DNA of 64,000 bases, taken from contig JAUXTO010000013.1 of NCBI GenBank assembly GCA_030679255.1, positions 84,383-148,382 on the forward strand, read 5' to 3'. Numbering within the stretch: the first letter of the stretch is position 1; every line of letters starts with the position of its first letter. A program made the position numbers and the translations under genes. The stretch is from Candidatus Gottesmanbacteria bacterium. GTDB taxonomy: Bacteria > Patescibacteriota > Microgenomatia > UBA10105 > UBA927. Positions 1-64,000 of this stretch are shown here, one piece after another. The notes beneath the pieces are model-generated. The model saw only the letters and a program-made list of their open reading frames with translations, ran no database searches and was not told the origin of the DNA.

Positions 1-517
1 AAAAATACGCAGCCCATATATTGATCGTTAATCCAATATTCGCTTCAAAGGCTATCCGCGAAAATTGTATGTGCCATGGTGAAATGGCCATAAATAATGA
101 TGCGAGAATTGGCAATGCACCTGCGATTCTGGGCGAAACTCCCATCACGGTCTCACTCTGATCTTCCCGGGCGTGACGCACTAAAATTTCTACTAAAAAA
201 TATGTCCCGAGAACTGCCAATACGCCAAATAACGCAGAAGGTAACCGAACGGCAAAAACAGAAAGTCCAAATACTGCAACCGATGGAACAGTCAGATAGA
301 CATACAATGGAGGTTTATAATCATCAAAAGACCGAAAACTTAATGGCAAAAAGGACCCATACTCATCCCGACCGGTTTTCAATATACTGTACGCGTTATA
401 CCCCAGAGACACTTCATCCCAGTCAGGACTCACCGGCACGGCACCTAACTGCCAAAATCGCAAAACGATCGCGAGAAATAAAATAATCGCAACGGGAATC
501 GCTGAATATAATCGTTT
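1..517 (-). CDS. GT-C membrane glycosyltransferase (GT39/ArnT-PMT-like), N-terminal part; gene runs off the window start
   Basis: Reverse-complement translation from the ATG at 517 gives MKRLYSAIPVAIILFLAIVLRFWQLGAVPVSPDWDEVSLGYNAYSILKTGRDEYG...FDDYKPPLYVYLTVPSVAVFGL with no stop before position 1. It is closely paralogous to the next two genes. The plus-strand ORF 97..486 is antisense to it. Confidence 0.55.
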
Positions 518-526
518 CATAGCGGA

Positions 527-2167
527 TTACTTCTCAAATAAGGTTAAAACCGGACTACCGTCTAATAATGCAATAGTTTTTATAATTTTTACTCCTGTTG
601 GAACTTGGTTGGGTGGGAAAATGTAGAGTGAACCATCATCCAGAACAGGAAGCGCACTCCCAAAAATAAACGGACCGAATCCGTCAACATGATAAAACCC
701 TGCAGCGTCAAAATATGATGAGTTCCTTTTTTGAAACTCCTCAGGATTATATGCGGTATAAAAAAGTGCATACATATACGCCCTGCCGATTGACTCACTT
801 AAATATATTTTTTTATACTTATTCGTATTGGCGTTTACATATTGAAGCGCCTGCTTGTATCCATATTGCCATTCACCGGAATATATTCTCGGGTAATGGA
901 TGTAATAATTATGAAGGTAATAGCTGACATTCCCTACATACAAAACAACAAGCAATATACTGCATAAAAGATAAACCTTCTTTTTGTGAACGTTGCTCAA
1001 AAAAACGACAATACCAAAAGCAATAAAAATATGCCAAGTCGGAAGTGAGTTGAGTATTCGAAGAGCGTGAGGTGTCTCGCGGGCAACAGCCGCAGGAATA
1101 ATCGCCGTGATAAGCCAATAGATCAAAAACCACGCCTGCGGACGGAAATATGCAAACATGGTGTACACGCCAAGCAACAAGAACGGCAAATCCACACCAT
1201 ACAGTTGGCCTACATCCTGTGTAGAGAATTTCGGATTACCATCGCCTTTTATGAACAAAAAATCCGCGGTAAAATGATCAAAATAGTGAGATAAGAAACT
1301 GCGGGCATACCCTATTCGTCTATTGTCAAAAATAGCGGATATAAACGAATGATTATCAAATGCTCTCCGGTCGTTTGCTCTCTCCACGATACTACTATCT
1401 GAAAAAATATTCACTTCGTTATACCGAAGTCTTGCTTCTTTAGAAAATAAATGCGGAAGTATGGGGAGTAGGAGAACGATCGATAGAATAATTCCTCCCA
1501 GAAAAATCTTTTTATGGACTACTACCTGTTTTCCTATGAAAACAACTACCCCGAGAGCCGCAAACGGGACGAAATACCGTGCACTGTTGAAGGTATAGAC
1601 CGCAGCGACAAACGGCAGCCAACAAACCCAGTAGAGTCTCTCCTGTCGACGAGCCGCCAAGCATAACACAGTTCCAAGGACGATAAAAAAGAGGGCAATA
1701 GTTGCCTCAAACCCGGCCCGCGACAGATTGATGTGCCAGGGAGACAACGCCAGTATCGCTGCTGCAATACTGGCAACATCAAATGACCAATGACCAATGA
1801 CCAATGGTGATATTTCCTTTTCCCGAAATAATTCTTTTACGAGAAAATACGTTAATAGGACGGTCAATGTACCAAAAATTACTGAAGGCAATCGGACGGC
1901 TAATTCGTTCAAGCCGAACAATGCGACAAAAGGAACAGTGAGATAAATCGCGAGCGGTGGTTTATAGTCGCCGTAGCCCACAAACGTATCAATCGGCAAA
2001 AACCGGCCATGTTCATCGCGACCCGTCTTAAGGATGCTATATGCATTGTATCCAATCGATACTTCATCCCAAGAGAGAGCCGGAGGATTATCCCAAACGT
2101 TATAAAAACGGAGACCAAACGCAAGACCTACAATAAAAATTAATATGATTCGTATTTTGATACTCAC
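527..2167 (-). CDS. GT-C membrane glycosyltransferase, GT39/PMT_2 (ArnT-like) family
   Basis: 546 aa polytopic membrane protein. It has the first-loop acidic motif typical of ArnT/PMT GT-C enzymes (WDEVSIGYNAYSILKTGRDEHG) followed by FDDYKPPL...LTVPFVALFGLNE. Confidence 0.75.
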   Translation of the reverse strand: MSIKIRIILIFIVGLAFGLRFYNVWDNPPALSWDEVSIGYNAYSILKTGRDEHGRFLPIDTFVGYGDYKPPLAIYLTVPFVALFGLNELAVRLPSVIFGTLTVLLTYFLVKELFREKEISPLVIGHWSFDVASIAAAILALSPWHINLSRAGFEATIALFFIVLGTVLCLAARRQERLYWVCWLPFVAAVYTFNSARYFVPFAALGVVVFIGKQVVVHKKIFLGGIILSIVLLLPILPHLFSKEARLRYNEVNIFSDSSIVERANDRRAFDNHSFISAIFDNRRIGYARSFLSHYFDHFTADFLFIKGDGNPKFSTQDVGQLYGVDLPFLLLGVYTMFAYFRPQAWFLIYWLITAIIPAAVARETPHALRILNSLPTWHIFIAFGIVVFLSNVHKKKVYLLCSILLVVLYVGNVSYYLHNYYIHYPRIYSGEWQYGYKQALQYVNANTNKYKKIYLSESIGRAYMYALFYTAYNPEEFQKRNSSYFDAAGFYHVDGFGPFIFGSALPVLDDGSLYIFPPNQVPTGVKIIKTIALLDGSPVLTLFEK

Positions 2168-3870
2168 GGTTTTGGAATAGTAATGACCGGCGCTAGTGAT
2201 ATGCTTTCAATCAGTTGAAACGCTTCGGCTCCATCTCTCCAGTTGATGCGTTCGATGAGCTTCGAATTTGGCGTGGCGATGCACCCACCCTTATTTATAT
2301 ACAAAATCCGTAAACCGGGATACTGTCGATCCATAGTTTCACGATATTTTGCGCTGGGACAGTCTAACGGAACAAATATATATTTATCATACCCTGTATA
2401 ATCATAATCTCGTGGTGATCCCAACTCTTGATAACGCGCGGGGCTATAACCCGTATAAAATAACAAATAAATATACGGACTTGAGTTCGTTTTTGTAACA
2501 ACAATTTTATCGTAATTCTGGGTACTTTGTTGCAGGGACTCTACCAACTCCTTGTAGGCAAATCCACGATAATAGGGTAAATGAAAAGGCTGATGAAAAA
2601 ACAATGCGTGGATAAAAAACGAAATATTGACCCCATAGAAAACAGCTATTCCTAAAACCACACCGACGCGAAAGTTCTTACGAACGCATGCAATAGATTG
2701 AAGGATTCCATATGCAACCAAGATGCTGCCCGGCATGATCGCAAAATAGTATCGATGAATATTTGGAGTTTCCTGACCAAATACTGCCAACCCGAGCGGC
2801 GTAAGTAATAACCATCCGAATATGAAATATCCCCACCGCTTTTTCGACTTTACTATTTGATACAAACCAATGAGCATGAATGGCAAGTCGATCAAATACA
2901 TAAATCCAATATTTGGAATTTTTTCCCGTTCCGGTTGATTCGCCTGAAAAAATAAAAAGTCAAATCCAAAATAATTAGTGTAATTACGGATCATATATCT
3001 GCCATAATCAACAATTTTATTGTGATATATACGAGTGGATAGCATGGGAGACCCCGATACTCCATCTTCCCGTATTTGTTCGTTGAGCGGCAATATCACA
3101 TCCTGAGATGAAAATATATTTACTTGCCCGAAACGGGAACCCGAAGATCCAAACATCAAATATATAGCGGTCAACAGAATAGCTATCATATATCCAGCAA
3201 AAACAAGTTTCATTTTTTTATCCAATCGCGGGAAGTAATACCAAAATAAAAGCGGAATAAATCCCAACAACAATACTCTGGGAGAGGCATAGGTGAAACA
3301 ACTTATAATCCAAAATCCTAATCCACAGACCGCCCAGATATATTTTTTGGTGTCCACATATTTTCCGGCACAATACCAGCCAACGAGCATAAAAAGCACG
3401 GCAACCAATGGATCACTTTGCGCTCTTGAAAGAAGTACGGAACTTGGTGAAAACGAAACGATCGCTGCGGTGATCAATGAAAGAAGTACATGTTGTGTAA
3501 GTGCAAACGTCACAACTGCGGATACCAACACAATCAATATTCCTGCGACAGCAGAAGGCATTCTGACGGAAAATTCATTGAGTCCAAATAGTGCGACAAA
3601 TGGAACAGTAAGATAGGAATAGATAGCTCCCTTATAGTCATCAAACGACCTGAGCACAAGTGGGATTGGCTTGCCGTATTCGTCTTTTCCGGTTTTCAGA
3701 AGTGAATACGCATTGTATCCAAAAGCAGCCTCGTCCGCGTGAAATCCTTCCGGAATCTTATCGATTTTCCATATACGGATGATAGCCCCAGACAAGAGAA
3801 TAAAAAAAAGTATAACAAATATCTGCGTTCGTTTCATGGCTAGTATCGTAGTATTTTTTGGACTCTTCAA
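2164..3870 (-). CDS. GT-C membrane glycosyltransferase, GT39/PMT_2 (ArnT-like) family paralog
   Basis: 568 aa with HADEAAFGYNAYSLLKTGKDEYG...FDDYKG...LTVPFVALFGLNEFSVRMPSAV. The stop overlaps the start of the previous gene (ATGA-type coupling). The start may be the internal Met at about 3837. Confidence 0.75.
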   Translation of the reverse strand: MKSPKNTTILAMKRTQIFVILFFILLSGAIIRIWKIDKIPEGFHADEAAFGYNAYSLLKTGKDEYGKPIPLVLRSFDDYKGAIYSYLTVPFVALFGLNEFSVRMPSAVAGILIVLVSAVVTFALTQHVLLSLITAAIVSFSPSSVLLSRAQSDPLVAVLFMLVGWYCAGKYVDTKKYIWAVCGLGFWIISCFTYASPRVLLLGFIPLLFWYYFPRLDKKMKLVFAGYMIAILLTAIYLMFGSSGSRFGQVNIFSSQDVILPLNEQIREDGVSGSPMLSTRIYHNKIVDYGRYMIRNYTNYFGFDFLFFQANQPEREKIPNIGFMYLIDLPFMLIGLYQIVKSKKRWGYFIFGWLLLTPLGLAVFGQETPNIHRYYFAIMPGSILVAYGILQSIACVRKNFRVGVVLGIAVFYGVNISFFIHALFFHQPFHLPYYRGFAYKELVESLQQSTQNYDKIVVTKTNSSPYIYLLFYTGYSPARYQELGSPRDYDYTGYDKYIFVPLDCPSAKYRETMDRQYPGLRILYINKGGCIATPNSKLIERINWRDGAEAFQLIESISLAPVITIPKP

Positions 3871-3898
3871 GTATTATATCCTAGATAAAGAAAAAAAC

Positions 3899-5626
3899 AT
3901 GGGCAAATCTCTATTATTATATCTGACAGCAGTTACCCTATTTACCCTGGTTTTATTTTGGCCGTTTACCCTCCATATCCACGACTCGGTCGTCAATGTC
4001 ATCGACCCTTTATTTTACGCATGGAATTTATCGCATAATGCTGACCATTGGTTTAATGGTTTTGATGCACTCGTCAATACAAATATTTTTTATCCTCTGA
4101 CCAACACCATTGCGTACTCAGATACTCTTTGGGGCCAAAGTGTATTTATAAACCCGATTATATGGATTACCCATAACCCGATCTTGGCACAAAACATAGC
4201 TGTCCTTCTCTCATTCCCACTTTCAGCTCTGGCTATGTTCCTGCTGTCGTATTATTGCACGCGAAATAAAATAGCATCCTTTCTATCCGGAGTATTTTAT
4301 GCTTTTTCATACCCACGGCTTTCTCAAGTCGGACATCTGCCCATGATCAGCAGTCAATGGCTACCCCTCTATATACTCTATCTGTTTAAATTTTTGGGTG
4401 ACCGTACCCGGAAAAATTTCCTTCTCGTATGCATCTGGTATATTCTTTCGATAACATCAAGCATCTATTTTGGTATTTTTCTCATACCGGTAACCGTGAT
4501 CATGATCGTTGCGGACGTTATAAAACATTTGTATCGTCATACCGTATACCAATATAAAAATACAGCACTAACCATCCTTCCTGTGATCGTGCCGTTTATC
4601 ATTGTGGTAGGCATCGTATTATTCCCGTATATCCGCCTAAAAGCAGAGAATCCTGATATAAAACGCACCATAGACGACGTGACGCATTTACGGGCCAACA
4701 TAACGGATTATTTCAGCGTGCTTCCCACTAGCCTCAATATCTATAAGCTTCCGACTAACACGAACGAACACGTTCTCTTCCCTACGATCACGGTACTTCT
4801 CCTTGCTGTCTTTGGTCTCGTTACATCGTATAAACGCAATAGATACACGGTGAGCATAATCGTACTTATTGCATTCATGTCTTTTGTCCTGTCTCTTGGA
4901 AATGAACAGAGATTTACTATCGGATCATATCTCACTGACTCTATAAAGCTACCTTATTATTACCTCTATACCATATTCCCAATGTTTCAAATGATCCGCG
5001 TACCTGCCCGATTTGGAATATTTGTCATTATTGCTCTCAGTGTACTTGCGGCATGGGGCATCGATCATGTCCTGAAAAAAAGTAAATCATTATGGATGAT
5101 GGGAATATTTCTTTGTCTGTTTATTTTTGAAGTCTGGCAAACCACCACTCCATTCGTCACTATCCCTCTTGAGCAATCTATTCCAGACATCTACATGTGG
5201 ATACGCGACCAACCTGAACCAATGATACTCGCCGAGCTTCCCGTATCTCTATCCTTCTACTACGGGAATAACATGGAAGATCAATTATATAGATCCTATA
5301 CTGCGCTCGGGAAGCCGGATGTCTATGCGTTAGAAACGTATCGGATATACTTCTCATCTTTTCACAAAAAACGCATGATAAATGGCTATAGCGGCTTCTC
5401 GCCGGAAAGTTATAATAGAATAGTGGACACTCTGGAAAACTTCCCTTCTGAAGTCTCGATAAAAGCCCTGCAGGACATCGGTGTGACGCATGCAGTCCTC
5501 CATATTCGGCAATATGAAGAGAAAAAAAGAAATGAAATAATACAAGCTCTGACTAACGCATCATTGTTGACCCTCACCTATTCTCACAACGATGATCTAG
5601 TCTATACAATTAATAAGAAGCAATAA
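3899..5626 (+). CDS. polytopic membrane protein of unknown function (possible glycosyltransferase accessory protein or GT-C-like)
   Basis: Long ORF with many hydrophobic segments. The likely start is MGKSLLLYLTAV at 3899; the 3779 start would overlap the divergent gene. No family is confidently recognised. Confidence 0.45.
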   Translation: MGKSLLLYLTAVTLFTLVLFWPFTLHIHDSVVNVIDPLFYAWNLSHNADHWFNGFDALVNTNIFYPLTNTIAYSDTLWGQSVFINPIIWITHNPILAQNIAVLLSFPLSALAMFLLSYYCTRNKIASFLSGVFYAFSYPRLSQVGHLPMISSQWLPLYILYLFKFLGDRTRKNFLLVCIWYILSITSSIYFGIFLIPVTVIMIVADVIKHLYRHTVYQYKNTALTILPVIVPFIIVVGIVLFPYIRLKAENPDIKRTIDDVTHLRANITDYFSVLPTSLNIYKLPTNTNEHVLFPTITVLLLAVFGLVTSYKRNRYTVSIIVLIAFMSFVLSLGNEQRFTIGSYLTDSIKLPYYYLYTIFPMFQMIRVPARFGIFVIIALSVLAAWGIDHVLKKSKSLWMMGIFLCLFIFEVWQTTTPFVTIPLEQSIPDIYMWIRDQPEPMILAELPVSLSFYYGNNMEDQLYRSYTALGKPDVYALETYRIYFSSFHKKRMINGYSGFSPESYNRIVDTLENFPSEVSIKALQDIGVTHAVLHIRQYEEKKRNEIIQALTNASLLTLTYSHNDDLVYTINKKQ

Positions 5627-5631
5627 TATCT

Positions 5632-8058
5632 ATGAAAAGACTATTACTCCTCTACAAAAACCCTTTCTGTATTCTTGGGTTTATTACCATAATATTTTTC
5701 TGGCAAATATTTTTCAAAGGATATGTTCCTTTTCCCGGTGATTTACTGCTTTCGGAATATAATCCCTGGCGCCAGAGCTCCTACTTCGGATACGCTCCTG
5801 GAGCAGTACCGAATAAAGCTCAATATTTTGACACAATCCGGGAATTCTACCCATGGTTGGACTTCACCGTTGGCGAAATAAAAAAAGGAAACATGCCACT
5901 TTGGAATCCTTATAACTTCTCCGGACAACCGCATATAGCCAATTTCCTTACCGCAGTTTTCTACCCTCTGAATTTCATTTATTTTACGATCGGGACCATC
6001 CGTGGATACTCTCTCATGATTGTGCTTGCCCCATTCCTAACGTCCATATTTATGTATTTGTATGCCAAAAAAATCGGAATCTCTCCAATCGGATCTTTCT
6101 TTTCTGCATTGATACTCGCGTACTCTTCGTATATGGTTGATTGGCTGGAATTCGGGGTGGTAGGACATACTCTTGCCTGGTTTCCGCTGGCGCTCTACGC
6201 GATAGAACATTTACGGACCGGTCATAGCACGAAACACTCTCTTATCTTGACGTTTGCGTTGACCGCGTCATTATTTGCCGGATATCCGATGGATTTTATC
6301 TTCTATTTCAGTTTTGTTTTACTCTATCTTGTTTATATTGCCTTTATAGATTCCAAAATCAAGAAACAGCCGTTTACCTTGCCTTTTACCCGTGTCGCAC
6401 CATGCGTAGCATTCTCTTTACTCATCGGGAGCATACAGCTATTCCCCGCTATAGCGTACTACCTCAAGTCAGCCCGGACATCTGTACCCTACGATTTTTT
6501 GATAAATAATATGCTCGTACAACCATATCAGCTGATTATGACCGTGATACCTGATTATTTCGGTAATCCCGTCACAAAAAACTATTGGCTTACGACATCG
6601 TATGTAAGCCTGACGTTATCGTTCGGACTCGCGCCATTACTCTTTGCGTCCATTTTTATCTTCAACCTGCATAAAAAGGAGCGTGTCATGTATCATCGGG
6701 AACATCTGTTTATTGCCGCACTCCTCACCATCTATCTCCTCATCGTAAGAACGCCGCTCACCGAACTATTGTATAGAATGAATATTCCGCTCTTTTCTAC
6801 AAGCTCACCGACCCATCTGTTAACGATCGCCATCTTCATCTGGAGCATTTTAGCTGGACGGGGGTTGGATCTCTATCTGAAAAACAAAGAAAAGCTATAC
6901 ATGCTTATCCCCACCATTCTCGCATTTTGCCTCGCGTGGGCAGGGTTACTCTTTGTGCCGTATGCATATCAAACAGTAGCACTACGTAACAGCGTCTATT
7001 CTACCGGAATTTTTATGACACTATTGGTGTTATTTACTCTCGGATCGATAAAAATGAACGTAAAAAAATACATAATTATACTTATCATCCTCGTGACCAT
7101 CATTGAACGGTTTGTCGCATTTGGAAAATTCAATCCGTTTGTACCCAAAGCGTACGTGTACCCGCAATCAGAAATTTTGACCCACCTTCAATCCATATCC
7201 GGCATCGATAGATTTTATGGATACGGGACAGCAAAGATTGAATCCAATATCAATACGCGGTACAGTCTCCATTCAACAGATGGTTTTGGTGCGATAAACT
7301 ATGCTTTCTATAACGGTTTTATCCGCGCATCCCAAGACGGAAAAATCGTAAAAACGTTTACCCATATAAATCGTAGTGTCGCGGAAATTGCCACGGGGTA
7401 TGGGGCAGAGGATCTTCCGCATAATCTCTACAGGTTACGGATGATGGACGCTCTCGGTGTGAAATATATCCTTGACCGCGTCGAAAATCCAAAAGACGAC
7501 GCTACATTTCCGCGCGACCGGTTCGCGCGGATCTGGGACAATACCGACGGATGGGCAATCTATAAAAATATGTATGCCGCTCCGAGATACTTTTTAACAG
7601 ATAAAATACAATATTACAGTACTGATGCAGAATTCGAAAATATATTTTTTGATCCGAGCTTTAATCCGAGAGACACGGTAGTGTTAGAAAAAAAAGCAGA
7701 ACCACTCATTCACGTTCTTCCGGCAAAGGAAAAAAACGTTGAGCTTGTACGGTATGAACCCAACACCATACAATTCCGTACCAAATCCGATACAGCGCAA
7801 ATTCTCTATCTTTCAGATACGTACGATAAAGGATGGAAATCATTTATTGACGGCAAACAGACCGGAATGTTGAAAGCAAATTACGCATTACGGGCGATAA
7901 ATATCCCGGCCGGAACGCACACTGTTGTCATGAACTACGCACCGGACGAGTTCACATACGGCATAATCGTATCACTCATAGGATTCATACTTTTCACAAT
8001 TTTTTTAACGGTACGGGGCGGCCAAAACGTTAAAGCGCGCCACTCCCGCCTGTGTTGA
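5632..8058 (+). CDS. YfhO-family membrane protein (GT-C-like glycosyltransferase acting on lipid-linked sugars)
   Basis: 808 aa with the hallmark PLWNPYNFSGQPHIANFLTAVFYPLNFIYF segment of the YfhO family and many transmembrane segments. Confidence 0.7.
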   Translation: MKRLLLLYKNPFCILGFITIIFFWQIFFKGYVPFPGDLLLSEYNPWRQSSYFGYAPGAVPNKAQYFDTIREFYPWLDFTVGEIKKGNMPLWNPYNFSGQPHIANFLTAVFYPLNFIYFTIGTIRGYSLMIVLAPFLTSIFMYLYAKKIGISPIGSFFSALILAYSSYMVDWLEFGVVGHTLAWFPLALYAIEHLRTGHSTKHSLILTFALTASLFAGYPMDFIFYFSFVLLYLVYIAFIDSKIKKQPFTLPFTRVAPCVAFSLLIGSIQLFPAIAYYLKSARTSVPYDFLINNMLVQPYQLIMTVIPDYFGNPVTKNYWLTTSYVSLTLSFGLAPLLFASIFIFNLHKKERVMYHREHLFIAALLTIYLLIVRTPLTELLYRMNIPLFSTSSPTHLLTIAIFIWSILAGRGLDLYLKNKEKLYMLIPTILAFCLAWAGLLFVPYAYQTVALRNSVYSTGIFMTLLVLFTLGSIKMNVKKYIIILIILVTIIERFVAFGKFNPFVPKAYVYPQSEILTHLQSISGIDRFYGYGTAKIESNINTRYSLHSTDGFGAINYAFYNGFIRASQDGKIVKTFTHINRSVAEIATGYGAEDLPHNLYRLRMMDALGVKYILDRVENPKDDATFPRDRFARIWDNTDGWAIYKNMYAAPRYFLTDKIQYYSTDAEFENIFFDPSFNPRDTVVLEKKAEPLIHVLPAKEKNVELVRYEPNTIQFRTKSDTAQILYLSDTYDKGWKSFIDGKQTGMLKANYALRAINIPAGTHTVVMNYAPDEFTYGIIVSLIGFILFTIFLTVRGGQNVKARHSRLC

Positions 8059-10074
8059 TTCGACCATATCTTCAAATACACTTGCCGGAATGGCATCAGC
8101 TCGAACGCGAAGCACTCTGATGTCATCATTGGCATAATACATATCCAAAAAGGAAGCCGACGTGGTAGATCCTATCAATGAAACCGGCGAATCGATAATA
8201 TAGCGAATCGGATATTGTTTTACCATAGCTGCGACCTCGATGATATTTAAAGACGACGTGATAATTGATGCGGCTTCTTTTCTTCTTGCGACCTCTTGGG
8301 GCGGGGCTTTAAACCAGTACAAAAACTGCTCTCCGGAATAAAACATCGGTCTATCAAGTAACATGCTAAATACCGGACCTTCCGTGTCAAACTTAAAATA
8401 GCGTGGGTTTACCAGAAACACATCATTGGAGTGTGTTGCGCTTCTCATGGCTACCGCGCCATCGAGAATCCCCTTCGAAATTGAAAAGCCCCTTTTACTT
8501 ATAACATCAGAAAAATTTTGGTATGTTCTGTAAAGTGGTCTGGGCACCGTCAAAAAAATAACAATAAACGCAATTGTTACGCTCAAATATCTGTGCCTAT
8601 CAGTCACATACTGTATAACCAAAGCCGCGTAAAAGGAGGAAAATATGAAAACGGAAATAAGAAAATTAAATGTATTCGACTCTCCGGTATCCTGATTATA
8701 GAAAAATCCCAGAAGAAAACTTGTGAAGAGAGCCGGAAACATAAAGACGTGAAACCCCAGCGGAAATTGTTTTAATGTATTTTTAGTATTAAACAGGGCG
8801 ATGACCTTGGTCCCATAGATGGCGACGATATATATTGCAGTAAATAGGATATTAAAAAACAGTACCTGCATCCATTTATGGTCCCCCTCATAGATAATAC
8901 GTGCCTGTTCCAACCGTAATAGATTCAACCAAGGTTGAACGATAAAATTCTGTGCTCTCCAAAAACCCAAGTAATATAACCCTCCGGCGCCCGCATTTGT
9001 CTGCATATATACGGGAAGAACTAACGCTACGGTGACTAACCCTATTAATGCAGCTATTTTTGACCTATGTCTCATAGCGTCAAATAAGGCAATACTCAAC
9101 AATCCAACATACATAAAAAAAGCCACATATATCTTCATACCAGCAATGCTGGCAAAAAGAAGTGAGGTGACAATGACTGTCAATACGGCAGGTTTTTTTC
9201 GGACATAAAACAACATCATCATTGCAGCTACCCCGACCATCACAGCCATCGCCCTTGGGTAGTTTGCCAAAAAGCCGGGACCGTCTTCAAGGGAGCTCAT
9301 GGAAAAAGACGGAGCGCTTTGTAAAACAGTGATAATCCAATATATCGCGTCGCTTCCAAAGTAAAAGAAAAAAAGAGTCCACAACCCCAAATTCCCGGAT
9401 CCGCCCAATTGCCAAACCAAACCAAACAATAATATGCCCATCATGATAGCAATAAGCACGGTCGAATATTGAAACTGCAACTGAAAAACAGGAAGCCCAG
9501 ATATACGGGATGTTTCTCCAACTACGATATTTGACCAATAGTGATAATTTTCCAACAATGCACCGGTCATACCCGGATGCTCAGGGGGAATTGAATCTAT
9601 TATTTTTCTTGATAATGATCCATAGAAAAAATTATCATTTGCATTACCGCAGCAATAATAGGCAGTGTCTTTAAGTACCACTCCGGTAAACCAAATAGTC
9701 GAGAGCTGCATAAACGAACCGATGAGTATGATCGCCCACAATTTCCAATTCATTGTAAAGGGCGCTCCTATTTCAGTTTTTTGACTTTTCCGCCGCACAA
9801 TCGCCCATATAATAAAACATACAAATAAATAGAAATAGGTGAGAAACCGTATGTGCAAAACCCCAAAAAGGTAACCCTGGTAAGCAAACAACACCATACC
9901 GAGCGTTACGGAAAGCGATATTTTAAAAATCCGGGGAATGCATACTCTACGGAGCAAAAGGGAACCGGGTATATAGTAGGCAATAAATACCACGAAGAAA
10001 TAGTACAAAAACTGCAGCCAAAATATCGGATCTGTGAGAGAAAATGTAGGCATATGAGAATCTGTATATTTCAC
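8005..10074 (-). CDS. large polytopic membrane protein with about 190 aa C-terminal soluble domain, unknown function
   Basis: 689 aa. About 500 aa of transmembrane-rich sequence is followed by a hydrophilic C-terminal domain. It apparently starts at GTG. The 3' end overlaps the convergent YfhO gene by about 54 nt. Confidence 0.4.
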   Translation of the reverse strand: MKYTDSHMPTFSLTDPIFWLQFLYYFFVVFIAYYIPGSLLLRRVCIPRIFKISLSVTLGMVLFAYQGYLFGVLHIRFLTYFYLFVCFIIWAIVRRKSQKTEIGAPFTMNWKLWAIILIGSFMQLSTIWFTGVVLKDTAYYCCGNANDNFFYGSLSRKIIDSIPPEHPGMTGALLENYHYWSNIVVGETSRISGLPVFQLQFQYSTVLIAIMMGILLFGLVWQLGGSGNLGLWTLFFFYFGSDAIYWIITVLQSAPSFSMSSLEDGPGFLANYPRAMAVMVGVAAMMMLFYVRKKPAVLTVIVTSLLFASIAGMKIYVAFFMYVGLLSIALFDAMRHRSKIAALIGLVTVALVLPVYMQTNAGAGGLYYLGFWRAQNFIVQPWLNLLRLEQARIIYEGDHKWMQVLFFNILFTAIYIVAIYGTKVIALFNTKNTLKQFPLGFHVFMFPALFTSFLLGFFYNQDTGESNTFNFLISVFIFSSFYAALVIQYVTDRHRYLSVTIAFIVIFLTVPRPLYRTYQNFSDVISKRGFSISKGILDGAVAMRSATHSNDVFLVNPRYFKFDTEGPVFSMLLDRPMFYSGEQFLYWFKAPPQEVARRKEAASIITSSLNIIEVAAMVKQYPIRYIIDSPVSLIGSTTSASFLDMYYANDDIRVLRVRADAIPASVFEDMVESTQAGVARFNVLAAPYR

Positions 10075-10077
10075 CTA

Positions 10078-10101
10078 TCACTCATGATAGTATCATAGTG
10101 A
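10078..10101. promoter_or_regulatory. 24-nt near-perfect palindrome in divergent intergenic region (candidate operator)
   Basis: TCACTCATGATAGTATCATAGTGA has arms TCACTCATGATA / TATCAT-AGTGA (11 of 12 matching). It lies in the 45-nt gap between the divergently transcribed genes at 8005-10074 and 10120-11844. Confidence 0.35.
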
Positions 10102-10119
10102 AATTATATCGATTATAGT

Positions 10120-11844
10120 ATGAACAAACTTTGGAAACTGCTGGAAAAGCATATCGTTCTGATCAGTATCATTGCGCTTGCATCAGTCTTACGATTTATC
10201 CATCTCGATAAAATTCCAGCTGCAATCAGTGGCGATGAACTTCTTTATACAATAACGGCAAAATCTATATACCTGACGGGGCACGATATATCCGGTACGT
10301 GGAATCCGTTATCTGTGTTTGCATTCCAATATCCGCCGGGCGAACACCAGGCGGAACTCCCCTATTTTATCCACCTTCTGTTTAGTGGTCCTTTTCCATT
10401 TTCACTTCTCATGTCCAAACTTCCATTTGCTTTATTGAGCATCGGAATAGTGATACTCCTGTATAAAATCGCGGAAGTATTATTTGGAACAAAAGTTGCC
10501 CAATGTACGGGTTTTATTGCCGCGATCAATCCATGGCTGGTGGTCATGGGCAGAACCGGCTATGAATCCACACCAGCAACCTTTTTTTACCTTCTTTCGC
10601 TTTATATGTTACTCACAATCCATTCTTGGAAAATTCTATGGAGTCTCATGCCCTTTTTTCTGGCATTTTACTCCTATATTGGTACAAAACTCATCTTCAT
10701 TCCTTTTGTTCTCACTGCGCTACTTCTGGCGTATGAGACGAATAACCACCGATTCCGAAAAATGTATGGAGTGTTACTTTTCATTTGCTTTATCTTTATG
10801 ACTTGGTTCCTGTTTCTCATACATAATGCATCCGGTGGATCCAGAATTTCAGAGCTCTTTTTTCCAAACTCTCCCCAAGTAAGCTCTGAAGTTGATTCCT
10901 TGAGAAAATTATCCATACAGACTCCGATTCTTTCAGGAGTGATAAATAAATATACAGTTTATTTCCAAATGATCACTGCTAAATTATTGAGAGTATTTTC
11001 ACCGTCCTATCTATTTATTGAGGGAGATCAATTCTTCTTACCTGTGAAACAAAGCTTTTTCTATATCATAGATGCTTTATTTGTTTTGCTCGGATCATTA
11101 TTCCTATTTTCAAAAAATAAACGGAAATGTATCATTGTCATTCTATTTATTCTCATTGGTACCTTTCCCCATATTTTTCATAAAACTTCCGGAGATTTCT
11201 CCGGCCACCTTGCGCTCATGTTTCCTTTTATTATTCTTCTGATTGGATTTGGGATATCAAACGCCATCGAACATGTATCCCATAACCATACATCCATGGC
11301 TACCCTGATCGTTGTGCTTCTTTATGCATCCAGTCTAAGCGGCTTTAGTATTAACTATTTTTATCAGTATCCACTCGTAGGGGCAGGAGATTTTCACATG
11401 AGAGTATTGTCACGGTATCTGAATATGCTCAAAGACGACAACACTTCTGTGACTGTGTATTCGACAACAAGTAGAGACCTGCTGAAAAAATATCTTTTTT
11501 ACACCAACAGTATGTCCCGTGCTACTATGCCCGAGATGAAACGTATATTTTCAAATGAAGCACAAATTAAATTTCAAAATATCCGATTGGTTTCCTGTGA
11601 CGATTCAGTAAAATCTCTCACAGACCACAATCTGGTTATTTATGACGAGAAATGCGGTATGAACATAGACTCGCCTTCCATACAAATTTCACGGCTTACT
11701 GATGCAGGAGCAATATATAAAATATTTAATGATACTCTTTGTGCTCAATTCAAACTAAATCCATATCCCACAAGAGTACAAATATCAGACTTTAACGTTG
11801 AGGGGTTATCAACGGAACGCTATTGTAAAACCTACTTTAATTAG
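10120..11844 (+). CDS. GT-C membrane glycosyltransferase (ArnT/PMT-like)
   Basis: 574 aa. The N-terminal transmembrane segment is followed by a loop carrying the ISGDELLYTITAKSIY acidic motif, then multiple transmembrane segments. This is the only plus-strand gene in the 10-54 kb block. Confidence 0.6.
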   Translation: MNKLWKLLEKHIVLISIIALASVLRFIHLDKIPAAISGDELLYTITAKSIYLTGHDISGTWNPLSVFAFQYPPGEHQAELPYFIHLLFSGPFPFSLLMSKLPFALLSIGIVILLYKIAEVLFGTKVAQCTGFIAAINPWLVVMGRTGYESTPATFFYLLSLYMLLTIHSWKILWSLMPFFLAFYSYIGTKLIFIPFVLTALLLAYETNNHRFRKMYGVLLFICFIFMTWFLFLIHNASGGSRISELFFPNSPQVSSEVDSLRKLSIQTPILSGVINKYTVYFQMITAKLLRVFSPSYLFIEGDQFFLPVKQSFFYIIDALFVLLGSLFLFSKNKRKCIIVILFILIGTFPHIFHKTSGDFSGHLALMFPFIILLIGFGISNAIEHVSHNHTSMATLIVVLLYASSLSGFSINYFYQYPLVGAGDFHMRVLSRYLNMLKDDNTSVTVYSTTSRDLLKKYLFYTNSMSRATMPEMKRIFSNEAQIKFQNIRLVSCDDSVKSLTDHNLVIYDEKCGMNIDSPSIQISRLTDAGAIYKIFNDTLCAQFKLNPYPTRVQISDFNVEGLSTERYCKTYFN

Positions 11845-13544
11845 TGTAAATAAGGCACATTCCCGGCTTCGTTCCAATTCTTTTTAGATATTTCAGCGCT
11901 TATGACATACGCCGTCTCCCCCGTCGGATAGGGAATAGCAACCAACTCCACGGCTCCAGGGAGAACTTCCGTTGGAGATCCTACGTATAACACGCGCGGG
12001 TCGAGCGGAACTCCGGTGTTCATATATGTATGAAACTCATATTTATCAAATGCATTTCTCTCTTCATCAAATTTCCCGGATTTGGTTCCCCCGGAAGCGA
12101 GATATTTCGCCGGATCGTACTTCAGATAATAAAGAAAGAATATGTATGGCTGATCCAGGGACGTTGACACAATAATCTTATCAAATTTATCCTGCATGAG
12201 CTTAACCGCGCCTACAGCCTGCTCATGACCGTATTGCCATTCAGAGGCATACTCAACGGGCATATGAATATAGTATTGATGCAGATAAAATAATCCGGAG
12301 AATACTATAATTGCAACTCCGATACCCACTGATGGTATTCGAAACGTTGCTTTCATTGATTCTAACTTCCTATACAGCTCAAACAATCCAATTGCAACAA
12401 ATATCTGTAGTGTGGGTAAAAAAACCAATGTCCGGACTGGATGAGGCAACATCCTAGTAGGAGAGGCAGCAATGGGAGCTGCAAAAAACCATAAAAATAA
12501 TATATATTTACTTTTTCCTTTTTTATTGGCCACGGCAAAAAGCCCATAGAGCAAAACGGGAAGCTCCCATAGATACATAAGACCGAACCCGGGTACATGG
12601 TATTTTCCCTGAACTATTTCTGAAAAAAAGAAATTTGGATCAAAATGAGATAAATAACCCTTTAGAAGGGTTGGAATATCTGCAAACCGCCTGTTATGAA
12701 CAATGGCAGGAAATGGTATCCCCAACGTCTCATCTGTCTGTCTCCAAGATATTGTTCGATTCAGTGGGCCCACATCTCCTAAAGCACTCACTCCACGGGC
12801 TCTCACAAGTCCTTCCGGCGACAGAGACAACTTTAATAGAGGCGTACATAATAGAATAAATACAATTATACCGGCAATAAAATATTTTTTTTGCTGAATA
12901 ATTTCCCGGTAATTAATAACGAAATATCCAACTATAAATATCGGTATAAATACTCGAGAGCTATGATACGACCATACCGATAACGCGAGAATAAAAAATG
13001 CCGGAATATAAAAAATGTTTTTTTTCAATGCTTTTAACAGCAACATGATACCAAAAACAGTAAAAAATACTGCTATATTTGCTTCATAAGCAGAACGGGA
13101 AAATTGCAGATGCCAAGGGGAAATAGCGAGAAGAAAACTTGCAATGAGTCCAATAGATGCGCTTGCAAATAAACTTTCTACCAATACGTACGTAAGATAT
13201 ACGGTTACCGTGCCCAGAACCGCTGATGGTAACCGCACGCTAAAATCGTTTAATCCAAACATTGCGATGCTCGGTACGGTCAGGTAGATATACACGGGCA
13301 TTTTAAAATCATCAAACGACTGAAAGAGAAGTGGAAATTTTTTCCCATATTCATCTTTTCCGGTTTTCAAAATTGAATAAGCATTGTATCCGATTGCCAC
13401 CTCATCCGCATTGAGGCTCGTCGGAACAATACCTAACTTATAGAATCTCAACGTCGCCGCAATAAACAGAATGATCGTTACGGCAATAATTTTTTTATAG
13501 ACTCCCATATTTGTATTATATTTTCTTTTTCCTCGCAATAACAA
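11841..13544 (-). CDS. GT-C membrane glycosyltransferase, GT39/PMT_2 (ArnT-like) family paralog
   Basis: LNADEVAIGYNAYSILKTGKDEYGKKFPLLFQSFDDFKMPVYIYLTVPSIAMFGLNDFSVRLPSAV is highly similar to the genes at 527 and 2164. The start is probably the internal Met at about 13508 (MGVYKKIIAV), which avoids overlap with the methyltransferase. Confidence 0.7.
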   Translation of the reverse strand: MLLRGKRKYNTNMGVYKKIIAVTIILFIAATLRFYKLGIVPTSLNADEVAIGYNAYSILKTGKDEYGKKFPLLFQSFDDFKMPVYIYLTVPSIAMFGLNDFSVRLPSAVLGTVTVYLTYVLVESLFASASIGLIASFLLAISPWHLQFSRSAYEANIAVFFTVFGIMLLLKALKKNIFYIPAFFILALSVWSYHSSRVFIPIFIVGYFVINYREIIQQKKYFIAGIIVFILLCTPLLKLSLSPEGLVRARGVSALGDVGPLNRTISWRQTDETLGIPFPAIVHNRRFADIPTLLKGYLSHFDPNFFFSEIVQGKYHVPGFGLMYLWELPVLLYGLFAVANKKGKSKYILFLWFFAAPIAASPTRMLPHPVRTLVFLPTLQIFVAIGLFELYRKLESMKATFRIPSVGIGVAIIVFSGLFYLHQYYIHMPVEYASEWQYGHEQAVGAVKLMQDKFDKIIVSTSLDQPYIFFLYYLKYDPAKYLASGGTKSGKFDEERNAFDKYEFHTYMNTGVPLDPRVLYVGSPTEVLPGAVELVAIPYPTGETAYVISAEISKKNWNEAGNVPYLH

Positions 13545-14391
13545 CCATATTGTCTCTCACAGGCAAATAAAGTGGCAATTCTCCCAGCCGTAATATATTC
13601 ACAAATCGATAAAGATATTCCGCAATTTTACTTTCCCCACCAGTACGGGCCAGATGTAATACGTATCGCAAACTTAACCACTTCCCGATTCTCGTCCAGA
13701 GAACGGGTTCAAATCCTTTTTTCCGAAGCAACGTCGCCATATTTACACGATTAAAATAATGAATATGTTGTGGCGGACTAAAAAAAGTCCATCTTCTCCC
13801 CAAAATCTTTGCAAATATACTCGCCGTATCTCCAGTTGCGATGACGACGATACCATCATCTTTAAGCAAGGCATGCACTGTCTCCAAATCTTTTCCGGGA
13901 TCCGACAAATGTTCAAAAACATCAAACATCGTCACAACATCAAATGATTTCGGACGTTTGGAAACGTCAGAAAGGACGCATTTTTCTATGAGCGAAGAAC
14001 CTACCAACTTCTTTGCCTTTTTAATCGCGTAATCAGAAGGATCGATACCATGCGCATCATACCCTTGCCTTTGCGAAAGCTCAACAAAAAATCCTAATGC
14101 GCATCCCACATCCAAAAGCTTCCCATCAGGTTTAAATCCACTAATCAACCGTAAAAACTTACGCATGTTCGCTTGTATATACGGCTTATCATGTTCATAA
14201 TTTTCATAAGCAGCCCGGGACTGATCACCTGTGAAATACTCTTTACGATAATACCGATCCACGAATGAACGATACTCCTCGTCCATTGATAAACAAATAT
14301 GTCCGCAAAGCGTACAACGCTGTAACACGTAATTATTCTTAAGTAAATATGGCTTGAGACCTCCCCCACAAATTATGCATGATGCGGACAT
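13516..14391 (-). CDS. class I SAM-dependent methyltransferase with N-terminal zinc-ribbon
   Basis: CIICGG...CTLCGH gives two CxxC pairs, followed by the LLDVGCALGFF SAM-binding motif I and DVVTMFDVFEHL motif. Given the context it is a likely sugar or glycan O- or C-methyltransferase. Confidence 0.7.
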   Translation of the reverse strand: MSASCIICGGGLKPYLLKNNYVLQRCTLCGHICLSMDEEYRSFVDRYYRKEYFTGDQSRAAYENYEHDKPYIQANMRKFLRLISGFKPDGKLLDVGCALGFFVELSQRQGYDAHGIDPSDYAIKKAKKLVGSSLIEKCVLSDVSKRPKSFDVVTMFDVFEHLSDPGKDLETVHALLKDDGIVVIATGDTASIFAKILGRRWTFFSPPQHIHYFNRVNMATLLRKKGFEPVLWTRIGKWLSLRYVLHLARTGGESKIAEYLYRFVNILRLGELPLYLPVRDNMVVIARKKKI

Positions 14392-14406
14392 AATGCCTCC
14401 CAGAAT

Positions 14407-15315
14407 TTATTGTAACGGTACCGACAAATCATCTATTCGACAAATTTGACAATAACGAATTCTGGAAACCAAAACATGAGGAATATACACAAATGCCCAT
14501 ACAAAACCCACTACCATAGCCGCGTCTCTTCGTATAATCGCCTGTACAATCCTTATAGGAGTCCAAATAAGATGTGCCAACCATAAATGAACATTCGATA
14601 AATTTTTCCAAATAAACAAAAATTGATTCCTGTATGCTATGATATTCACCTGTAACGATGAATATCCTTGTTTGATCGCCCCCTTTGCATGTTCATGAGT
14701 AACCACAGATTTAGGTTCAAATACCAAACCATATCCTGACTTTAAGGCCCGATACGAAAGATCAATGTCCTCCCAATAAAATGGACTGAATATCTCATCC
14801 ATACCACCGAGTTTTTCCCAAATTGACTTACGAAATGCTCCACTGCCACCTGAAACCCAAGCAGTAATGGTAGTATCGACTTTTCCTCGCGAGTGGATGA
14901 AAAACCCTTTCTCCCATTTGGCTTCCCCTCTCCCCCGAAAAACCGTTATTTTTTCTTCAATACTATTTTCTATGCAGCCAACGGCAAAAACTGACGGAGT
15001 ATCAAAATGTTTTAATAGTGGAGTAAGAAAGTCCTTTTCCGGCCGCACATCAGTATTGAGGAGTACGACAATCTCTCCGACGGCCTCCCGTACTCCCATA
15101 TTTACCGAACTGGCAAACCCGTCGTTGTGCGTTTTTTTAATAATCTTCACGGTAGGAAATTTCTTGACGAGAAAATCGACAGACGCATCCGTCGATGCAT
15201 CATCAACGACGATGATTTCGCTACCACCGACTGCAGCAAGCACAAATGGTAAATTTTTTTGGAGTAATTCTGCCCCATTTCTATTAGGAATAATAATGCT
15301 GACCTTATAATGCAT
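14407..15315 (-). CDS. glycosyltransferase family 2
   Basis: VSIIIPNRNGAELL...IIVVDDASTDAS...NDGFASSVNMG...LLNTDV are GT2 motifs. The start is taken as MHYKV at about 15315 to avoid a 110 nt overlap with the YfhO gene. Confidence 0.7.
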   Translation of the reverse strand: MHYKVSIIIPNRNGAELLQKNLPFVLAAVGGSEIIVVDDASTDASVDFLVKKFPTVKIIKKTHNDGFASSVNMGVREAVGEIVVLLNTDVRPEKDFLTPLLKHFDTPSVFAVGCIENSIEEKITVFRGRGEAKWEKGFFIHSRGKVDTTITAWVSGGSGAFRKSIWEKLGGMDEIFSPFYWEDIDLSYRALKSGYGLVFEPKSVVTHEHAKGAIKQGYSSLQVNIIAYRNQFLFIWKNLSNVHLWLAHLIWTPIRIVQAIIRRDAAMVVGFVWAFVYIPHVLVSRIRYCQICRIDDLSVPLQ

Positions 15316-17590
15316 ACGAAAATAGTACTGTATGTGTGCCGGCCGGTACCACGATACCCTGAAAAGCATAATTTGTCCGGTATATCTGGGTTTTTTTGCC
15401 ATCAATCGCCGCACGCCAACCCGGGTGATAGGTATTGCTCACCACGAGTAATCTCGGTACGGAAAACGATGTATCAATGTTCAGCCTGTTCGATTGATAT
15501 GTTTTCAATGATACGTATTCTTCGCTTCTCATAGGAACGGAAAGAACAGATACATCTCCTTCAACCACCGCCTCGCGCCGAACATCCTTCACGGCATACA
15601 GCGCTTTTATCGTTTCCTCTTTTCCGCTCGTCCTGATCGTCTTCTCCACCGCCCAAACGCGCGGAAACAATCGGCTGTCTTCATACACTCTCGTCTCTCC
15701 CTCCACAAATACTTTCTTTAAGAATGGCTCGGAGAGATCGGTAAGCGATAGAATATATTTCACATTTACGATCGGAAGTAATGATGAATGCAAAGACGCG
15801 AGCGTAATAATTCTATTAAATCCAAAAGGGGGCGACACATCCGGTTTACCCCGGGCAATTGCCGCCATAAACTCCTCATAACGCGATCCAATGATCGGAT
15901 CATACCCCTCTATGGATTCTATACCAAAATAGCTTGCCGTATTTGGGGGAAGGATTCGTTTATCGACACTCATTATTCGAAACGGGCGTGGCTGTTGTTT
16001 TAGAAATGATAGAATCTTCGTTTCCGGAAAAAAGTATTCTCGCGGGGTAAACGGCGTAAACTTCCACCCGAACCGAAGTAAATCTACCGCGACCAACCCC
16101 ACGAAACTCCATGCGAGTATGTTTCTTAAAGAGACAATACGGTGCAAACGGTGGTACAAGATAAACAATGCTGCAGCAACTATGAACAAAACAGTCGGTA
16201 AGACGAGATTGCGCATGCTCACCTGAAGAGATCCGGAGATCGAAACTACCCAAAGAATAGCAAGTATTCCCCCAAGGGAACACAGGGACCATATCCAACG
16301 ACGTCGTTTCGTATTTTCAAGAAACTCATGACAACCGTACGCGGCTAGCACAGCAAGAGCGAAATCTACGATAAACAAGAGCCTCGTGGGTTGAAGTGAG
16401 GAGAGTATGGGGACTTTCAGGATAAACGGCAAGGCCGAAATAGGTGTTGGAAGAGCAAAAAGCAAAGCGGCTGCACTTATCCAAATCCAAAACCGGTGTT
16501 TCTTGAATGAAGGTGAAAAAATAGCGATGAATGCAAACACCAATGGCAATATACCTATATAGCCCACAAATTCTCCATAATTCCACTGACCCCAGTAGTT
16601 GAGCGTCGTCGGATTACCGAAAAAATCCGGTGCCACGAACTGTACAAGATGTGCCCATGGTATTAACCATCCTTCCTTATTCCAGGCCGCACTATCGAAA
16701 ACACGGCTACTCTGCTGAGTCCAATCCAAAAATGGAATCCATTGAACGGCCGTGAGTATCGCCACCAAGCTTAATAAAAAAATGAACACGAACACTGACT
16801 TTTTTTGCTCTTTCGCTTGAAAAATCCGCATCACACCGTAGGCGATAACCACAAGAATAAAATAAAGTGAAATTTGTGCGTGTCCCGCAAAGAATTGAAA
16901 AACTAAGCTTACTATAAAGACCATCGACCAAAAAATTGATTCCCGCTGGAGTTTACCCCGCCTTTGGCGGGACGGGAATGACATCCCTGCTAGAAGCATT
17001 CTGTCTATAGAAAGGAGTGCTAGCGGCAGCCAGAGAGCTACGTGACCAATGGTCCCCCACGTAAACCAAGCGACATTAAATCCCGAAAAACTCCAGGCTA
17101 TGGCTCCCAAGAGACTTGCAATAGACCGCAAGGCAAGCGACCGGAGATACCAATACATGAAAAGTCCTGCAAGCAACGGCTGGAGCATGATGAGCATCGC
17201 CCATGCATCAATAAACGGGAATACTAAAAAAAGGATATTTAAAGGGTACAAAGCAGCCGCTTGAATATTGGTAAGGATCGGAGCTCCGGAAAAGTTATAT
17301 GGATTCCATAGTGGGATTTCCCCCTGCTTCCATTGATCAATGGCAATTTTTCTCCATGGAATCTGCTGCCGAACGGGATCAGTAATCAGAAAATTTTTGA
17401 ATGGAACCCCCCGGGGATTCGTATCACTGTAGAGATCCCGCCATGGATGATAAAGTCCGACCAGTGTATCAGAAGGGACCGGCAATTTACCTTCAAAAAA
17501 TACTGGTGAAAAAAATACGGTCACGACGAACAAAAGGGCTGCAACCGCAAACACCTCGCCAACCCAAGCGTGGAATGATTTACGCCTCAT
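15305..17590 (-). CDS. YfhO-family membrane protein
   Basis: 761 aa with IPLWNPYNFSGAPILTNIQAAALYPLNILF and many transmembrane segments. Confidence 0.7.
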   Translation of the reverse strand: MRRKSFHAWVGEVFAVAALLFVVTVFFSPVFFEGKLPVPSDTLVGLYHPWRDLYSDTNPRGVPFKNFLITDPVRQQIPWRKIAIDQWKQGEIPLWNPYNFSGAPILTNIQAAALYPLNILFLVFPFIDAWAMLIMLQPLLAGLFMYWYLRSLALRSIASLLGAIAWSFSGFNVAWFTWGTIGHVALWLPLALLSIDRMLLAGMSFPSRQRRGKLQRESIFWSMVFIVSLVFQFFAGHAQISLYFILVVIAYGVMRIFQAKEQKKSVFVFIFLLSLVAILTAVQWIPFLDWTQQSSRVFDSAAWNKEGWLIPWAHLVQFVAPDFFGNPTTLNYWGQWNYGEFVGYIGILPLVFAFIAIFSPSFKKHRFWIWISAAALLFALPTPISALPFILKVPILSSLQPTRLLFIVDFALAVLAAYGCHEFLENTKRRRWIWSLCSLGGILAILWVVSISGSLQVSMRNLVLPTVLFIVAAALFILYHRLHRIVSLRNILAWSFVGLVAVDLLRFGWKFTPFTPREYFFPETKILSFLKQQPRPFRIMSVDKRILPPNTASYFGIESIEGYDPIIGSRYEEFMAAIARGKPDVSPPFGFNRIITLASLHSSLLPIVNVKYILSLTDLSEPFLKKVFVEGETRVYEDSRLFPRVWAVEKTIRTSGKEETIKALYAVKDVRREAVVEGDVSVLSVPMRSEEYVSLKTYQSNRLNIDTSFSVPRLLVVSNTYHPGWRAAIDGKKTQIYRTNYAFQGIVVPAGTHTVLFSYAL

Positions 17591-18636
17591 AGGGTAATCT
17601 TTGATAGAATCGCATCAAACGAATCACAAAATCGGGAAACAGAAAATTCCTTACTTTTTGCTACAGTATTTTTTTGCATCGTTTCCGCAAGAGTATTATC
17701 CGTCATGAGCAACGTCGTTTTGGCTATCAGATCGCTCCTTGAGGTCCAAAGAAACCCATTCGTTCCATGATCGACAATTTCAGATTGACCCCCACCATGA
17801 AAGACGACTGGAATAACCCCAACTGACATGGCCTCTACCGTAGAAATTCCGAAATGTTCCATGAAACGCGGATCAGATTCTCCAAATCCGGCTGCATGCC
17901 AATATATCCGAGCGCGAAGATAATAATCAGTGAGTTTGTTGAATGAGATATTCGGTTCAAATATAATCGGCAGTCCTCTTGATATATCTTTAAGATGATT
18001 CAAATACCCCTCCTCACCTGGCATCATCCCACCCGCAAACACCAATTTCCATCCGTTCCATTTCTTGATTTTTATTCCTTCAGTAAATGACTCTATAAGG
18101 ACGTGTTGCTTTTTAGCGGTATGTATTCCGGTAAACCGCCCTACTGAAAGTATAATATTTTCTTTTTTTGTACGAGACGTTGGAACCGGGGAAACGGGCG
18201 GATATATGACGCACGCATCGCCACGGATACGTCTATCCAGAGCATCTTTGGTAAATTGAGAATTGCAAACGACCACCTGGTAACGAGTTAGCTTAATGGG
18301 CGAATAGGATATATTCCCAAATGGAGATTGGTAATGGAGAATATTGTATTTGGCAAGCGTGGAAGGAATGCTTCCATCACTCAGGAAAAAAATAAGATCA
18401 TATTGGCGGGTCAACACCAGCTTTTTGAGCACGGAAGTATCCCCAAATATATTCCGGGCAACTTTAATTCTCGAAAGGTCAATATTGAAACGTTTTTGAG
18501 CGTTGCGTAAAATGTCGCTCTGATTCCAAAAAACTGAAACCGAATGCATCTTGGACCAATGGGAGGCAAGGGTAAAAACATACCTCTCGCCGCCGCCAAG
18601 CGTATCTAAATACGGAGAATAGAATCCTATATTCAT
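17587..18636 (-). CDS. glycosyltransferase family 4 (Glycos_transf_1)
   Basis: The C-terminal EHFGISTVEAMSVGVIPVVFHGGGQSEIV segment is the GT4 E-x7-E-type signature. The likely start is MNIGFYSPYL. Confidence 0.7.
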   Translation of the reverse strand: MNIGFYSPYLDTLGGGERYVFTLASHWSKMHSVSVFWNQSDILRNAQKRFNIDLSRIKVARNIFGDTSVLKKLVLTRQYDLIFFLSDGSIPSTLAKYNILHYQSPFGNISYSPIKLTRYQVVVCNSQFTKDALDRRIRGDACVIYPPVSPVPTSRTKKENIILSVGRFTGIHTAKKQHVLIESFTEGIKIKKWNGWKLVFAGGMMPGEEGYLNHLKDISRGLPIIFEPNISFNKLTDYYLRARIYWHAAGFGESDPRFMEHFGISTVEAMSVGVIPVVFHGGGQSEIVDHGTNGFLWTSRSDLIAKTTLLMTDNTLAETMQKNTVAKSKEFSVSRFCDSFDAILSKITL

Positions 18637-20936
18637 ACCTTTTTTATACGGTAGATCATGATCATCATTGATACTCCGCCTATAACCGCAATCCATAATC
18701 CATAAACAAAGCTCTTTGGCCAGTATACCATCCGGATGGTGTGCTCACCCGGAGGCACTCCAACTACCCGGAAATCATAGTCCGCCCGGTCTATTCTTGC
18801 ATCCTCTCCATCAACTGTTGCTTGCCAGCCATTATCATAGACATCAGAAAGAAACAATAATTTCGGCACCGCAGACTTTGATTGCAGCACAATTTCGTTG
18901 GGAGTATATTTTGCAATGTCCACACTTCCTTCTCCCGATTGAGGAATCAGCACCGGTTCACGCTCTAATACAACAGTATCTCTGGGATTAAAATGGTCAG
19001 AATAGAGTGTATCCAGTATGCTTTGATCATTTACTGCAATGCGATAAGAAGAAGCCAAAAAAGCACGAGGCAAGACTTCTGCATTTTCATACACCTGGTA
19101 ATGCTTATTTCTATAGATACTTTGATAATTCGGATAGTTCCAATATGGATATGTCCATGACTGCCGACCGTCACTCAATCGATGTGCCAATAAACGCGTA
19201 CCTAATAGGCGCAATACTTGCTCTGCAAACTTTCCATTTTTTGGAAATTGCACGACCGACCGTTCCGGTGTTGTGAGTGTTCCATCATACGCGAAGCGTA
19301 TAAACTCACCGTACCGCTTTTGATACACCGCATCATACCCTTCTATACCAGCTAGTGAGAATCCATTGGTCACCTCACCTCCAACATTGCCAAAAAATCT
19401 ATCATACCCGATGTTTTTTTTAATAAATAGCAAAATATCCACATCGGGATAGACATACTCCCGCCGTTCAAACGGCATCCACTTTATCGCATACCGAAGC
19501 ATATCCATTGCAGTGATACCAATGCATAAACCTATCAACATTCGCCTCATGAATTTCCACCGCTTGATATACCCAACAATTACGAATAGACAAAAACTCG
19601 CGGAAAGAACTGTTGAAAATATAACGTTCCTCTTTGCAATTAATAGTTTATCCACCGGAAAGGGCCGATAAATGAGAAGAATGCCCCAGATCAAAATAAG
19701 GCAAATACCGATACCGAGTAGAAATGGTGATGAAATATTCTTTTTGTTGGATTCCCAATCTTCTCTCAGCCTGTCCAATCCGAATGCTGCAATGACCACC
19801 AGAGAAAAACTTGTCAATACAATAACACGTGCGGCATAACTCGTTGAGATCGCAGGAATTTTAAGTAATAGCACTAGGTTATTGAGTGGAGAAGGAGTCG
19901 CCATGAATAACGTGATGATAGCTAAGCCTAAAAAAAATGCGATCCCTCTCGTCCGCCGCACAATGGCATAGATGACGAGAAGGAAAGGAATGACCCCAAT
20001 GTAAGATGCCCATTCAGCATAATAGCCAAACCAATCATTGCGGGTTACCGGATTACCAAAAAAATCCGGTGAAAACAATGTCACCAGATAGTTCCACGCA
20101 ATTCCACCAGTCTGGGCAAATAATTCGCTCCGAACTGAATGGCTATATGCTTCCAAAGATAGCAAAATCTGCGGGGAGCTCGCCATGAGACCGATAACAA
20201 CTGCCATACCCAGTTCTACTCCAGCTCTACCGTGCTTCACTTGATATGTTTGATACATAATGTAACTCGATACGGCAATCAACACGTACATGCTAATCTG
20301 AAAATGACCTGAAAAAAATGACCAGGCAACAAAAAATGATATGAATACGAGATTCCACCACGTTCGATTATTGACATGCATGCTCACAAGCGCCATCAAA
20401 AGTGGTAACCATAATATCGCCCAACCGAGCGTCCCATACGCCATCCATACGGTCAAAAATCCGCAAAACATGAATGCTATAGATCCAAGGGTACTCGCCT
20501 CCTGTGACCGCTTGAGACAACGAAGAAAGTAATACATAAAAAATCCAGCTAATAAAGGCTGAAGAAGAATACTCATACTCCACGCATCCATAAATGGTAA
20601 AATACCATAGAGGAGATTAATCGGAGAAAACACTGCTGTTTGATAATTACCTGCATGCGGAGTGCCAGAAAAACTGTACGGATTCCATAATGGGATCTGG
20701 CCCTCTCTCCAACTATCTATCGTAATTTTCTTCCATGGATATATTTGCGAGATAACATCCGGCATTGCATTATTTTTCACCGGCATACCGTATTCAGTGT
20801 TCCAGGGAGGAAAGAATGTAACAAGATAAGAACTTGGAAACGGGACAAGATTCCTCAAAAAATACGGTGAAGAAAAAATAAACCAGACTAAAATGATAAC
20901 TCCAATTGGCCAAGATCGTACTAAAAAATGTTTCAT
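18633..20936 (-). CDS. YfhO-family membrane protein
   Basis: 767 aa with IPLWNPYSFSGTPHAGNYQTAVFSPINLLY. This is the third YfhO paralog in the window. Confidence 0.7.
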   Translation of the reverse strand: MKHFLVRSWPIGVIILVWFIFSSPYFLRNLVPFPSSYLVTFFPPWNTEYGMPVKNNAMPDVISQIYPWKKITIDSWREGQIPLWNPYSFSGTPHAGNYQTAVFSPINLLYGILPFMDAWSMSILLQPLLAGFFMYYFLRCLKRSQEASTLGSIAFMFCGFLTVWMAYGTLGWAILWLPLLMALVSMHVNNRTWWNLVFISFFVAWSFFSGHFQISMYVLIAVSSYIMYQTYQVKHGRAGVELGMAVVIGLMASSPQILLSLEAYSHSVRSELFAQTGGIAWNYLVTLFSPDFFGNPVTRNDWFGYYAEWASYIGVIPFLLVIYAIVRRTRGIAFFLGLAIITLFMATPSPLNNLVLLLKIPAISTSYAARVIVLTSFSLVVIAAFGLDRLREDWESNKKNISSPFLLGIGICLILIWGILLIYRPFPVDKLLIAKRNVIFSTVLSASFCLFVIVGYIKRWKFMRRMLIGLCIGITAMDMLRYAIKWMPFERREYVYPDVDILLFIKKNIGYDRFFGNVGGEVTNGFSLAGIEGYDAVYQKRYGEFIRFAYDGTLTTPERSVVQFPKNGKFAEQVLRLLGTRLLAHRLSDGRQSWTYPYWNYPNYQSIYRNKHYQVYENAEVLPRAFLASSYRIAVNDQSILDTLYSDHFNPRDTVVLEREPVLIPQSGEGSVDIAKYTPNEIVLQSKSAVPKLLFLSDVYDNGWQATVDGEDARIDRADYDFRVVGVPPGEHTIRMVYWPKSFVYGLWIAVIGGVSMMIMIYRIKKV

Positions 20937-20939
20937 TGA

Positions 20940-21773
20940 TTAATTGTTTAATTTATTTCTGTGTGGTAAGTAATTATGTTTCGAAACTATTGACCTGCCG
21001 AGACGTTTTTCTAAATTTCTCCTGGCTCCTCCTGCTATTCCTCCGCCGGCTATGGCATCGGATTTTAGCTTCGGAACTCCTTTGGAATCTTCATTTCGGT
21101 GAATTTCAGTGGTCGAGCGCTCTCCGAGCATTGTAAAGATCAACTCAAAGTCATCCATGTGGTCACGCAGATTTTCCTTCTTTAATCTTTTTAAATCTTT
21201 ATACTGACTCGGAGTAACACCAAATGTTGCTTTGGAAATTTCTGCGGTCAATATCTCGTAGTCTCTTTGTTCTTGCGCCCCACGGTTCTGCCACTCATCA
21301 GTGAGTTCCTCACGAATCGCAATACCACGCATACGCTTTTCAATCCAGTCATCGGGATACCCCTTCAGCTTGTACAACATCCTCGTCCTCTTGGTTGCTA
21401 ATTCTGGGTCCTCAATTTCTTTCACCCGCTCGTATCCTACGCGCGCGAGCCAACGCTTTAATGGCTCTGCCTTGGGAGAAGGAATTGACTGAATGAGACG
21501 AAATATTACTTCTGTGCTTGCGCAATCAGTAATGCGCATCCTTCCGTCTTCTGCGAGCATCTTCAAACCGTTACATTTTGTAACGGTTTCGTTTGATCCT
21601 TCATCAATGAGCCTTTTTTTGAGAACGCGCCAATAAACCTGGGGGTTTGCGCTCTCTGTTAACGCACCAACGACGTCTACTACCGAAAACCACCATTCGC
21701 CGTGATACAAAATCCTTCGGATAGTACGACCCTGAAATAGTGCAATTTTTGAAGTATCAGAAATTTGTTTCAT
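20940..21773 (-). CDS. DinD-like DNA-damage-inducible protein / Bro-N (KilAC-type) domain protein
   Basis: N-terminal LFQGRTIRRILYHGEWWFSVVDVVGALTES is a Bro-N motif. The C-terminal LKKENLRDHMDDFELIFTMLGE resembles the LKKNQKILDHMGSTELAANLF region of E. coli DinD. Confidence 0.55.
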   Translation of the reverse strand: MKQISDTSKIALFQGRTIRRILYHGEWWFSVVDVVGALTESANPQVYWRVLKKRLIDEGSNETVTKCNGLKMLAEDGRMRITDCASTEVIFRLIQSIPSPKAEPLKRWLARVGYERVKEIEDPELATKRTRMLYKLKGYPDDWIEKRMRGIAIREELTDEWQNRGAQEQRDYEILTAEISKATFGVTPSQYKDLKRLKKENLRDHMDDFELIFTMLGERSTTEIHRNEDSKGVPKLKSDAIAGGGIAGGARRNLEKRLGRSIVSKHNYLPHRNKLNN

Positions 21774-22507
21774 GGTTTATTCCAAACCCCAAATCCGTGA
21801 TCACCTGGAAATAATGTTATCTCTGTTGCCCTGTTCTCATCTTTAATTATTTCTTTTAATCTATTTACTACCCATTCAACTGGAAAATACGCTTGTCCTT
21901 TGGTGAACTCCTTTTTCTTCTCTTCAAGAGGTTTCCCACCAAAGTTTGTTAACGTGCTACCCAAAGTAATTAGGCAGAATTTTGGCTGTCTCCCATCAAA
22001 TTCTTCAGCCAGACTTAATGTTAAACCGCGAAGTGCAAACTTACTTGCGCAGTAAGTACTTCGATTCTTCATAGGAATTGTTCCAGCACCTGAACCGATA
22101 TTCATAACAAACGACTGTTTGGATTTTTTTAACCTATCAAGTAAATAACTTGTAAATAAGAAGGGGGCCATTATATTTACATTTAACATCGCTTTAAAAT
22201 CTTTCAAAGAAGATCTTTCAAACGGTGAATATATGCCTACTCCAGCGACGTTAATGAGTCCATCCAAAATTGGAAACGAACCACGTATTTTGTCACAAAT
22301 ATCGATAATTCTACGTGAATTATTAAAATCACAATTATAGTATGTAATAATACTCTTACCCGTTTGAGCTATGACCTCCCTAAGTTTCTTCTCTGACCTA
22401 CCGACGAGAATAAGTTGCGTTCCTTCCTCAGCCAATCTTGAGGTTAACGCGGATCCGATACCGCCGGATGCACCCGTAACAAGAAAAACTTTATTGTTTA
22501 ATAACAT
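21770..22507 (-). CDS. short-chain dehydrogenase/reductase (SDR)
   Basis: VFLVTGASGGIGSAL is the TGxxxGxG motif, with the catalytic NRSTYCASK (YxxxK). Confidence 0.75.
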   Translation of the reverse strand: MLLNNKVFLVTGASGGIGSALTSRLAEEGTQLILVGRSEKKLREVIAQTGKSIITYYNCDFNNSRRIIDICDKIRGSFPILDGLINVAGVGIYSPFERSSLKDFKAMLNVNIMAPFLFTSYLLDRLKKSKQSFVMNIGSGAGTIPMKNRSTYCASKFALRGLTLSLAEEFDGRQPKFCLITLGSTLTNFGGKPLEEKKKEFTKGQAYFPVEWVVNRLKEIIKDENRATEITLFPGDHGFGVWNKP

Positions 22508-22516
22508 ATCCCTTTT

Positions 22517-23275
22517 CTATCTGTGTTTTGACTGTAATTCCCACAATTTTGCGAACGTAATAAATATGCTAAACGCTTGATAAATGCTTTCGATTAAGCC
22601 GACCACTCCTGCGTGCCATCCGCCTTTTTTGATAAACGAATCCAAAAATCCGGTCAGCATGACACGCAAGAATCTCCACCACACGACGGGTGGATGACCA
22701 GCATCCAACCGAAGTTGCGCCTCAATACGTGACCACTCATTCGTTTTAGCAACCATCTCCTCGAGCGTCCGGTGGGTATCGTGGACTACTGCCCCATTTA
22801 GTCGACCCACAGCTCCGTTCACACGAGCCGTTTCATGAAGCGTTCCGTACCACTCTACGAGCGCATCTTTACGCATGAACCGCAATAGATATTCATCATT
22901 GGGCCACTGCGCACCCAAATAATAATTCTTCCTTCGTACTTCATATCCGTTGATGAGTGATGAGGAACGAGTGATGTGGTCTTGAATCTCTTTGCGTAGT
23001 TCTTCGGAAATTATCTCATCGGCATCGATATACAAAAGCCACTCACCATGGGCTTTTTCTTTTCCTATATTACGAAGCCCGGCAAAGTCACGGATATCTC
23101 CGGCCGAGACAACAATCGATCCCTTTTTATTCGCTAACTCCCGTGTGGTATCTGTGGATCCGCTGTCTACAACGATAACCTCATCCGCCCACGCAAGTGA
23201 TGACAAGCATTTTTCGATCCTTGCTTCTTCATTTCTGGCGATGACTATTGCTGATATTTTCATGCCTTTCCCCAT
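22517..23275 (-). CDS. glycosyltransferase family 2
   Basis: ISAIVIARNEE...VIVVDSGSTDTT...YIDADE are GT2 (DxD) motifs. The start is probably MKISAIV at about 23263. Confidence 0.7.
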   Translation of the reverse strand: MGKGMKISAIVIARNEEARIEKCLSSLAWADEVIVVDSGSTDTTRELANKKGSIVVSAGDIRDFAGLRNIGKEKAHGEWLLYIDADEIISEELRKEIQDHITRSSSLINGYEVRRKNYYLGAQWPNDEYLLRFMRKDALVEWYGTLHETARVNGAVGRLNGAVVHDTHRTLEEMVAKTNEWSRIEAQLRLDAGHPPVVWWRFLRVMLTGFLDSFIKKGGWHAGVVGLIESIYQAFSIFITFAKLWELQSKHR

Positions 23276-24198
23276 CTTCCTGTAAATGCATCGACCACTG
23301 CTTTTCGATGCGTTGACGGTCCCGTCACGAAAAACCGTAGAGCTTCACGAGCAAGTGCAAATTTCGTCCGTATTGATGCATAGCGCATACCCATCAGCAG
23401 TCTGTTCCTAGTCATATAGTATTGATGGGTCTCACTTCCTACGCCGCTTGAACCCGCGTTCTTGTGCCAAACAACTGACTGCGGCGCGTACAGGAGTTTA
23501 TAGCCGGCGCGTTTGGCACGCAAACAATAATCCAGATCCTCTAGGTACGCGAAAAATTTCTCGTCAAATAGTCCGATTTTTTCAAACACCTCTTTCCGCA
23601 CCATCATGGAACAACCGGTGACAAATAGCGTCTCCTCTGTCTTATCATATTGTCCCTTATCCACTTCATCAACCCCACGGTGTGACGCGTACATATTCTC
23701 CCAGTCAATAAAACCTCCGGCGTACCAAATCACTTTTCCCAATTCCGTCTCTTGGTATCTTTCTTTATGATATTCCCGCCCCGACGCAAAATAAATTTTT
23801 GATCCGGCTATACCAACACGGCTATCGCGGCACGCATCAATAAGTGTTGTTAAAGCGTTTTTATCCACGACGGTATCGTTATTGAGAAGCCATACGAAGT
23901 CAGCTCCCTGTTCCCGCGCTCTCCGGATTCCGGCGTTATTGCCTCCCGAAAACCCAAGATTTCGACCGGTCTCAATTACTTCCACATCGGGAAAATTATT
24001 TCTGATAGCCTCCACAGAACCATCGGTAGACCCATTATCGACAACAATAACTTTGACTTTTTCAGCCAGAGGCTGATCCACCTTTGGCGGAGACTTTTGA
24101 CTTTTGACTTGCCGAAGCGAAGCGAGGCATTCAAGTGTATCTTTTTTACCATTCCAGTTAACCAGGATAATAGCGACGTATGATTTGATCATGATCAA
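23260..24198 (-). CDS. glycosyltransferase family 2 (rhamnosyl/WbbL-like) carrying an in-frame partial copy of the heptamer repeat
   Basis: VAIILVNWNGKKDTLECLASLRQ-[VKSQKSPPKVDQPLAEKVK]-VIVVDNGSTDGS...NLGFSGGNNAGI. The bracketed stretch is about 12 aa longer than the usual spacing in GT2 enzymes. It is encoded by TTTTGAC heptamer repeats at 24094-24110. Confidence 0.65.
   Translation of the reverse strand: MIMIKSYVAIILVNWNGKKDTLECLASLRQVKSQKSPPKVDQPLAEKVKVIVVDNGSTDGSVEAIRNNFPDVEVIETGRNLGFSGGNNAGIRRAREQGADFVWLLNNDTVVDKNALTTLIDACRDSRVGIAGSKIYFASGREYHKERYQETELGKVIWYAGGFIDWENMYASHRGVDEVDKGQYDKTEETLFVTGCSMMVRKEVFEKIGLFDEKFFAYLEDLDYCLRAKRAGYKLLYAPQSVVWHKNAGSSGVGSETHQYYMTRNRLLMGMRYASIRTKFALAREALRFFVTGPSTHRKAVVDAFTGRWGKA
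24082..24128. repeat. partial copy A of the heptamer repeat (heptamer arm only)
   Basis: CCTTTGGCGGAGACTTTTGACTTTTGACTTGCCGAAGCGAAGCGAGGC. It shares the CTTTTGACTTTTGACTT arm but lacks the stem-loop. It lies in-frame inside the GT2 gene at 23260-24198. Confidence 0.45.
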
Positions 24199-24824
24199 TA
24201 TGTAACTATTCGGATTCTGGCATTTTGAATATTTGTATCATATTTAAGCGTCGATAATCCCATCACACGGTACGTTCTTGCGCCTGATTCAAGTGTGATC
24301 GCTGCTTCCTTTTTCGTAAGCACGGGTCCTTCCGAACTTACTTCACTAAACCAAACATCGTGTTTATCCGTCACATTATAAAGCTTGGCATACACTTGGC
24401 CGTTTGCGGTGGGAATCTTGAGATACACTTCAAACGTCACTGATTTAATGGCAGGATAATTGGCGGTATCGATAATAGCTTCTACTCCTGGAATGTCCTG
24501 CCAAACATTACTTTGAGTCATACCGGATCCAAACGAAATATAATATTCCTTTACACTCCCGCTTGTCTGCGGCGGCGAACGTTGTTCAGAATTAGTGGTA
24601 GGTAACGCATCTATACGCTCACGAAGTGCACTAATTTGAGTTTCACAGAATGATGAACATGCGTCTATCGGAGCTGGCGTGGGTAAAATACGTATAGTCG
24701 TTGCAGCCATTTCGCTTGGACGCACAGAGCGACCAGAAAATATCACAAGATCAAGCATCACGATATTCACCGTAAGGAGTAACAAAAACGACGCGACAAG
24801 CCCAATCTTAACGGTAGGTGGCAT
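24195..24824 (-). CDS. hypothetical exported/membrane-anchored protein
   Basis: 209 aa. The N-terminal hydrophobic segment VKIGLVASFLLLLTVNIVMLDLVIF is followed by a hydrophilic domain. No family is recognised. Confidence 0.35.
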   Translation of the reverse strand: MPPTVKIGLVASFLLLLTVNIVMLDLVIFSGRSVRPSEMAATTIRILPTPAPIDACSSFCETQISALRERIDALPTTNSEQRSPPQTSGSVKEYYISFGSGMTQSNVWQDIPGVEAIIDTANYPAIKSVTFEVYLKIPTANGQVYAKLYNVTDKHDVWFSEVSSEGPVLTKKEAAITLESGARTYRVMGLSTLKYDTNIQNARIRIVTY

Positions 24825-25731
24825 ATTTACGTACCATACGGTACCACAGTTTCTTCATAACATTCGTAGTCTGAGAAATTTTGACGCTCAGCAACCAATA
24901 TCGAACCTCGCGCTGGGCTCGACTGATCTCCTCCTCCACATGGTTCATCGATACTTCACGCTCTATAAATTTTCCCATCTCCCATAATTTTGCATAGGTA
25001 CAAAATGTATAAAACGCTTGAAATACACTAAGCATTAGACCATGAAAACCGGCTTTATATCCGTATTGCAAAAAATATATTTTCAAAAAATCTGATAGTG
25101 GATAACGAATTACATCATGCCAATTTATTTGATTATGCAACTCCTTCAGATACAATGCCTCGCTGGTAGATGCTCGATCAATTTTCATGAGGTATTGATG
25201 AACTGATTCGTAATTATAATGAATATAGGGTTCTACCAGTTGTCCCGTAGACCCTGAAACCTCAATATATTCATGAATATGCATACATGGAAATTTACCG
25301 TTACCACGCCGAAACAATCGAAGCTGTCTGTCCGGCCACCATAATCCGTATTGAATCCATTTTCCAAACAGAATATTCTTTCTTGCTATCCAAAAGCCAT
25401 CGATCTGCTTGTTGGAAGCGGAGAAATTAGAATTGAGAACTCTATGTTTTATCTCCTGAGCTAATTCCGCAGGAATCACTTCATCTCCATCAAGATTGAG
25501 AATCCAGTCGCTTTTTGCTTTCACAAATCCCATATTTTTATTGATATTAAGCATGAGATTATTCTTAGCTTTATACACCTTTGCACCATACGATGTTGCA
25601 ATGCTCACGGTTCGATCGGAGGACTCATTGTCAATAACAATAATCTCGTCGGCCCAATGGAGAGCCGCAAGTGTACGACCAAGTTTCGCTTCTTCGTTGT
25701 ATACAGATAGAACAACACTTATCGTTTCCAT
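24808..25731 (-). CDS. glycosyltransferase family 2
   Basis: ISVVLSVYNEE...IIVIDNESSDRT...NLDGDE are GT2 motifs. Confidence 0.7.
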   Translation of the reverse strand: METISVVLSVYNEEAKLGRTLAALHWADEIIVIDNESSDRTVSIATSYGAKVYKAKNNLMLNINKNMGFVKAKSDWILNLDGDEVIPAELAQEIKHRVLNSNFSASNKQIDGFWIARKNILFGKWIQYGLWWPDRQLRLFRRGNGKFPCMHIHEYIEVSGSTGQLVEPYIHYNYESVHQYLMKIDRASTSEALYLKELHNQINWHDVIRYPLSDFLKIYFLQYGYKAGFHGLMLSVFQAFYTFCTYAKLWEMGKFIEREVSMNHVEEEISRAQREVRYWLLSVKISQTTNVMKKLWYRMVRKYATYR

Positions 25732-27179
25732 AATGTAGAAAGATTAGATGTAAGCGCACGTAATTTTTCACGTTCGAATACCCATACTATACCTCCAAAG
25801 AGTATACCACCCGTAATCACCGCAACTATAGTATTCGGAAGTGATGAACCAAAAAACATAATAATTCCAAAAGATAACATCACCTGTCCAATACTCCCGA
25901 TAAACGGTATTTGGACACAAGTCAGAAAAGAAAACGGAACTGCTCGCTGAGTAAGGATTACTACAAGAATAAGAGTCGATGTGATAAGAAGTAACGAAAA
26001 GGCAACTCCGTTAAATCCCAAAATAGGAAGAAGAGATACGGTAAGTACCCACGTGAGCAAGGTCCAAAGAATCATAAGTTTGAGTGTTGTTTTGATAAAC
26101 CCCAGCGCATTAAGTGCATTCGTGAGTGGAGTAGATAGACTTGCAATTGCAGAAGCAACGGCAAAGAGATAAAAAGAAAATACTGCAGGTTCCCATTTGC
26201 CGTAACGTGGAATAATCGCAATAAGTGGTTTGATTGCTATAATCATTGCGATTGTAATCGGAAAAATAGTTACTGACAACCCAAACAATGTTTTCTCTAT
26301 CGCGAGACGCAACCGTTCCTTATCATGCTGCAGTCTTGAGAAAGCAGGAAACGTTACGCGGATTACGCTATCCATGATGAGTCGCAATGGTACTTCCGCC
26401 CATTTCTTAGCCCAACCGATATACCCAATATGACTGAGAGGTAAAGCTCTTCCCAAAAACACCGTCAAAAGATCATCTTTAATAAGCGCTAAAAAAGAAT
26501 TTAATTGAAACGGAATGCCATACCTCATGAGATGCTTGGCGACCTCCCGAGAGATCCCAAATCCTGGTTTCCATGGAGCAACAATGTACATAGCAACAAA
26601 CCCGACTATTGCCCGTACTGCTACTGCCCAGGTAAAACTTGTTACGCCAAATCCAAGCCACGCGAGGAAAATTGCAGTTGAATAGAAACCAATAGTTTCA
26701 AGAATCTGCGGAATAATTAAAGTAGAAAATGCCAATTCCCGTTCAAGTAATATCGATGGAATAGTTTTCAGTGACGAAATAAAAAATGCAATAGCAAGTA
26801 CGCGTAAAAGCCATATACCGGAGTCATCAAGCCCATACCAACCGCCAATCGTTGTAGACCCGGCAAGCGCGATTATCACCGCAGAACCAACTAATATTTG
26901 TTGGATAGTAAATGTTGTCACGAGATCTTCACGCGTAAGTTTTTCCTTTTTTTGTATGAGCGCGGCGGCAAGACCGACATCAGAAAAGTATCCCAAAAAA
27001 GAAATTATTGCTGAAACAACATAAAATAATCCAAACACTTCGGGAGTTAAAAAAATGGTAAGAAAAATAGTCGCGACAAATGCGATAATCTGCAATATAA
27101 ATGTACGAGAGGTCAGCGCCACTACGCCTGCAATTGAACGCGCTTTTATCACTTCGATCCCAAATTCTTTATGAGCCAT
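25719..27179 (-). CDS. polysaccharide biosynthesis protein / Wzx-like flippase (MOP superfamily)
   Basis: 486 aa with about 12-14 transmembrane segments. The organisation is typical of Polysacc_synt/Wzx oligosaccharide-lipid flippases. Confidence 0.65.
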   Translation of the reverse strand: MAHKEFGIEVIKARSIAGVVALTSRTFILQIIAFVATIFLTIFLTPEVFGLFYVVSAIISFLGYFSDVGLAAALIQKKEKLTREDLVTTFTIQQILVGSAVIIALAGSTTIGGWYGLDDSGIWLLRVLAIAFFISSLKTIPSILLERELAFSTLIIPQILETIGFYSTAIFLAWLGFGVTSFTWAVAVRAIVGFVAMYIVAPWKPGFGISREVAKHLMRYGIPFQLNSFLALIKDDLLTVFLGRALPLSHIGYIGWAKKWAEVPLRLIMDSVIRVTFPAFSRLQHDKERLRLAIEKTLFGLSVTIFPITIAMIIAIKPLIAIIPRYGKWEPAVFSFYLFAVASAIASLSTPLTNALNALGFIKTTLKLMILWTLLTWVLTVSLLPILGFNGVAFSLLLITSTLILVVILTQRAVPFSFLTCVQIPFIGSIGQVMLSFGIIMFFGSSLPNTIVAVITGGILFGGIVWVFEREKLRALTSNLSTLWKR

Positions 27180-27909
27180 AATCTTTTCGAATCCATGGAC
27201 GTGTCCAAAAAAGCCTCCAAAGACCTCTGAGGTCTCCCATTGCTGTTTTCATGACCCGCACGGTCGATCCGGGATTATCTATCCATGTCACTGGTTCTTC
27301 ATAGATCCTGTACCCTAATTTTTCGGCTAAAATAAGCAATTCACTATCAAAAAACCATTCATTATCTATCACGCGAGGAACGAGTCGTTCTGCCATATGT
27401 CTTGTGGTCGCTTTAAATCCGCACTGAGCATCAGAAAAATGTACCCAAAAAAATAATTTGATCAAGAGTATGTATCCTTTTGATGTTACGGTACGCAGAA
27501 TACTCCTACCATAAACCCGCGACCCACGGGCATTTCTTGTTCCAATTGCGATATCATACCCCCGCACAAGTGAACCAACTAAAGCAGGAAGATGCTTTAG
27601 ATCCGTTGAGAGATCCACGTCCATATACGCAACAAAATCTGTCGAAAGGGAGTCCCACGCAAATTTTACCGCACGTCCACGTCCTTTTTGATCCAAGTGG
27701 ATCACTCGGACGGACTTATCTTTCCGGGCTATATCCCGACCGATTGAGAGCGTGCTATCGGTAGAGGCATTATCCGCTATAGTTATGACCCAATCAAAAT
27801 CAGATAAATACTCTCCTGCGAAACGACAGAGTGTGCGGATGCACGCTAATAATTCCTTTTCTTCATTATAAACAGGAATAACGATATTAAGCGATAATTT
27901 TTTTGCCAT
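27169..27909 (-). CDS. GT2 polyprenyl-phosphate sugar synthase (Dpm1/GtrB/ArnC-like)
   Basis: LNIVIPVYNEE...DVDLSTD...DAQCGFKA are characteristic of dolichyl/undecaprenyl-phosphate hexose synthases. The start is MAKKLSL. Confidence 0.7.
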   Translation of the reverse strand: MAKKLSLNIVIPVYNEEKELLACIRTLCRFAGEYLSDFDWVITIADNASTDSTLSIGRDIARKDKSVRVIHLDQKGRGRAVKFAWDSLSTDFVAYMDVDLSTDLKHLPALVGSLVRGYDIAIGTRNARGSRVYGRSILRTVTSKGYILLIKLFFWVHFSDAQCGFKATTRHMAERLVPRVIDNEWFFDSELLILAEKLGYRIYEEPVTWIDNPGSTVRVMKTAMGDLRGLWRLFWTRPWIRKDYGS

Positions 27910-29551
27910 AGATACGTAAAAACAGTAAAACAACGAGTATGCTTATTATATTCCCCGCCGTGCGCACTGGAGTATTGGTAAAATGCAACTCCACGACACT
28001 CCGACCCGAGGGAATCCTGACCATCGGTAATCCATTCGTCTCGCGAGCTGTCTGGACTGATCCATTGACCCAGTATATCCACCCAGGGAAATAGACTCGA
28101 TTAAGCACGACTTCAATCGGATTATCCGTATAAACCGCAAGCTTTACGTATGTTTCCGTATTGATCTCTGTTTCTACCCGGTAACCCAATAACGGTTGAG
28201 TGCTGAGAATCTCACGCGCCACACGAGATGGATTTCCAGGCTTAACAAAAGATTGGGGTAAATATTCATCGGAAATTCCAGAAACACGCCACAGTAGTTC
28301 TGCTTCGCCCTCATACGATTCTACCGGTTTGTCATAGACATATTGGGGCACAAATACTTTAGCGTTTACTACAATGACTCCCATTATCATGATCACGGCA
28401 AGTCCTCTCCGTATCCACTTCCGGGATATCCAAAAAAGTATCGATCCCCCAAAAACAGATGCTGCAAATACTAACCCCGTGAGAAACCGCCATGGATATT
28501 GTACATATGCCAAACCCGGAATAATTTCCCATACCGGCTGTGAGACAGAAAGAAGCATGACAGCGCTTCCTATTCCAAATATACTCATAAATCCAATAGG
28601 GTGAATCCAAAATTCTTTTTTCAGACGCAACGCGGCCAAGACCACCCCAAGAACGCCCAATACTACGTGGAGTTTACCGATTTTAAAAGACATACCATCG
28701 ATACACCCGGGAGCAGAACCACCGTATCCCCACAACGAATTCCAAAGTTGTCCGATGCAAACAAAATGATTACGGAAATTTGCCGTGGCCCCAATCTGAC
28801 CTGCAACATTTGTATATCCCATCTCAGTGATGGCGGGAATCCAAAAAAAAGCGGACAGACCAAGTCCGACCAGAAGAAGTGAAAAATGATACGTAATGAG
28901 GGATGAGTGAAAACGTTTCGTAATCAATACATATGCCGCATAGAACACGAAACCTAATCCATAAAACACCACCGACACGAATCCCGTGATAGTGTGGGAC
29001 AGGATGATACCGGCCAGCCCCAATCCGCCTATCCATCCACCATGCTTGCGTCGGTTTAGATCTGTGTATAAATAAACTCCAAGAAATAAAAGTGGTAACA
29101 ATGCGTATGCCCATAGCTCGCCGAGCGCTCCCCGTACATATAACTGGACTGCGTGGTAGGGTGCATATGCATAGAGAAGACCGGCTATGATCCCACTCAG
29201 GTCACCAAACAGCATTCTGACAAAAACATACATCGTGATGGCAGCAATGATCATTCCCAATACCATGACTGCTTTGGTTGATCGAAGACCATCTAATCCT
29301 GCCGCGTAGAGGGAGCCTCCCAGATAGTAAGGGAGCGGACCATAAAAATTATATAACGGATATCCATAGCCATATCCGAGATCTGAAACCCACCGTACAG
29401 GAAATTGACCGTTTCGGATTGCTTTCCCCATGACAATGACTCGTGCGATCTGCGTATCATCATGCATCGAAAAATATCCCTTCGAAAGTATTGGCTGGAC
29501 AATGGGGATGCAAAGAATAATAAGAAAAACGATAATGAGTAATTTCTTCAT
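27887..29551 (-). CDS. PTPS-related polytopic membrane protein (PF10131-like; putative membrane glycosyltransferase)
   Basis: 554 aa. YFSMHDDTQIARVIVMGKAIRNGQFPVRWVSDLGYGYGYPLYNFYGPLPYY matches the 6-pyruvoyl-tetrahydropterin-synthase-related membrane protein family. About 12 transmembrane segments are followed by a C-terminal beta-rich domain. Confidence 0.5.
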   Translation of the reverse strand: MKKLLIIVFLIILCIPIVQPILSKGYFSMHDDTQIARVIVMGKAIRNGQFPVRWVSDLGYGYGYPLYNFYGPLPYYLGGSLYAAGLDGLRSTKAVMVLGMIIAAITMYVFVRMLFGDLSGIIAGLLYAYAPYHAVQLYVRGALGELWAYALLPLLFLGVYLYTDLNRRKHGGWIGGLGLAGIILSHTITGFVSVVFYGLGFVFYAAYVLITKRFHSSLITYHFSLLLVGLGLSAFFWIPAITEMGYTNVAGQIGATANFRNHFVCIGQLWNSLWGYGGSAPGCIDGMSFKIGKLHVVLGVLGVVLAALRLKKEFWIHPIGFMSIFGIGSAVMLLSVSQPVWEIIPGLAYVQYPWRFLTGLVFAASVFGGSILFWISRKWIRRGLAVIMIMGVIVVNAKVFVPQYVYDKPVESYEGEAELLWRVSGISDEYLPQSFVKPGNPSRVAREILSTQPLLGYRVETEINTETYVKLAVYTDNPIEVVLNRVYFPGWIYWVNGSVQTARETNGLPMVRIPSGRSVVELHFTNTPVRTAGNIISILVVLLFLRIYGKKIIA

Positions 29552-31071
29552 CGTCGGTATGTTTTAAACAAATACACAATATATACGAGCGCCCCAACAA
29601 ACGAAACGAAATCAGCAAGAAATCGAGGCACTGTCTCCCGAAACTCTGCGATGAACCGGTGGCTTCCCACGGGAACAGACACTTCAATAAATCCGTCAGG
29701 ATTCTGATATGATATTTTCGTAGGAACATTATTAATCATGATTCCCCACCCGGGATAATAGATGGTATTGAGCCGTACAACACTCTCTTCCGAGGTTTCA
29801 ATATGTGCGATGATGCGTTGTGTATTGAGATACTCATAGACTATTCTACCTCTCCCTGAACTAATAATAAGTCGTTCTGAAGATCTGGAATTTTGTATGC
29901 GTGACACCCAGCGTGGCATATATTCGTTCATAACCGTCGTGGTCCCCTCATTGGTCGTATAGTACCCTTCGTCACGATGAGTATATGAAATGTTATTCAG
30001 TGCACTCCATACTGGAATCGCAAGGATAAAAATCAATACGACCGAGAACAATACTTTTTGATTAACAAATTTTTCTGAAACCGATGCTACTACCCATGGC
30101 GTCATAAGCGTTCCCACAGCAAGAAACCGGAACGGGAACTGAACAAGTGTTGCAAAAGTAGGTATCTCCCATAATGACCGACTAAACGGAGATGCTAACC
30201 ACATGCTTATCAAAAAAAAGAACAAATAGATACCTACGGAATTTTTAATTGATAATCTTCTGAATTTTAAAAGAATTAAGAAGCAAGCAACAATTCCCGA
30301 TAATCCTACAAGCCAAAAATTTTGCAGGGTAAGAAAATATGCAAATGGATCTGATACCAAAACCATGTCAAACCGGATTAATTTCTTTTCCATGAGCGCG
30401 GGTAACCAAAAGAAAGTTGCCATAACTATTCCTAAAGCCAACAACCATAGATATTCAAATTTTGTTTTCACGAGTATAAAAACAAGTAAAACCAAAACAA
30501 AAAGAAGAGCGAGTGTATTATGGCTGACGATAAGAAATGCGATAGAAATAGGAAATAACCATTTTTTTCCACTTTCAATGCTATAGATACCCAGTGAAGC
30601 CGGAAAAAATGCAAGTATCTCACCCACAGACCCTCTCTTATACAAATCAAAAAGCAGGTACGGTGCACAAATAAATGCCAAGACGCCAACGCTACTTGAG
30701 AATCGTGAAAACTCCCTACGCAACCCTAAATAAAGTATTACCGCAGTGCCAATCACAGATCCGCCAAGCATGATCTTGACACTGTCAACAAATGTGAATC
30801 CTATGTAATGGAGTAAGGACCCAATGTAAAGAAATCCAGGGTATAAAAAATTAGCGACTGGATATCCGTAGCTATTATTCAATCTTCCCAAAAATCTTAC
30901 TGGAAATTGGTGATCTCTTAAGCTCTGATAAAAAGCGGAGAGCCGGATAATCATCCATTCTCCATCATCAGAGATATAAAACCCCGGACGAATAAGTGGC
31001 CATAAAACAACCATGATGGCAAGTACGACCAACAGAATGGGAAACAATGATTGTATCCGCTTTACATTCAT
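29548..31071 (-). CDS. PTPS-related polytopic membrane protein, tandem paralog
   Basis: GFYISDDGEWMIIRLSAFYQSLRDHQFPVRFLGRLNNSYGYPVANFLYP has the same architecture as the upstream gene. Confidence 0.5.
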   Translation of the reverse strand: MNVKRIQSLFPILLVVLAIMVVLWPLIRPGFYISDDGEWMIIRLSAFYQSLRDHQFPVRFLGRLNNSYGYPVANFLYPGFLYIGSLLHYIGFTFVDSVKIMLGGSVIGTAVILYLGLRREFSRFSSSVGVLAFICAPYLLFDLYKRGSVGEILAFFPASLGIYSIESGKKWLFPISIAFLIVSHNTLALLFVLVLLVFILVKTKFEYLWLLALGIVMATFFWLPALMEKKLIRFDMVLVSDPFAYFLTLQNFWLVGLSGIVACFLILLKFRRLSIKNSVGIYLFFFLISMWLASPFSRSLWEIPTFATLVQFPFRFLAVGTLMTPWVVASVSEKFVNQKVLFSVVLIFILAIPVWSALNNISYTHRDEGYYTTNEGTTTVMNEYMPRWVSRIQNSRSSERLIISSGRGRIVYEYLNTQRIIAHIETSEESVVRLNTIYYPGWGIMINNVPTKISYQNPDGFIEVSVPVGSHRFIAEFRETVPRFLADFVSFVGALVYIVYLFKTYRR

Positions 31072-32582
31072 GGTATTGGACGGGGAAGTGCTACTGTATA
31101 CAGACGTAAACTCCGGTCCTTCCGTAATCCCTTATTGTATCGGGCGACAAGGGTCAGATTCCAATTTTTTGGTGCAACCTCAAGCTCATTGAGCACTAAA
31201 TACGTTGGGAATTTTTTCACAGATTCGATAACCTCCAGCGGTGCCTTGTCAGGAATCGGCCATATACCATGAATTTCTATATTCGGCAAATCCACAAGAT
31301 ACATCTCAAGTCCATACGGTAACAAACCAAATGTTCCGTCTGTATAAACGATTACGTTCCCCTTGGTGGACTCTTGCAAGATAAAATCTTTTACCTCACG
31401 TACTCCCCAACCAGATGGCCAATCGTTCATATATTGTCCCCGGTCAGCTTGGGCAATAGGAGCATATATTGGTTTTGTAATTAAGAGATACTCTGTCCAG
31501 ATACTCGGAAAAATGATACATACTATGAGAAGAATCCCAAAAAAAGTTTTTCCACATTTTTTTATTATTCCGTCAGTTACGGCGGCTGCAAGGATCAATA
31601 ACGGCATCGTCATAAAAAAAATAAACCGGGGATAGAGTACTCGGGCAAATAGCGCTAACGCCACAAACGGCGCAAGCCACCACGCGGTCAACAACGCTTT
31701 TTCCCGGCCATACTTGTTCACCGTGAATACAGCCCCAAGCACAATGATCCATACAGGCCACGTAAGATAATTAATAAGCCAATCAAGCAAACCACGGACA
31801 TTACCGAGAAAAAAATTCGTGGGATGCTTCAACCACTCGGTAAAAGGATACACAAAAATTGCATTTTTTTGGTCAATGACGCCAAAAAATGGAGAAAGAC
31901 GAAGGACGCTATACATGGCTTGTGAAATGAGAGCGGCGATAAAAATATATAAAAACCATAATCCTAAGCGCCGCCTCAACCCATCCTTGTTCCAATCAAA
32001 AAGAAATAGCGTAATGGGAACCATATAGAGACTCAAAAATCCCGACGTTTTATTGAGCATGCCCAATCCGAGCGTTATTCCAAATATCATTGCAATATCA
32101 AGCCGTAAATGAGTGACGAGTAATACAGATAAATAAAGATTCCAGAGCGAAAACATCGTCACAAGAGAATCGTAAAGAGCCATCCGGTCATAGACCAAAG
32201 CAAAAGGACTCAAAACATAGAATATGCTTGCTATGACACCAACTCGTACACTCTTAAAAAGTAGTCGTCCAAGAAAAAACATCGCAATAAGACTACCTAA
32301 TCCGGAAAATACTGATACTAGCCGACCGGCCAAAATAGGATCGTTGATGAAGCGCATGAAACCCATGGCTATCCATGTATACATCGGTTGCTTCCCGTCA
32401 ACGAGAGAAATAAAACGCCACGCTGCGTCTCGACTTCCGATTTGCGACCACCGGATATAGATTGCTTCATCGGTGAAAATCGGGAATGACGTTAGGTTAA
32501 TGAGACGTGTGGCAAAATAGGCAACCACGATACCTGCAATGATCAATACAAATCCGTTTGAATGTGAAGATTTTTTCATCAT
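31068..32582 (-). CDS. GT-C membrane glycosyltransferase (ArnT/PMT_2-like)
   Basis: 504 aa. The N-terminal transmembrane segment is followed by the SFPIFTDEAIYIRWSQIG acidic loop motif, then multiple transmembrane segments. Confidence 0.6.
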   Translation of the reverse strand: MMKKSSHSNGFVLIIAGIVVAYFATRLINLTSFPIFTDEAIYIRWSQIGSRDAAWRFISLVDGKQPMYTWIAMGFMRFINDPILAGRLVSVFSGLGSLIAMFFLGRLLFKSVRVGVIASIFYVLSPFALVYDRMALYDSLVTMFSLWNLYLSVLLVTHLRLDIAMIFGITLGLGMLNKTSGFLSLYMVPITLFLFDWNKDGLRRRLGLWFLYIFIAALISQAMYSVLRLSPFFGVIDQKNAIFVYPFTEWLKHPTNFFLGNVRGLLDWLINYLTWPVWIIVLGAVFTVNKYGREKALLTAWWLAPFVALALFARVLYPRFIFFMTMPLLILAAAVTDGIIKKCGKTFFGILLIVCIIFPSIWTEYLLITKPIYAPIAQADRGQYMNDWPSGWGVREVKDFILQESTKGNVIVYTDGTFGLLPYGLEMYLVDLPNIEIHGIWPIPDKAPLEVIESVKKFPTYLVLNELEVAPKNWNLTLVARYNKGLRKDRSLRLYTVALPRPIP

Positions 32583-32618
32583 ACTTCGTTGCTTCCTTTA
32601 ATTATACCAGGGAATACA

Positions 32619-33809
32619 TTATAGATGCGTTTTCCATCGTCGAAGAGGCACCTTGGATTGAAATACGAGCATCATGCAGATCACAAAAACAGGCATGATT
32701 GTGACCCATAATTTAATCGCCGGAACAGGATCGCCCCAATGTCCGTAATAAAGAAACGGAGTATATCGGAGTAGCAACCCTAACGAAAAGGCACCGGCGA
32801 TCAGAGTCATATTACGCTTCCCGGGTAGAAGCGCAATAAAAGGCATAATCCATACAAAATACCATGGAAGCACCTCCCGCCCCATTACGACCATCACAAA
32901 TCCAACGATCATGCCAGCCAAGGCAATGCCTCTCGACCACTTAAAGAAAAAACTGGGAATCAAAAATATCGTCATAAACTTAATCCCGATTGAGATGGCA
33001 AGCAGCCACCAAGCAACGAATAACTGCTTTTTTTGTATATAAAAAACCATGGACCATATGGCGACAGCCATCATGACAATATCGTTGTGTCCGCTTACCA
33101 GGCTTTCGACAATTATTAACGGATTAAATGCAAACACTGCCATGCCAAGTAACGCATGATCAGGATCCACTTTTTTTAGAATACTATAGATTCCTCGTAT
33201 GGTAAGAAGATAAAAAATTGCTGCAATAATTTTAAAATTCCATAAAATGAGAAGAAATGTCCCAAAACCGAAAAAGTAGGCAGGCAACGAAACAAGGATC
33301 CATGCGGGAGTATATGCGCTCGGCAAGTGAATCCAACGCATAACATTTATCCACGGATCAATGGATATAAATTGCATCGGAAGCACTTCATAAGGATTTT
33401 TTCCATAAAAAAGTACTGTTTTGGCAGTAAACATATAATTGAAAATATCATAGGAAAACGCCGGGTATGATAAAACCAATACGAAGCTTATACAAAATAC
33501 AATTCTCCACAAACTCCGTATCGTGAGGACACCAGAGCGAATTTGTTGCAATGTCACGATATAAAGTCCATAAAAAATTCCGAGCAAACCAAGATATATC
33601 AGCGCTGAATACGTCCTCTCATAGTAACCGACATACTGAAACGCCTTCTGGATATATTGCCAAATATTTGCTGTAGAAAGAGTCAGGTTAAGATCTACTT
33701 GAGTGTAAGAATACAAAAATAATGCAAATGAAGCTAGCACGTACCCCACAAGCAGTATGTTTTTTCGAAATATTTTCACATTTTTATAAATATAGTCCTC
33801 GAAAAGCAT
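32619..33809 (-). CDS. polytopic membrane protein, possible GT87/DUF2029-like mannosyltransferase
   Basis: 396 aa, about 11 transmembrane segments, SGHNDIVMMAVAIW motif. The assignment is tentative. Confidence 0.35.
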   Translation of the reverse strand: MLFEDYIYKNVKIFRKNILLVGYVLASFALFLYSYTQVDLNLTLSTANIWQYIQKAFQYVGYYERTYSALIYLGLLGIFYGLYIVTLQQIRSGVLTIRSLWRIVFCISFVLVLSYPAFSYDIFNYMFTAKTVLFYGKNPYEVLPMQFISIDPWINVMRWIHLPSAYTPAWILVSLPAYFFGFGTFLLILWNFKIIAAIFYLLTIRGIYSILKKVDPDHALLGMAVFAFNPLIIVESLVSGHNDIVMMAVAIWSMVFYIQKKQLFVAWWLLAISIGIKFMTIFLIPSFFFKWSRGIALAGMIVGFVMVVMGREVLPWYFVWIMPFIALLPGKRNMTLIAGAFSLGLLLRYTPFLYYGHWGDPVPAIKLWVTIMPVFVICMMLVFQSKVPLRRWKTHL

Positions 33810-34536
33810 TCACCCGAATGCGGATAATATCAAGGAGTCCTTGCCAAGAATCCTTGATGGGACTTACCCGTCTTGTTTCTACATAATGCCATTCGACAGG
33901 AACTTCTTTTATGTTGCATCCAAGCTGCTTGGCGAGGAATAAGACTTCAATATCAAACCCCGCGGTAACCATGGATCCCTGCACGATATGACTCCTTCCA
34001 TATAATTGAAGCCGTTCAAAAATTTTTCGCGCAGTAGACTGCCGGAACGCTTTAAATCCACATTGTGTATCTGAGATACCATGGAGACCGAGAATCATCG
34101 ACCGGATCCACATAAATCCGATTGCCATAGCTTTGCGGGTCAGAGGCGCTCCCACACGCTTGCCGCTCCTCGATCCAATCACCACATCAAAATCTTGATC
34201 AAACCAGGGCAATATGTTTTCCAACTCACGGATGGGTGTGGCTTGATCCAGATCTGTGAATAACACAATGTCTCCGCGGGCCGCTAAACTGCCCGCTATG
34301 ACGGTAGCCGCTTTACCTTGATGAGGATTATGTATGATCCGGAAGGCGTGTGTTATGCGCGCATATTCATCAAAGAGTTTCGCTGTGTCATCGGTAGACC
34401 CATCATCCACAAGAATGACCTCCCAACGAAATTTCCGGCTCTCCATATACCGCGATACTTTATCAAGCGCGCCAAGCCGGATATTTGTTTCTTCGTTATA
34501 CGCAGGAATAACCACGGAGAGATATGGTTTGGACAT
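33784..34536 (-). CDS. GT2 polyprenyl-phosphate sugar synthase (Dpm1/GtrB-like)
   Basis: LSVVIPAYNEE...VILVDDGSTDDT...FTDLDQATP...DTQCGFKAF are Dpm1-type motifs. Confidence 0.7.
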   Translation of the reverse strand: MSKPYLSVVIPAYNEETNIRLGALDKVSRYMESRKFRWEVILVDDGSTDDTAKLFDEYARITHAFRIIHNPHQGKAATVIAGSLAARGDIVLFTDLDQATPIRELENILPWFDQDFDVVIGSRSGKRVGAPLTRKAMAIGFMWIRSMILGLHGISDTQCGFKAFRQSTARKIFERLQLYGRSHIVQGSMVTAGFDIEVLFLAKQLGCNIKEVPVEWHYVETRRVSPIKDSWQGLLDIIRIRVNAFRGLYL

Positions 34537-34538
34537 AC

Positions 34539-36170
34539 CTATAAGTGTATCAGTTTATGAATGGTGACAAATGATGTCTTCCAGGTGCCGGATATTGTGG
34601 CACTCCCGAATCCGGCAATTTCCCATAACGGGTGACCGAGCGGTTTGCAATCTGGCTCCTCACAAATCACAATCAACTGGTCGGTCACAGTTTTTCGCTC
34701 CGGATCTGCAAACTCCGGCTTGATCGTAACCGGAGGATTTCCCCAAATATCAAAAAAATATCGGTATACATGATCAGAATTACCTTGAGTGATCAGGGCA
34801 AAATTAAATGGCTTCTGACCGGTTTTATCAATTGCAACTTGTGCAATGCCGCGGGCTTGAGCCAGTTGATTATTCGGGGCAAATTGGAACGGCTGACCCT
34901 GCCAATTCCACCATAATAATAAAGCCGTCACGCCCACAGAAATTGCCATTCCGATGACATGAATTTGTTTGAGACGATAGAGAATAATACCGGTTACCAA
35001 AAACGGCAGGGTAAACCAAATGCCGAAGTAATAATCGTAAATTGCCCGTTTATAAAATCCAAATAAGACGGCTACGACAAAGCCCCAAAGCAGGAGAAGC
35101 AACGATGACCGTCGCCATCGGGCCGTATTGTTGATGGGATTGCAACCTATAACTAACAGGCCAATTCCAACCGTGAGAATGCCCACTATTCCCCAATGCC
35201 ACAACCCCTGCTGCCAAGACGGAATATCCGACCATATTTCCGGCTGCGGAAACCGGAGCACGAGTCTTCCGACTAACCGATAAAGAATGTCCTGGATAAT
35301 AATCCGGTATTTTTCTGGAGCGAGCCCTGTGTCGTTTCCCGCAAGAACAAATTGTATAATGGATTGTGTATTCGGAAATCCATGACGCAGTTCAAACAGG
35401 AGAAACGGCCCGAAACCCACCAGAAAACCCATCATACCAAGAATTCCCGTTTTGATCCGTTCCCGTACTTTGGTATACACGAGAACCCAAATGGCCGCAA
35501 CCGGAAAAAGAAATAAAAACAAGTAGTGAAGCTGCAAGCCTATTCCCATACATATCCCGGCACCAACTATATTCCTCAATCTTCCGTTTTCGGCAAATCT
35601 CCACAGAAGAAAAATCATCAGTAATGAAAAAAACGGCACGATATTGGGATTCCATGATGAACGGGAGTATGCGATGACCACCGGCGAAAGCGCATAGAGC
35701 GCGCTTGCCACGATTCCCACCCATGAACCAAACATATCCCGACCGCTCCGGTAGAGAAGATAGACGGTTGCGACACCAAATAACGCAACCATCACAGCAG
35801 GTCCCGTGGGGTCGAGTCTCCATGCCCAAAGAAAGGGCAGCATAAAATAATAATAGATTGGCCCCAAGAAAAATCCTCCCACGGATGCGGTAGGCCCGAG
35901 AAGCGTCCATTTATGATCAACGATCATCTGTTTGACGACCAGTGCGTCACGTCCTTCATCGCCCAAAAACGTCATATAGCCGGATATATTGTAAAGGCGG
36001 AGGTATGCTGCAACGAAAAGAATGACTACTATCAACAACTCAGACCAAGGAACTTTCCAACGTTTTGACTTTTGACCTTTGACTTTCCCGCCTGCAACGC
36101 TTTGCTTAGCATTGCGGGCAGGTGACTTTATTTTTTCCATATGACTTTTGAATACATTGTGTAATTCCAA
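34539..36170 (-). CDS. GT-C membrane glycosyltransferase (ArnT/PMT_2-like) with the repeat element in its 5' region
   Basis: LGDEGRDALVVKQM acidic loop motif followed by multiple transmembrane segments. The N-terminal residues KSPARNAKQSVAGGKVKGQKSKR are encoded by the 67-nt repeat at 36063-36129. An alternative TTG start downstream of the repeat (LLIVVILF) is possible. Confidence 0.6.
   Translation of the reverse strand: MELHNVFKSHMEKIKSPARNAKQSVAGGKVKGQKSKRWKVPWSELLIVVILFVAAYLRLYNISGYMTFLGDEGRDALVVKQMIVDHKWTLLGPTASVGGFFLGPIYYYFMLPFLWAWRLDPTGPAVMVALFGVATVYLLYRSGRDMFGSWVGIVASALYALSPVVIAYSRSSWNPNIVPFFSLLMIFLLWRFAENGRLRNIVGAGICMGIGLQLHYLFLFLFPVAAIWVLVYTKVRERIKTGILGMMGFLVGFGPFLLFELRHGFPNTQSIIQFVLAGNDTGLAPEKYRIIIQDILYRLVGRLVLRFPQPEIWSDIPSWQQGLWHWGIVGILTVGIGLLVIGCNPINNTARWRRSSLLLLLWGFVVAVLFGFYKRAIYDYYFGIWFTLPFLVTGIILYRLKQIHVIGMAISVGVTALLLWWNWQGQPFQFAPNNQLAQARGIAQVAIDKTGQKPFNFALITQGNSDHVYRYFFDIWGNPPVTIKPEFADPERKTVTDQLIVICEEPDCKPLGHPLWEIAGFGSATISGTWKTSFVTIHKLIHL
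36063..36129. repeat. 67-nt heptamer/palindromic repeat element, copy B
   Basis: TTTTGACTTTTGACCTTTGACTTTCCCGCCTGCAACGCTTTGCTTAGCATTGCGGGCAGGTGACTTT: TTTTGAC heptamers, an imperfect stem-loop (CCCGCCTGC...GCGGGCAGG) and a GTGACTTT terminus. It begins inside the stop codon of the upstream GT2-GtrA gene and encodes the N-terminal segment of the next GT-C gene. Confidence 0.7.
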
Positions 36171-37237
36171 AGGAGTCCGATTCCTACGCCTATAAGGTAA
36201 AACCAGCGATAAAAGGAAACCCCAAATACCATGGATCCTGTCGCAACGGCACCTGACTGAATAAGCACGGCACCGAAAGACGTTGCATTAAATTGCAGAA
36301 ATTTTCTTATCGCATCAAATCCACGGACTTTTCTCGATCCAAATGTCCAGGAATTATTCAAAATGAAATTAGAAATGATGGCAAATTCTGCCCCGAAGCT
36401 ACTTCCTATGACAGGATGAAATCCGAAGTGAACGAAAACCTCCAACATGGCCGTATTAATGATAAAACCTATACTCCCCACCACCAGAAATTTACCAAAC
36501 GATCCGGTGACTATTTGCGTGAAGCGCTGACGCGTGATATACCCGAGTACATCACGAATATATTGAGATGGTGCTATTTTAGAATGTCCAAACTTTCTAT
36601 CCGTAAACCGTATCGGGACTTCAGTAATTTTTGCACCACGAAGTATCGATTTATGGAGATATGCGATTTGAAATACATATCCCTGGTATTGAGATAAATC
36701 CGAACGGCTATATCGCGCTATTTTTTCTGTATACGCCCGATACCCACCCGTCCAATCATGGACGTTCGTGTATCCCAGACCAAATCGTACAATTCCGTTG
36801 CCGACAATGCTAAACAGTTTCCTGTGCCATCCCCAGTTGTCCGGTATTGATCCGCCCTCTATATACCGGCTGCCGACGGCAAAATCTGCGCCGCTATTGA
36901 TAGCTTTTATAAAATGGGGTAGCGATACGGGGTCGTGAGAGAGATCTGCATCCATCTGTACGATAATCTTTGCATGTAAAACATCAAGTGCGTACGCAAT
37001 CGCATACAACAGTGCACTCCCCAATCCTTCTTTTTCTTTTGTCAAAAGTATGACATTTGGATGTTTGCTTCTATATTGCTTCACCACTTCTGACGTGCCA
37101 TCCGGAGATTTATCATCGACAACGAGAATGGTCAGACTATGCCCGCGGATATTGACCCATACGTCAAAAATGCTATCCAAAAGGGTTTTAATATTTTCCC
37201 GCTCATTGTACGTCGGAAGTATGACGACGGTGTTCAT
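36128..37237 (-). CDS. GT2 polyprenyl-phosphate sugar synthase fused to a C-terminal GtrA-like 4-TM domain
   Basis: VVILPTYNEREN...VVDDKSPDGT...DADLSHDP...GSRY...TGGYRAY are Ppm1/ArnC-type motifs, followed by four transmembrane segments resembling GtrA. The start is MNTVVIL. Confidence 0.7.
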   Translation of the reverse strand: MNTVVILPTYNERENIKTLLDSIFDVWVNIRGHSLTILVVDDKSPDGTSEVVKQYRSKHPNVILLTKEKEGLGSALLYAIAYALDVLHAKIIVQMDADLSHDPVSLPHFIKAINSGADFAVGSRYIEGGSIPDNWGWHRKLFSIVGNGIVRFGLGYTNVHDWTGGYRAYTEKIARYSRSDLSQYQGYVFQIAYLHKSILRGAKITEVPIRFTDRKFGHSKIAPSQYIRDVLGYITRQRFTQIVTGSFGKFLVVGSIGFIINTAMLEVFVHFGFHPVIGSSFGAEFAIISNFILNNSWTFGSRKVRGFDAIRKFLQFNATSFGAVLIQSGAVATGSMVFGVSFYRWFYLIGVGIGLLWNYTMYSKVIWKK

Positions 37238-37244
37238 GGAGCTA

Positions 37245-38201
37245 TTATACCCGTTCACGCCAGTAGTTGAGAAGGTCCTCCATCGTTTTTTCAAAAGGAA
37301 TCTCCGGCTTCCAACCCGTTTTCTTTACAAACTTCGTGTTATCACCGATCAAAACCGGTACATCGGACGGCCGCATACGGGAAGCATCTTCTTTTACGTC
37401 TACGTTCACCTTGGAGAAGGAAAGAAGCATCTTGAGCAAATCTCCGATCCTTATGGCCGTCCCTACTGCGATGTTATAGACGTCCCCAGGATCACATTTT
37501 TCCACGGCAAGAACATACGCCCGGACCATATCCCGTACATCAGTATAATCGCGCTTGGCGTCAAGATTCCCGACACGTATGACCGGTTCCTGTTTACCCT
37601 TTTCGATAAGCGCTATTTGCTTGGCAAAATTAGATTCGGCAAATGTTTCCCCACGTCGCGGGCCCGTATGGTTAAACCCACGTGTCCGTATAATCCGTAC
37701 TTTGTAGGACTGGAAATACTGGTATCCCAAATAGTCCATCGCAACTTTAGATACGGCATACGGAGACAGCGGACGCAACGGATTGGATTCTTTTATAGGA
37801 AGCTCATTTTCGTGTACCAACCCGTATTCCTCCGATGAACACGCAATTTGTATAACTGAATCTATTCCAGCCTGTCGAACCGCTTCAAATAGATTTGCGC
37901 TTCCCACAATATTGACTTCCAAAGTCACAGACGGAGAAACCCATGAAGTTGGCACAAAAGATTGTGCCGCTAAATGAAAAATATAATCCGGTTTTATACG
38001 GGAAAGAGTTGTATAAAGACTATGTGTATCCAAAAGATCGGCGTCTTCCAGATGAAGTTTGTTGATAATAGATTCTATATGATCGCGCTTTGTTCTTGGA
38101 CGGCACATGCCATAGACTTCATACCCCTGTGACAATAATAACTCTGCAAGATGACTTCCTACAAAACCAGCGATTCCGGTAATTAATGCTTTTTTTGCCA
38201 T
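37245..38201 (-). CDS. NAD-dependent GDP-sugar dehydratase/reductase (GDP-mannose 4,6-dehydratase / Rmd-like)
   Basis: ALITGIAGFVGSHL Rossmann motif, YAVSKV (YxxxK), and FNHTGPRRGETF resembling the GMD motif FNHESPRRGETF. Confidence 0.6.
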   Translation of the reverse strand: MAKKALITGIAGFVGSHLAELLLSQGYEVYGMCRPRTKRDHIESIINKLHLEDADLLDTHSLYTTLSRIKPDYIFHLAAQSFVPTSWVSPSVTLEVNIVGSANLFEAVRQAGIDSVIQIACSSEEYGLVHENELPIKESNPLRPLSPYAVSKVAMDYLGYQYFQSYKVRIIRTRGFNHTGPRRGETFAESNFAKQIALIEKGKQEPVIRVGNLDAKRDYTDVRDMVRAYVLAVEKCDPGDVYNIAVGTAIRIGDLLKMLLSFSKVNVDVKEDASRMRPSDVPVLIGDNTKFVKKTGWKPEIPFEKTMEDLLNYWRERV

Positions 38202-38231
38202 ATATCCTCCCCTTGCCCGCCTAAGACCGCT

Positions 38232-38270
38232 CTTTGCATCGTGTACGAATAGTACTGAAAAGATGCAAAG
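38232..38270. other. stem-loop (9-bp perfect inverted repeat, 21-nt loop) in ugd / gmd-like intergenic spacer
   Basis: CTTTGCATC-(21 nt)-GATGCAAAG. No U-tract follows on the coding (minus) strand. A GGAGG Shine-Dalgarno for the downstream gene follows. Confidence 0.35.
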
Positions 38271-38284
38271 CTAGGTCAGGAGGG

Positions 38285-39583
38285 TTACATTCTCCCTACA
38301 CCATAATACATGAAGCCAAGTTGTTTTACACTATTCGGATCGTACACATTTCGTCCGTCAAACATAACGCGTTCTTTGAGTTCCTTTGCGAGTCTCACCA
38401 AATCCAATTGCCGGAACTCATTCCATTCGGTCACCACAATCACGGCATCTGCGCCCCGGGCTGCATCATAGGCGTCTTTTGCATAAAAAACGCCTGTCGG
38501 TAGTAATGGTTTGGCATTTTCTATAGCCACCGGATCAAAAACGCGGATACGAGCACCCATTTGCGTGAGTTTTCCGATAATTTCGACCGATGGCGCTGAT
38601 CGCATGTCATCCGTATCCGGTTTGAATGAAAGACCCAAAACCGCAAACAACTTCCCCTTTACATCACCATGAAAATGGCGGGATATTTTATCAATAAACC
38701 GGCTCGCGGCTTCCTTATTCACTTCTTCGACCGCGGTAAGAATTGAAAAATTGTACCCGTATTCTTTTGCGATTGCAATAAGCGCGCTTACATCTTTTGG
38801 AAAACAGCTTCCGCCATATCCCACACCCGGATAGAGAAAGCTTCTTCCGAGACGTTTATCAAGCCCCACTCCCTCAAGAACTTTTTGGGCATCCGCACCA
38901 ACCTTTTCAGAAAGAAACGCAATCGCATTGGCAAAAGATATTTTTGCAGAAAGGAGGGAATTGGATGCATATTTGATAAGCTCAGCGGTCTCCAGATTAC
39001 AAAGAACTTTTTTTCCATCAATGGATTTATGAAGATCGAGAAGTAATTCTTCGGCGCGTTTTGATGTCGTTCCAATGACGACGCGATCAGGATGAAGGGT
39101 ATCACGGATCGCCGTCCCCTCCCGTAAAAATTCAGGAACTGATGCGATGGAGAATGATGATTCTCCTGATTTTGTACGTTCAAGAATTTCAGAAACTTTT
39201 TTATTTGTCCCGGGTGGCACGGTGCTCTTCGTGACGACCACCTTATACCCAACGAGCGCTTTTCCGACACTTTCAGCAGCCGCAAACACACTGGTGAGAT
39301 CCGCCTCACCGGATTTTTTCGATGGCGTACCGACACAAATGAAAATAATTTCTGACGGGGCAACCGCTTGGCCGTAATCCAGGGTAAACAGCAAGCGGCC
39401 GGCAACAACATTTCTTTTCACTAATTCCTCAAGTCCCGGTTCATAAAATGGTGCTTTCCCTTTTTTAAGGTTTTCAATTTTTTCTCTCGTCCGTCCCACG
39501 ACCCATACGGTATTCCCCAAATCCGCAAATACTGCGGCAGTTACTAACCCTACATACCCATGACCGATAAATGAAATTGTCAT
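38285..39583 (-). CDS. UDP-glucose/GDP-mannose dehydrogenase family (likely UDP-glucose 6-dehydrogenase)
   Basis: ISFIGHGYVGLVTAAVFADLG N-terminal NAD fold, GGSCFPKD catalytic Cys motif, 432 aa. Confidence 0.8.
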   Translation of the reverse strand: MTISFIGHGYVGLVTAAVFADLGNTVWVVGRTREKIENLKKGKAPFYEPGLEELVKRNVVAGRLLFTLDYGQAVAPSEIIFICVGTPSKKSGEADLTSVFAAAESVGKALVGYKVVVTKSTVPPGTNKKVSEILERTKSGESSFSIASVPEFLREGTAIRDTLHPDRVVIGTTSKRAEELLLDLHKSIDGKKVLCNLETAELIKYASNSLLSAKISFANAIAFLSEKVGADAQKVLEGVGLDKRLGRSFLYPGVGYGGSCFPKDVSALIAIAKEYGYNFSILTAVEEVNKEAASRFIDKISRHFHGDVKGKLFAVLGLSFKPDTDDMRSAPSVEIIGKLTQMGARIRVFDPVAIENAKPLLPTGVFYAKDAYDAARGADAVIVVTEWNEFRQLDLVRLAKELKERVMFDGRNVYDPNSVKQLGFMYYGVGRM

Positions 39584-40433
39584 ACAAGGAACCGTACCCC
39601 TTCATGAAAGGGGATCATTGATAGACCCAAAGATTCTATTTTTAAAGTTTGTAAAACCGCGCGGAGAGGTCGCGGAGCACGATTCTTATAATACAATGCC
39701 CATGACGTCGGCGCAATTGTTGATTTATCCAAATGCAGGGTGTCTGCAATGAGGATTGCGGCTTCAAAGGGAGAAAGTGCCTGACTCCCCACCGCGTGAT
39801 AGATGCCGGATGCGACGCTTTTTACTAACGCATGGATTACCCCGACAATATCGTCAATATACGTAGGCGTGATGCGCTGATCAGTCACCGCAACCACCGT
39901 CTCACCTGCTGCAAGTTGATCTTTGATACGCTGAACAAAATCCGGTCGGACGCTCGGTGCTGATCCATAGGGAAATGCAATACGCAAGATAAGACCGCTC
40001 TCCCCAAGTCGAGCGACCAATTTTTCTCCTTCATATTTCGTGGTGGCATACCAACTCATAGGACTGGGGGTGCTCTCTTCGGTGTATGGACCAGTATTGC
40101 CGTCAAATACGAAATCCGTCGAAAGATACAACACACGCTTCTTAAATTTCTGGGCGGCTTCAACAATATTCCGGGTTCCCCCGACGTTTACCCGCCAGGT
40201 ATTACTAGCCTCCCCAAGATCACGCTCTTTTTCACTTGCGTCCAAATCCGTACGAGCGGCAAAATGAAATATCCAGGAGGCATCCGACGAGGCAATTTTT
40301 TCCATCACGACATCTTTTTGTGTAATATCAATACCGGTTTCGAGGCTTAAATTTTCAAACTGGAATTCAGGCGTCAGAAGTTTTGTCACCCGAGAACCCA
40401 CAAGTCCTGAGAGTCCGGTGCCAATGATATTCA
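39580..40433 (-). CDS. rfbD: dTDP-4-dehydrorhamnose reductase
   Basis: RmlD-like SDR with YATTKYEGEK (YxxxK). The probable GTG start overlaps the rfbB TGA stop (GTGA), which implies translational coupling. Confidence 0.7.
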
Positions 40434-41414
40434 CGGCGTTCCCCCATATTTTGCGCGTCTCCACCACGATTCATGGTTTCTATACCAATCTATGGTGTCT
40501 TGTAACCTTGACTCAAATTTTTGTAATGGCCTCCAACCAAGCTCCGTTTCAATCTTTGTCCAATCGATCGCATACCGCCGGTCATGTCCGGGCCGGTCGG
40601 CAACAAATTCAATCATGTCTTCGCGGCCCCCCATGAAATCAAGAATTTTCTTGACAACCGTTATGTTGTCCATGTCATTCGTGCCTCCGCCGATACAGTA
40701 CGTCTCACCTATTGTTCCACGGGTCAATACTGCGTCAATTGCCCGGCAGTGATCTTCAACATACAGCCAATCCCGCACATGAAGCCCATCACCGTATACC
40801 GGTACATTCTTACCCTCCAAAATATTTGTAATGACCAGTGGTATAAGTTTTTCCGGAAAATGGAACGGTCCGAAATTATTTGAACAGTTGGTAATCGTCA
40901 CTGGTAACCCGTATGTTTCGTGATATGCACGCACTAAATGATCCGAACTTGCTTTACTTGCAGAATACGGACTTCTGGGGTCATATGGTGTTCGTTCAGT
41001 AAATTTACTCAAAGTATCAAGTTCAAGCGATCCGAACACCTCATCTGTTGATATGTGATGGAATCGGGAAATCTTTGCCTTTGTTGCTGCCTCTAGGAGA
41101 GTGTAGGTTCCCATAATGTTCGTCGTAATAAATGGAGCCGGAGCACGTATTGACCGGTCTACGTGACTTTCCGCCGCAAAATGTACAACGACATCCACGC
41201 CCAACAATGCTTTTTTCACTATATCCGGATCACATATATTTCCATGAATAAATGTATAGTTGGTATTGTCTTTAATTTCGGTTAGATTTTCCAGATTTCC
41301 GGCGTACGTTAGGGCATCAAGATTGACCACGCTATCCGTTTGATGCTCACGCAGCCAGTAAAGGATAAAATTTGATCCGATGAAGCCGGCGCCGCCGGTG
41401 ACTAATAATTTCAT
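40431..41414 (-). CDS. rfbB: dTDP-glucose 4,6-dehydratase
   Basis: [16 protein letters not shown]...[15 protein letters not shown]...[18 protein letters not shown] are canonical RmlB motifs. Confidence 0.85.
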
Positions 41415-41884
41415 GTAATATTTTTATTGGTGATCGTCACGCCTCGTACCCAATCGTAGCCAATGAGATCATCATCGTAAGGAATACGGCCCTCTTCGTC
41501 TTTAGAATAGATGCCGCTGGTAACGTACACTAATTCCGCCGGACCAGTGATCACCTTTAACCCATGGGCAACCCCTGCCGGAATCTTAAGAATGATATCC
41601 TGTCCCCCGTCGCCCAACGTATATTCATTGAGCTCTTTGTATGTGGTGCTCGCCGATCTATAGTCATAAAGAGCAACCTTTATTGTGCCTGTAACGATAT
41701 ACCACCAATCAATCTGTGTTTTATGCACATGCCATGCCTTCACTACTCCCGTCACCATAGATGAACGGGAAAGTTGTCCGAATCCTTCAGAAAATATCGG
41801 ATCGCTCATCCGTATCAGTTCTTCAAAAAAACCCCGCTCATCAGGGAGACGGATGAGATTTTTTGTTTGTGTGCCGTCAATCAT
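41411..41884 (-). CDS. rfbC: dTDP-4-dehydrorhamnose 3,5-epimerase-like cupin
   Basis: [28 protein letters not shown]...[14 protein letters not shown] aligns with the RmlC His-Lys/Asp active-site region. It is short, at 157 aa. Confidence 0.6.
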
Positions 41885-42618
41885 AACTTTCCCTCTTTGA
41901 CCATAGCCGCTACCCGGGAGTTGGCATTGAGGAGTTCGTCATAGGAAGTTCCCGCATCGATCCACCAATCGATGATTTCGCAGGTGAGCTCTCCGGATCT
42001 CAAATAATAATTATTCAAATCCGTCACTTCCAATTCTCCGCGGCCGGAAGGCGATAAATGCTTAATACAGGCAAATACGGTATGGTCATAGATATATATT
42101 CCGGTCTGTGCGATATCAGATTTGGGATGTTCCGGTTTTTCCTCAATAGATAAGACTTTTCCGTTTTTATCGACTTCGATAACCCCATATTGTTTCGATT
42201 CTGTATCCTTATGGACTCCAAATACCATGCCGCCTTTGCTTTTTACTTCAAATTTTCGCCGTGCTTCTAAAAGATTGAAATTAAAAATATTATCTCCCAA
42301 CAGGACAAGAATTGGCTCATCGTGGGCAAACTCCTCAGCAAGGGCAATGGCATCAGCAATACCACCTTTAGGGTTCTGCTGTACCGCATAATAAAGTTTA
42401 AGCTGGAAATCCTCTCCATTTTTTAAAAGATTAGCAAAATGTCCTGCATGGTCGCCCGAAGTCGTCAGTAGGACTTCTTTGATGCCTGCTTTCCGCATCG
42501 CTTCCAGAGGATAATAAATCATGGGCTTGTTGTAGATAGGCAACAAGTGTTTATTGGTAACGAGCGTAAGGGGACGAAGTCTTGTCGCGAGTCCACCGGC
42601 TAAAATGACACCTTTCAT
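41881..42618 (-). CDS. rfbA: glucose-1-phosphate thymidylyltransferase (short form)
   Basis: MKGVILAGGLATRLRPLTLVTNKHLLPIYNKPMIYYPL sugar-nucleotidyltransferase signature. Adjacent to rfbBCD. Confidence 0.65.
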   Translation of the reverse strand: MKGVILAGGLATRLRPLTLVTNKHLLPIYNKPMIYYPLEAMRKAGIKEVLLTTSGDHAGHFANLLKNGEDFQLKLYYAVQQNPKGGIADAIALAEEFAHDEPILVLLGDNIFNFNLLEARRKFEVKSKGGMVFGVHKDTESKQYGVIEVDKNGKVLSIEEKPEHPKSDIAQTGIYIYDHTVFACIKHLSPSGRGELEVTDLNNYYLRSGELTCEIIDWWIDAGTSYDELLNANSRVAAMVKEGKL

Positions 42619-42633
42619 ATGTTCGAGTCTCCT

Positions 42634-42882
42634 TTAATAACCCAATACAATAAACAATAGGATTATCGCGATACTACCGACAAATATATATTCTATCACA
42701 ACTTTCCGGTGCAAATCCCCTTGCATGGCGTGATGAATCATGCCCCATGCGATATAGGCGACACTCGTCACAACGCCAATCATAAGCTGGAGGCCGGTAT
42801 TCCCGTGAGCCAAGAAAAACATTCCTGTTCCACCCGCAAGAATCAAAAGAAGAACAATAAAATGAAGAATGTGTCCTTTCAT
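42634..42882 (-). CDS. small two-TM membrane protein, hypothetical
   Basis: 82 aa with two hydrophobic helices. Confidence 0.3.
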   Translation of the reverse strand: MKGHILHFIVLLLILAGGTGMFFLAHGNTGLQLMIGVVTSVAYIAWGMIHHAMQGDLHRKVVIEYIFVGSIAIILLFIVLGY

Positions 42883-42888
42883 ATTGCC

Positions 42889-43794
42889 TTAAAGCACCGC
42901 TCCTCTCGTGGCAAGCTGCAACAAGAGTAGTAACACCGCAAAAAATGCCATGTGTCCGACGCTGTGGCCGGATACGCGAATAATTTTTCTCCGATAGACA
43001 TACCAGCCGTCTATCACAACAACCAAGAGAATAAGCCCTGCAAATCCGGTCGTTACCTGTTTGGAAATCGAGGAAATATCAACCAGCGGCTGCTTCAGTA
43101 CGTCCGTCAGCCCAAACGTGTTATTTTGAGCTGCTACTGTCGCAAACGGCTGTACCACGACAAGTGCTGATGGGGCCGTTGCCGCCGCCGTCGGGGTGAG
43201 AATGGTAGGCTTTATCTGATAGGCGAGTTGGCTATCTCCGGCACCGAACATTTGGACCACCAGCGTAGTTTCCTCTCCGGCCAACACACCGTTAACCACA
43301 GCAAAACCTATATCTTTATAGTCGCCCCGCATAATATTTTCCCGGTGGGTGGGGGAAGCCATCCAGGCATCTACAACTCCGCTGCTTACCGAAAAATTCT
43401 TGGCAAGGTTCTCGCCGGCTACCCGATAGCGATACCCTGCCACAGTGACAAATTCCCACGGTGTTTTACCGCTAGGGCTGTTGTGCGCCCAATACCCCTT
43501 AGCAAACATGTCCTGCGCTTTGAGCGCGGCTGCCCGGGAGAGTCGTTGATCTAAAACGAGCGCCCCGAGTCCTGCTTCGGCACGTTTCGCGTTGATGGCA
43601 GAAAAAAGCTGCTCTACGCGGATGTCTGTGGCAAACCCCAACACATCGGGAAATTGCGTATGTCCCAGAGTAAGGAGGAACTTGAACAAGACGAATGCAA
43701 GAAGATATACAAACATCGCGTCTACATGGAGTACGCGCGCGTGATGATTATTACTGTGATGTGGCGTAAACAAATGACGGATACCATTACCCAT
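42889..43794 (-). CDS. CAP/SCP (PR-1-like, YkwD-type) domain protein, membrane anchored
   Basis: N-terminal transmembrane segment, then GYWAHNSPSG...GENLA...AWMASPTHRENI, which are CAP-domain motifs. Confidence 0.55.
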   Translation of the reverse strand: MGNGIRHLFTPHHSNNHHARVLHVDAMFVYLLAFVLFKFLLTLGHTQFPDVLGFATDIRVEQLFSAINAKRAEAGLGALVLDQRLSRAAALKAQDMFAKGYWAHNSPSGKTPWEFVTVAGYRYRVAGENLAKNFSVSSGVVDAWMASPTHRENIMRGDYKDIGFAVVNGVLAGEETTLVVQMFGAGDSQLAYQIKPTILTPTAAATAPSALVVVQPFATVAAQNNTFGLTDVLKQPLVDISSISKQVTTGFAGLILLVVVIDGWYVYRRKIIRVSGHSVGHMAFFAVLLLLLQLATRGAVL

Positions 43795-43839
43795 ACAGTA
43801 CTATCATAGCAACCTCACGCAAAATTACCAACGGAAGAT

Positions 43840-44748
43840 TCAAGAAGAGTATCGATCATCTTCATAGATTGGCACAACGGTTTGTCCTACGAATAAATTA
43901 TTGATGGGAACTCCAAGAAGAACTCCAAGTGTATTGGCAAGAGCAACACCCACGCGAAGGCCGGTATAGGAACCCGGACCTGTATTGACGCGTATCGATG
44001 TAATATCGCCAAGGACGTGGTGTGACGTATCTAAAAGTTTCACAATCAAGGGAAGTGCCTCCTGAGCTTTACCCACACGCATATCGCGCGCTTTGAGCGT
44101 TTGATGGCCGTGCGCATCGATGAAGCTCACGGCTATGACGTCCGAGCGTGATGTGTCAATAGTAAGGGTGAGCGGCTGTTTCAACAGTACGACTCCCTGA
44201 CGAATAATCCTAATGGTTCCGGTGGAACAATCTACGACGGTTGACGCGTTCCCGATAGAACATACCCCAGGTACGACATAATCCACGAGCTTGATGAGCT
44301 CCAGATCCAAATCTTCATAGCAGTAGGGAGTAGGAGACCCATGAAAATTGGCTGATGGCCCGAGGATCGGCACACCCACCCCTCGGATAAGCTCCAAGGC
44401 GGTCTCGTGATTGGGCATACGTAAACCAATATTTTTTCCGCTACCACGGATAGGGGAGTACACTAAATTTTCTTTACACCCAGCGATAATAGTAAGCGCA
44501 CCGGGCCAATACGTTTTCATCAGATGTCGTACAATTTCTGACGGATCGAGATAGTAGGCGAGAGCCATAGCCTTGGATGCAACCAGAACCGGGGTCGCCT
44601 GTGTACGCGGGCGTTTACGGAGCTTAAACAGTCTGTCTACCGCTTTCACATCATCCATCCGGCACCCTATGCCGAAAGCTGTATCCGTCGGATACATGAT
44701 GATACCGCCCTCCTTTAAAACCTGAATCGCTTGCTTGATACTTTCCAT
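43840..44748 (-). CDS. fusion of L-threonylcarbamoyladenylate synthase TsaC (YrdC domain) with an N-terminal-domain-only TsaB (YeaZ) module
   Basis: N-terminal 185 aa: MYPTDTAFGIG...LGPSANFHG...STVVDCSTGTIRIIRQG is the YrdC/Sua5 signature. C-terminal 115 aa: LTLTIDTSRSDVIAVSFI...NTGPGSYTGLRVGVALANTLGVLLGVP is the TsaB/YeaZ N-domain signature. Confidence 0.6.
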   Translation of the reverse strand: MESIKQAIQVLKEGGIIMYPTDTAFGIGCRMDDVKAVDRLFKLRKRPRTQATPVLVASKAMALAYYLDPSEIVRHLMKTYWPGALTIIAGCKENLVYSPIRGSGKNIGLRMPNHETALELIRGVGVPILGPSANFHGSPTPYCYEDLDLELIKLVDYVVPGVCSIGNASTVVDCSTGTIRIIRQGVVLLKQPLTLTIDTSRSDVIAVSFIDAHGHQTLKARDMRVGKAQEALPLIVKLLDTSHHVLGDITSIRVNTGPGSYTGLRVGVALANTLGVLLGVPINNLFVGQTVVPIYEDDRYSS

Positions 44749-44753
44749 AGTTA

Positions 44754-45272
44754 TTAGATGACTCGCTCCATCGAAATTTTATGCGAATCGTTTTCCAATA
44801 CCTCAAATCGTATATCAACCCTTCTTTTTGGAAGTAATCCACCCAATGTATCAGCCCATTCGATAAGTACGATCGAATCCGAATCTCTCAGCATTTCCGG
44901 GATTCCCAACTCAACAAGCTCTTTTTCGTCACCAATACGGTACAAATCGATATGATATAAAAATCCTGATTGTTTTACCAGTTGATAACGTCGTACAATA
45001 TAAAAAGTCGGGGAGAGCAGGCGAGAGGTAATTCCTAATGCTTTTCCAAATCCCTGAACAAACGTCGTCTTCCCACTGCCCAGTTCCCCATATAAACAAA
45101 CAGTCAATGCTCCCCGATCTTGTTCACTTTTGACTTTTGACTTTCCCGCCTGCAACGCTTGATGCGTAGCATTTGCGGGCAGGTGACTTTTGACTATATG
45201 AATCCCCAACTCTTGGCCAATGCGCGCAGTTTCTTTGGGCTCCGTGGTAATAAATGGGTAAGTGAAATCCAT
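44754..45272 (-). CDS. tsaE: tRNA threonylcarbamoyladenosine biosynthesis protein TsaE with a 23-aa in-frame insertion
   Basis: LYGELGSGKTTFVQGFGKALG P-loop and YHIDLYRI...LIEWAD C-terminus. The insert KSHLPANATHQALQAGKSKVKSEQ sits between helix alpha-1 (ETARIGQELGIHI) and strand beta-2 (ALTVCLYG). Confidence 0.7.
   Translation of the reverse strand: MDFTYPFITTEPKETARIGQELGIHIVKSHLPANATHQALQAGKSKVKSEQDRGALTVCLYGELGSGKTTFVQGFGKALGITSRLLSPTFYIVRRYQLVKQSGFLYHIDLYRIGDEKELVELGIPEMLRDSDSIVLIEWADTLGGLLPKRRVDIRFEVLENDSHKISMERVI
45127..45195. repeat. 69-nt heptamer/palindromic repeat element, copy C
   Basis: CTTTTGACTTTTGACTTTCCCGCCTGCAACGCTTGATGCGTAGCATTTGCGGGCAGGTGACTTTTGAC is about 85% identical to copy B, and the loop region differs. 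It lies in-frame inside tsaE and ends at the VanZ-like gene stop codon. Confidence 0.7.
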
Positions 45273-45607
45273 GCAATGCTTGCTCCTATGGCGTCAATTA
45301 TAACATCCCGAAGCCTCCCCTCCCGTGTCGGAACGAACAGTTGGTGTATTTCATCCGTAACAGCATAGATGAGTGTCAAAAAAAATGCGACCGCAAGTAA
45401 ATTGATTCCGATGGAAGCACGTAGAGTATTTTTTAATGCTCGGAAGTACAAAACAAACAAAATGGAGTACTCGATCACATGGAGCGTTTTAAAAAATAGG
45501 AAATTGATGAGAGGCTCCTGGGCAACCTGAACGCTTGACCTGCCAGATAAGAAAAAAATCACTCCCATCCAGGCCACAACCGGAAGCCAATATCGGACAA
45601 ACTTCAT
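45194..45607 (-). CDS. VanZ-like family membrane protein
   Basis: 137 aa, four transmembrane segments, TDEIHQLFVPTREGRLRDVIIDAIG VanZ motif. The 3' end overlaps the tsaE start by about 77 nt in another frame. Confidence 0.5.
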   Translation of the reverse strand: MKFVRYWLPVVAWMGVIFFLSGRSSVQVAQEPLINFLFFKTLHVIEYSILFVLYFRALKNTLRASIGINLLAVAFFLTLIYAVTDEIHQLFVPTREGRLRDVIIDAIGASIAWISLTHLLPRSPKKLRALAKSWGFI

Positions 45608-46509
45608 TTATCCAGTATATCAGAATGATGCTCCCGCGCGATCTTCCAGGTATAAACCCCGGCAAGCATAGCCAAACCAATCGCCACTAAGAGCATAGAA
45701 ATGACCATCGGCTTCCAGGAATTATTGGAAGCATACGCGCTTGGCGATGATGTTTTCGCTTCGACACGCTCGCCCAATACGAACAGCTCCCTCACGGCAG
45801 GTTGTTCCTCTGCGTCTTCTGCGGTTGAAGGTACTCCGGGAGACGGAGATTTGGATACCATAAGTGTAGACATAGGAGTACTCGTTGGTGAAGGTGTCTT
45901 CGTCGGTGTAGCTACAGCCGTGGGCGTAGGAGTAGCGGTAGGCTTAGTAGTGGGGGTAGGAGTTGGCGTCTTTGTTGGCGTAGGCGTAAAAGTTGGGGTG
46001 GCTGTGGCTTGCGGCGTAGGTGTTGGAGTCGGTGTTGGAGTTGGTGATGGCGCCAAATCAGAACATTTCGATGATGATTTCGATGGCGTTTGATTTACTT
46101 GCCAACTCCCACCATCCGGAACCCGCGCGTATGATTTATCCGCAGAACTACTCGCGTATTGATAACTATCAATAAGCGAACCATCAAGCTTAAATATCGT
46201 TGGCGTGTCGCCATTGTTGTTCAGATACGTCGAAAGCTCTACATAGCATGTTGCACTGGATAATAATAAACCAGAAATTGCAAGTCTTCCCGATGAGCCG
46301 CTATCAGAATCAAAATTAGTATCATCATCAAAGTAATAATTCGATAAATCCTCCGAGGATGGCTCAGTGTTATAAAACTCAATCCACTCTACGTTCCCGC
46401 TTGAAGGCGCTGGAAGAAATTCATTGATAACAACGGCGGCAAAAGCACGAGGAGGAAATGTAATGAAGAAACAGAGACTGATAAAAGCCTTGATTAAAAG
46501 GGGTCTCAT
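45604..46509 (-). CDS. secreted lamin-tail-domain (LTD) protein with Pro/Thr-rich linker and C-terminal TM anchor
   Basis: Signal peptide [24 protein letters not shown], then the LTD motif [22 protein letters not shown]. The (TP)n linker is about 65 aa and there is a C-terminal hydrophobic segment. The start is taken at the Met adjacent to the upstream stop. Confidence 0.55.
45920..46120. repeat. low-complexity coding repeat (Pro-Thr linker)
   Basis: GGTGT/AGGNGT-type repeats encode [34 protein letters not shown]... in the LTD protein. Confidence 0.6.
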
Positions 46510-46510
46510 G

Positions 46511-46855
46511 TCACATCCCTCCCTCTCTTGTATGTCGCTCTTTTTTATACGCATACACAAACCGTGACTCGTCACTCCCGCCGCCTGACCCTCCATCTGT
46601 TTGATAGTTTGTAATAAAGTACCGCTCTACTCTGCGCGCCGCATCTGCGGTAACGCATTCCCTATATATCCAATAATCCATATCTTTGTTTACGCCATGC
46701 TCTTCAAACAACCTCGCTTGCGCGTTTTCGGCAATACCCACATACCAGTCTGTGGACAGCGTATTGGTTTTATGGATATATTCAACTATGTCGTTTACAA
46801 TACTGCTTTCTTGTTGTGGCATAGTCCAAGTGTAGATTGGTGATCGGTGACTCAA
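46511..46855 (-). CDS. small hypothetical protein, possible GIY-YIG-like (YhbQ/UPF0213-type) domain
   Basis: YVGIAENAQARLFEEHGV resembles the YIG...R...H half of the GIY-YIG motif. An upstream IYTW may be the GIY half, and RRVERYF a possible Glu site. Its stop is 1 nt before the LTD gene start. Confidence 0.3.
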   Translation of the reverse strand: MSHRSPIYTWTMPQQESSIVNDIVEYIHKTNTLSTDWYVGIAENAQARLFEEHGVNKDMDYWIYRECVTADAARRVERYFITNYQTDGGSGGGSDESRFVYAYKKERHTREGGM

Positions 46856-46882
46856 CTGCGACTCACGGACGAGTCGGGAAAT

Positions 46883-48190
46883 TTAGGAGAGTTTCGAAGT
46901 GAGCGCGGGGTTGATACAATACTTTTTGTCTGTGTGAGAGATAAGCTTGACACCAGTCAACTTCTTCACTTTGGCATTGACCGCCTCAACCGCATCGTAC
47001 ACAAGCCGCTTCACGTTTTTCTGTTCATCGAGCTCTCCCATAGCATCAGATAGATCAAGCGTATCATAGTGTCTTTTTGGATTTTTGAAGAGCAGTTTGC
47101 ATATATCGTGTTGATACGAATCGGCTGGGATATCTATAGCATGAGTATCATTGATAATGATTTTGCTTTCTGATGAATCGAAAATAATCCGATCAACGAC
47201 AATGTATTGAGGATTAATAAGCGCTGCTAACCGCTCTTCAATAATTTCCCTGATGTCACGGCGATAAATAAAAAGCGTAAACACTGCAAACATAAAAACG
47301 GAAAACAACCCCACGGCAAAAGACAGCATCAACTGATTGCCGAGTATCCTACTCAATTGATCGAGCCCCTTGCCTATGGCAACCAGTCCAACAGTTTCTC
47401 CATTGGCCAGGATCGGTTCAACGTAAAGCATGAACTTCTGTTGGGACCGCCCATCGCTTATGACCGAAAAATCTTTACGCCTCAGGGCATCCTGAAGATA
47501 GCTTTTGTCGATATATGCCGGCGGACCACCTATACTTTTATGACTTATGTTAAACGTATCGATGATTTCAAACGAGATATTGTGGTCAAGCTCTTTATCA
47601 ACGACGCGTGTCGCATCCAGCGTCTCATTGGTCAATGAGATCTGACCATCAAGTATCTCTGCATTTTTCAACAGTATCATATCCAATTCCTTTTCAGATC
47701 GGCCGGCCGGCTCAAAGTATGCCAAAAGAATCACACCCTTTTCCTGACCAATTCGCACGATCGGATACGAAAATACCCGCCACGGTTCACTGACCGCAGA
47801 AATGATCGTTTTGGGTGTCGGGAACGATGAGGCATAGGCATAATTGGACGTATCCAACAAGCCGCTGATAACGTTCATACGGTCGATAAGGAATCCATCA
47901 AGGGAAAAAATATAAAGCGGGCTCTCTGAAGGAGTCGTCGTGTCCGATAAATACTTATTGGTATTCCATACGCCATCTTTGTATTCAAAATCCCCGGAAA
48001 CCACGCCTGCGGTGGTACGTAAATATGATTTTATGTCATTGAGTGATAATGTGCGGATGATAAAATAGCCGGCAATCAAATATAAAATAAAAAGAACAAG
48101 GAATACCGTAGATAATCGAAGGATGAGACGCATCTCTGCTTTATCCGCATGAAGTGCCTTAATAAAACCTGAAATATGAGCTATTGCCAT
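46883..48190 (-). CDS. two-TM membrane protein with cytoplasmic C-terminal winged-helix (OmpR/ToxR-type trans_reg_C-like) domain
   Basis: Transmembrane segment at about residues 22-46, a roughly 240 aa extracytoplasmic domain, a second transmembrane segment at about 290-310, then a C-terminal ...YQHDICKLLFKNPKRHYDTLDLSDAM...KNVKRLVYDAVEAVNAKVKKLTG region resembling a wHTH DNA-binding domain. Confidence 0.4.
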   Translation of the reverse strand: MAIAHISGFIKALHADKAEMRLILRLSTVFLVLFILYLIAGYFIIRTLSLNDIKSYLRTTAGVVSGDFEYKDGVWNTNKYLSDTTTPSESPLYIFSLDGFLIDRMNVISGLLDTSNYAYASSFPTPKTIISAVSEPWRVFSYPIVRIGQEKGVILLAYFEPAGRSEKELDMILLKNAEILDGQISLTNETLDATRVVDKELDHNISFEIIDTFNISHKSIGGPPAYIDKSYLQDALRRKDFSVISDGRSQQKFMLYVEPILANGETVGLVAIGKGLDQLSRILGNQLMLSFAVGLFSVFMFAVFTLFIYRRDIREIIEERLAALINPQYIVVDRIIFDSSESKIIINDTHAIDIPADSYQHDICKLLFKNPKRHYDTLDLSDAMGELDEQKNVKRLVYDAVEAVNAKVKKLTGVKLISHTDKKYCINPALTSKLS

Positions 48191-48228
48191 GCGCGAGCGA
48201 ATTGTTTGCAGAACAAATCGATCCTATA

Positions 48229-49362
48229 CTACTGCACATGCAGGTAAAAACTCAAGACCCCGTCGCCATGCTCAATATATTTTATTTTTATGATACTCCC
48301 GCTGCCACACGCTTGACTTGATGAATAGAGATCACCATCACTCGGTGCCCGGATGATATTGCTTCCGGTTGATACCATATCAAATCCCGTATGAATACCA
48401 CTGGAATACTGATACCGCCATGAATAGGGCGTCTTACCGAAATACTGGGTTATTCTGATCGTGTCCTCCAGAGGCCAGGCCCAGCTTCCACTTCCCAATG
48501 TTGCGTCACCTCCGTTTTGATCATCTTTCACCCGTTTGGAGGACAAATACCCACCAGGGTCAACCCATGATCCCCCTTTTCGTACCTCAAAATGAAGGTG
48601 CGCGCCAGTCGAACAACCAGGAAACCCGGTGTTTCCGACGACAGCAATAGGGTCACCTTTTTTCACCGGGCCAAGTTTCACCGAATCGATAAGTGCACGG
48701 TCAACGGCTTGCTTCTCAGCGAGCGCCTGAGCCAGAAGCTTTTGATAGACCACTTCACTGTTTTTGGTTTGATCCAATAACACTTGCTTTTCCTTTTTTT
48801 GACGGGCAAGGGATGCACTTTCCTTCTCTAATTGCTTTTTGAGTTTTTCCTGTTCAAGTTTTTTGCCTTCACGAAGATTTTTTCTTTCGGTGAAATTATT
48901 TTGCGTCGCTTTCAATTGAAACAGAAGCGCTGCATCATGCTCTTGTATCGTGGATATATACTTTACCCGCGAAACAAATTCAGAAAAAGAACTACTGAGA
49001 AGAAACATCCCGAACTGAGAAGTATTTCTCCTCTTGTACGATTCTGGTATACGCCGGAGGACGAGTTCCGTGCGTCTTGTCAGTAGCCCCTCTAAGCGCT
49101 CTATTTCACCGGCTAGCTCATCGATTTCTGCCGTAAGTTTGACCACCGCTGATCGTATCGTATTTATCCGAAGGGACGTCAAGGAAATCTGTGAATCGAG
49201 GAGAGAAATTTGTTTAGCAAGGGTATTTTCTTCCTGCTGGAGTTGAGATATTTTCTTGGTCAGTTCCTCAATAGTTTGATTGACGTCCCCGTCAACTGCA
49301 TGCACGGAGAGCTGAAAAAAAAATAAAAAGAAAAAAAGGAAACCCAAACATAATCGTTTCAT
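48229..49362 (-). CDS. M23 family metallopeptidase with N-terminal coiled coil (EnvC-like)
   Basis: Signal peptide, long coiled-coil region, then a C-terminal LytM domain with GDPIAVVGNTGFPGCSTGAHLHFEV (HxH) and GIHTGFD. It is immediately downstream of ftsEX. Confidence 0.65.
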   Translation of the reverse strand: MKRLCLGFLFFFLFFFQLSVHAVDGDVNQTIEELTKKISQLQQEENTLAKQISLLDSQISLTSLRINTIRSAVVKLTAEIDELAGEIERLEGLLTRRTELVLRRIPESYKRRNTSQFGMFLLSSSFSEFVSRVKYISTIQEHDAALLFQLKATQNNFTERKNLREGKKLEQEKLKKQLEKESASLARQKKEKQVLLDQTKNSEVVYQKLLAQALAEKQAVDRALIDSVKLGPVKKGDPIAVVGNTGFPGCSTGAHLHFEVRKGGSWVDPGGYLSSKRVKDDQNGGDATLGSGSWAWPLEDTIRITQYFGKTPYSWRYQYSSGIHTGFDMVSTGSNIIRAPSDGDLYSSSQACGSGSIIKIKYIEHGDGVLSFYLHVQ

Positions 49363-49371
49363 TGTACATTG

Positions 49372-50268
49372 TTAAAATTTCAAATAGCGGCCTACTGCGA
49401 CCATGCTTCCGATGCTTCCCAGAAGAAATCCGGTCAAGGCAAGTCCCCCGAAATATGCAAATGCAGCGAGCAAAAAAGCAATCGATGTAGGAGCTCCAAT
49501 CACGGTGCCGATTGCAGGAATAACACCTAAAAACGTAAGAAGAAACGGATAAAGCCAGAGCGTGAGTACTGCGATGATGAGTCCCGCAATCCCCGCGCCA
49601 AAAAGTCCATAGAGACCTCCTTCTAAAAGAAATGGCATCCTGATATGCCATGGGGAGGCGCCTACCAAATTAAGCACTTCCACTTCCTGTTTCCTAAGCG
49701 CAATTTTCATGCCAATGATCGTCATGACGATGAGAATAGAATCCACCGCCAAGAGCCCCGCAAGTGATCCACCGACCCATCGGATGGCATTGGTCCAGGA
49801 TATGAGCGTCTCAACGACATCACGCTGATAGACAACTTCTTCAACGCCTTCTGACTTTTTAATAACTTCTTCGAGATCTGATAAAAAATTCGGCTCGGTT
49901 GCCGACACTTCAAGCGAAGCCGGAAGGATATCGGCCGTCACCATCTCAAGGAGCAGCGGATCACTTTTATTTTGCTGGCGGTAGAGGGCGAGCGCATCAT
50001 CTTTTGTTATGTATTTGATGCTCACGGTTTTACCGGTCGCGGTGAGGTCGTTTTCTAGTGTATGGATGACATCCTCTCCCGTCTTATCCTGAAAATAAAC
50101 GGTGATCTGAGGTTTTCCCTCAAAATATTTCAAAACAAAATATGATGCAGTGCTCGCCAAGAAAAAAAGTCCCACCAGAAGCAGAGTCAAAAACATCGTG
50201 AGTATCGCCGCCATAGCCTGATACGGCGAGCGGCGCATGTGTTTGTATGCGGTCGTTAGGGCAATCAT
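49372..50268 (-). CDS. ftsX: cell division ABC transporter permease FtsX
   Basis: 298 aa with 4 transmembrane segments and a large first periplasmic loop. The start overlaps the ftsE stop. Confidence 0.75.
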   Translation of the reverse strand: MIALTTAYKHMRRSPYQAMAAILTMFLTLLLVGLFFLASTASYFVLKYFEGKPQITVYFQDKTGEDVIHTLENDLTATGKTVSIKYITKDDALALYRQQNKSDPLLLEMVTADILPASLEVSATEPNFLSDLEEVIKKSEGVEEVVYQRDVVETLISWTNAIRWVGGSLAGLLAVDSILIVMTIIGMKIALRKQEVEVLNLVGASPWHIRMPFLLEGGLYGLFGAGIAGLIIAVLTLWLYPFLLTFLGVIPAIGTVIGAPTSIAFLLAAFAYFGGLALTGFLLGSIGSMVAVGRYLKF

Positions 50269-50972
50269 GATTTAGTGATCCTCCGGGCTTTTTTATGAAT
50301 ATGATACCTTCCGCGGGCTTCATCGCTGACTATCCCTCCGTGTTCTAGAGTAATCGTTCGTTTTTTCAATTCATTGACGATACTCGCGTTGTGCGTGGCC
50401 ATGACGATCGTCGTACCGATATCGTTAATTTCCTGAAGGATATCGAGAATTTCCCAAGAAGTTTCCGGATCCAGATTACCCGTCGGTTCATCGGCCAAAA
50501 GAACTTTTGGACCACCAACAATGGTACGCGCAATACTCGTCCGCTGCATCTCTCCCGCGGATAATTGTTGAGGAAACAGAAATTTCTTCTTGGAAAGGCC
50601 AACAATATCGAGCACTTTATTGACATCACGGGCTATCTCATGCTCTTCTTTCCCTAATATCTCGAGCGCCAGCGCGACATTTTCATACACCGTCCGGTCC
50701 GTAAGAAGTTTAAAATCCTGAAACACCACACCGACGCGCCTTCGTAGGAGATGAATCGAGGCGTGGGGAAGATCGTTGATCTTCCAATCATCCAGATGGA
50801 TATCTCCAGAAGTCGGGGTCATCTCTCGGGTAAGAAGCTTAAGAAATGTTGTTTTTCCGGCACCCGAAGGACCAATAAGAAAAACAAATTCTCCGTCTTG
50901 AATCGTCACGGAGACATCAGAGAGCGCGTGGGTTTCCCCATAAAGCTTGGTAACGTGGGCAAATGAAATCAT
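50265..50972 (-). CDS. ftsE: cell division ATP-binding protein FtsE
   Basis: GPSGAGKTTFLKLL Walker A, LSAGEMQRTSIAR signature, [11 protein letters not shown] Walker B. Confidence 0.8.
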   Translation of the reverse strand: MISFAHVTKLYGETHALSDVSVTIQDGEFVFLIGPSGAGKTTFLKLLTREMTPTSGDIHLDDWKINDLPHASIHLLRRRVGVVFQDFKLLTDRTVYENVALALEILGKEEHEIARDVNKVLDIVGLSKKKFLFPQQLSAGEMQRTSIARTIVGGPKVLLADEPTGNLDPETSWEILDILQEINDIGTTIVMATHNASIVNELKKRTITLEHGGIVSDEARGRYHIHKKARRITKS

Positions 50973-51427
50973 TCCAAAATTTCAACTTTTCCTACATCCA
51001 TGAGCCATGAAGCCTTTTTTGCGGCGAACGTTTCTCCCCAAACTTTTACTTTTTTTCCTACATACGTATCCAAATCAATGACCGATGAGACGAGATATGC
51101 TGTCTGCGATGGTCCTCCGTCCCGAATAAGCTTATGCGTTCCCTCTCCATTGATCCCACCTTTTTCCATCAGGCCTTCTGCTGAATCTTTAAAATTCTTC
51201 GTGTCGCTCACGCCTTCAACTTTATCCGTCTTCACCATGTTGGAGGATTCGTTTGGCTGTGTGTTCGTTATTTTTGTATTTCTGGTCATGAGATATCCTG
51301 TGCCCAATCCCAACGCAATGAGCAATACATACACGACCATTGCGGTCATACGCATCGTTTTCTTATCCGAAGGAGGAGATGCAGGATTGGTAGGTTGTGG
51401 TACATGAGATTTAGGAGTAATGATCAT
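50969..51427 (-). CDS. hypothetical membrane-anchored protein
   Basis: 152 aa. One transmembrane segment (MTAMVVYVLLIALGLGTGYLM), then a hydrophilic domain. Confidence 0.3.
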   Translation of the reverse strand: MIITPKSHVPQPTNPASPPSDKKTMRMTAMVVYVLLIALGLGTGYLMTRNTKITNTQPNESSNMVKTDKVEGVSDTKNFKDSAEGLMEKGGINGEGTHKLIRDGGPSQTAYLVSSVIDLDTYVGKKVKVWGETFAAKKASWLMDVGKVEILE

Positions 51428-51446
51428 ATAGAGATAGTATTACTGT

Positions 51447-52457
51447 TTAGGAAAATCTTTTCAAGTAGGAAGTAATAAATGCATCGAGATCTCCATCGAG
51501 GACACTCTCCGTGTGGCTCGTTTCGTATTGTGTGCGCAGGTCTTTGACCATATGATATGGATGAAGTACGTACGACCGGATTTGATTACCCCAACCGGGT
51601 GTTTTATATGCACCTTTCATTTTTACCTCCTCTTGCCGCTGCTCTTCTTCCTGAGCCGCCCAAAGTTTCGCCCGGAGCACTTTGAGCGCATACTCACGAT
51701 TTTGCCCTTGATACCGCTGCGTTTGACAAGTAACGATTATACCTGTGGGCGTATGCGTCAATCGAACTGCTGTGGAGACCTTATTGACGTTCTGTCCGCC
51801 CTTCCCACCGGAACGGAAAAAATCCCACACCAGATCATCTTCTTTAATGACCGGACCCACGGCATCCTCCACAACCGGCAATACTTCTGCCATCGCAAAC
51901 GATGTTTGCCGCAAATTATCGGCATTAAAAGGAGATTGGCGGACAAGCCGGTGAACTCCTGCTTCAGCCTTCATATGTCCATACGCATATGCCCCAGTCA
52001 CATGAAAGGTAATGCTTTTAATTCCTGCTTCCTCTCCCATGGTGCAGTCGAGTATTTCAAATTCCCATCCTTTCCGCTCAAAATACCGTTGGTACATCCG
52101 TGAAAGCATGGCGTTCCAATCCATGGCCTCGGTCCCTCCTTGACCGGAGTGCAGCGCGACAATTGCGTCTCCCCGATCATAGACCCCAGAGAGATACACC
52201 GCATATTCCATACGGTCCACTTCACGGGAGAGCTCTCCCTCGTCCCCGCTCCCGATCATAAGCTCGAGCATCTCCCCTTCTTCCAATTCTTTTTGGAGTA
52301 CGGATAGGAGTTTCATCTTTTTTGCAGCCGTCTGAGGGTCTTGCCAGAAGTCCTGCTTCATCGTCTCAGCCTCAAGCTCACGAATATCTTTTCGTTTATC
52401 TTCAAGCTCTAGTTTATTGAGAATATCTCGTGCACGTGTAAGCAGTGCTTCATCCAT
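51447..52457 (-). CDS. prfB: peptide chain release factor 2
   Basis: SPF tripeptide (VRQSPFNADN) and GGQ motif (RSGGKGGQNVNKVST). The reading frame is uninterrupted, so there is no programmed +1 frameshift site. The start is taken at MDEALLTRARDIL. Confidence 0.8.
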   Translation of the reverse strand: MDEALLTRARDILNKLELEDKRKDIRELEAETMKQDFWQDPQTAAKKMKLLSVLQKELEEGEMLELMIGSGDEGELSREVDRMEYAVYLSGVYDRGDAIVALHSGQGGTEAMDWNAMLSRMYQRYFERKGWEFEILDCTMGEEAGIKSITFHVTGAYAYGHMKAEAGVHRLVRQSPFNADNLRQTSFAMAEVLPVVEDAVGPVIKEDDLVWDFFRSGGKGGQNVNKVSTAVRLTHTPTGIIVTCQTQRYQGQNREYALKVLRAKLWAAQEEEQRQEEVKMKGAYKTPGWGNQIRSYVLHPYHMVKDLRTQYETSHTESVLDGDLDAFITSYLKRFS

Positions 52458-52470
52458 GGGACGTATTGTA

Positions 52471-53706
52471 TCATGAGGCAAAAAATTGCCAGAAGATACC
52501 GGCTGATCCAAGTGTTAACACGATGACGGTCACCCACCCAAATACATTATCAAACCAACGGTTTACCATAGATCCCATGATCTTTCTATCGTTACACATA
52601 AAAAGAATAAGCGAAACAAGGAGCGGACCAAGCATACCGCCTAATACCTGCGAATAGAGAAGTGCTTTCATGGGAGCCACCCCGCTTACCGCGATACCGA
52701 CTCCCACGACCATTGCCGCGGTAATAACCATATAAAATCCTTTTGCTTTATTTGGCCGATCCGAGAGGCTTTCTCTCCAACCAAATATCTCTGCCACAGC
52801 GTACGCAGTCGATACAGCGAGTACCGGTATAGCCAGAAGCCCGGCCCCAATGATACCGACAGAAAAAAGAAGGGTTGCCCCGGATCCTGCGAGAGGCTCG
52901 AGCGCCCGCGCGGCATCGGCAGCAGTAATAAACGCAAGACCATTTTTGCCCGCAAGTGCTTGAGCGGAAGCAATCATAATAAAAAATGAAATAATATTGC
53001 TGTATATAAAACCCGGAGCTATAAGACGATCCTCATGTCGGGCCGTTTCTATCATTTCTTTCTTTGAATTATTTTCTTCAGCTCCCTGCTTGGATTGCCA
53101 AAAGAATAAAAACGGCGTAATAGTGGTTCCCAAAAGTCCGACACCCGCCAAGAGATACCCCATAGAAAATTCTATATGCGGCGAAATAATTGCCTTCAAC
53201 ACGTGGGTCCAAACAGGACGGGATAGAAATCCCGATACAACATATGCCAAATAGACGAACGATAAAAACAAAAGATATCGCTCAATGAGACGAAAACTTT
53301 TAAATACGACGATCGCCCATATGAGGAGAGCTGTCGGGACCACCCACCAGACGTATGATGTCCTGGTTAACATCCCTAAGACCTCAGATACTCCCGCAAG
53401 ATCTGCCCCAAGCGTCGTCATGTTGGCAATAATCAGTGTCCCCGCCACAACATACGCGACAGCCGGCGAATAATGTTCTCTGATAATGAGCATGAGTCCT
53501 TTTCTTTTCACATCCCCAAGCCTCGCGCACATAGCTTGAACCGCGATCAGCATCGGAGTCGAAAGCACAAGAAGCCATAACTGATGGTATCCAAATTGTG
53601 CTCCGGAGATAGAGTAGGTTGCAATTCCAGCGGGATCGTTATCCGCTCCTCCGGCGATGATGCTCGGAATCCAACGTTTCAGCGTTTTGCGCAATCGGTT
53701 TACCAT
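52471..53706 (-). CDS. NRAMP-superfamily transporter with NRMT-like (Mg2+-type) binding-site substitutions
   Basis: GADNDPAGIATYSISGAQFGYHQLWLLVL aligns to the NRAMP TM1 motif DPGNIxTxxQAGAxFGYxLLW. DPGN is DPAG here, so the Asn is lost. The TM6 MPH motif is TPF (TTITPFLFF). Confidence 0.55.
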   Translation of the reverse strand: MVNRLRKTLKRWIPSIIAGGADNDPAGIATYSISGAQFGYHQLWLLVLSTPMLIAVQAMCARLGDVKRKGLMLIIREHYSPAVAYVVAGTLIIANMTTLGADLAGVSEVLGMLTRTSYVWWVVPTALLIWAIVVFKSFRLIERYLLFLSFVYLAYVVSGFLSRPVWTHVLKAIISPHIEFSMGYLLAGVGLLGTTITPFLFFWQSKQGAEENNSKKEMIETARHEDRLIAPGFIYSNIISFFIMIASAQALAGKNGLAFITAADAARALEPLAGSGATLLFSVGIIGAGLLAIPVLAVSTAYAVAEIFGWRESLSDRPNKAKGFYMVITAAMVVGVGIAVSGVAPMKALLYSQVLGGMLGPLLVSLILFMCNDRKIMGSMVNRWFDNVFGWVTVIVLTLGSAGIFWQFFAS

Positions 53707-53719
53707 AAGCAGATACGTT

Positions 53720-54094
53720 TTACTCTTTTGGTTTGCATATCATTTCCACGACCCGGTTTTGTTGGGGAATAGGAAGCTGATTGTATTGCTTGACGACTTG
53801 AGAGGCTACCTGATCAGAAACGATTTGAGCCACTTTCTGCTCAACCGATGACGTCACGATGCCTGCGACGGAGGAAACCGTATCGGAAAAATTCAAAATG
53901 TTCCCACCATCGCCCGTTACACCGAGTAATTTAGCGGTATTTTGTCCAACTTCCGTACCTAAAACCGCACCCCGTACTTGATTGAGTACAAGCGGTTCAG
54001 TCCTGTCGGTAAACTTCGGCCAAAGCAGGCTCGCTATGGCCACCACGGCCGCACTCCCCGCAGCCACAACAATATATTTAATAATCTGTTGCAT
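53720..54094 (-). CDS. hypothetical membrane-anchored protein
   Basis: 124 aa with one N-terminal transmembrane segment. Confidence 0.3.
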   Translation of the reverse strand: MQQIIKYIVVAAGSAAVVAIASLLWPKFTDRTEPLVLNQVRGAVLGTEVGQNTAKLLGVTGDGGNILNFSDTVSSVAGIVTSSVEQKVAQIVSDQVASQVVKQYNQLPIPQQNRVVEMICKPKE

Positions 54095-54151
54095 CCATTA
54101 CAGTATAACCCGTTGAGAAAGTTTCTACATCCGTGATATAACAAGCTTCAT

Positions 54152-54640
54152 ATGAAAATCATCGGAATCGATCCGGGCACAGCCCGTGTAGGATGGGCGC
54201 TCATCGATGTGATGGGGTCCACCATCCGACCGCTCTCATACGGTTGTATCACGACGCCCGCCGGACAAACGCCGGAAACCCGGCTTCTAACCATTCACCG
54301 GGAAATTACCAAAATCCTCACCAAGGATAAACCATCCTCCTTGGCCATTGAAGATTTATTTTTTGCGTCCAATGCGAAAACGGTTATACCGGTCGGTCAA
54401 GCACGGGGTGTCATTCTCTTGGCGGCAGCAGAGCAGAATATTCCCGTAGCCTCCTATTCACCCAGAGCAGTCAAAAGTACGATCGCCGGCGACGGGAGAG
54501 CCGATAAAACACAAGTATTATCCATGGTCATGCGCATCCTCCACCTTGACACACCACCAAAACCGGATGATACTGCCGATGCCATAGCCATTGCCTTAAC
54601 ACACGCATACTCGTATAAACTCAAAGGAAAAATCACATGA
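54152..54640 (+). CDS. ruvC: crossover junction endodeoxyribonuclease RuvC
   Basis: MKIIGIDPGTARVGWAL...AIEDLFF...DTADAIAIALTHA catalytic acidic residues. Confidence 0.8.
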   Translation: MKIIGIDPGTARVGWALIDVMGSTIRPLSYGCITTPAGQTPETRLLTIHREITKILTKDKPSSLAIEDLFFASNAKTVIPVGQARGVILLAAAEQNIPVASYSPRAVKSTIAGDGRADKTQVLSMVMRILHLDTPPKPDDTADAIAIALTHAYSYKLKGKIT

Positions 54641-55209
54641 TCGGAGCTCTAAACGGCATTGCCCACACGCCAATAATAAATCCACTCCTCGTCATGGTGG
54701 GGGGGGTAGGCTACCGCGTGGCAGTCCCCGAACATATATTGAACGACATCCACGCCGATAAACCTCTATTTCTCTACACGCATACGCATGTACGGGAAGA
54801 TGCACTGGATCTCTATGGATTTGTGAGTCCCGAAGAACTATCCCTTTTTACCCTCCTTATCTCGGTTTCCGGTATCGGACCAAAAACGTCGCTCACGATC
54901 GTAGACCGCGGAGCCTCGGCCGTGCGACTGGCTATTACGACGGCGGATGTATCTTTTTTTACCTCTATACCGAGACTCGGGACAAAAAACGCACAAAAAA
55001 TCATCATTGAGCTCAAAACGAAACTCGGGAGCATCGAAGAACTCGATCTATCCCAAGAACATGGAGAGACGAAAGAAGTTTTGGAAGCGCTTGAATCCAT
55101 GGGCTTTGCCAAAAAAGAAGCATATGCGGCCCTCAAACAACTGACAGCCGGTGATCTTCCGGTCGAAGAACGGTTACGGCAAGCACTGAAATTATTAAGC
55201 AAAAAATAA
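54637..55209 (+). CDS. ruvA: Holliday junction DNA helicase RuvA
   Basis: GVGYRVAVPEHIL...LISVSGIGPKTSLTIV helix-hairpin-helix motifs. The start overlaps the ruvC stop. Confidence 0.8.
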   Translation: MIGALNGIAHTPIINPLLVMVGGVGYRVAVPEHILNDIHADKPLFLYTHTHVREDALDLYGFVSPEELSLFTLLISVSGIGPKTSLTIVDRGASAVRLAITTADVSFFTSIPRLGTKNAQKIIIELKTKLGSIEELDLSQEHGETKEVLEALESMGFAKKEAYAALKQLTAGDLPVEERLRQALKLLSKK

Positions 55210-55215
55210 CCCTGC

Positions 55216-56256
55216 ATGAAACACACCAAAAAAAATCTCGTCGAAGACGCGGTGACCGCTAGTCCCACTCCCGAGGAGGAAAAACTTTTGACGTCGCTGC
55301 GGGCTGCATCCTGGGATGAATTTCATGGGCAAAAAAAGCTCAAGGAAACGCTCCGGATCTCAATCACCGCTGCCAAAAAACGCAAAGAGCCATTGGAGCA
55401 TATACTCCTCTACGGCCCTCCGGGACTCGGTAAAACGACGATGGCACATCTCATCGGCCGTGAACTTGGGGTAAACGTGCGGGTCACGAGCGGTCCCGCT
55501 ATAGAGCGGGCAGGAGATCTGGCATCAATCCTCACGAACCTTGAGCCGCATGACATTCTGTTTATCGATGAAATACACCGATTAAATAAAGTGGTAGAGG
55601 AAACCATCTATCCCGCCATGGAAGATTTTGCCCTCGATATCATCATAGGGAAAGGTCCGTCCGCGCGTACGCTTCGTCTCGATCTTCCTCCGTTTACGAT
55701 CGTGGGGGCCACTACACGCATCGGACTTCTTTCTAATCCCCTCCGCGACCGGTTTGGGGTCGTTTCACGCCTCGCATTCTATGAACCGGAAGAGCTCAAA
55801 TACATCCTGCAGCAAGCGGCGATCAAACTCAAAACAAAAATCCATCCGTCTGCATTAACGGAACTTTCCCGGCGGGGTCGTGGAACGCCCCGGGTTGCTC
55901 TCCGGCTCCTCAAGCGGGTCAGGGATGTGGCCCAGGTAGAGGGCATCGGCGACATAACGGAGGCAATTCTTGCCCGGTCACTTTCTATCCTCGAAGTGGA
56001 TTCGATGGGGCTCGATAGCTCTGACCGGAGGCTTCTTTCGACCATCATCGATAAATTTGCCGGTGGACCGGTAGGAATCGAGACCATCGCGTCCGCTCTA
56101 TCAGAAGACATCGGCACGGTCGAAGAAGTGCTCGAACCATATATCATGCAGATTGGGTTTCTCAAGCGCACTCCACGCGGGAGAGTCGTCACTGCGTCAG
56201 GATTTGCGCACTTGGGCAAGGCAATCCCCAAACGTCTGCAGGAAGAATTATTTTAA
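55216..56256 (+). CDS. ruvB: Holliday junction DNA helicase RuvB
   Basis: [18 protein letters not shown] Walker [11 protein letters not shown] Walker B, C-terminal winged helix. Confidence 0.9.
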
Positions 56257-57102
56257 CATCTCATCAATTGCCGCTTTCATTGTCTCAAAAGGTACTGCGC
56301 CGGGTATAAGGTTTGTTTTGCCGGTTTTGGTATCAAGAAGTATATTACCCGGCGTTCCGGTCACCCCCGCTTTAGAACCACCGTTCATATCATCTTTGAC
56401 ATGGGAAGCATACCGTCCGCTATCCAAACAACCTTTAAACTTTGCTTCGTTCAGTCCGATTTCCACAGCAATTGGCACGAGTTTATCGAGCGCAAATCCC
56501 GTACCGTTTGACGTTGTACGGTCATACACCGCATCAAGATATTTCCAAAACGCATCATTCCCGCCTAATTCATTGGCGCACTCAGAAGCTTCCGCTTCTT
56601 TTTGCGCGTTAGCATGGAATGCGAGCGGATAATGCCGGTATACCCACATCACTTTTCCTTTATACGCATCAACCACTTGTTGAGCAGTCGGATGAAATCG
56701 TTTACAAAACGGACATTCTATATCGGAATATTCAACGAGGGCAATACGCGCATTACGGTCACCCCGAACATGATCATCCTTGGTGACTTTTGGTACATCT
56801 TTGGCATCCTGCGTTGGTGGCAATACTGCTTGTCCTCCAGCTCCTGCAGTAGTTGGTTGACCAGCAACAATCGGACTGACGGCTGATACCCCTCCACGTT
56901 CAAGAATCTGCACTTTCGTCCAAAGTGAACCCAACAGGAATGAACACACGATAAGAAGAATAATGACTACCGCCTGAATGACGCCGCCAATCTGTTGTAT
57001 GACTATTGTGGGTTGTTCTAAATGCGCCTCGTGACGTTTGGAAAGCTTCTCCATAGTCTGGTCATTGTAATGGAGAAGAAACTCCGAACACAAGAGGGTC
57101 AA
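56248..57102 (-). CDS. DsbA-like thiol:disulfide oxidoreductase, membrane anchored
   Basis: N-terminal transmembrane segment, then a thioredoxin fold with the CPFC active site ([11 protein letters not shown]). The likely start is the internal MEKLSKR. The 3' end overlaps convergent ruvB by 9 nt. Confidence 0.6.
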
Positions 57103-57488
57103 ACAGCATCAATGACAATTGTTTTTCCTGCTTCATCTCTTGAAATACCAATGGCGATATAATTAATTTCTTGATCAGTTAGATTTTTCATCACATGAAT
57201 CGTGTTTTCCGGAATTACCACAATATCCCCTTTTCCCAGTGTCGATTTTTTCCCTCCGACAGTTATCTCCACTTCTCCATTCAATATAATAAACACTTCC
57301 TCCATAGCCTCATGATAATGCCTTCTGAATGACTTATTGGGCAAAAGAGTCGACCAGTTGATCATCTGAATCCTGCCCGGAGCTAAATCATCACGCCTGA
57401 ATAGTACCTGCTTCAATACCCCCGGATTCTTTAAATCCTCATGGGAGGCAGGCGCCTTTGGTATAGTACTACTTCGTACAATCTTCAT
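57099..57488 (-). CDS. cupin domain protein
   Basis: HYHEAMEEVFIILNGEVEITVGG...GDIVVIPENTIHV is a cupin_2 two-motif pattern. Confidence 0.5.
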   Translation of the reverse strand: MKIVRSSTIPKAPASHEDLKNPGVLKQVLFRRDDLAPGRIQMINWSTLLPNKSFRRHYHEAMEEVFIILNGEVEITVGGKKSTLGKGDIVVIPENTIHVMKNLTDQEINYIAIGISRDEAGKTIVIDAV

Positions 57489-57546
57489 ATAAAATAAATT
57501 GTATCACGATAAGAAATCATACTATTTTCCGTGCTATGATACAAAC

Positions 57547-57969
57547 ATGGACAAAACGATGAATGGTGTATTCCTGACCTCTATTTCTGCTGCATTATAT
57601 GCCATTATCACCCCGCTTCTCAAAAGGGCGGGATTAAATCCCTTTGCAACGATCATAGTACAAACCGGATTTTTATGGCTATCGATTCTCCCCTTTTTTC
57701 TTTTTACCGCAGCCTCAAAAAATCTATCTTTCGCCGGTGTCACGCTGCCGCTACTTGCTCTTGCGGGCATCATTAACGCCCTAGGATATTATCTTTCTAT
57801 CCGGTCGTATGCCTATCTTCCGATTTGGCAAATAAATCTCTTTTTCGCCGCAATCAGTCCGATTGCAGGAAGTATTGCTGCATACTTCCTGCTTCACGAA
57901 CCAATCTCGGCAAAAATGTTTGTGGGTCTTGGGATTGTATTAGTTGGGTTAACCGTTGCATTTCGTTAG
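57547..57969 (+). CDS. EamA-like (DMT superfamily) small membrane protein
   Basis: Four transmembrane segments in a single EamA-type half-transporter. The start is taken at MDKTMNGVF. Confidence 0.45.
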   Translation: MDKTMNGVFLTSISAALYAIITPLLKRAGLNPFATIIVQTGFLWLSILPFFLFTAASKNLSFAGVTLPLLALAGIINALGYYLSIRSYAYLPIWQINLFFAAISPIAGSIAAYFLLHEPISAKMFVGLGIVLVGLTVAFR

Positions 57970-58453
57970 TATCTCCATGATGAAAATACTTCCCCTCAAT
58001 GATACATTTCGACCATGGACAAATAATTTTCTTGACCGCGAATGGGGGCCACCCGGCATCGTGACGCGCGGCAAGCTCCACGAAACAGCTGAGCTTTCGG
58101 GATTCGTAGCGATCGAAAATAACGAGCCAATTGGTTTGATTACTTACTCTATCGAAAAGAACGAGTGCGAAATTGTTTCTCTTAAAAGTCTCAAAGAAAA
58201 ACGTGGTATCGGCTCAGCGCTTATTGAAGCGGTAGTACAAGCTTCCAAGACCCACGGGTGTCAACGTCTAGTCGTTATTACGACAAACGACAACACCAGC
58301 GCGCTCCATTTTTATCAAAAACGGGGATTTCATCTCCGTGCTGTTTATCCAAACGCGCTAGATATCTCACGAAAACTAAAACCATCAATACCCATAACCG
58401 GTATAGACGATATTCCGCTACGCGACGAAATCGAGTTAGAAATGCTTCTATAG
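57956..58453 (+). CDS. GNAT family N-acetyltransferase
   Basis: RGIGSALIEAVVQ...GCQRLVVITTNDNTSALHFYQKRGF are GNAT motif A/B. Confidence 0.65.
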   Translation: MHFVSISMMKILPLNDTFRPWTNNFLDREWGPPGIVTRGKLHETAELSGFVAIENNEPIGLITYSIEKNECEIVSLKSLKEKRGIGSALIEAVVQASKTHGCQRLVVITTNDNTSALHFYQKRGFHLRAVYPNALDISRKLKPSIPITGIDDIPLRDEIELEMLL

Positions 58454-58513
58454 TCTCTCTCAAGTCATCTGTACTAACCTACAATCACGGTATTGCCCTG
58501 CGCGTCCGAGGTC

Positions 58514-58765
58514 CTATCTCTGATAATGATCGTTTACATCGACAATTTCCGCTTCATCAGGCGTCACCAGGATAAATATAGCACGATATTTCCTATCGAT
58601 GCGAAATGAGTACAGTCGCAGCTTTTTCGGCTCGAGAATCTCCGTATTAAGTGAAGGATGACGAGGATTATCGGTAAAGAGAGTAAGTTGTTTAAAAAAT
58701 TTTTTTGTCAGATCCCGTTTCTTTATATAGCGGAGAAGATCATTCCGCAACGGTTTAACGTGCAT
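58514..58765 (-). CDS. type II toxin, RelE/ParE family
   Basis: LYSFRIDRKYRAIFILVTPDEAEIVDVNDHY is a RelE/ParE-type C-terminal pattern. It lies immediately downstream of, and overlaps, the RHH gene. Confidence 0.5.
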   Translation of the reverse strand: MHVKPLRNDLLRYIKKRDLTKKFFKQLTLFTDNPRHPSLNTEILEPKKLRLYSFRIDRKYRAIFILVTPDEAEIVDVNDHYQR

Positions 58766-59018
58766 ATGAAGAAGATTTTGAAAGGCCGGAAACGACACTG
58801 TCTATAAACTTCTCACCGTATTTTCCGGTCCTGGTCAAATCCGTTTTTATCTCTTTCAGAGGTTTTGGAATGAACGGTTCCAAAGAAAGCTCTCCGGTAA
58901 AATAACGACGCAAAAGGCTGCGCATGAACTCGGAGCGCGTACTAAACCCGAGTTTATGCGTGTGCAGGTCTACTTGTCGTGCGATCTGATCTGGTAGAGA
59001 AATCGTAAATGTTGACAT
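58755..59018 (-). CDS. type II antitoxin, ribbon-helix-helix (CopG/ParD-like)
   Basis: MSTFTISLPDQIARQVDLHTHKLGFSTRSEFMRSLLRRYF is an RHH signature (beta strand, then two helices). Confidence 0.5.
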   Translation of the reverse strand: MSTFTISLPDQIARQVDLHTHKLGFSTRSEFMRSLLRRYFTGELSLEPFIPKPLKEIKTDLTRTGKYGEKFIDSVVSGLSKSSSYAR

Positions 59019-59021
59019 ATA

Positions 59022-59060
59022 TGAAATATTAACAAAAATTAAGCAATTTTGTCAACTATA
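59022..59060 (-). promoter_or_regulatory. sigma70-like promoter upstream of the RHH/RelE-ParE toxin-antitoxin pair (leaderless configuration)
   Basis: On the minus strand: TTGACA (59050-59055), an 18-nt spacer, TAATAT (59026-59031), then only 7 nt to the ATG at 59018. Confidence 0.4.
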
Positions 59061-59063
59061 TGT

Positions 59064-60263
59064 TTATTCATATCGTAATGCTTCGATGGGGTCAAGGCGC
59101 GCGGCGCGGATAGCGGGAGCAACGCCGAACACGATGCCGATGAGAGCGGAAAAACCCGATGCCAGAAATACGGACCAGAGGGTTACTTCCGTTTGGACAA
59201 ATGACCGGAGTGCGAGTGACCCCGCTCCCCCCAGGAGTATCCCGATGATACCACCGACTAAGCTCACGATCACTGATTCAATGAGAAATTGAAGGAGGAT
59301 GTCACGGCCTGTTGCTCCCACGGCTTTGCGAAGTCCTATCTCCCGCGTGCGTTCTGTAACAGATACCAGCATGATATTCATAATGCCAATCCCCCCAACG
59401 AGCAGCGAAATAGCTGCGATGCCTCCGAGCGCAATGGTGATGACGCTCAAAAATTGTGTGATAGTACTTAACAGTTCTTTCTGTTCAAGCACGGTAAAAT
59501 CATCTATTTTGAGCCGCCGGAGGAGTGTCCGGCGTATATCGCTTGCCGCCTCAACCACCGCGTCTTGATCGGAGGCCTCCACAAGCATCATAAACGGACG
59601 ACTTTGATTAAATTGCCGAAGTGCGGTCGTAAATGGAATGACTATCCGTTCATCAATATCCCCTCCGAGTGCCCCTCCACCGCCTTTTGACACTAATACA
59701 CCCTTAACTTGGTATCGGATATCTCCAATCGTTACCGTTTTTCCTACGGGTTCTGCATCTCCAAAAAGATCTTTCGCCGGTTTAGATCCCAACACCACAA
59801 CTTTGCGCGTACGTTCGACGTCGTTTTGCGTTATGACACTTCCTACGTCGGCAGAAAAATTTCCCATGGCGAAATAATTTTCCCATACCCCAAATATATC
59901 TGCGCGGGTAATTTCACCTTGGTAAGTAATCGTTCCTGCTTGTGTGACTACGGGAGTTACGTCTTTTATGACGACACTACCCCGCATGATATCAGTGACA
60001 TCACCAAGTTCAAATTTACTGACTGGCGTCGTGGGCCTGCCTCCGACGCGCTTCAGATCAACTTTTCCCGGCAATATAAATACTTTATTGGAGCCGAGAG
60101 ACGCAAACTGCTGAGTGACGTAGGCCTGAAGCCCTGTGCCGATGGATACGAGAAGTATGACCGATGCGACCCCGATGATAATCCCGAGCATCGTGAGAAT
60201 GGAACGGATTTTATTGGTCCGCAAAGCCCGCAGGGCAAGAATCATATATTCCATGATATTCAC
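59064..60263 (-). CDS. ABC transporter permease (MacB/FtsX-like)
   Basis: 399 aa. N-terminal transmembrane segment, large periplasmic domain, three C-terminal transmembrane segments (FtsX-like fold). Confidence 0.7.
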   Translation of the reverse strand: MNIMEYMILALRALRTNKIRSILTMLGIIIGVASVILLVSIGTGLQAYVTQQFASLGSNKVFILPGKVDLKRVGGRPTTPVSKFELGDVTDIMRGSVVIKDVTPVVTQAGTITYQGEITRADIFGVWENYFAMGNFSADVGSVITQNDVERTRKVVVLGSKPAKDLFGDAEPVGKTVTIGDIRYQVKGVLVSKGGGGALGGDIDERIVIPFTTALRQFNQSRPFMMLVEASDQDAVVEAASDIRRTLLRRLKIDDFTVLEQKELLSTITQFLSVITIALGGIAAISLLVGGIGIMNIMLVSVTERTREIGLRKAVGATGRDILLQFLIESVIVSLVGGIIGILLGGAGSLALRSFVQTEVTLWSVFLASGFSALIGIVFGVAPAIRAARLDPIEALRYE

Positions 60264-60955
60264 GGTCTCCCCACTTTCTTGTCTTCCACTATCTTCCCAT
60301 CCGCGATCCGGACAATCCGCCTCGCTTGACGGGCGACATCCGCGTCATGCGTGACGAGAATAATGGTTCTCCCGTTCTTATGCAGACCCTCAAATAATTC
60401 AAGTATCTCTGTGCCGGATTTGCTGTCCAGGTTTCCTGTGGGCTCGTCAGCCAGAAGTATCTGCGGATCGGTAACGAGTGCTCTTGCTATCGCCACCCGC
60501 TGCTGCTGCCCGCCGGAAAGTTGGGAAGGAAAATTATTGAGTTTATCGCCCAATCCCACCTGTCTGAGGATTTTTTCGGCGATACTCCGGCGCTCCCCCC
60601 CACCAATCCCGCGGTAAACCAATGGGAGTTCGACGTTGGCAATGGCCGACGTCCGGCGGAGTAAATTAAATTGTTGAAACACAAATCCGATTGACGTATT
60701 GCGGATACGGGCAAGGACGTGATCAGATGCATGGGATATATCTTGACCCACTATCTCGACCCTCCCCGCCGTTGGCCGGTCGAGGCATCCGATGATATGC
60801 ATGAGCGTTGATTTTCCGCTTCCGGATGGACCCATGATCGCAACGTATTCGCCGTGTTTGACCGATAGCGAAACATCACCGACAGCGGTAAACTCAACGC
60901 CATCCATCGTATAAATTTTGGATATGTGGGAAATACGGAGTACGTCTGATGTCAT
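60260..60955 (-). CDS. ABC transporter ATP-binding protein (MacB/LolD-type)
   Basis: [40 protein letters not shown]. Confidence 0.8.
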
Positions 60956-60968
60956 GATGATAATGTTC

Positions 60969-62015
60969 TCATTGTGGGATATCTTTAAATCCTTTCACTA
61001 CTACGAGATCCCCTTCTGTAAGACCCGAGGTAACCACCGCTTCACCATCGCTTCGAGCTCCCAATTCAACCGTTGTCTTTTTATAGGTATTTCCTACTTT
61101 TTTATACACATACACTGCTTTTTGTTCTTCACGGACTGCTTCTATGGGTACGACAAATACGTCTGATTGAGTTTCCGTATGGATTGCAACATCACCGTTC
61201 ATACCAATCCGCACGGCCGATGCTGTAGCAACCGCAACCTCAACGGGAAACACCGTTGCCCCCCCACTTGATGTTTTAGCGGCAAATGCAATTTTAGAGA
61301 CCGTTCCGAAAAACGGAGCACTTGGATATGCATCCAAAGTTACCTTCGCTGTGCTCCCCAGAGAAATCGCGGCCACATCCACTTCGTCAACACTTGCCTC
61401 AAATACGAGAGAATTCGGATCAACAACTTCAAATACCGCTGTAGCTGGGGTAATATTTATTCCGGCAACCGGAGTGTCGACCCTAGTCACAATGCCCGTA
61501 ATTGGAGTAATAAGTGTCGAATATTCGAGAGAGAGATGTTTGAGTTCCACATCAAGGACTGCCTTCTCGAGATCCCACTGATTTTTCTCGAGAATACGCT
61601 TCACGGTATCGGTGAGCGCAGAGTCAGGATTTTTTATTCCTTTATACGTCACGCGCCACATCTCTTCAAAGTCATTTCGCTGGGCAGAATAATCGCGGAG
61701 AACCTTCTCTAGATTTTTTTGTACTTCCCGGCTGTCTAATTGGGCAATCGCCTGATATGCTTCAACCCGGTCCCCCTCTTTGACGCCGACCCACGTGAGC
61801 TTACCTGATGTTTGAAACTTCAATTCGACGGCGCGTGCAGCCTTTGTTTTTCCCGATGAAGCGATGGACTTGGTAAAATTTGTACGCCGTACCACAGCCG
61901 TCTGTATCGTGGAAACAGTCTTGACCGCTTGTTGTTGTTTGGTATACGCCACCCCTCCACCACCAGTAGCCAGTATACCTGCTAAGGCTAATGTGGCAAT
62001 ATATCGTTTTGTCAT
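60969..62015 (-). CDS. HlyD/MacA-family periplasmic adaptor (membrane fusion protein)
   Basis: N-terminal anchor, coiled-coil region, beta-barrel/lipoyl-like segments. It is operonic with the ABC ATPase and permease. Confidence 0.6.
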   Translation of the reverse strand: MTKRYIATLALAGILATGGGGVAYTKQQQAVKTVSTIQTAVVRRTNFTKSIASSGKTKAARAVELKFQTSGKLTWVGVKEGDRVEAYQAIAQLDSREVQKNLEKVLRDYSAQRNDFEEMWRVTYKGIKNPDSALTDTVKRILEKNQWDLEKAVLDVELKHLSLEYSTLITPITGIVTRVDTPVAGINITPATAVFEVVDPNSLVFEASVDEVDVAAISLGSTAKVTLDAYPSAPFFGTVSKIAFAAKTSSGGATVFPVEVAVATASAVRIGMNGDVAIHTETQSDVFVVPIEAVREEQKAVYVYKKVGNTYKKTTVELGARSDGEAVVTSGLTEGDLVVVKGFKDIPQ

Positions 62016-62075
62016 AAATGCAACGTATTATATACCCAAAAAGGCTCAAACTGTGAGGCGAACGCACTGAACAAA

Positions 62076-63773
62076 TTATCGTTCGAATAAAGGCTGGACG
62101 AGGTCTAATAATCTTTTTTTATTGTTTACTGTTTCGTCTTGAACAATTTCGCTTTCTCTCATTAATTGCTCGTATTGTACCCAATCGAGCTTGCGGGGTT
62201 TGTGAAGTTTTGACCCGTTTGGATGATCAATTTCCTCTTCAATAAGATGTACCGGAATATATCGATGAATCACCGGATCATGATCAATATTCTGGGTGAT
62301 GAGACCGAGTTTATGAGCCGCAATCAAACGCTCAATCTCAGGAAGTGCCCGTTTGATCTCAGAATGAATTGAGGGAGCGTCCGGATTATCACGCGTCTCT
62401 AAATAAAGAGATTTCTGACCATGGATGAGATTACTTATAGTCGGTGTGCCAATTTCCGGTGATGCAGCATTGACGACCACCCCTGAGGTATCCCCCACCG
62501 TGACATCAACGCCGTCACCTAATGACCGGGCGATCATATGTCTGGCAATTCGGATAGACGTTTCATTGCTCTCCAAATCAGCTCTCGGCATGTTACCTCT
62601 CCCGATCTCAAGCAAGCGGAAAATGACGAGCGCATCACCGGATTGATCAATCGTTTGTGTCGGCAATACATTATGCAGTATGCCGTCTACAATAGGATTT
62701 GATTCATTCGCGCCAACAAGCTTTACCAAATTGTTGGCTAAATTCCTGAGATACGTCCGTTTAAACCGGTTTCGGTCCGTGCTTGTAAACGGATGCGCAA
62801 GTTCAGATGCAAGCGCCGGGGAGGCTCCATTGATGGTATCGAAATCTTTATATTGCTGAAAATACTCAAGTGCCTCGAACCCGTTGGAAAATACCGTTCC
62901 ACGCAAATGTTGTTTTTTGTGATTTATTTTGTCTTCTAACAGCGACTTTGACTCCGACATTTCTTTTTTGACTTTAACGTTTTCAAGAACCGAAGAGAGA
63001 GCAGTATATTCATCGTCACTCCTGATACCATTCTTTGCGATACGGATTGCATCTTCCGCGCTTATGAGACCATGTTGAACTGCATGCCGGATATCTTCAA
63101 CAATCTGAATAAATCCGTCGAGTTGTATTTGTATATCTTTAAATCCCCCATCGCTCCAGTTGACCATGAGTGCCTCTGCTCCTGACGCACGAATTTGCTC
63201 GAGTATTGTTTTTTTGGCTATGGCATCAGCACGCAGAAATGATGCGTTGATAGACCCCATCCGAAGTTCCGGATCTAATGTGATTACGACACTTTTCCCT
63301 GTTTCGGCTAAAAAGTTTAACGCTGAAATATAGGTTTCTTCTTTTTTAGATTCCGGAGATAAATCCTGAAACCGTTCACTGGATATATCTTGAGAAAGAG
63401 CAATAAGTCCTTTTCTCCGCAATCCTTCTCCTGATCGGATCGTCTCTTCCTCGCGGATAAATTTTCCACCCCTCCAGTTGATACCTCCCGAATACACCAC
63501 GACTTGTATACCTTTTTCTTTCGCTTTTGCAAGAATCGTCGGAAGATCTGTTTTGTCATCTGCATGCAACGCTTCCGGAAGAAAAAAAACTGAAGCACCA
63601 AGACTGTACCGCTTCTCAACCCCTGCGTTCGTTAAAGATTTCGCTATTATCAAACTCAAATCTTCGCTTGCAACATTAATCCTATTAAACCGTTCCACAT
63701 GACGAGATTTTTCTGGAACCCCTGCCCCAAACCAGAGTGTTTTATTTTCTAATGGTTGTCCAACTTCTGCCAT
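62076..63773 (-). CDS. hypothetical soluble protein (565 aa), unknown function
   Basis: Long ORF with no recognisable motif. It is not membrane-associated. Confidence 0.3.
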   Translation of the reverse strand: MAEVGQPLENKTLWFGAGVPEKSRHVERFNRINVASEDLSLIIAKSLTNAGVEKRYSLGASVFFLPEALHADDKTDLPTILAKAKEKGIQVVVYSGGINWRGGKFIREEETIRSGEGLRRKGLIALSQDISSERFQDLSPESKKEETYISALNFLAETGKSVVITLDPELRMGSINASFLRADAIAKKTILEQIRASGAEALMVNWSDGGFKDIQIQLDGFIQIVEDIRHAVQHGLISAEDAIRIAKNGIRSDDEYTALSSVLENVKVKKEMSESKSLLEDKINHKKQHLRGTVFSNGFEALEYFQQYKDFDTINGASPALASELAHPFTSTDRNRFKRTYLRNLANNLVKLVGANESNPIVDGILHNVLPTQTIDQSGDALVIFRLLEIGRGNMPRADLESNETSIRIARHMIARSLGDGVDVTVGDTSGVVVNAASPEIGTPTISNLIHGQKSLYLETRDNPDAPSIHSEIKRALPEIERLIAAHKLGLITQNIDHDPVIHRYIPVHLIEEEIDHPNGSKLHKPRKLDWVQYEQLMRESEIVQDETVNNKKRLLDLVQPLFER

Positions 63774-64000
63774 ACACTACTATTACCGCATAAATCGAAT
63801 CACTGCACAAGTCAAAAGAAAAAACCCGGAGTGTCTTAAGGAATTTTTGGATAATGGCATTTCTTCCATTTCTTGCCGCTCCCGCAGGGACACGGATCGT
63901 TGCGACCAAGTTTTTTGGGTACGACGGATGATTGAGGACGTACGTCTGATGACACAAGAGTACTTGGTTGCATCGTTTTTATTGGTTTTTCGATAACAGG

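Follow-up and report, generated by a model that had tools for sequence, protein, structure and literature searches.

The window analysed here, a stretch of DNA of 64 kb in total from a bacterium of the candidate phyla radiation (CPR), carries on its minus strand an intact and probably functional tsaE gene. Selfish repeat DNA appears to have settled in two steps in the surface loop between helix alpha1 and strand beta2 of its product, a reading to which we assign a probability of about 0.8.

The coding sequence at positions 44754–45272 (minus strand) encodes 172 aa, including the insert, and is a real tsaE gene. The ORF matched the Pfam TsaE profile PF02367 with E = 5e-32 (111 bits against a cut-off of 26.6) and its product scored 104.2 bits with TIGR00150 of NCBIfam (cut-off 60.1). 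The Walker A motif (P-loop) GELGSGKT, residues 62–69, was located at 45066–45089 (minus strand) in alignment columns G62, L64, G65, G67, K68 and T69, which showed no variation among homologues. According to the same alignment, the protein has the family-invariant residues G62, G65, G67, K68, T69, T70, S87 and P88, and also H107, D109, Y111, R112, E138 and W139. The AF2 model of the 172-aa protein (pTM 0.82) kept the TsaE fold, with TM scores of 0.70–0.79 relative to the TsaE structures 1HTW, 6S84 and 5NP9. A Foldseek search with this model retrieved 1HTW at E = 6e-12, with 6S84, 6N9A and 5NP9 also matched, and the predicted structure thus belongs to the TsaE/YjeE fold. Of these, 1HTW is TsaE/YjeE, 6N9A and 6S84 are the T. 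maritima TsaB2D2E2 complex and 5NP9 is B. subtilis YdiB. The window protein shares with canonical TsaE/YjeE (1HTW, 6N9A/6S84 and 5NP9) the fold, the Walker A motif, the t6A neighbourhood and the SPTF, YHxDxYR and EW motifs. It is predicted to be the ATPase subunit of the t6A tRNA-modification complex and is presumably made and active.

The genomic context of tsaE consists of t6A genes. An ORF encoding TsaC/Sua5 fused to an N-terminal TsaB fragment adjoins it directly downstream (43840–44748, minus strand). This ORF matched Pfam Sua5_yciO_yrdC (E = 1.4e-44), with an additional TsaD-like match, and the NCBIfam model TIGR00057 (157 bits), with a partial match to the TsaB model. The same synteny was repeated in loci L001, L004, L125 and L126 of other genomes.

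Make-up of the insert in tsaE

The tsaE product contains a 24-codon in-frame insert, residues 28–51 (KSHLPANATHQALQAGKSKVKSEQ; 45120–45191, minus strand), recognised by alignment, spacing and low pLDDT. An earlier note on this DNA had placed an in-frame insert in the alpha1-beta2 loop ahead of the P-loop, and the AF2 model and the homologue alignment agreed on this location. The length given there, 23 residues, had to be corrected to 24, as orthologues without the insert are 148 aa long and the window protein 172 aa. In the AF2 model, a strand at residues 7–9 and a helix at 12–30 preceded the insert, a strand at 56–61 followed it and led to the P-loop, and pLDDT fell to 52–57 across residues 31–50, indicating a disordered segment. 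The same model, with its pTM and its matches to TsaE structures, bore out the suggestion that the insert is compatible with a folded protein. The alpha1-beta2 turn is short in 1HTW, 6N9A/6S84, 5NP9 and the 148-aa orthologues, whereas the window TsaE has 24 extra disordered residues there. A phmmer search against the PDB placed part of the insert (residues 34–55) on helix alpha1 of T. maritima TsaE, which the alignment of homologues and the Pfam comparison described below expose as a local-alignment artefact.

Two layers make up the insert: tandem GTCAAAA heptamers and a 39-nt GC-rich hairpin (HP). The left part of the array, GTCAAAA GTCA, was identified at 45184–45194 (minus strand) from the sequence and by TRF with period 7. 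It is followed by HP at 45145–45183 (minus strand; exact pattern match), which reads CCTGCCCGCAAATGCTACGCATCAAGCGTTGCAGGCGGG on the coding strand and encodes (H)LPANATHQALQAG. The right part of the array, AAA GTCAAAA GTCAAAA GTGAACA, is located at 45121–45144 (minus strand) and was delineated from the sequence, TRF and the orthologue L127. HP interrupts the second heptamer, with GTCA on one side and AAA on the other and with no target duplication, and the flanks rejoined without the hairpin gave an in-register (GTCAAAA)4 array with a score of 27. The RNA fold of the 77-nt tsaE element reached -20 kcal/mol (z = -2.6). A search of the tsaE region with Rfam 15 covariance models, with E up to 10, returned no relevant RNA family for the hairpin. 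A terminator appears unlikely on inspection by eye, since the hairpin is followed by an A-rich, not U-rich, sequence on the coding strand.

Orthologues presented this site in several states. The insert was absent at the same site in L125. The L127 orthologue represented an "empty site", GTCCAAA GTCAAAA GTCCAAA GTCAAAA GTGAACA, in which the hairpin was absent. In L001, with an 86% identical protein, a 69-nt HP was located in heptamer 3 and a second hairpin was nested in its loop. The L125, L127, window and L001 alleles are all in frame. The window allele is known from one contig only. Compensating +7/-7 heptamer indels between the window and L001 were considered and rejected, as L127 shows an equal array total, with the hairpin in a different heptamer.

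In the proposed history, a GTCAAAA tandem array (about 4–5 units, 33 nt net) would have settled first just past helix alpha1. Such an array is open in all three coding-strand frames and would yield a hydrophilic K/S/V/Q linker. In the second step, the 39-nt imperfect GC-rich palindrome HP would have entered the second heptamer with no target-site duplication. Because the length of HP is a multiple of 3 and there is no stop in frame, the ribosome would read straight through it and TsaE would gain a disordered 24-residue loop. From the topology of P-loop proteins, the loop is expected on the face of the sheet opposite the nucleotide site, so the insert would be tolerated. The anatomy, the empty-site orthologue, the frame conservation and the family-wide multiple-of-3 bias are the parts of this history that were seen directly.

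The 64-kb window contains two HP copies only. The other element (36063–36129, minus strand) opens an ORF for a putative membrane protein of 543 aa, in which it reads KSPARNAKQSVAGGKVKGQKSK. It is composed of heptamers (36063–36086), a 36-nt HP (36087–36122) and AAAGTCA (36123–36129), all on the minus strand, and its fold reached -23.9 kcal/mol (z = -4.6). A GTCAAAA array without a hairpin was also detected by sequence and TRF at 24092–24110 (minus strand) in a 312-aa ORF, where it encodes VKSQKS. The sequence of this ORF resembles family 2 glycosyltransferases.

The loop could alternatively be adaptive, with a flexible K/R-rich segment of TsaE aiding the binding of tRNA or TsaB-TsaD and the repeat being only its raw material. 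Consistent with this, about one third of the 120 closest homologues have 8–34 extra, mostly basic residues exactly at this loop, such as RKKVNGKRKKG, VKSEKLKVKS and RTQNAELNDQKRGQ, and different heptamers (GTCAAAA, GTTAAAA and AGGAAAA) reuse the site. However, the insert differs in sequence and in length even between 86%-identical orthologues, many close relatives (148 aa) do not have it, and the same hairpin peptide was found in unrelated proteins. The basic composition of the insert arises because the heptamers are A-rich and stop-free, and a protein of only 148 aa in which this is the main permissive loop would be expected to take up inserts there repeatedly. An adaptive origin of the loop is thus considered unlikely, although a basic loop may have some selective value, and its colonisation by selfish repeats is the preferred explanation.

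Probable translation through the insert

The part of TsaE upstream of the insert, residues 1–27 (45192–45272, minus strand; beta1 at 7–9 and alpha1 from 12), is conserved according to the alignment and Pfam. Its pattern MDFxxxxITxSPQETAxLGxELG was kept in 37/37 aligned homologues, with M1, E14 and T15 invariant. Such an alignment had been proposed in the earlier note, and it showed that relatives share this N-terminus, with no unrelated one among the 37. Removal of the 24 residues extended the Pfam alignment from positions 23–123 to positions 2–123 of the profile and gave a score of 115 bits, against 111 bits with the insert. The reading frame is intact in orthologues with inserts of 0, 11, 24, 26 and 34 residues. 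The conserved N-terminus, the preserved frame and the fold kept in the AF2 model together make the passage of the ribosome through the repeat well supported.

The hairpin copies collected from other genomes (see below) point in the same direction. A length that is a multiple of 3 was found for 35 of the 39 copies deep in ORFs vs. 24 of the 50 outside ORFs (Fisher p = 3.4e-5), and the copies deep in ORFs use only the two stop-free phases. As untranslated copies would face no such constraint, the in-ORF hairpins are most probably translated. This and the frame kept in orthologues favour the previous proposal that the repeat in tsaE is truly translated and is not an ORF-calling artefact. A tryptic peptide across the insert junctions would be SHLPANATHQALQAGK, alone or preceded by IGQELGIHIVK. 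For annotators and structure predictors, the long tsaE ORF should be kept, with residues 28–51 treated as a repeat-derived disordered loop and neither as a domain nor as a mis-called start.

Initiation at a TTG codon (residue 55) past the element, with the upstream 27 codons being a relic or a VanZ tail, had already been doubted in the earlier note and is very unlikely. This in-frame TTG does follow the insert behind GGGGAG, one gene caller picked an internal start in the orthologue L127, and VanZ reads the same N-terminal region in another frame. Nevertheless, all homologues, insert-free ones included, conserve the 27 N-terminal residues in the reading frame of TsaE, and the frame is always kept across inserts of differing length. 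These N-terminal residues match the start of the Pfam profile and add about 7.6 bits, as the score from the TTG start was 107.6 bits with profile positions 1–23 lost. They also form beta1 and alpha1, modelled by AF2 at pLDDT 88–96.

The VanZ-like gene (45194–45607, minus strand; ORF list, Pfam VanZ E = 1.4e-14) runs into tsaE, its last 79 nt (45194–45272) overlapping the beginning of that gene in a different frame, slightly more than the approximately 77 nt given before. Its TAG codon (45194–45196) abuts the first heptamer and shares only the last base with it, and the insert-free L125 stops there too, so the gene does not terminate inside the element as had been stated. The VanZ/tsaE overlap and the stop position are shared by L125 and L126, the stop in L125 being TAA.

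The heptamer array might also act as a slippage-prone phase-variation switch for tsaE. The gain or loss of a 7-nt unit would shift the frame, and several coding regions within the window contain arrays. However, there are only 2–4 units and these are interrupted, the pathway served by tsaE is a core one of tRNA modification and the observed orthologous alleles are all in frame, which makes such a switch highly improbable.

Ribosomal bypassing is exemplified by phage T4 gene 60 and the yeast mitochondrial byp elements. Removal or bypass of the hairpin at the RNA level, giving a protein without the hairpin peptide, would be in agreement with the stable mRNA hairpin predicted in tsaE (-20 kcal/mol) and with the preferred sense orientation of copies deep in ORFs (31 sense vs. 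8 antisense). Such a process would need neither lengths of 3n nor stop-free frames, yet these were observed in 35/39 copies and in the use of the two stop-free phases, and no known RNA family was matched in Rfam; we consider it barely conceivable. The single contig with the window allele could raise the suspicion of an assembly or sequencing artefact, but the related nested-hairpin allele of L001 is present on 5 contigs, three of them from separate listed NCBI and ENA assemblies, and HP occurs in MAGs of many studies in an always locus-specific context, leaving this explanation with a negligible chance.

The hairpin in other genomes and its GIY-YIG neighbours

A search for the HP arms revealed at least 128 copies, distributed over 120 or more loci in other genomes from many phyla, with about 7 matches expected by chance (21-base pattern, 1.2e12 bases). 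The repeat is beyond chance. Its carriers comprise CPR lineages, Verrucomicrobia, Kiritimatiellia, Lentisphaerae and other MAGs, and on the viral contigs scanned HP was found at 7 loci only. The copies are 27–49 nt long, mostly 36 nt. Covariation in the inner stem was detected at positions 11/21, and the apparent invariance of the arms is partly by construction, as they were set by the search pattern. Open frames of at least 100 codons hold 57 of the 128 copies (~45%), and the host genes identified with Pfam include those for a class I aaRS, SecA, GyrA, SMC, PheT, PPDK and GltX.

Flanks with period 7, in register across the hairpin, were found for 11% of HP copies vs. 0.8% of controls, and no other period was enriched in these flanks. 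No target-site duplication beyond chance was detected at HP copies, except inside heptamer arrays, and the only conserved feature of the flanks is a purine preference at -1. HP was nested in other copies in L001, L017, L021, L053 and L113. No description of HP was found in searches of the literature on palindromic repeats, CPR bacteria, in-frame insertion, REP/RAYT, GIY-YIG and tRNA genes, and searches by sequence string gave unrelated primer matches only. HP is probably a mobile, non-autonomous element. It could plausibly reach new sites via break repair templated by another HP-bearing array or hairpin, which would account for its in-register entry into heptamer arrays and its nesting in hairpin loops.

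All-vs-all clustering of the ORFs around HP gave mostly housekeeping families (ABC ATPases, GyrA/GyrB, aaRS) and a GIY-YIG family. This neighbouring protein belongs to Pfam GIY-YIG; among solved structures, UPF0213 proteins and SLX1, a structure-specific endonuclease, come closest to it. In the HP-selected loci, 5–6 of 7 GIY-YIG genes were located at most 125 nt from an HP. Among 80 GIY-YIG loci fetched by GIY-YIG protein similarity alone, with HP disregarded, HP was present at most 150 nt upstream of the GIY-YIG gene in 51 of 78 (55 of 80 by another criterion). Its density elsewhere in these loci was about 35-fold lower (22 per 183 kb). HP sits there in a non-functional duplicated 5' tRNA fragment, at variable positions and in either orientation (28 vs. 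27), and an Rfam analysis of six GIY-YIG loci detected tRNAs only and no hairpin family. The association of HP with GIY-YIG genes could be indirect, the tRNA fragment being just rare neutral DNA in very compact genomes. The 64-kb window contains no GIY-YIG gene or tRNA gene, so the putative partner is not demonstrated for the window genome.

With somewhat less than even odds, the partner of HP may be the small UPF0213/SLX1-like GIY-YIG nuclease gene that it usually adjoins. The broader proposal is comparably tentative: HP would be the non-autonomous partner of a tRNA-adjacent GIY-YIG nuclease, in a REP/RAYT-like system with another enzyme fold, crossing phyla and writing peptides in frame. If true, HP moves between CPR, Verrucomicrobia, Kiritimatiellia and Lentisphaerae and enters heptamer arrays, hairpin loops and D-arm-like DNA, with the target not duplicated. 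Peptides of 10–15 residues (PARNATHSVAGG or LPAxxxxALQAG) would then be routinely written into essential proteins, among them TsaE, SecA, GyrA, SMC and aminoacyl-tRNA synthetases. Few enzymes that move tiny palindromic repeats, such as RPEs and SDRs, are known to us, and the GIY-YIG link provides a concrete, testable candidate. According to one study, GIY-YIG genes figure in the predicted gene transfers out of Patescibacteria into other bacteria (PMC12455944).

Very distant phyla have an identical hairpin of about 36 nt in common, and core genes tolerate it in frame even though the genomes are highly reduced. HP may be used as a recognisable marker of CPR/PVC horizontal exchange in groundwater and lake communities, and its copies naturally mark where essential proteins permit insertions. 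The HP peptides yield spurious "conserved peptides" when proteins are clustered.

Comparison with known repeat systems

The closest analogues of HP seem to be the Rickettsia RPEs, the REP/RAYT system and the cyanobacterial SDRs. A MITE was rejected, as it needs terminal inverted repeats and a TSD; HP is one whole hairpin with no target duplication.

RPEs, reportedly described by Ogata et al. in 2000, are said to be short palindromic selfish repeats present in frame in many genes, essential ones included, at sites compatible with the fold, and to be translated as extra peptide segments. They are reportedly about 100–150 bp long and limited to Rickettsia and relatives. HP is likewise a dispersed palindrome inside ORFs with the reading frame kept. 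It differs from RPEs in size and lineage, being 27–49 nt long and present in several phyla (CPR, PVC and other MAGs), and in its link to heptamer arrays and a candidate partner nuclease.

The cyanobacterial SDRs are said to have been characterised by Elhai et al. in 2008 as tiny palindromic mobile repeats located in tandem heptamers, nested and without transposon hallmarks; they are reportedly 21–27 nt long and hosted by Nostocales. Like SDRs, HP sits in tandem heptamers, nests in other copies and makes no target duplication. We know of no report of a partner enzyme of SDRs or of their systematic in-frame occupation of housekeeping genes.

The GC clusters of yeast and other fungal mitochondria are GC-rich mobile palindromes of 30–40 bp in AT-rich compact genomes, occasionally located in coding sequences (PMC4478555). 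Unlike HP, they are organellar and form another sequence family, and they are not known to have a tRNA-linked GIY-YIG partner.

REPs and REPINs are palindromes of about 35 nt, imperfect and with mismatches that are conserved; their many copies are dispersed, and they cluster beside one dedicated small nuclease gene (PMC3116915, PMC2817692). REPs lie outside genes and have a GTAG/CGTC head, and the RAYT is an HUH tyrosine (IS200/IS605-like) enzyme (PMC3116915, PMC2817692). HP resembles REPs as an imperfect palindrome of the 20–40 nt class with many dispersed copies, but about 45% of its copies lie in ORFs and the GTAG/CGTC head is absent. No RAYT-like family was present among the recurrent ORF neighbours of HP copies within the loci examined; the neighbour of HP is a GIY-YIG (UPF0213/SLX1-like) gene, whereas that of REPs is a RAYT.

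tsaE and the insert in its loop

The tsaE gene (44754–45272, minus strand, 172 codons with an ATG start), coding for the ATPase of the t6A tRNA-modification pathway, was assigned from the ORF list, Pfam (PF02367, E = 5e-32, 111 bits) and NCBIfam (equivalog TIGR00150, 104 bits against a cut-off of 60). A VanZ-like gene is located upstream (45194–45607) and a fusion gene, encoding TsaC/Sua5 joined to an N-terminal portion of TsaB, downstream (43840–44748), the order VanZ, tsaE, tsaC-tsaB and CAP-domain gene being repeated at orthologous loci. The TsaB part comprises only the first ~90 residues (TIGR03725 positions 2–88 of 212, slightly under the cut-off), and the fusion, ~300 aa long, recurs 3' of tsaE in the orthologous loci L001, L004, L125 and L126; in the bacterial t6A machinery such a truncation of TsaB would be unusual. 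The neighbouring gene (45604–46596) overlaps the VanZ start by 4 nt; its product combines a lamin-tail domain (LTD) with a C-terminal membrane anchor and has a long linker rich in Pro and Thr.

An earlier note had described a 23-residue in-frame insert in the TsaE loop between alpha1 and beta2. As a whole this observation was confirmed with small corrections: the insert is present, with a size of 24 residues (KSHLPANATHQALQAGKSKVKSEQ, residues 28–51, 45120–45191), giving a protein of 172 instead of 148 aa. A search retrieved 2419 TsaE homologues, and 148 aa, 24 below the window protein, was the most frequent length among the best 120 of them. In the alignment of 37 homologues the N-terminal MDFxxxxITxSPQETAxLGxELG was kept in all 37, with M1, E14 and T15 invariant, and conservation resumed at xxVCLYGELGSGKTT and continued to the end. 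The insert falls between these conserved blocks, in a hypervariable stretch with 0 to 34 extra residues among homologues. The full protein scored 111 bits in Pfam (profile positions 23–123), rising to 115.2 bits (2–123) after deletion of the 24 residues and to 112.8 bits (3–123) after deletion of the hairpin-encoded residues. A start at the downstream TTG, already considered improbable in the earlier note, is disfavoured by the N-terminus kept in 37/37 homologues and by the fall of the score to 107.6 bits (24–123).

The alignment-based AlphaFold2 model (mean pLDDT 85, pTM 0.82) resembled the solved TsaE structures 1HTW, T. maritima TsaBDE 6S84/6N9A and B. subtilis YdiB 5NP9 (TM 0.70–0.79). It predicted beta1 at residues 7–9, alpha1 at 12–30 and a strand at 56–61 followed by the P-loop, with block-mean pLDDT of merely 57 and 52 for residues 31–50. 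The proposed placement in the alpha1-beta2 loop is therefore correct. In P-loop NTPases the loop preceding the P-loop strand lies at the sheet edge opposite the nucleotide site, and from this topology the insert would point away from the active face. A phmmer search against PDB sequences aligned insert residues 34–55 with alpha1 of T. maritima TsaE, a misleading local alignment which masked the true N-terminus; repeat-derived inserts are thus able to corrupt automatic alignments.

Other inserts of 8–26 residues, mostly basic, occupied the same loop in about one third of the closest homologues (RKKVNGKRKKG, NFKLQNRIGNS, RTQNAELNDQKRGQ and LRLRSGQAGEH; carriers include the proteins P0005, P0007/P0012, P0020, P0038, P0049, P0056 and P0067). 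At loci L126 and L128 the DNA of such inserts consists of arrays of different heptamers, in some cases accompanied by small hairpins unlike HP.

Two layers make up the insert of the window tsaE, an array of GTCAAAA heptamers and HP (45145–45183), a GC-rich imperfect palindrome of 39 nt, the coding strand being ATA GTCAAAA GTCA [CCTGCCCGCAAATGCTACGCATCAAGCGTTGCAGGCGGG] AAA GTCAAAA GTCAAAA GTGAACA AGATCGG with HP in brackets. After in silico deletion of HP the flanks join as an in-register (GTCAAAA)4 array. Orthologues form a series: L125 lacks the insert (...TATATAAGAGAAAAGGGGATTCAC; I-REKG-IHVV), and L127 carries heptamers without HP (GTCCAAA GTCAAAA GTCCAAA GTCAAAA GTGAACA) with the full N-terminus in frame, effectively representing the HP empty site. 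HP occupies heptamer 2 in the window. In L001 HP measures 69 nt, lies within heptamer 3 and has another, related hairpin nested inside its loop; the protein of this allele is 86% identical to that of the window, and the allele was found on five contigs, three of them from separate listed NCBI and ENA assemblies. L004 has a different hairpin within the same GTCAAAA array, and L128 and L126 have arrays built from different heptamers, GTTAAAA and AGGAAAA. The reading frame is intact throughout this series and the phase in which HP is read differs (LPANA... in the window versus SPARNA... in L001); it is the frame that is conserved and not the peptide sequence.

VanZ overlaps tsaE out of frame by 79 nt (45194–45272) and not by ~77 nt as previously given. 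Its TAG (45194–45196) does not lie inside the element, as had been stated, but only abuts it, with G alone common to the first heptamer, and the insert-free L125 has a stop, TAA, at the same place; the VanZ stop is ancestral and merely adjoins the element. The 79-nt overlap is kept in orthologues both with and without the insert (L125, L126), and has the same length in L126. The insertion hot spot starts exactly at the end of VanZ/tsaE dual coding.

A second full copy of the element (36063–36129, minus strand), comprising heptamers, a 36-nt HP and AAAGTCA, was located at the 5' end of a putative membrane-protein ORF of 543 aa (34539–36170, minus strand), where it translates as KSPARNAKQSVAGGKVKGQKSK. 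The likely ATG (36138–36140) precedes it, and the element would encode a cytoplasmic N-terminal tail. The TAA (36128–36130) of the upstream 388-aa ORF overlaps its edge. Like the tsaE copy, it abuts an upstream stop codon, the first position without dual-coding constraint. Predicted RNA folds reached -20 kcal/mol (z -2.6) for the tsaE element and -23.9 kcal/mol (z -4.6) for the second one. A relaxed search revealed no third HP in the 64-kb window. Two heptamer arrays had no hairpin. One, of 2.7 GTCAAAA units (24092–24110), encodes VKSQKS inside a 312-aa ORF with a by-eye similarity to family 2 glycosyltransferases; the other, of 3.6 units that read GGTCATT on the coding strand (1782–1806), lies in a putative membrane-protein ORF of 546 aa.

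HP as a dispersed element and its neighbour gene

HP is dispersed over several phyla. A pattern of two arms, CCCGCCTGCAA-N(5-30)-TGCGGGCAGG, with 21 fixed bases matched at least 120 loci in 1.2e12 bases of species-representative genomes, with ~7 expected by chance. Among the matches listed, hosts were CPR/Patescibacteria (Nomura-, Sacchari-, Moran-, Portnoy-, Falkow-, Curtiss-, Roizman-, Woese-, Shapiro- and Taylorbacteria, Microgenomates) and, beyond these, Verrucomicrobia, Kiritimatiellia, Lentisphaerae and MAGs labelled Gammaproteobacteria; the consensus was CCTGCCCGCAATGCTACGCATAGCGTTGCAGGCGGG, with lengths of 27–49 nt, mostly 36, and the interior left free by the pattern was conserved too, positions 11 and 21 co-varying as A-T, T-A or G-C. 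Nested and tandem copies occurred in L017, L021, L053, L113 and L117, and seven contigs classified as viral (IMG/VR, L129–L135) carried HP, one of them twice. No Rfam family matched HP. In the variants at L163, L186 and L189, compared with the canonical form, one arm reads CC[a]GCC[b]GC and the other, reverse-complemented, CC[b]GCC[a]GC, so two non-Watson-Crick stem positions change jointly and stay mismatched. These roughly four variant cases would fit alternative pairings slipped by 4 nt (CCTGC/GCAGG, CCCGC/GCGGG).

HP sits within heptamer arrays without duplication of the target. Among the matches listed, period-7 tandem repeats flanked 11% of copies versus 0.8% of positions taken at random from these loci, with no comparable enrichment for the other periods from 4 to 11, no target-site duplication in general and a purine at position -1 in 101/127 copies. 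The period-7 register continues across HP, and the flanking heptamers are genome-specific (GTCAAAA, ATCAAAA, ATTGAAA, AGTTAGA, CTGACTC and others).

Clustering of ORFs around HP copies revealed a family of GIY-YIG proteins of ~80–100 aa (Pfam GIY-YIG, E = 8e-18). Among proteins of solved structure, its closest relatives are BH0048 and EF2693, both UPF0213 proteins, and SLX1, a structure-specific endonuclease. In HP-selected loci, five or six of seven GIY-YIG genes lay ≤125 nt from HP. As an independent test, 80 loci from metagenome contigs were chosen by GIY-YIG protein similarity alone. Of 78 usable loci, 51 had HP within the 150 nt preceding the gene (≤2 mismatches per arm), and the figure was 55 of 80 with ≤3 mismatches in total; the distance to the start was mostly 5–40 nt. 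Several further loci carried, as judged by eye, a diverged or nested relative. In the remainder of these loci HP density was 22 per 183 kb, ~35-fold below the upstream region. HP is strongly associated with the GIY-YIG gene.

The layout of these loci (L136–L215, e.g., L142 1380–1820, L176 and L194, as well as L017, L044, L068 and L078) runs from a tRNA 5' fragment with HP through a TATAAT-like box and the GIY-YIG ORF to an intact tRNA gene. The fragment copies the first 21–47 nt of a tRNA, with HP in the D-arm at a variable position and in either orientation (28 versus 27), and in ~60/80 loci the intact gene of the same kind follows a few bases past the GIY-YIG stop. The tRNA types were Gln, Asn, Leu, Lys, Ile, Thr, Asp, Pro, His, Val and Ser. 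Among the matches listed, 11% of HP copies in HP-selected loci were ≤400 nt from tRNA genes versus 2.9% of random positions. The whole looks like a tRNA-gene-associated selfish module. Neither a tRNA gene nor a GIY-YIG gene was found in the 64-kb window, and the candidate GIY-YIG partner is therefore proposed from the loci of other genomes.

As the main alternative, the association might merely reflect that the duplicated tRNA fragment is one of the few neutral stretches of DNA which such compact genomes contain. Mobilisation of HP by the GIY-YIG nuclease is a tentative proposal, to which we give somewhat less than even odds. The possible route would involve breaks at structured or repeated DNA and repair templated by another HP-bearing array; it would account for in-register insertion, for nesting within hairpin loops and for close relatives that carry HP in different heptamers of one array.

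HP inside genes

HP within genes stays in frame. Among the matches listed, 57/128 copies were located in open frames of ≥100 codons with ≥15 codons on either side, and HP length was a multiple of 3 in 35 of the 39 deepest in-ORF copies versus 24/50 outside long ORFs (Fisher p = 3.4e-5). These 39 copies were 31 sense and 8 antisense, and used stop-free phases only, with PARNATHSVAGG-like or LPAxxxxALQAG-like peptides. The hosts are ordinary housekeeping proteins with Pfam domains flanking the insert on both sides, those confirmed by Pfam being class I aminoacyl-tRNA synthetase, SecA, GyrA, SMC, PheT, a PPDK-type enzyme, GltX and an ABC ATPase; in SMC the insert lies directly ahead of the P-loop strand, like in TsaE. 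Removal of the hairpin at the RNA level or its bypassing by the ribosome would impose no length constraint, yet 35/39 are multiples of 3, which argues against both.

Of the indirect evidence for translation of the tsaE copy, the family-wide in-frame bias is the strongest, and the comparative and structural data support the translation suggested earlier. The tsaE insert is, as read from its sequence, an in-frame and probably selfish palindrome. HP would be mobile and selfish, persisting in genes only as a stop-free multiple of three in a permissive loop, and TsaE would be produced with the 24-residue loop disordered and would retain its function.

Comparison with known systems

The literature searched, with incomplete coverage, contained no prior description of the HP hairpin, and neither in-frame palindromes in CPR proteins nor a module of GIY-YIG gene, palindrome and tRNA were reported there; because of this coverage the novelty of HP is provisional. 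What was unexpected is its reach and its candidate partner gene. Rickettsia palindromic elements are reportedly translated in frame inside housekeeping genes, and the tsaE insert behaves likewise, whereas HP is shorter by a factor of three to four and has no lineage restriction. In its size and dedicated neighbour gene HP resembles REP/RAYT, but it is not extragenic, is without the GTAG/CGTC head and has a GIY-YIG enzyme as the neighbour instead of an HUH enzyme. Cyanobacterial SDR elements reportedly reside in heptamer arrays and nest, and HP shares both features.
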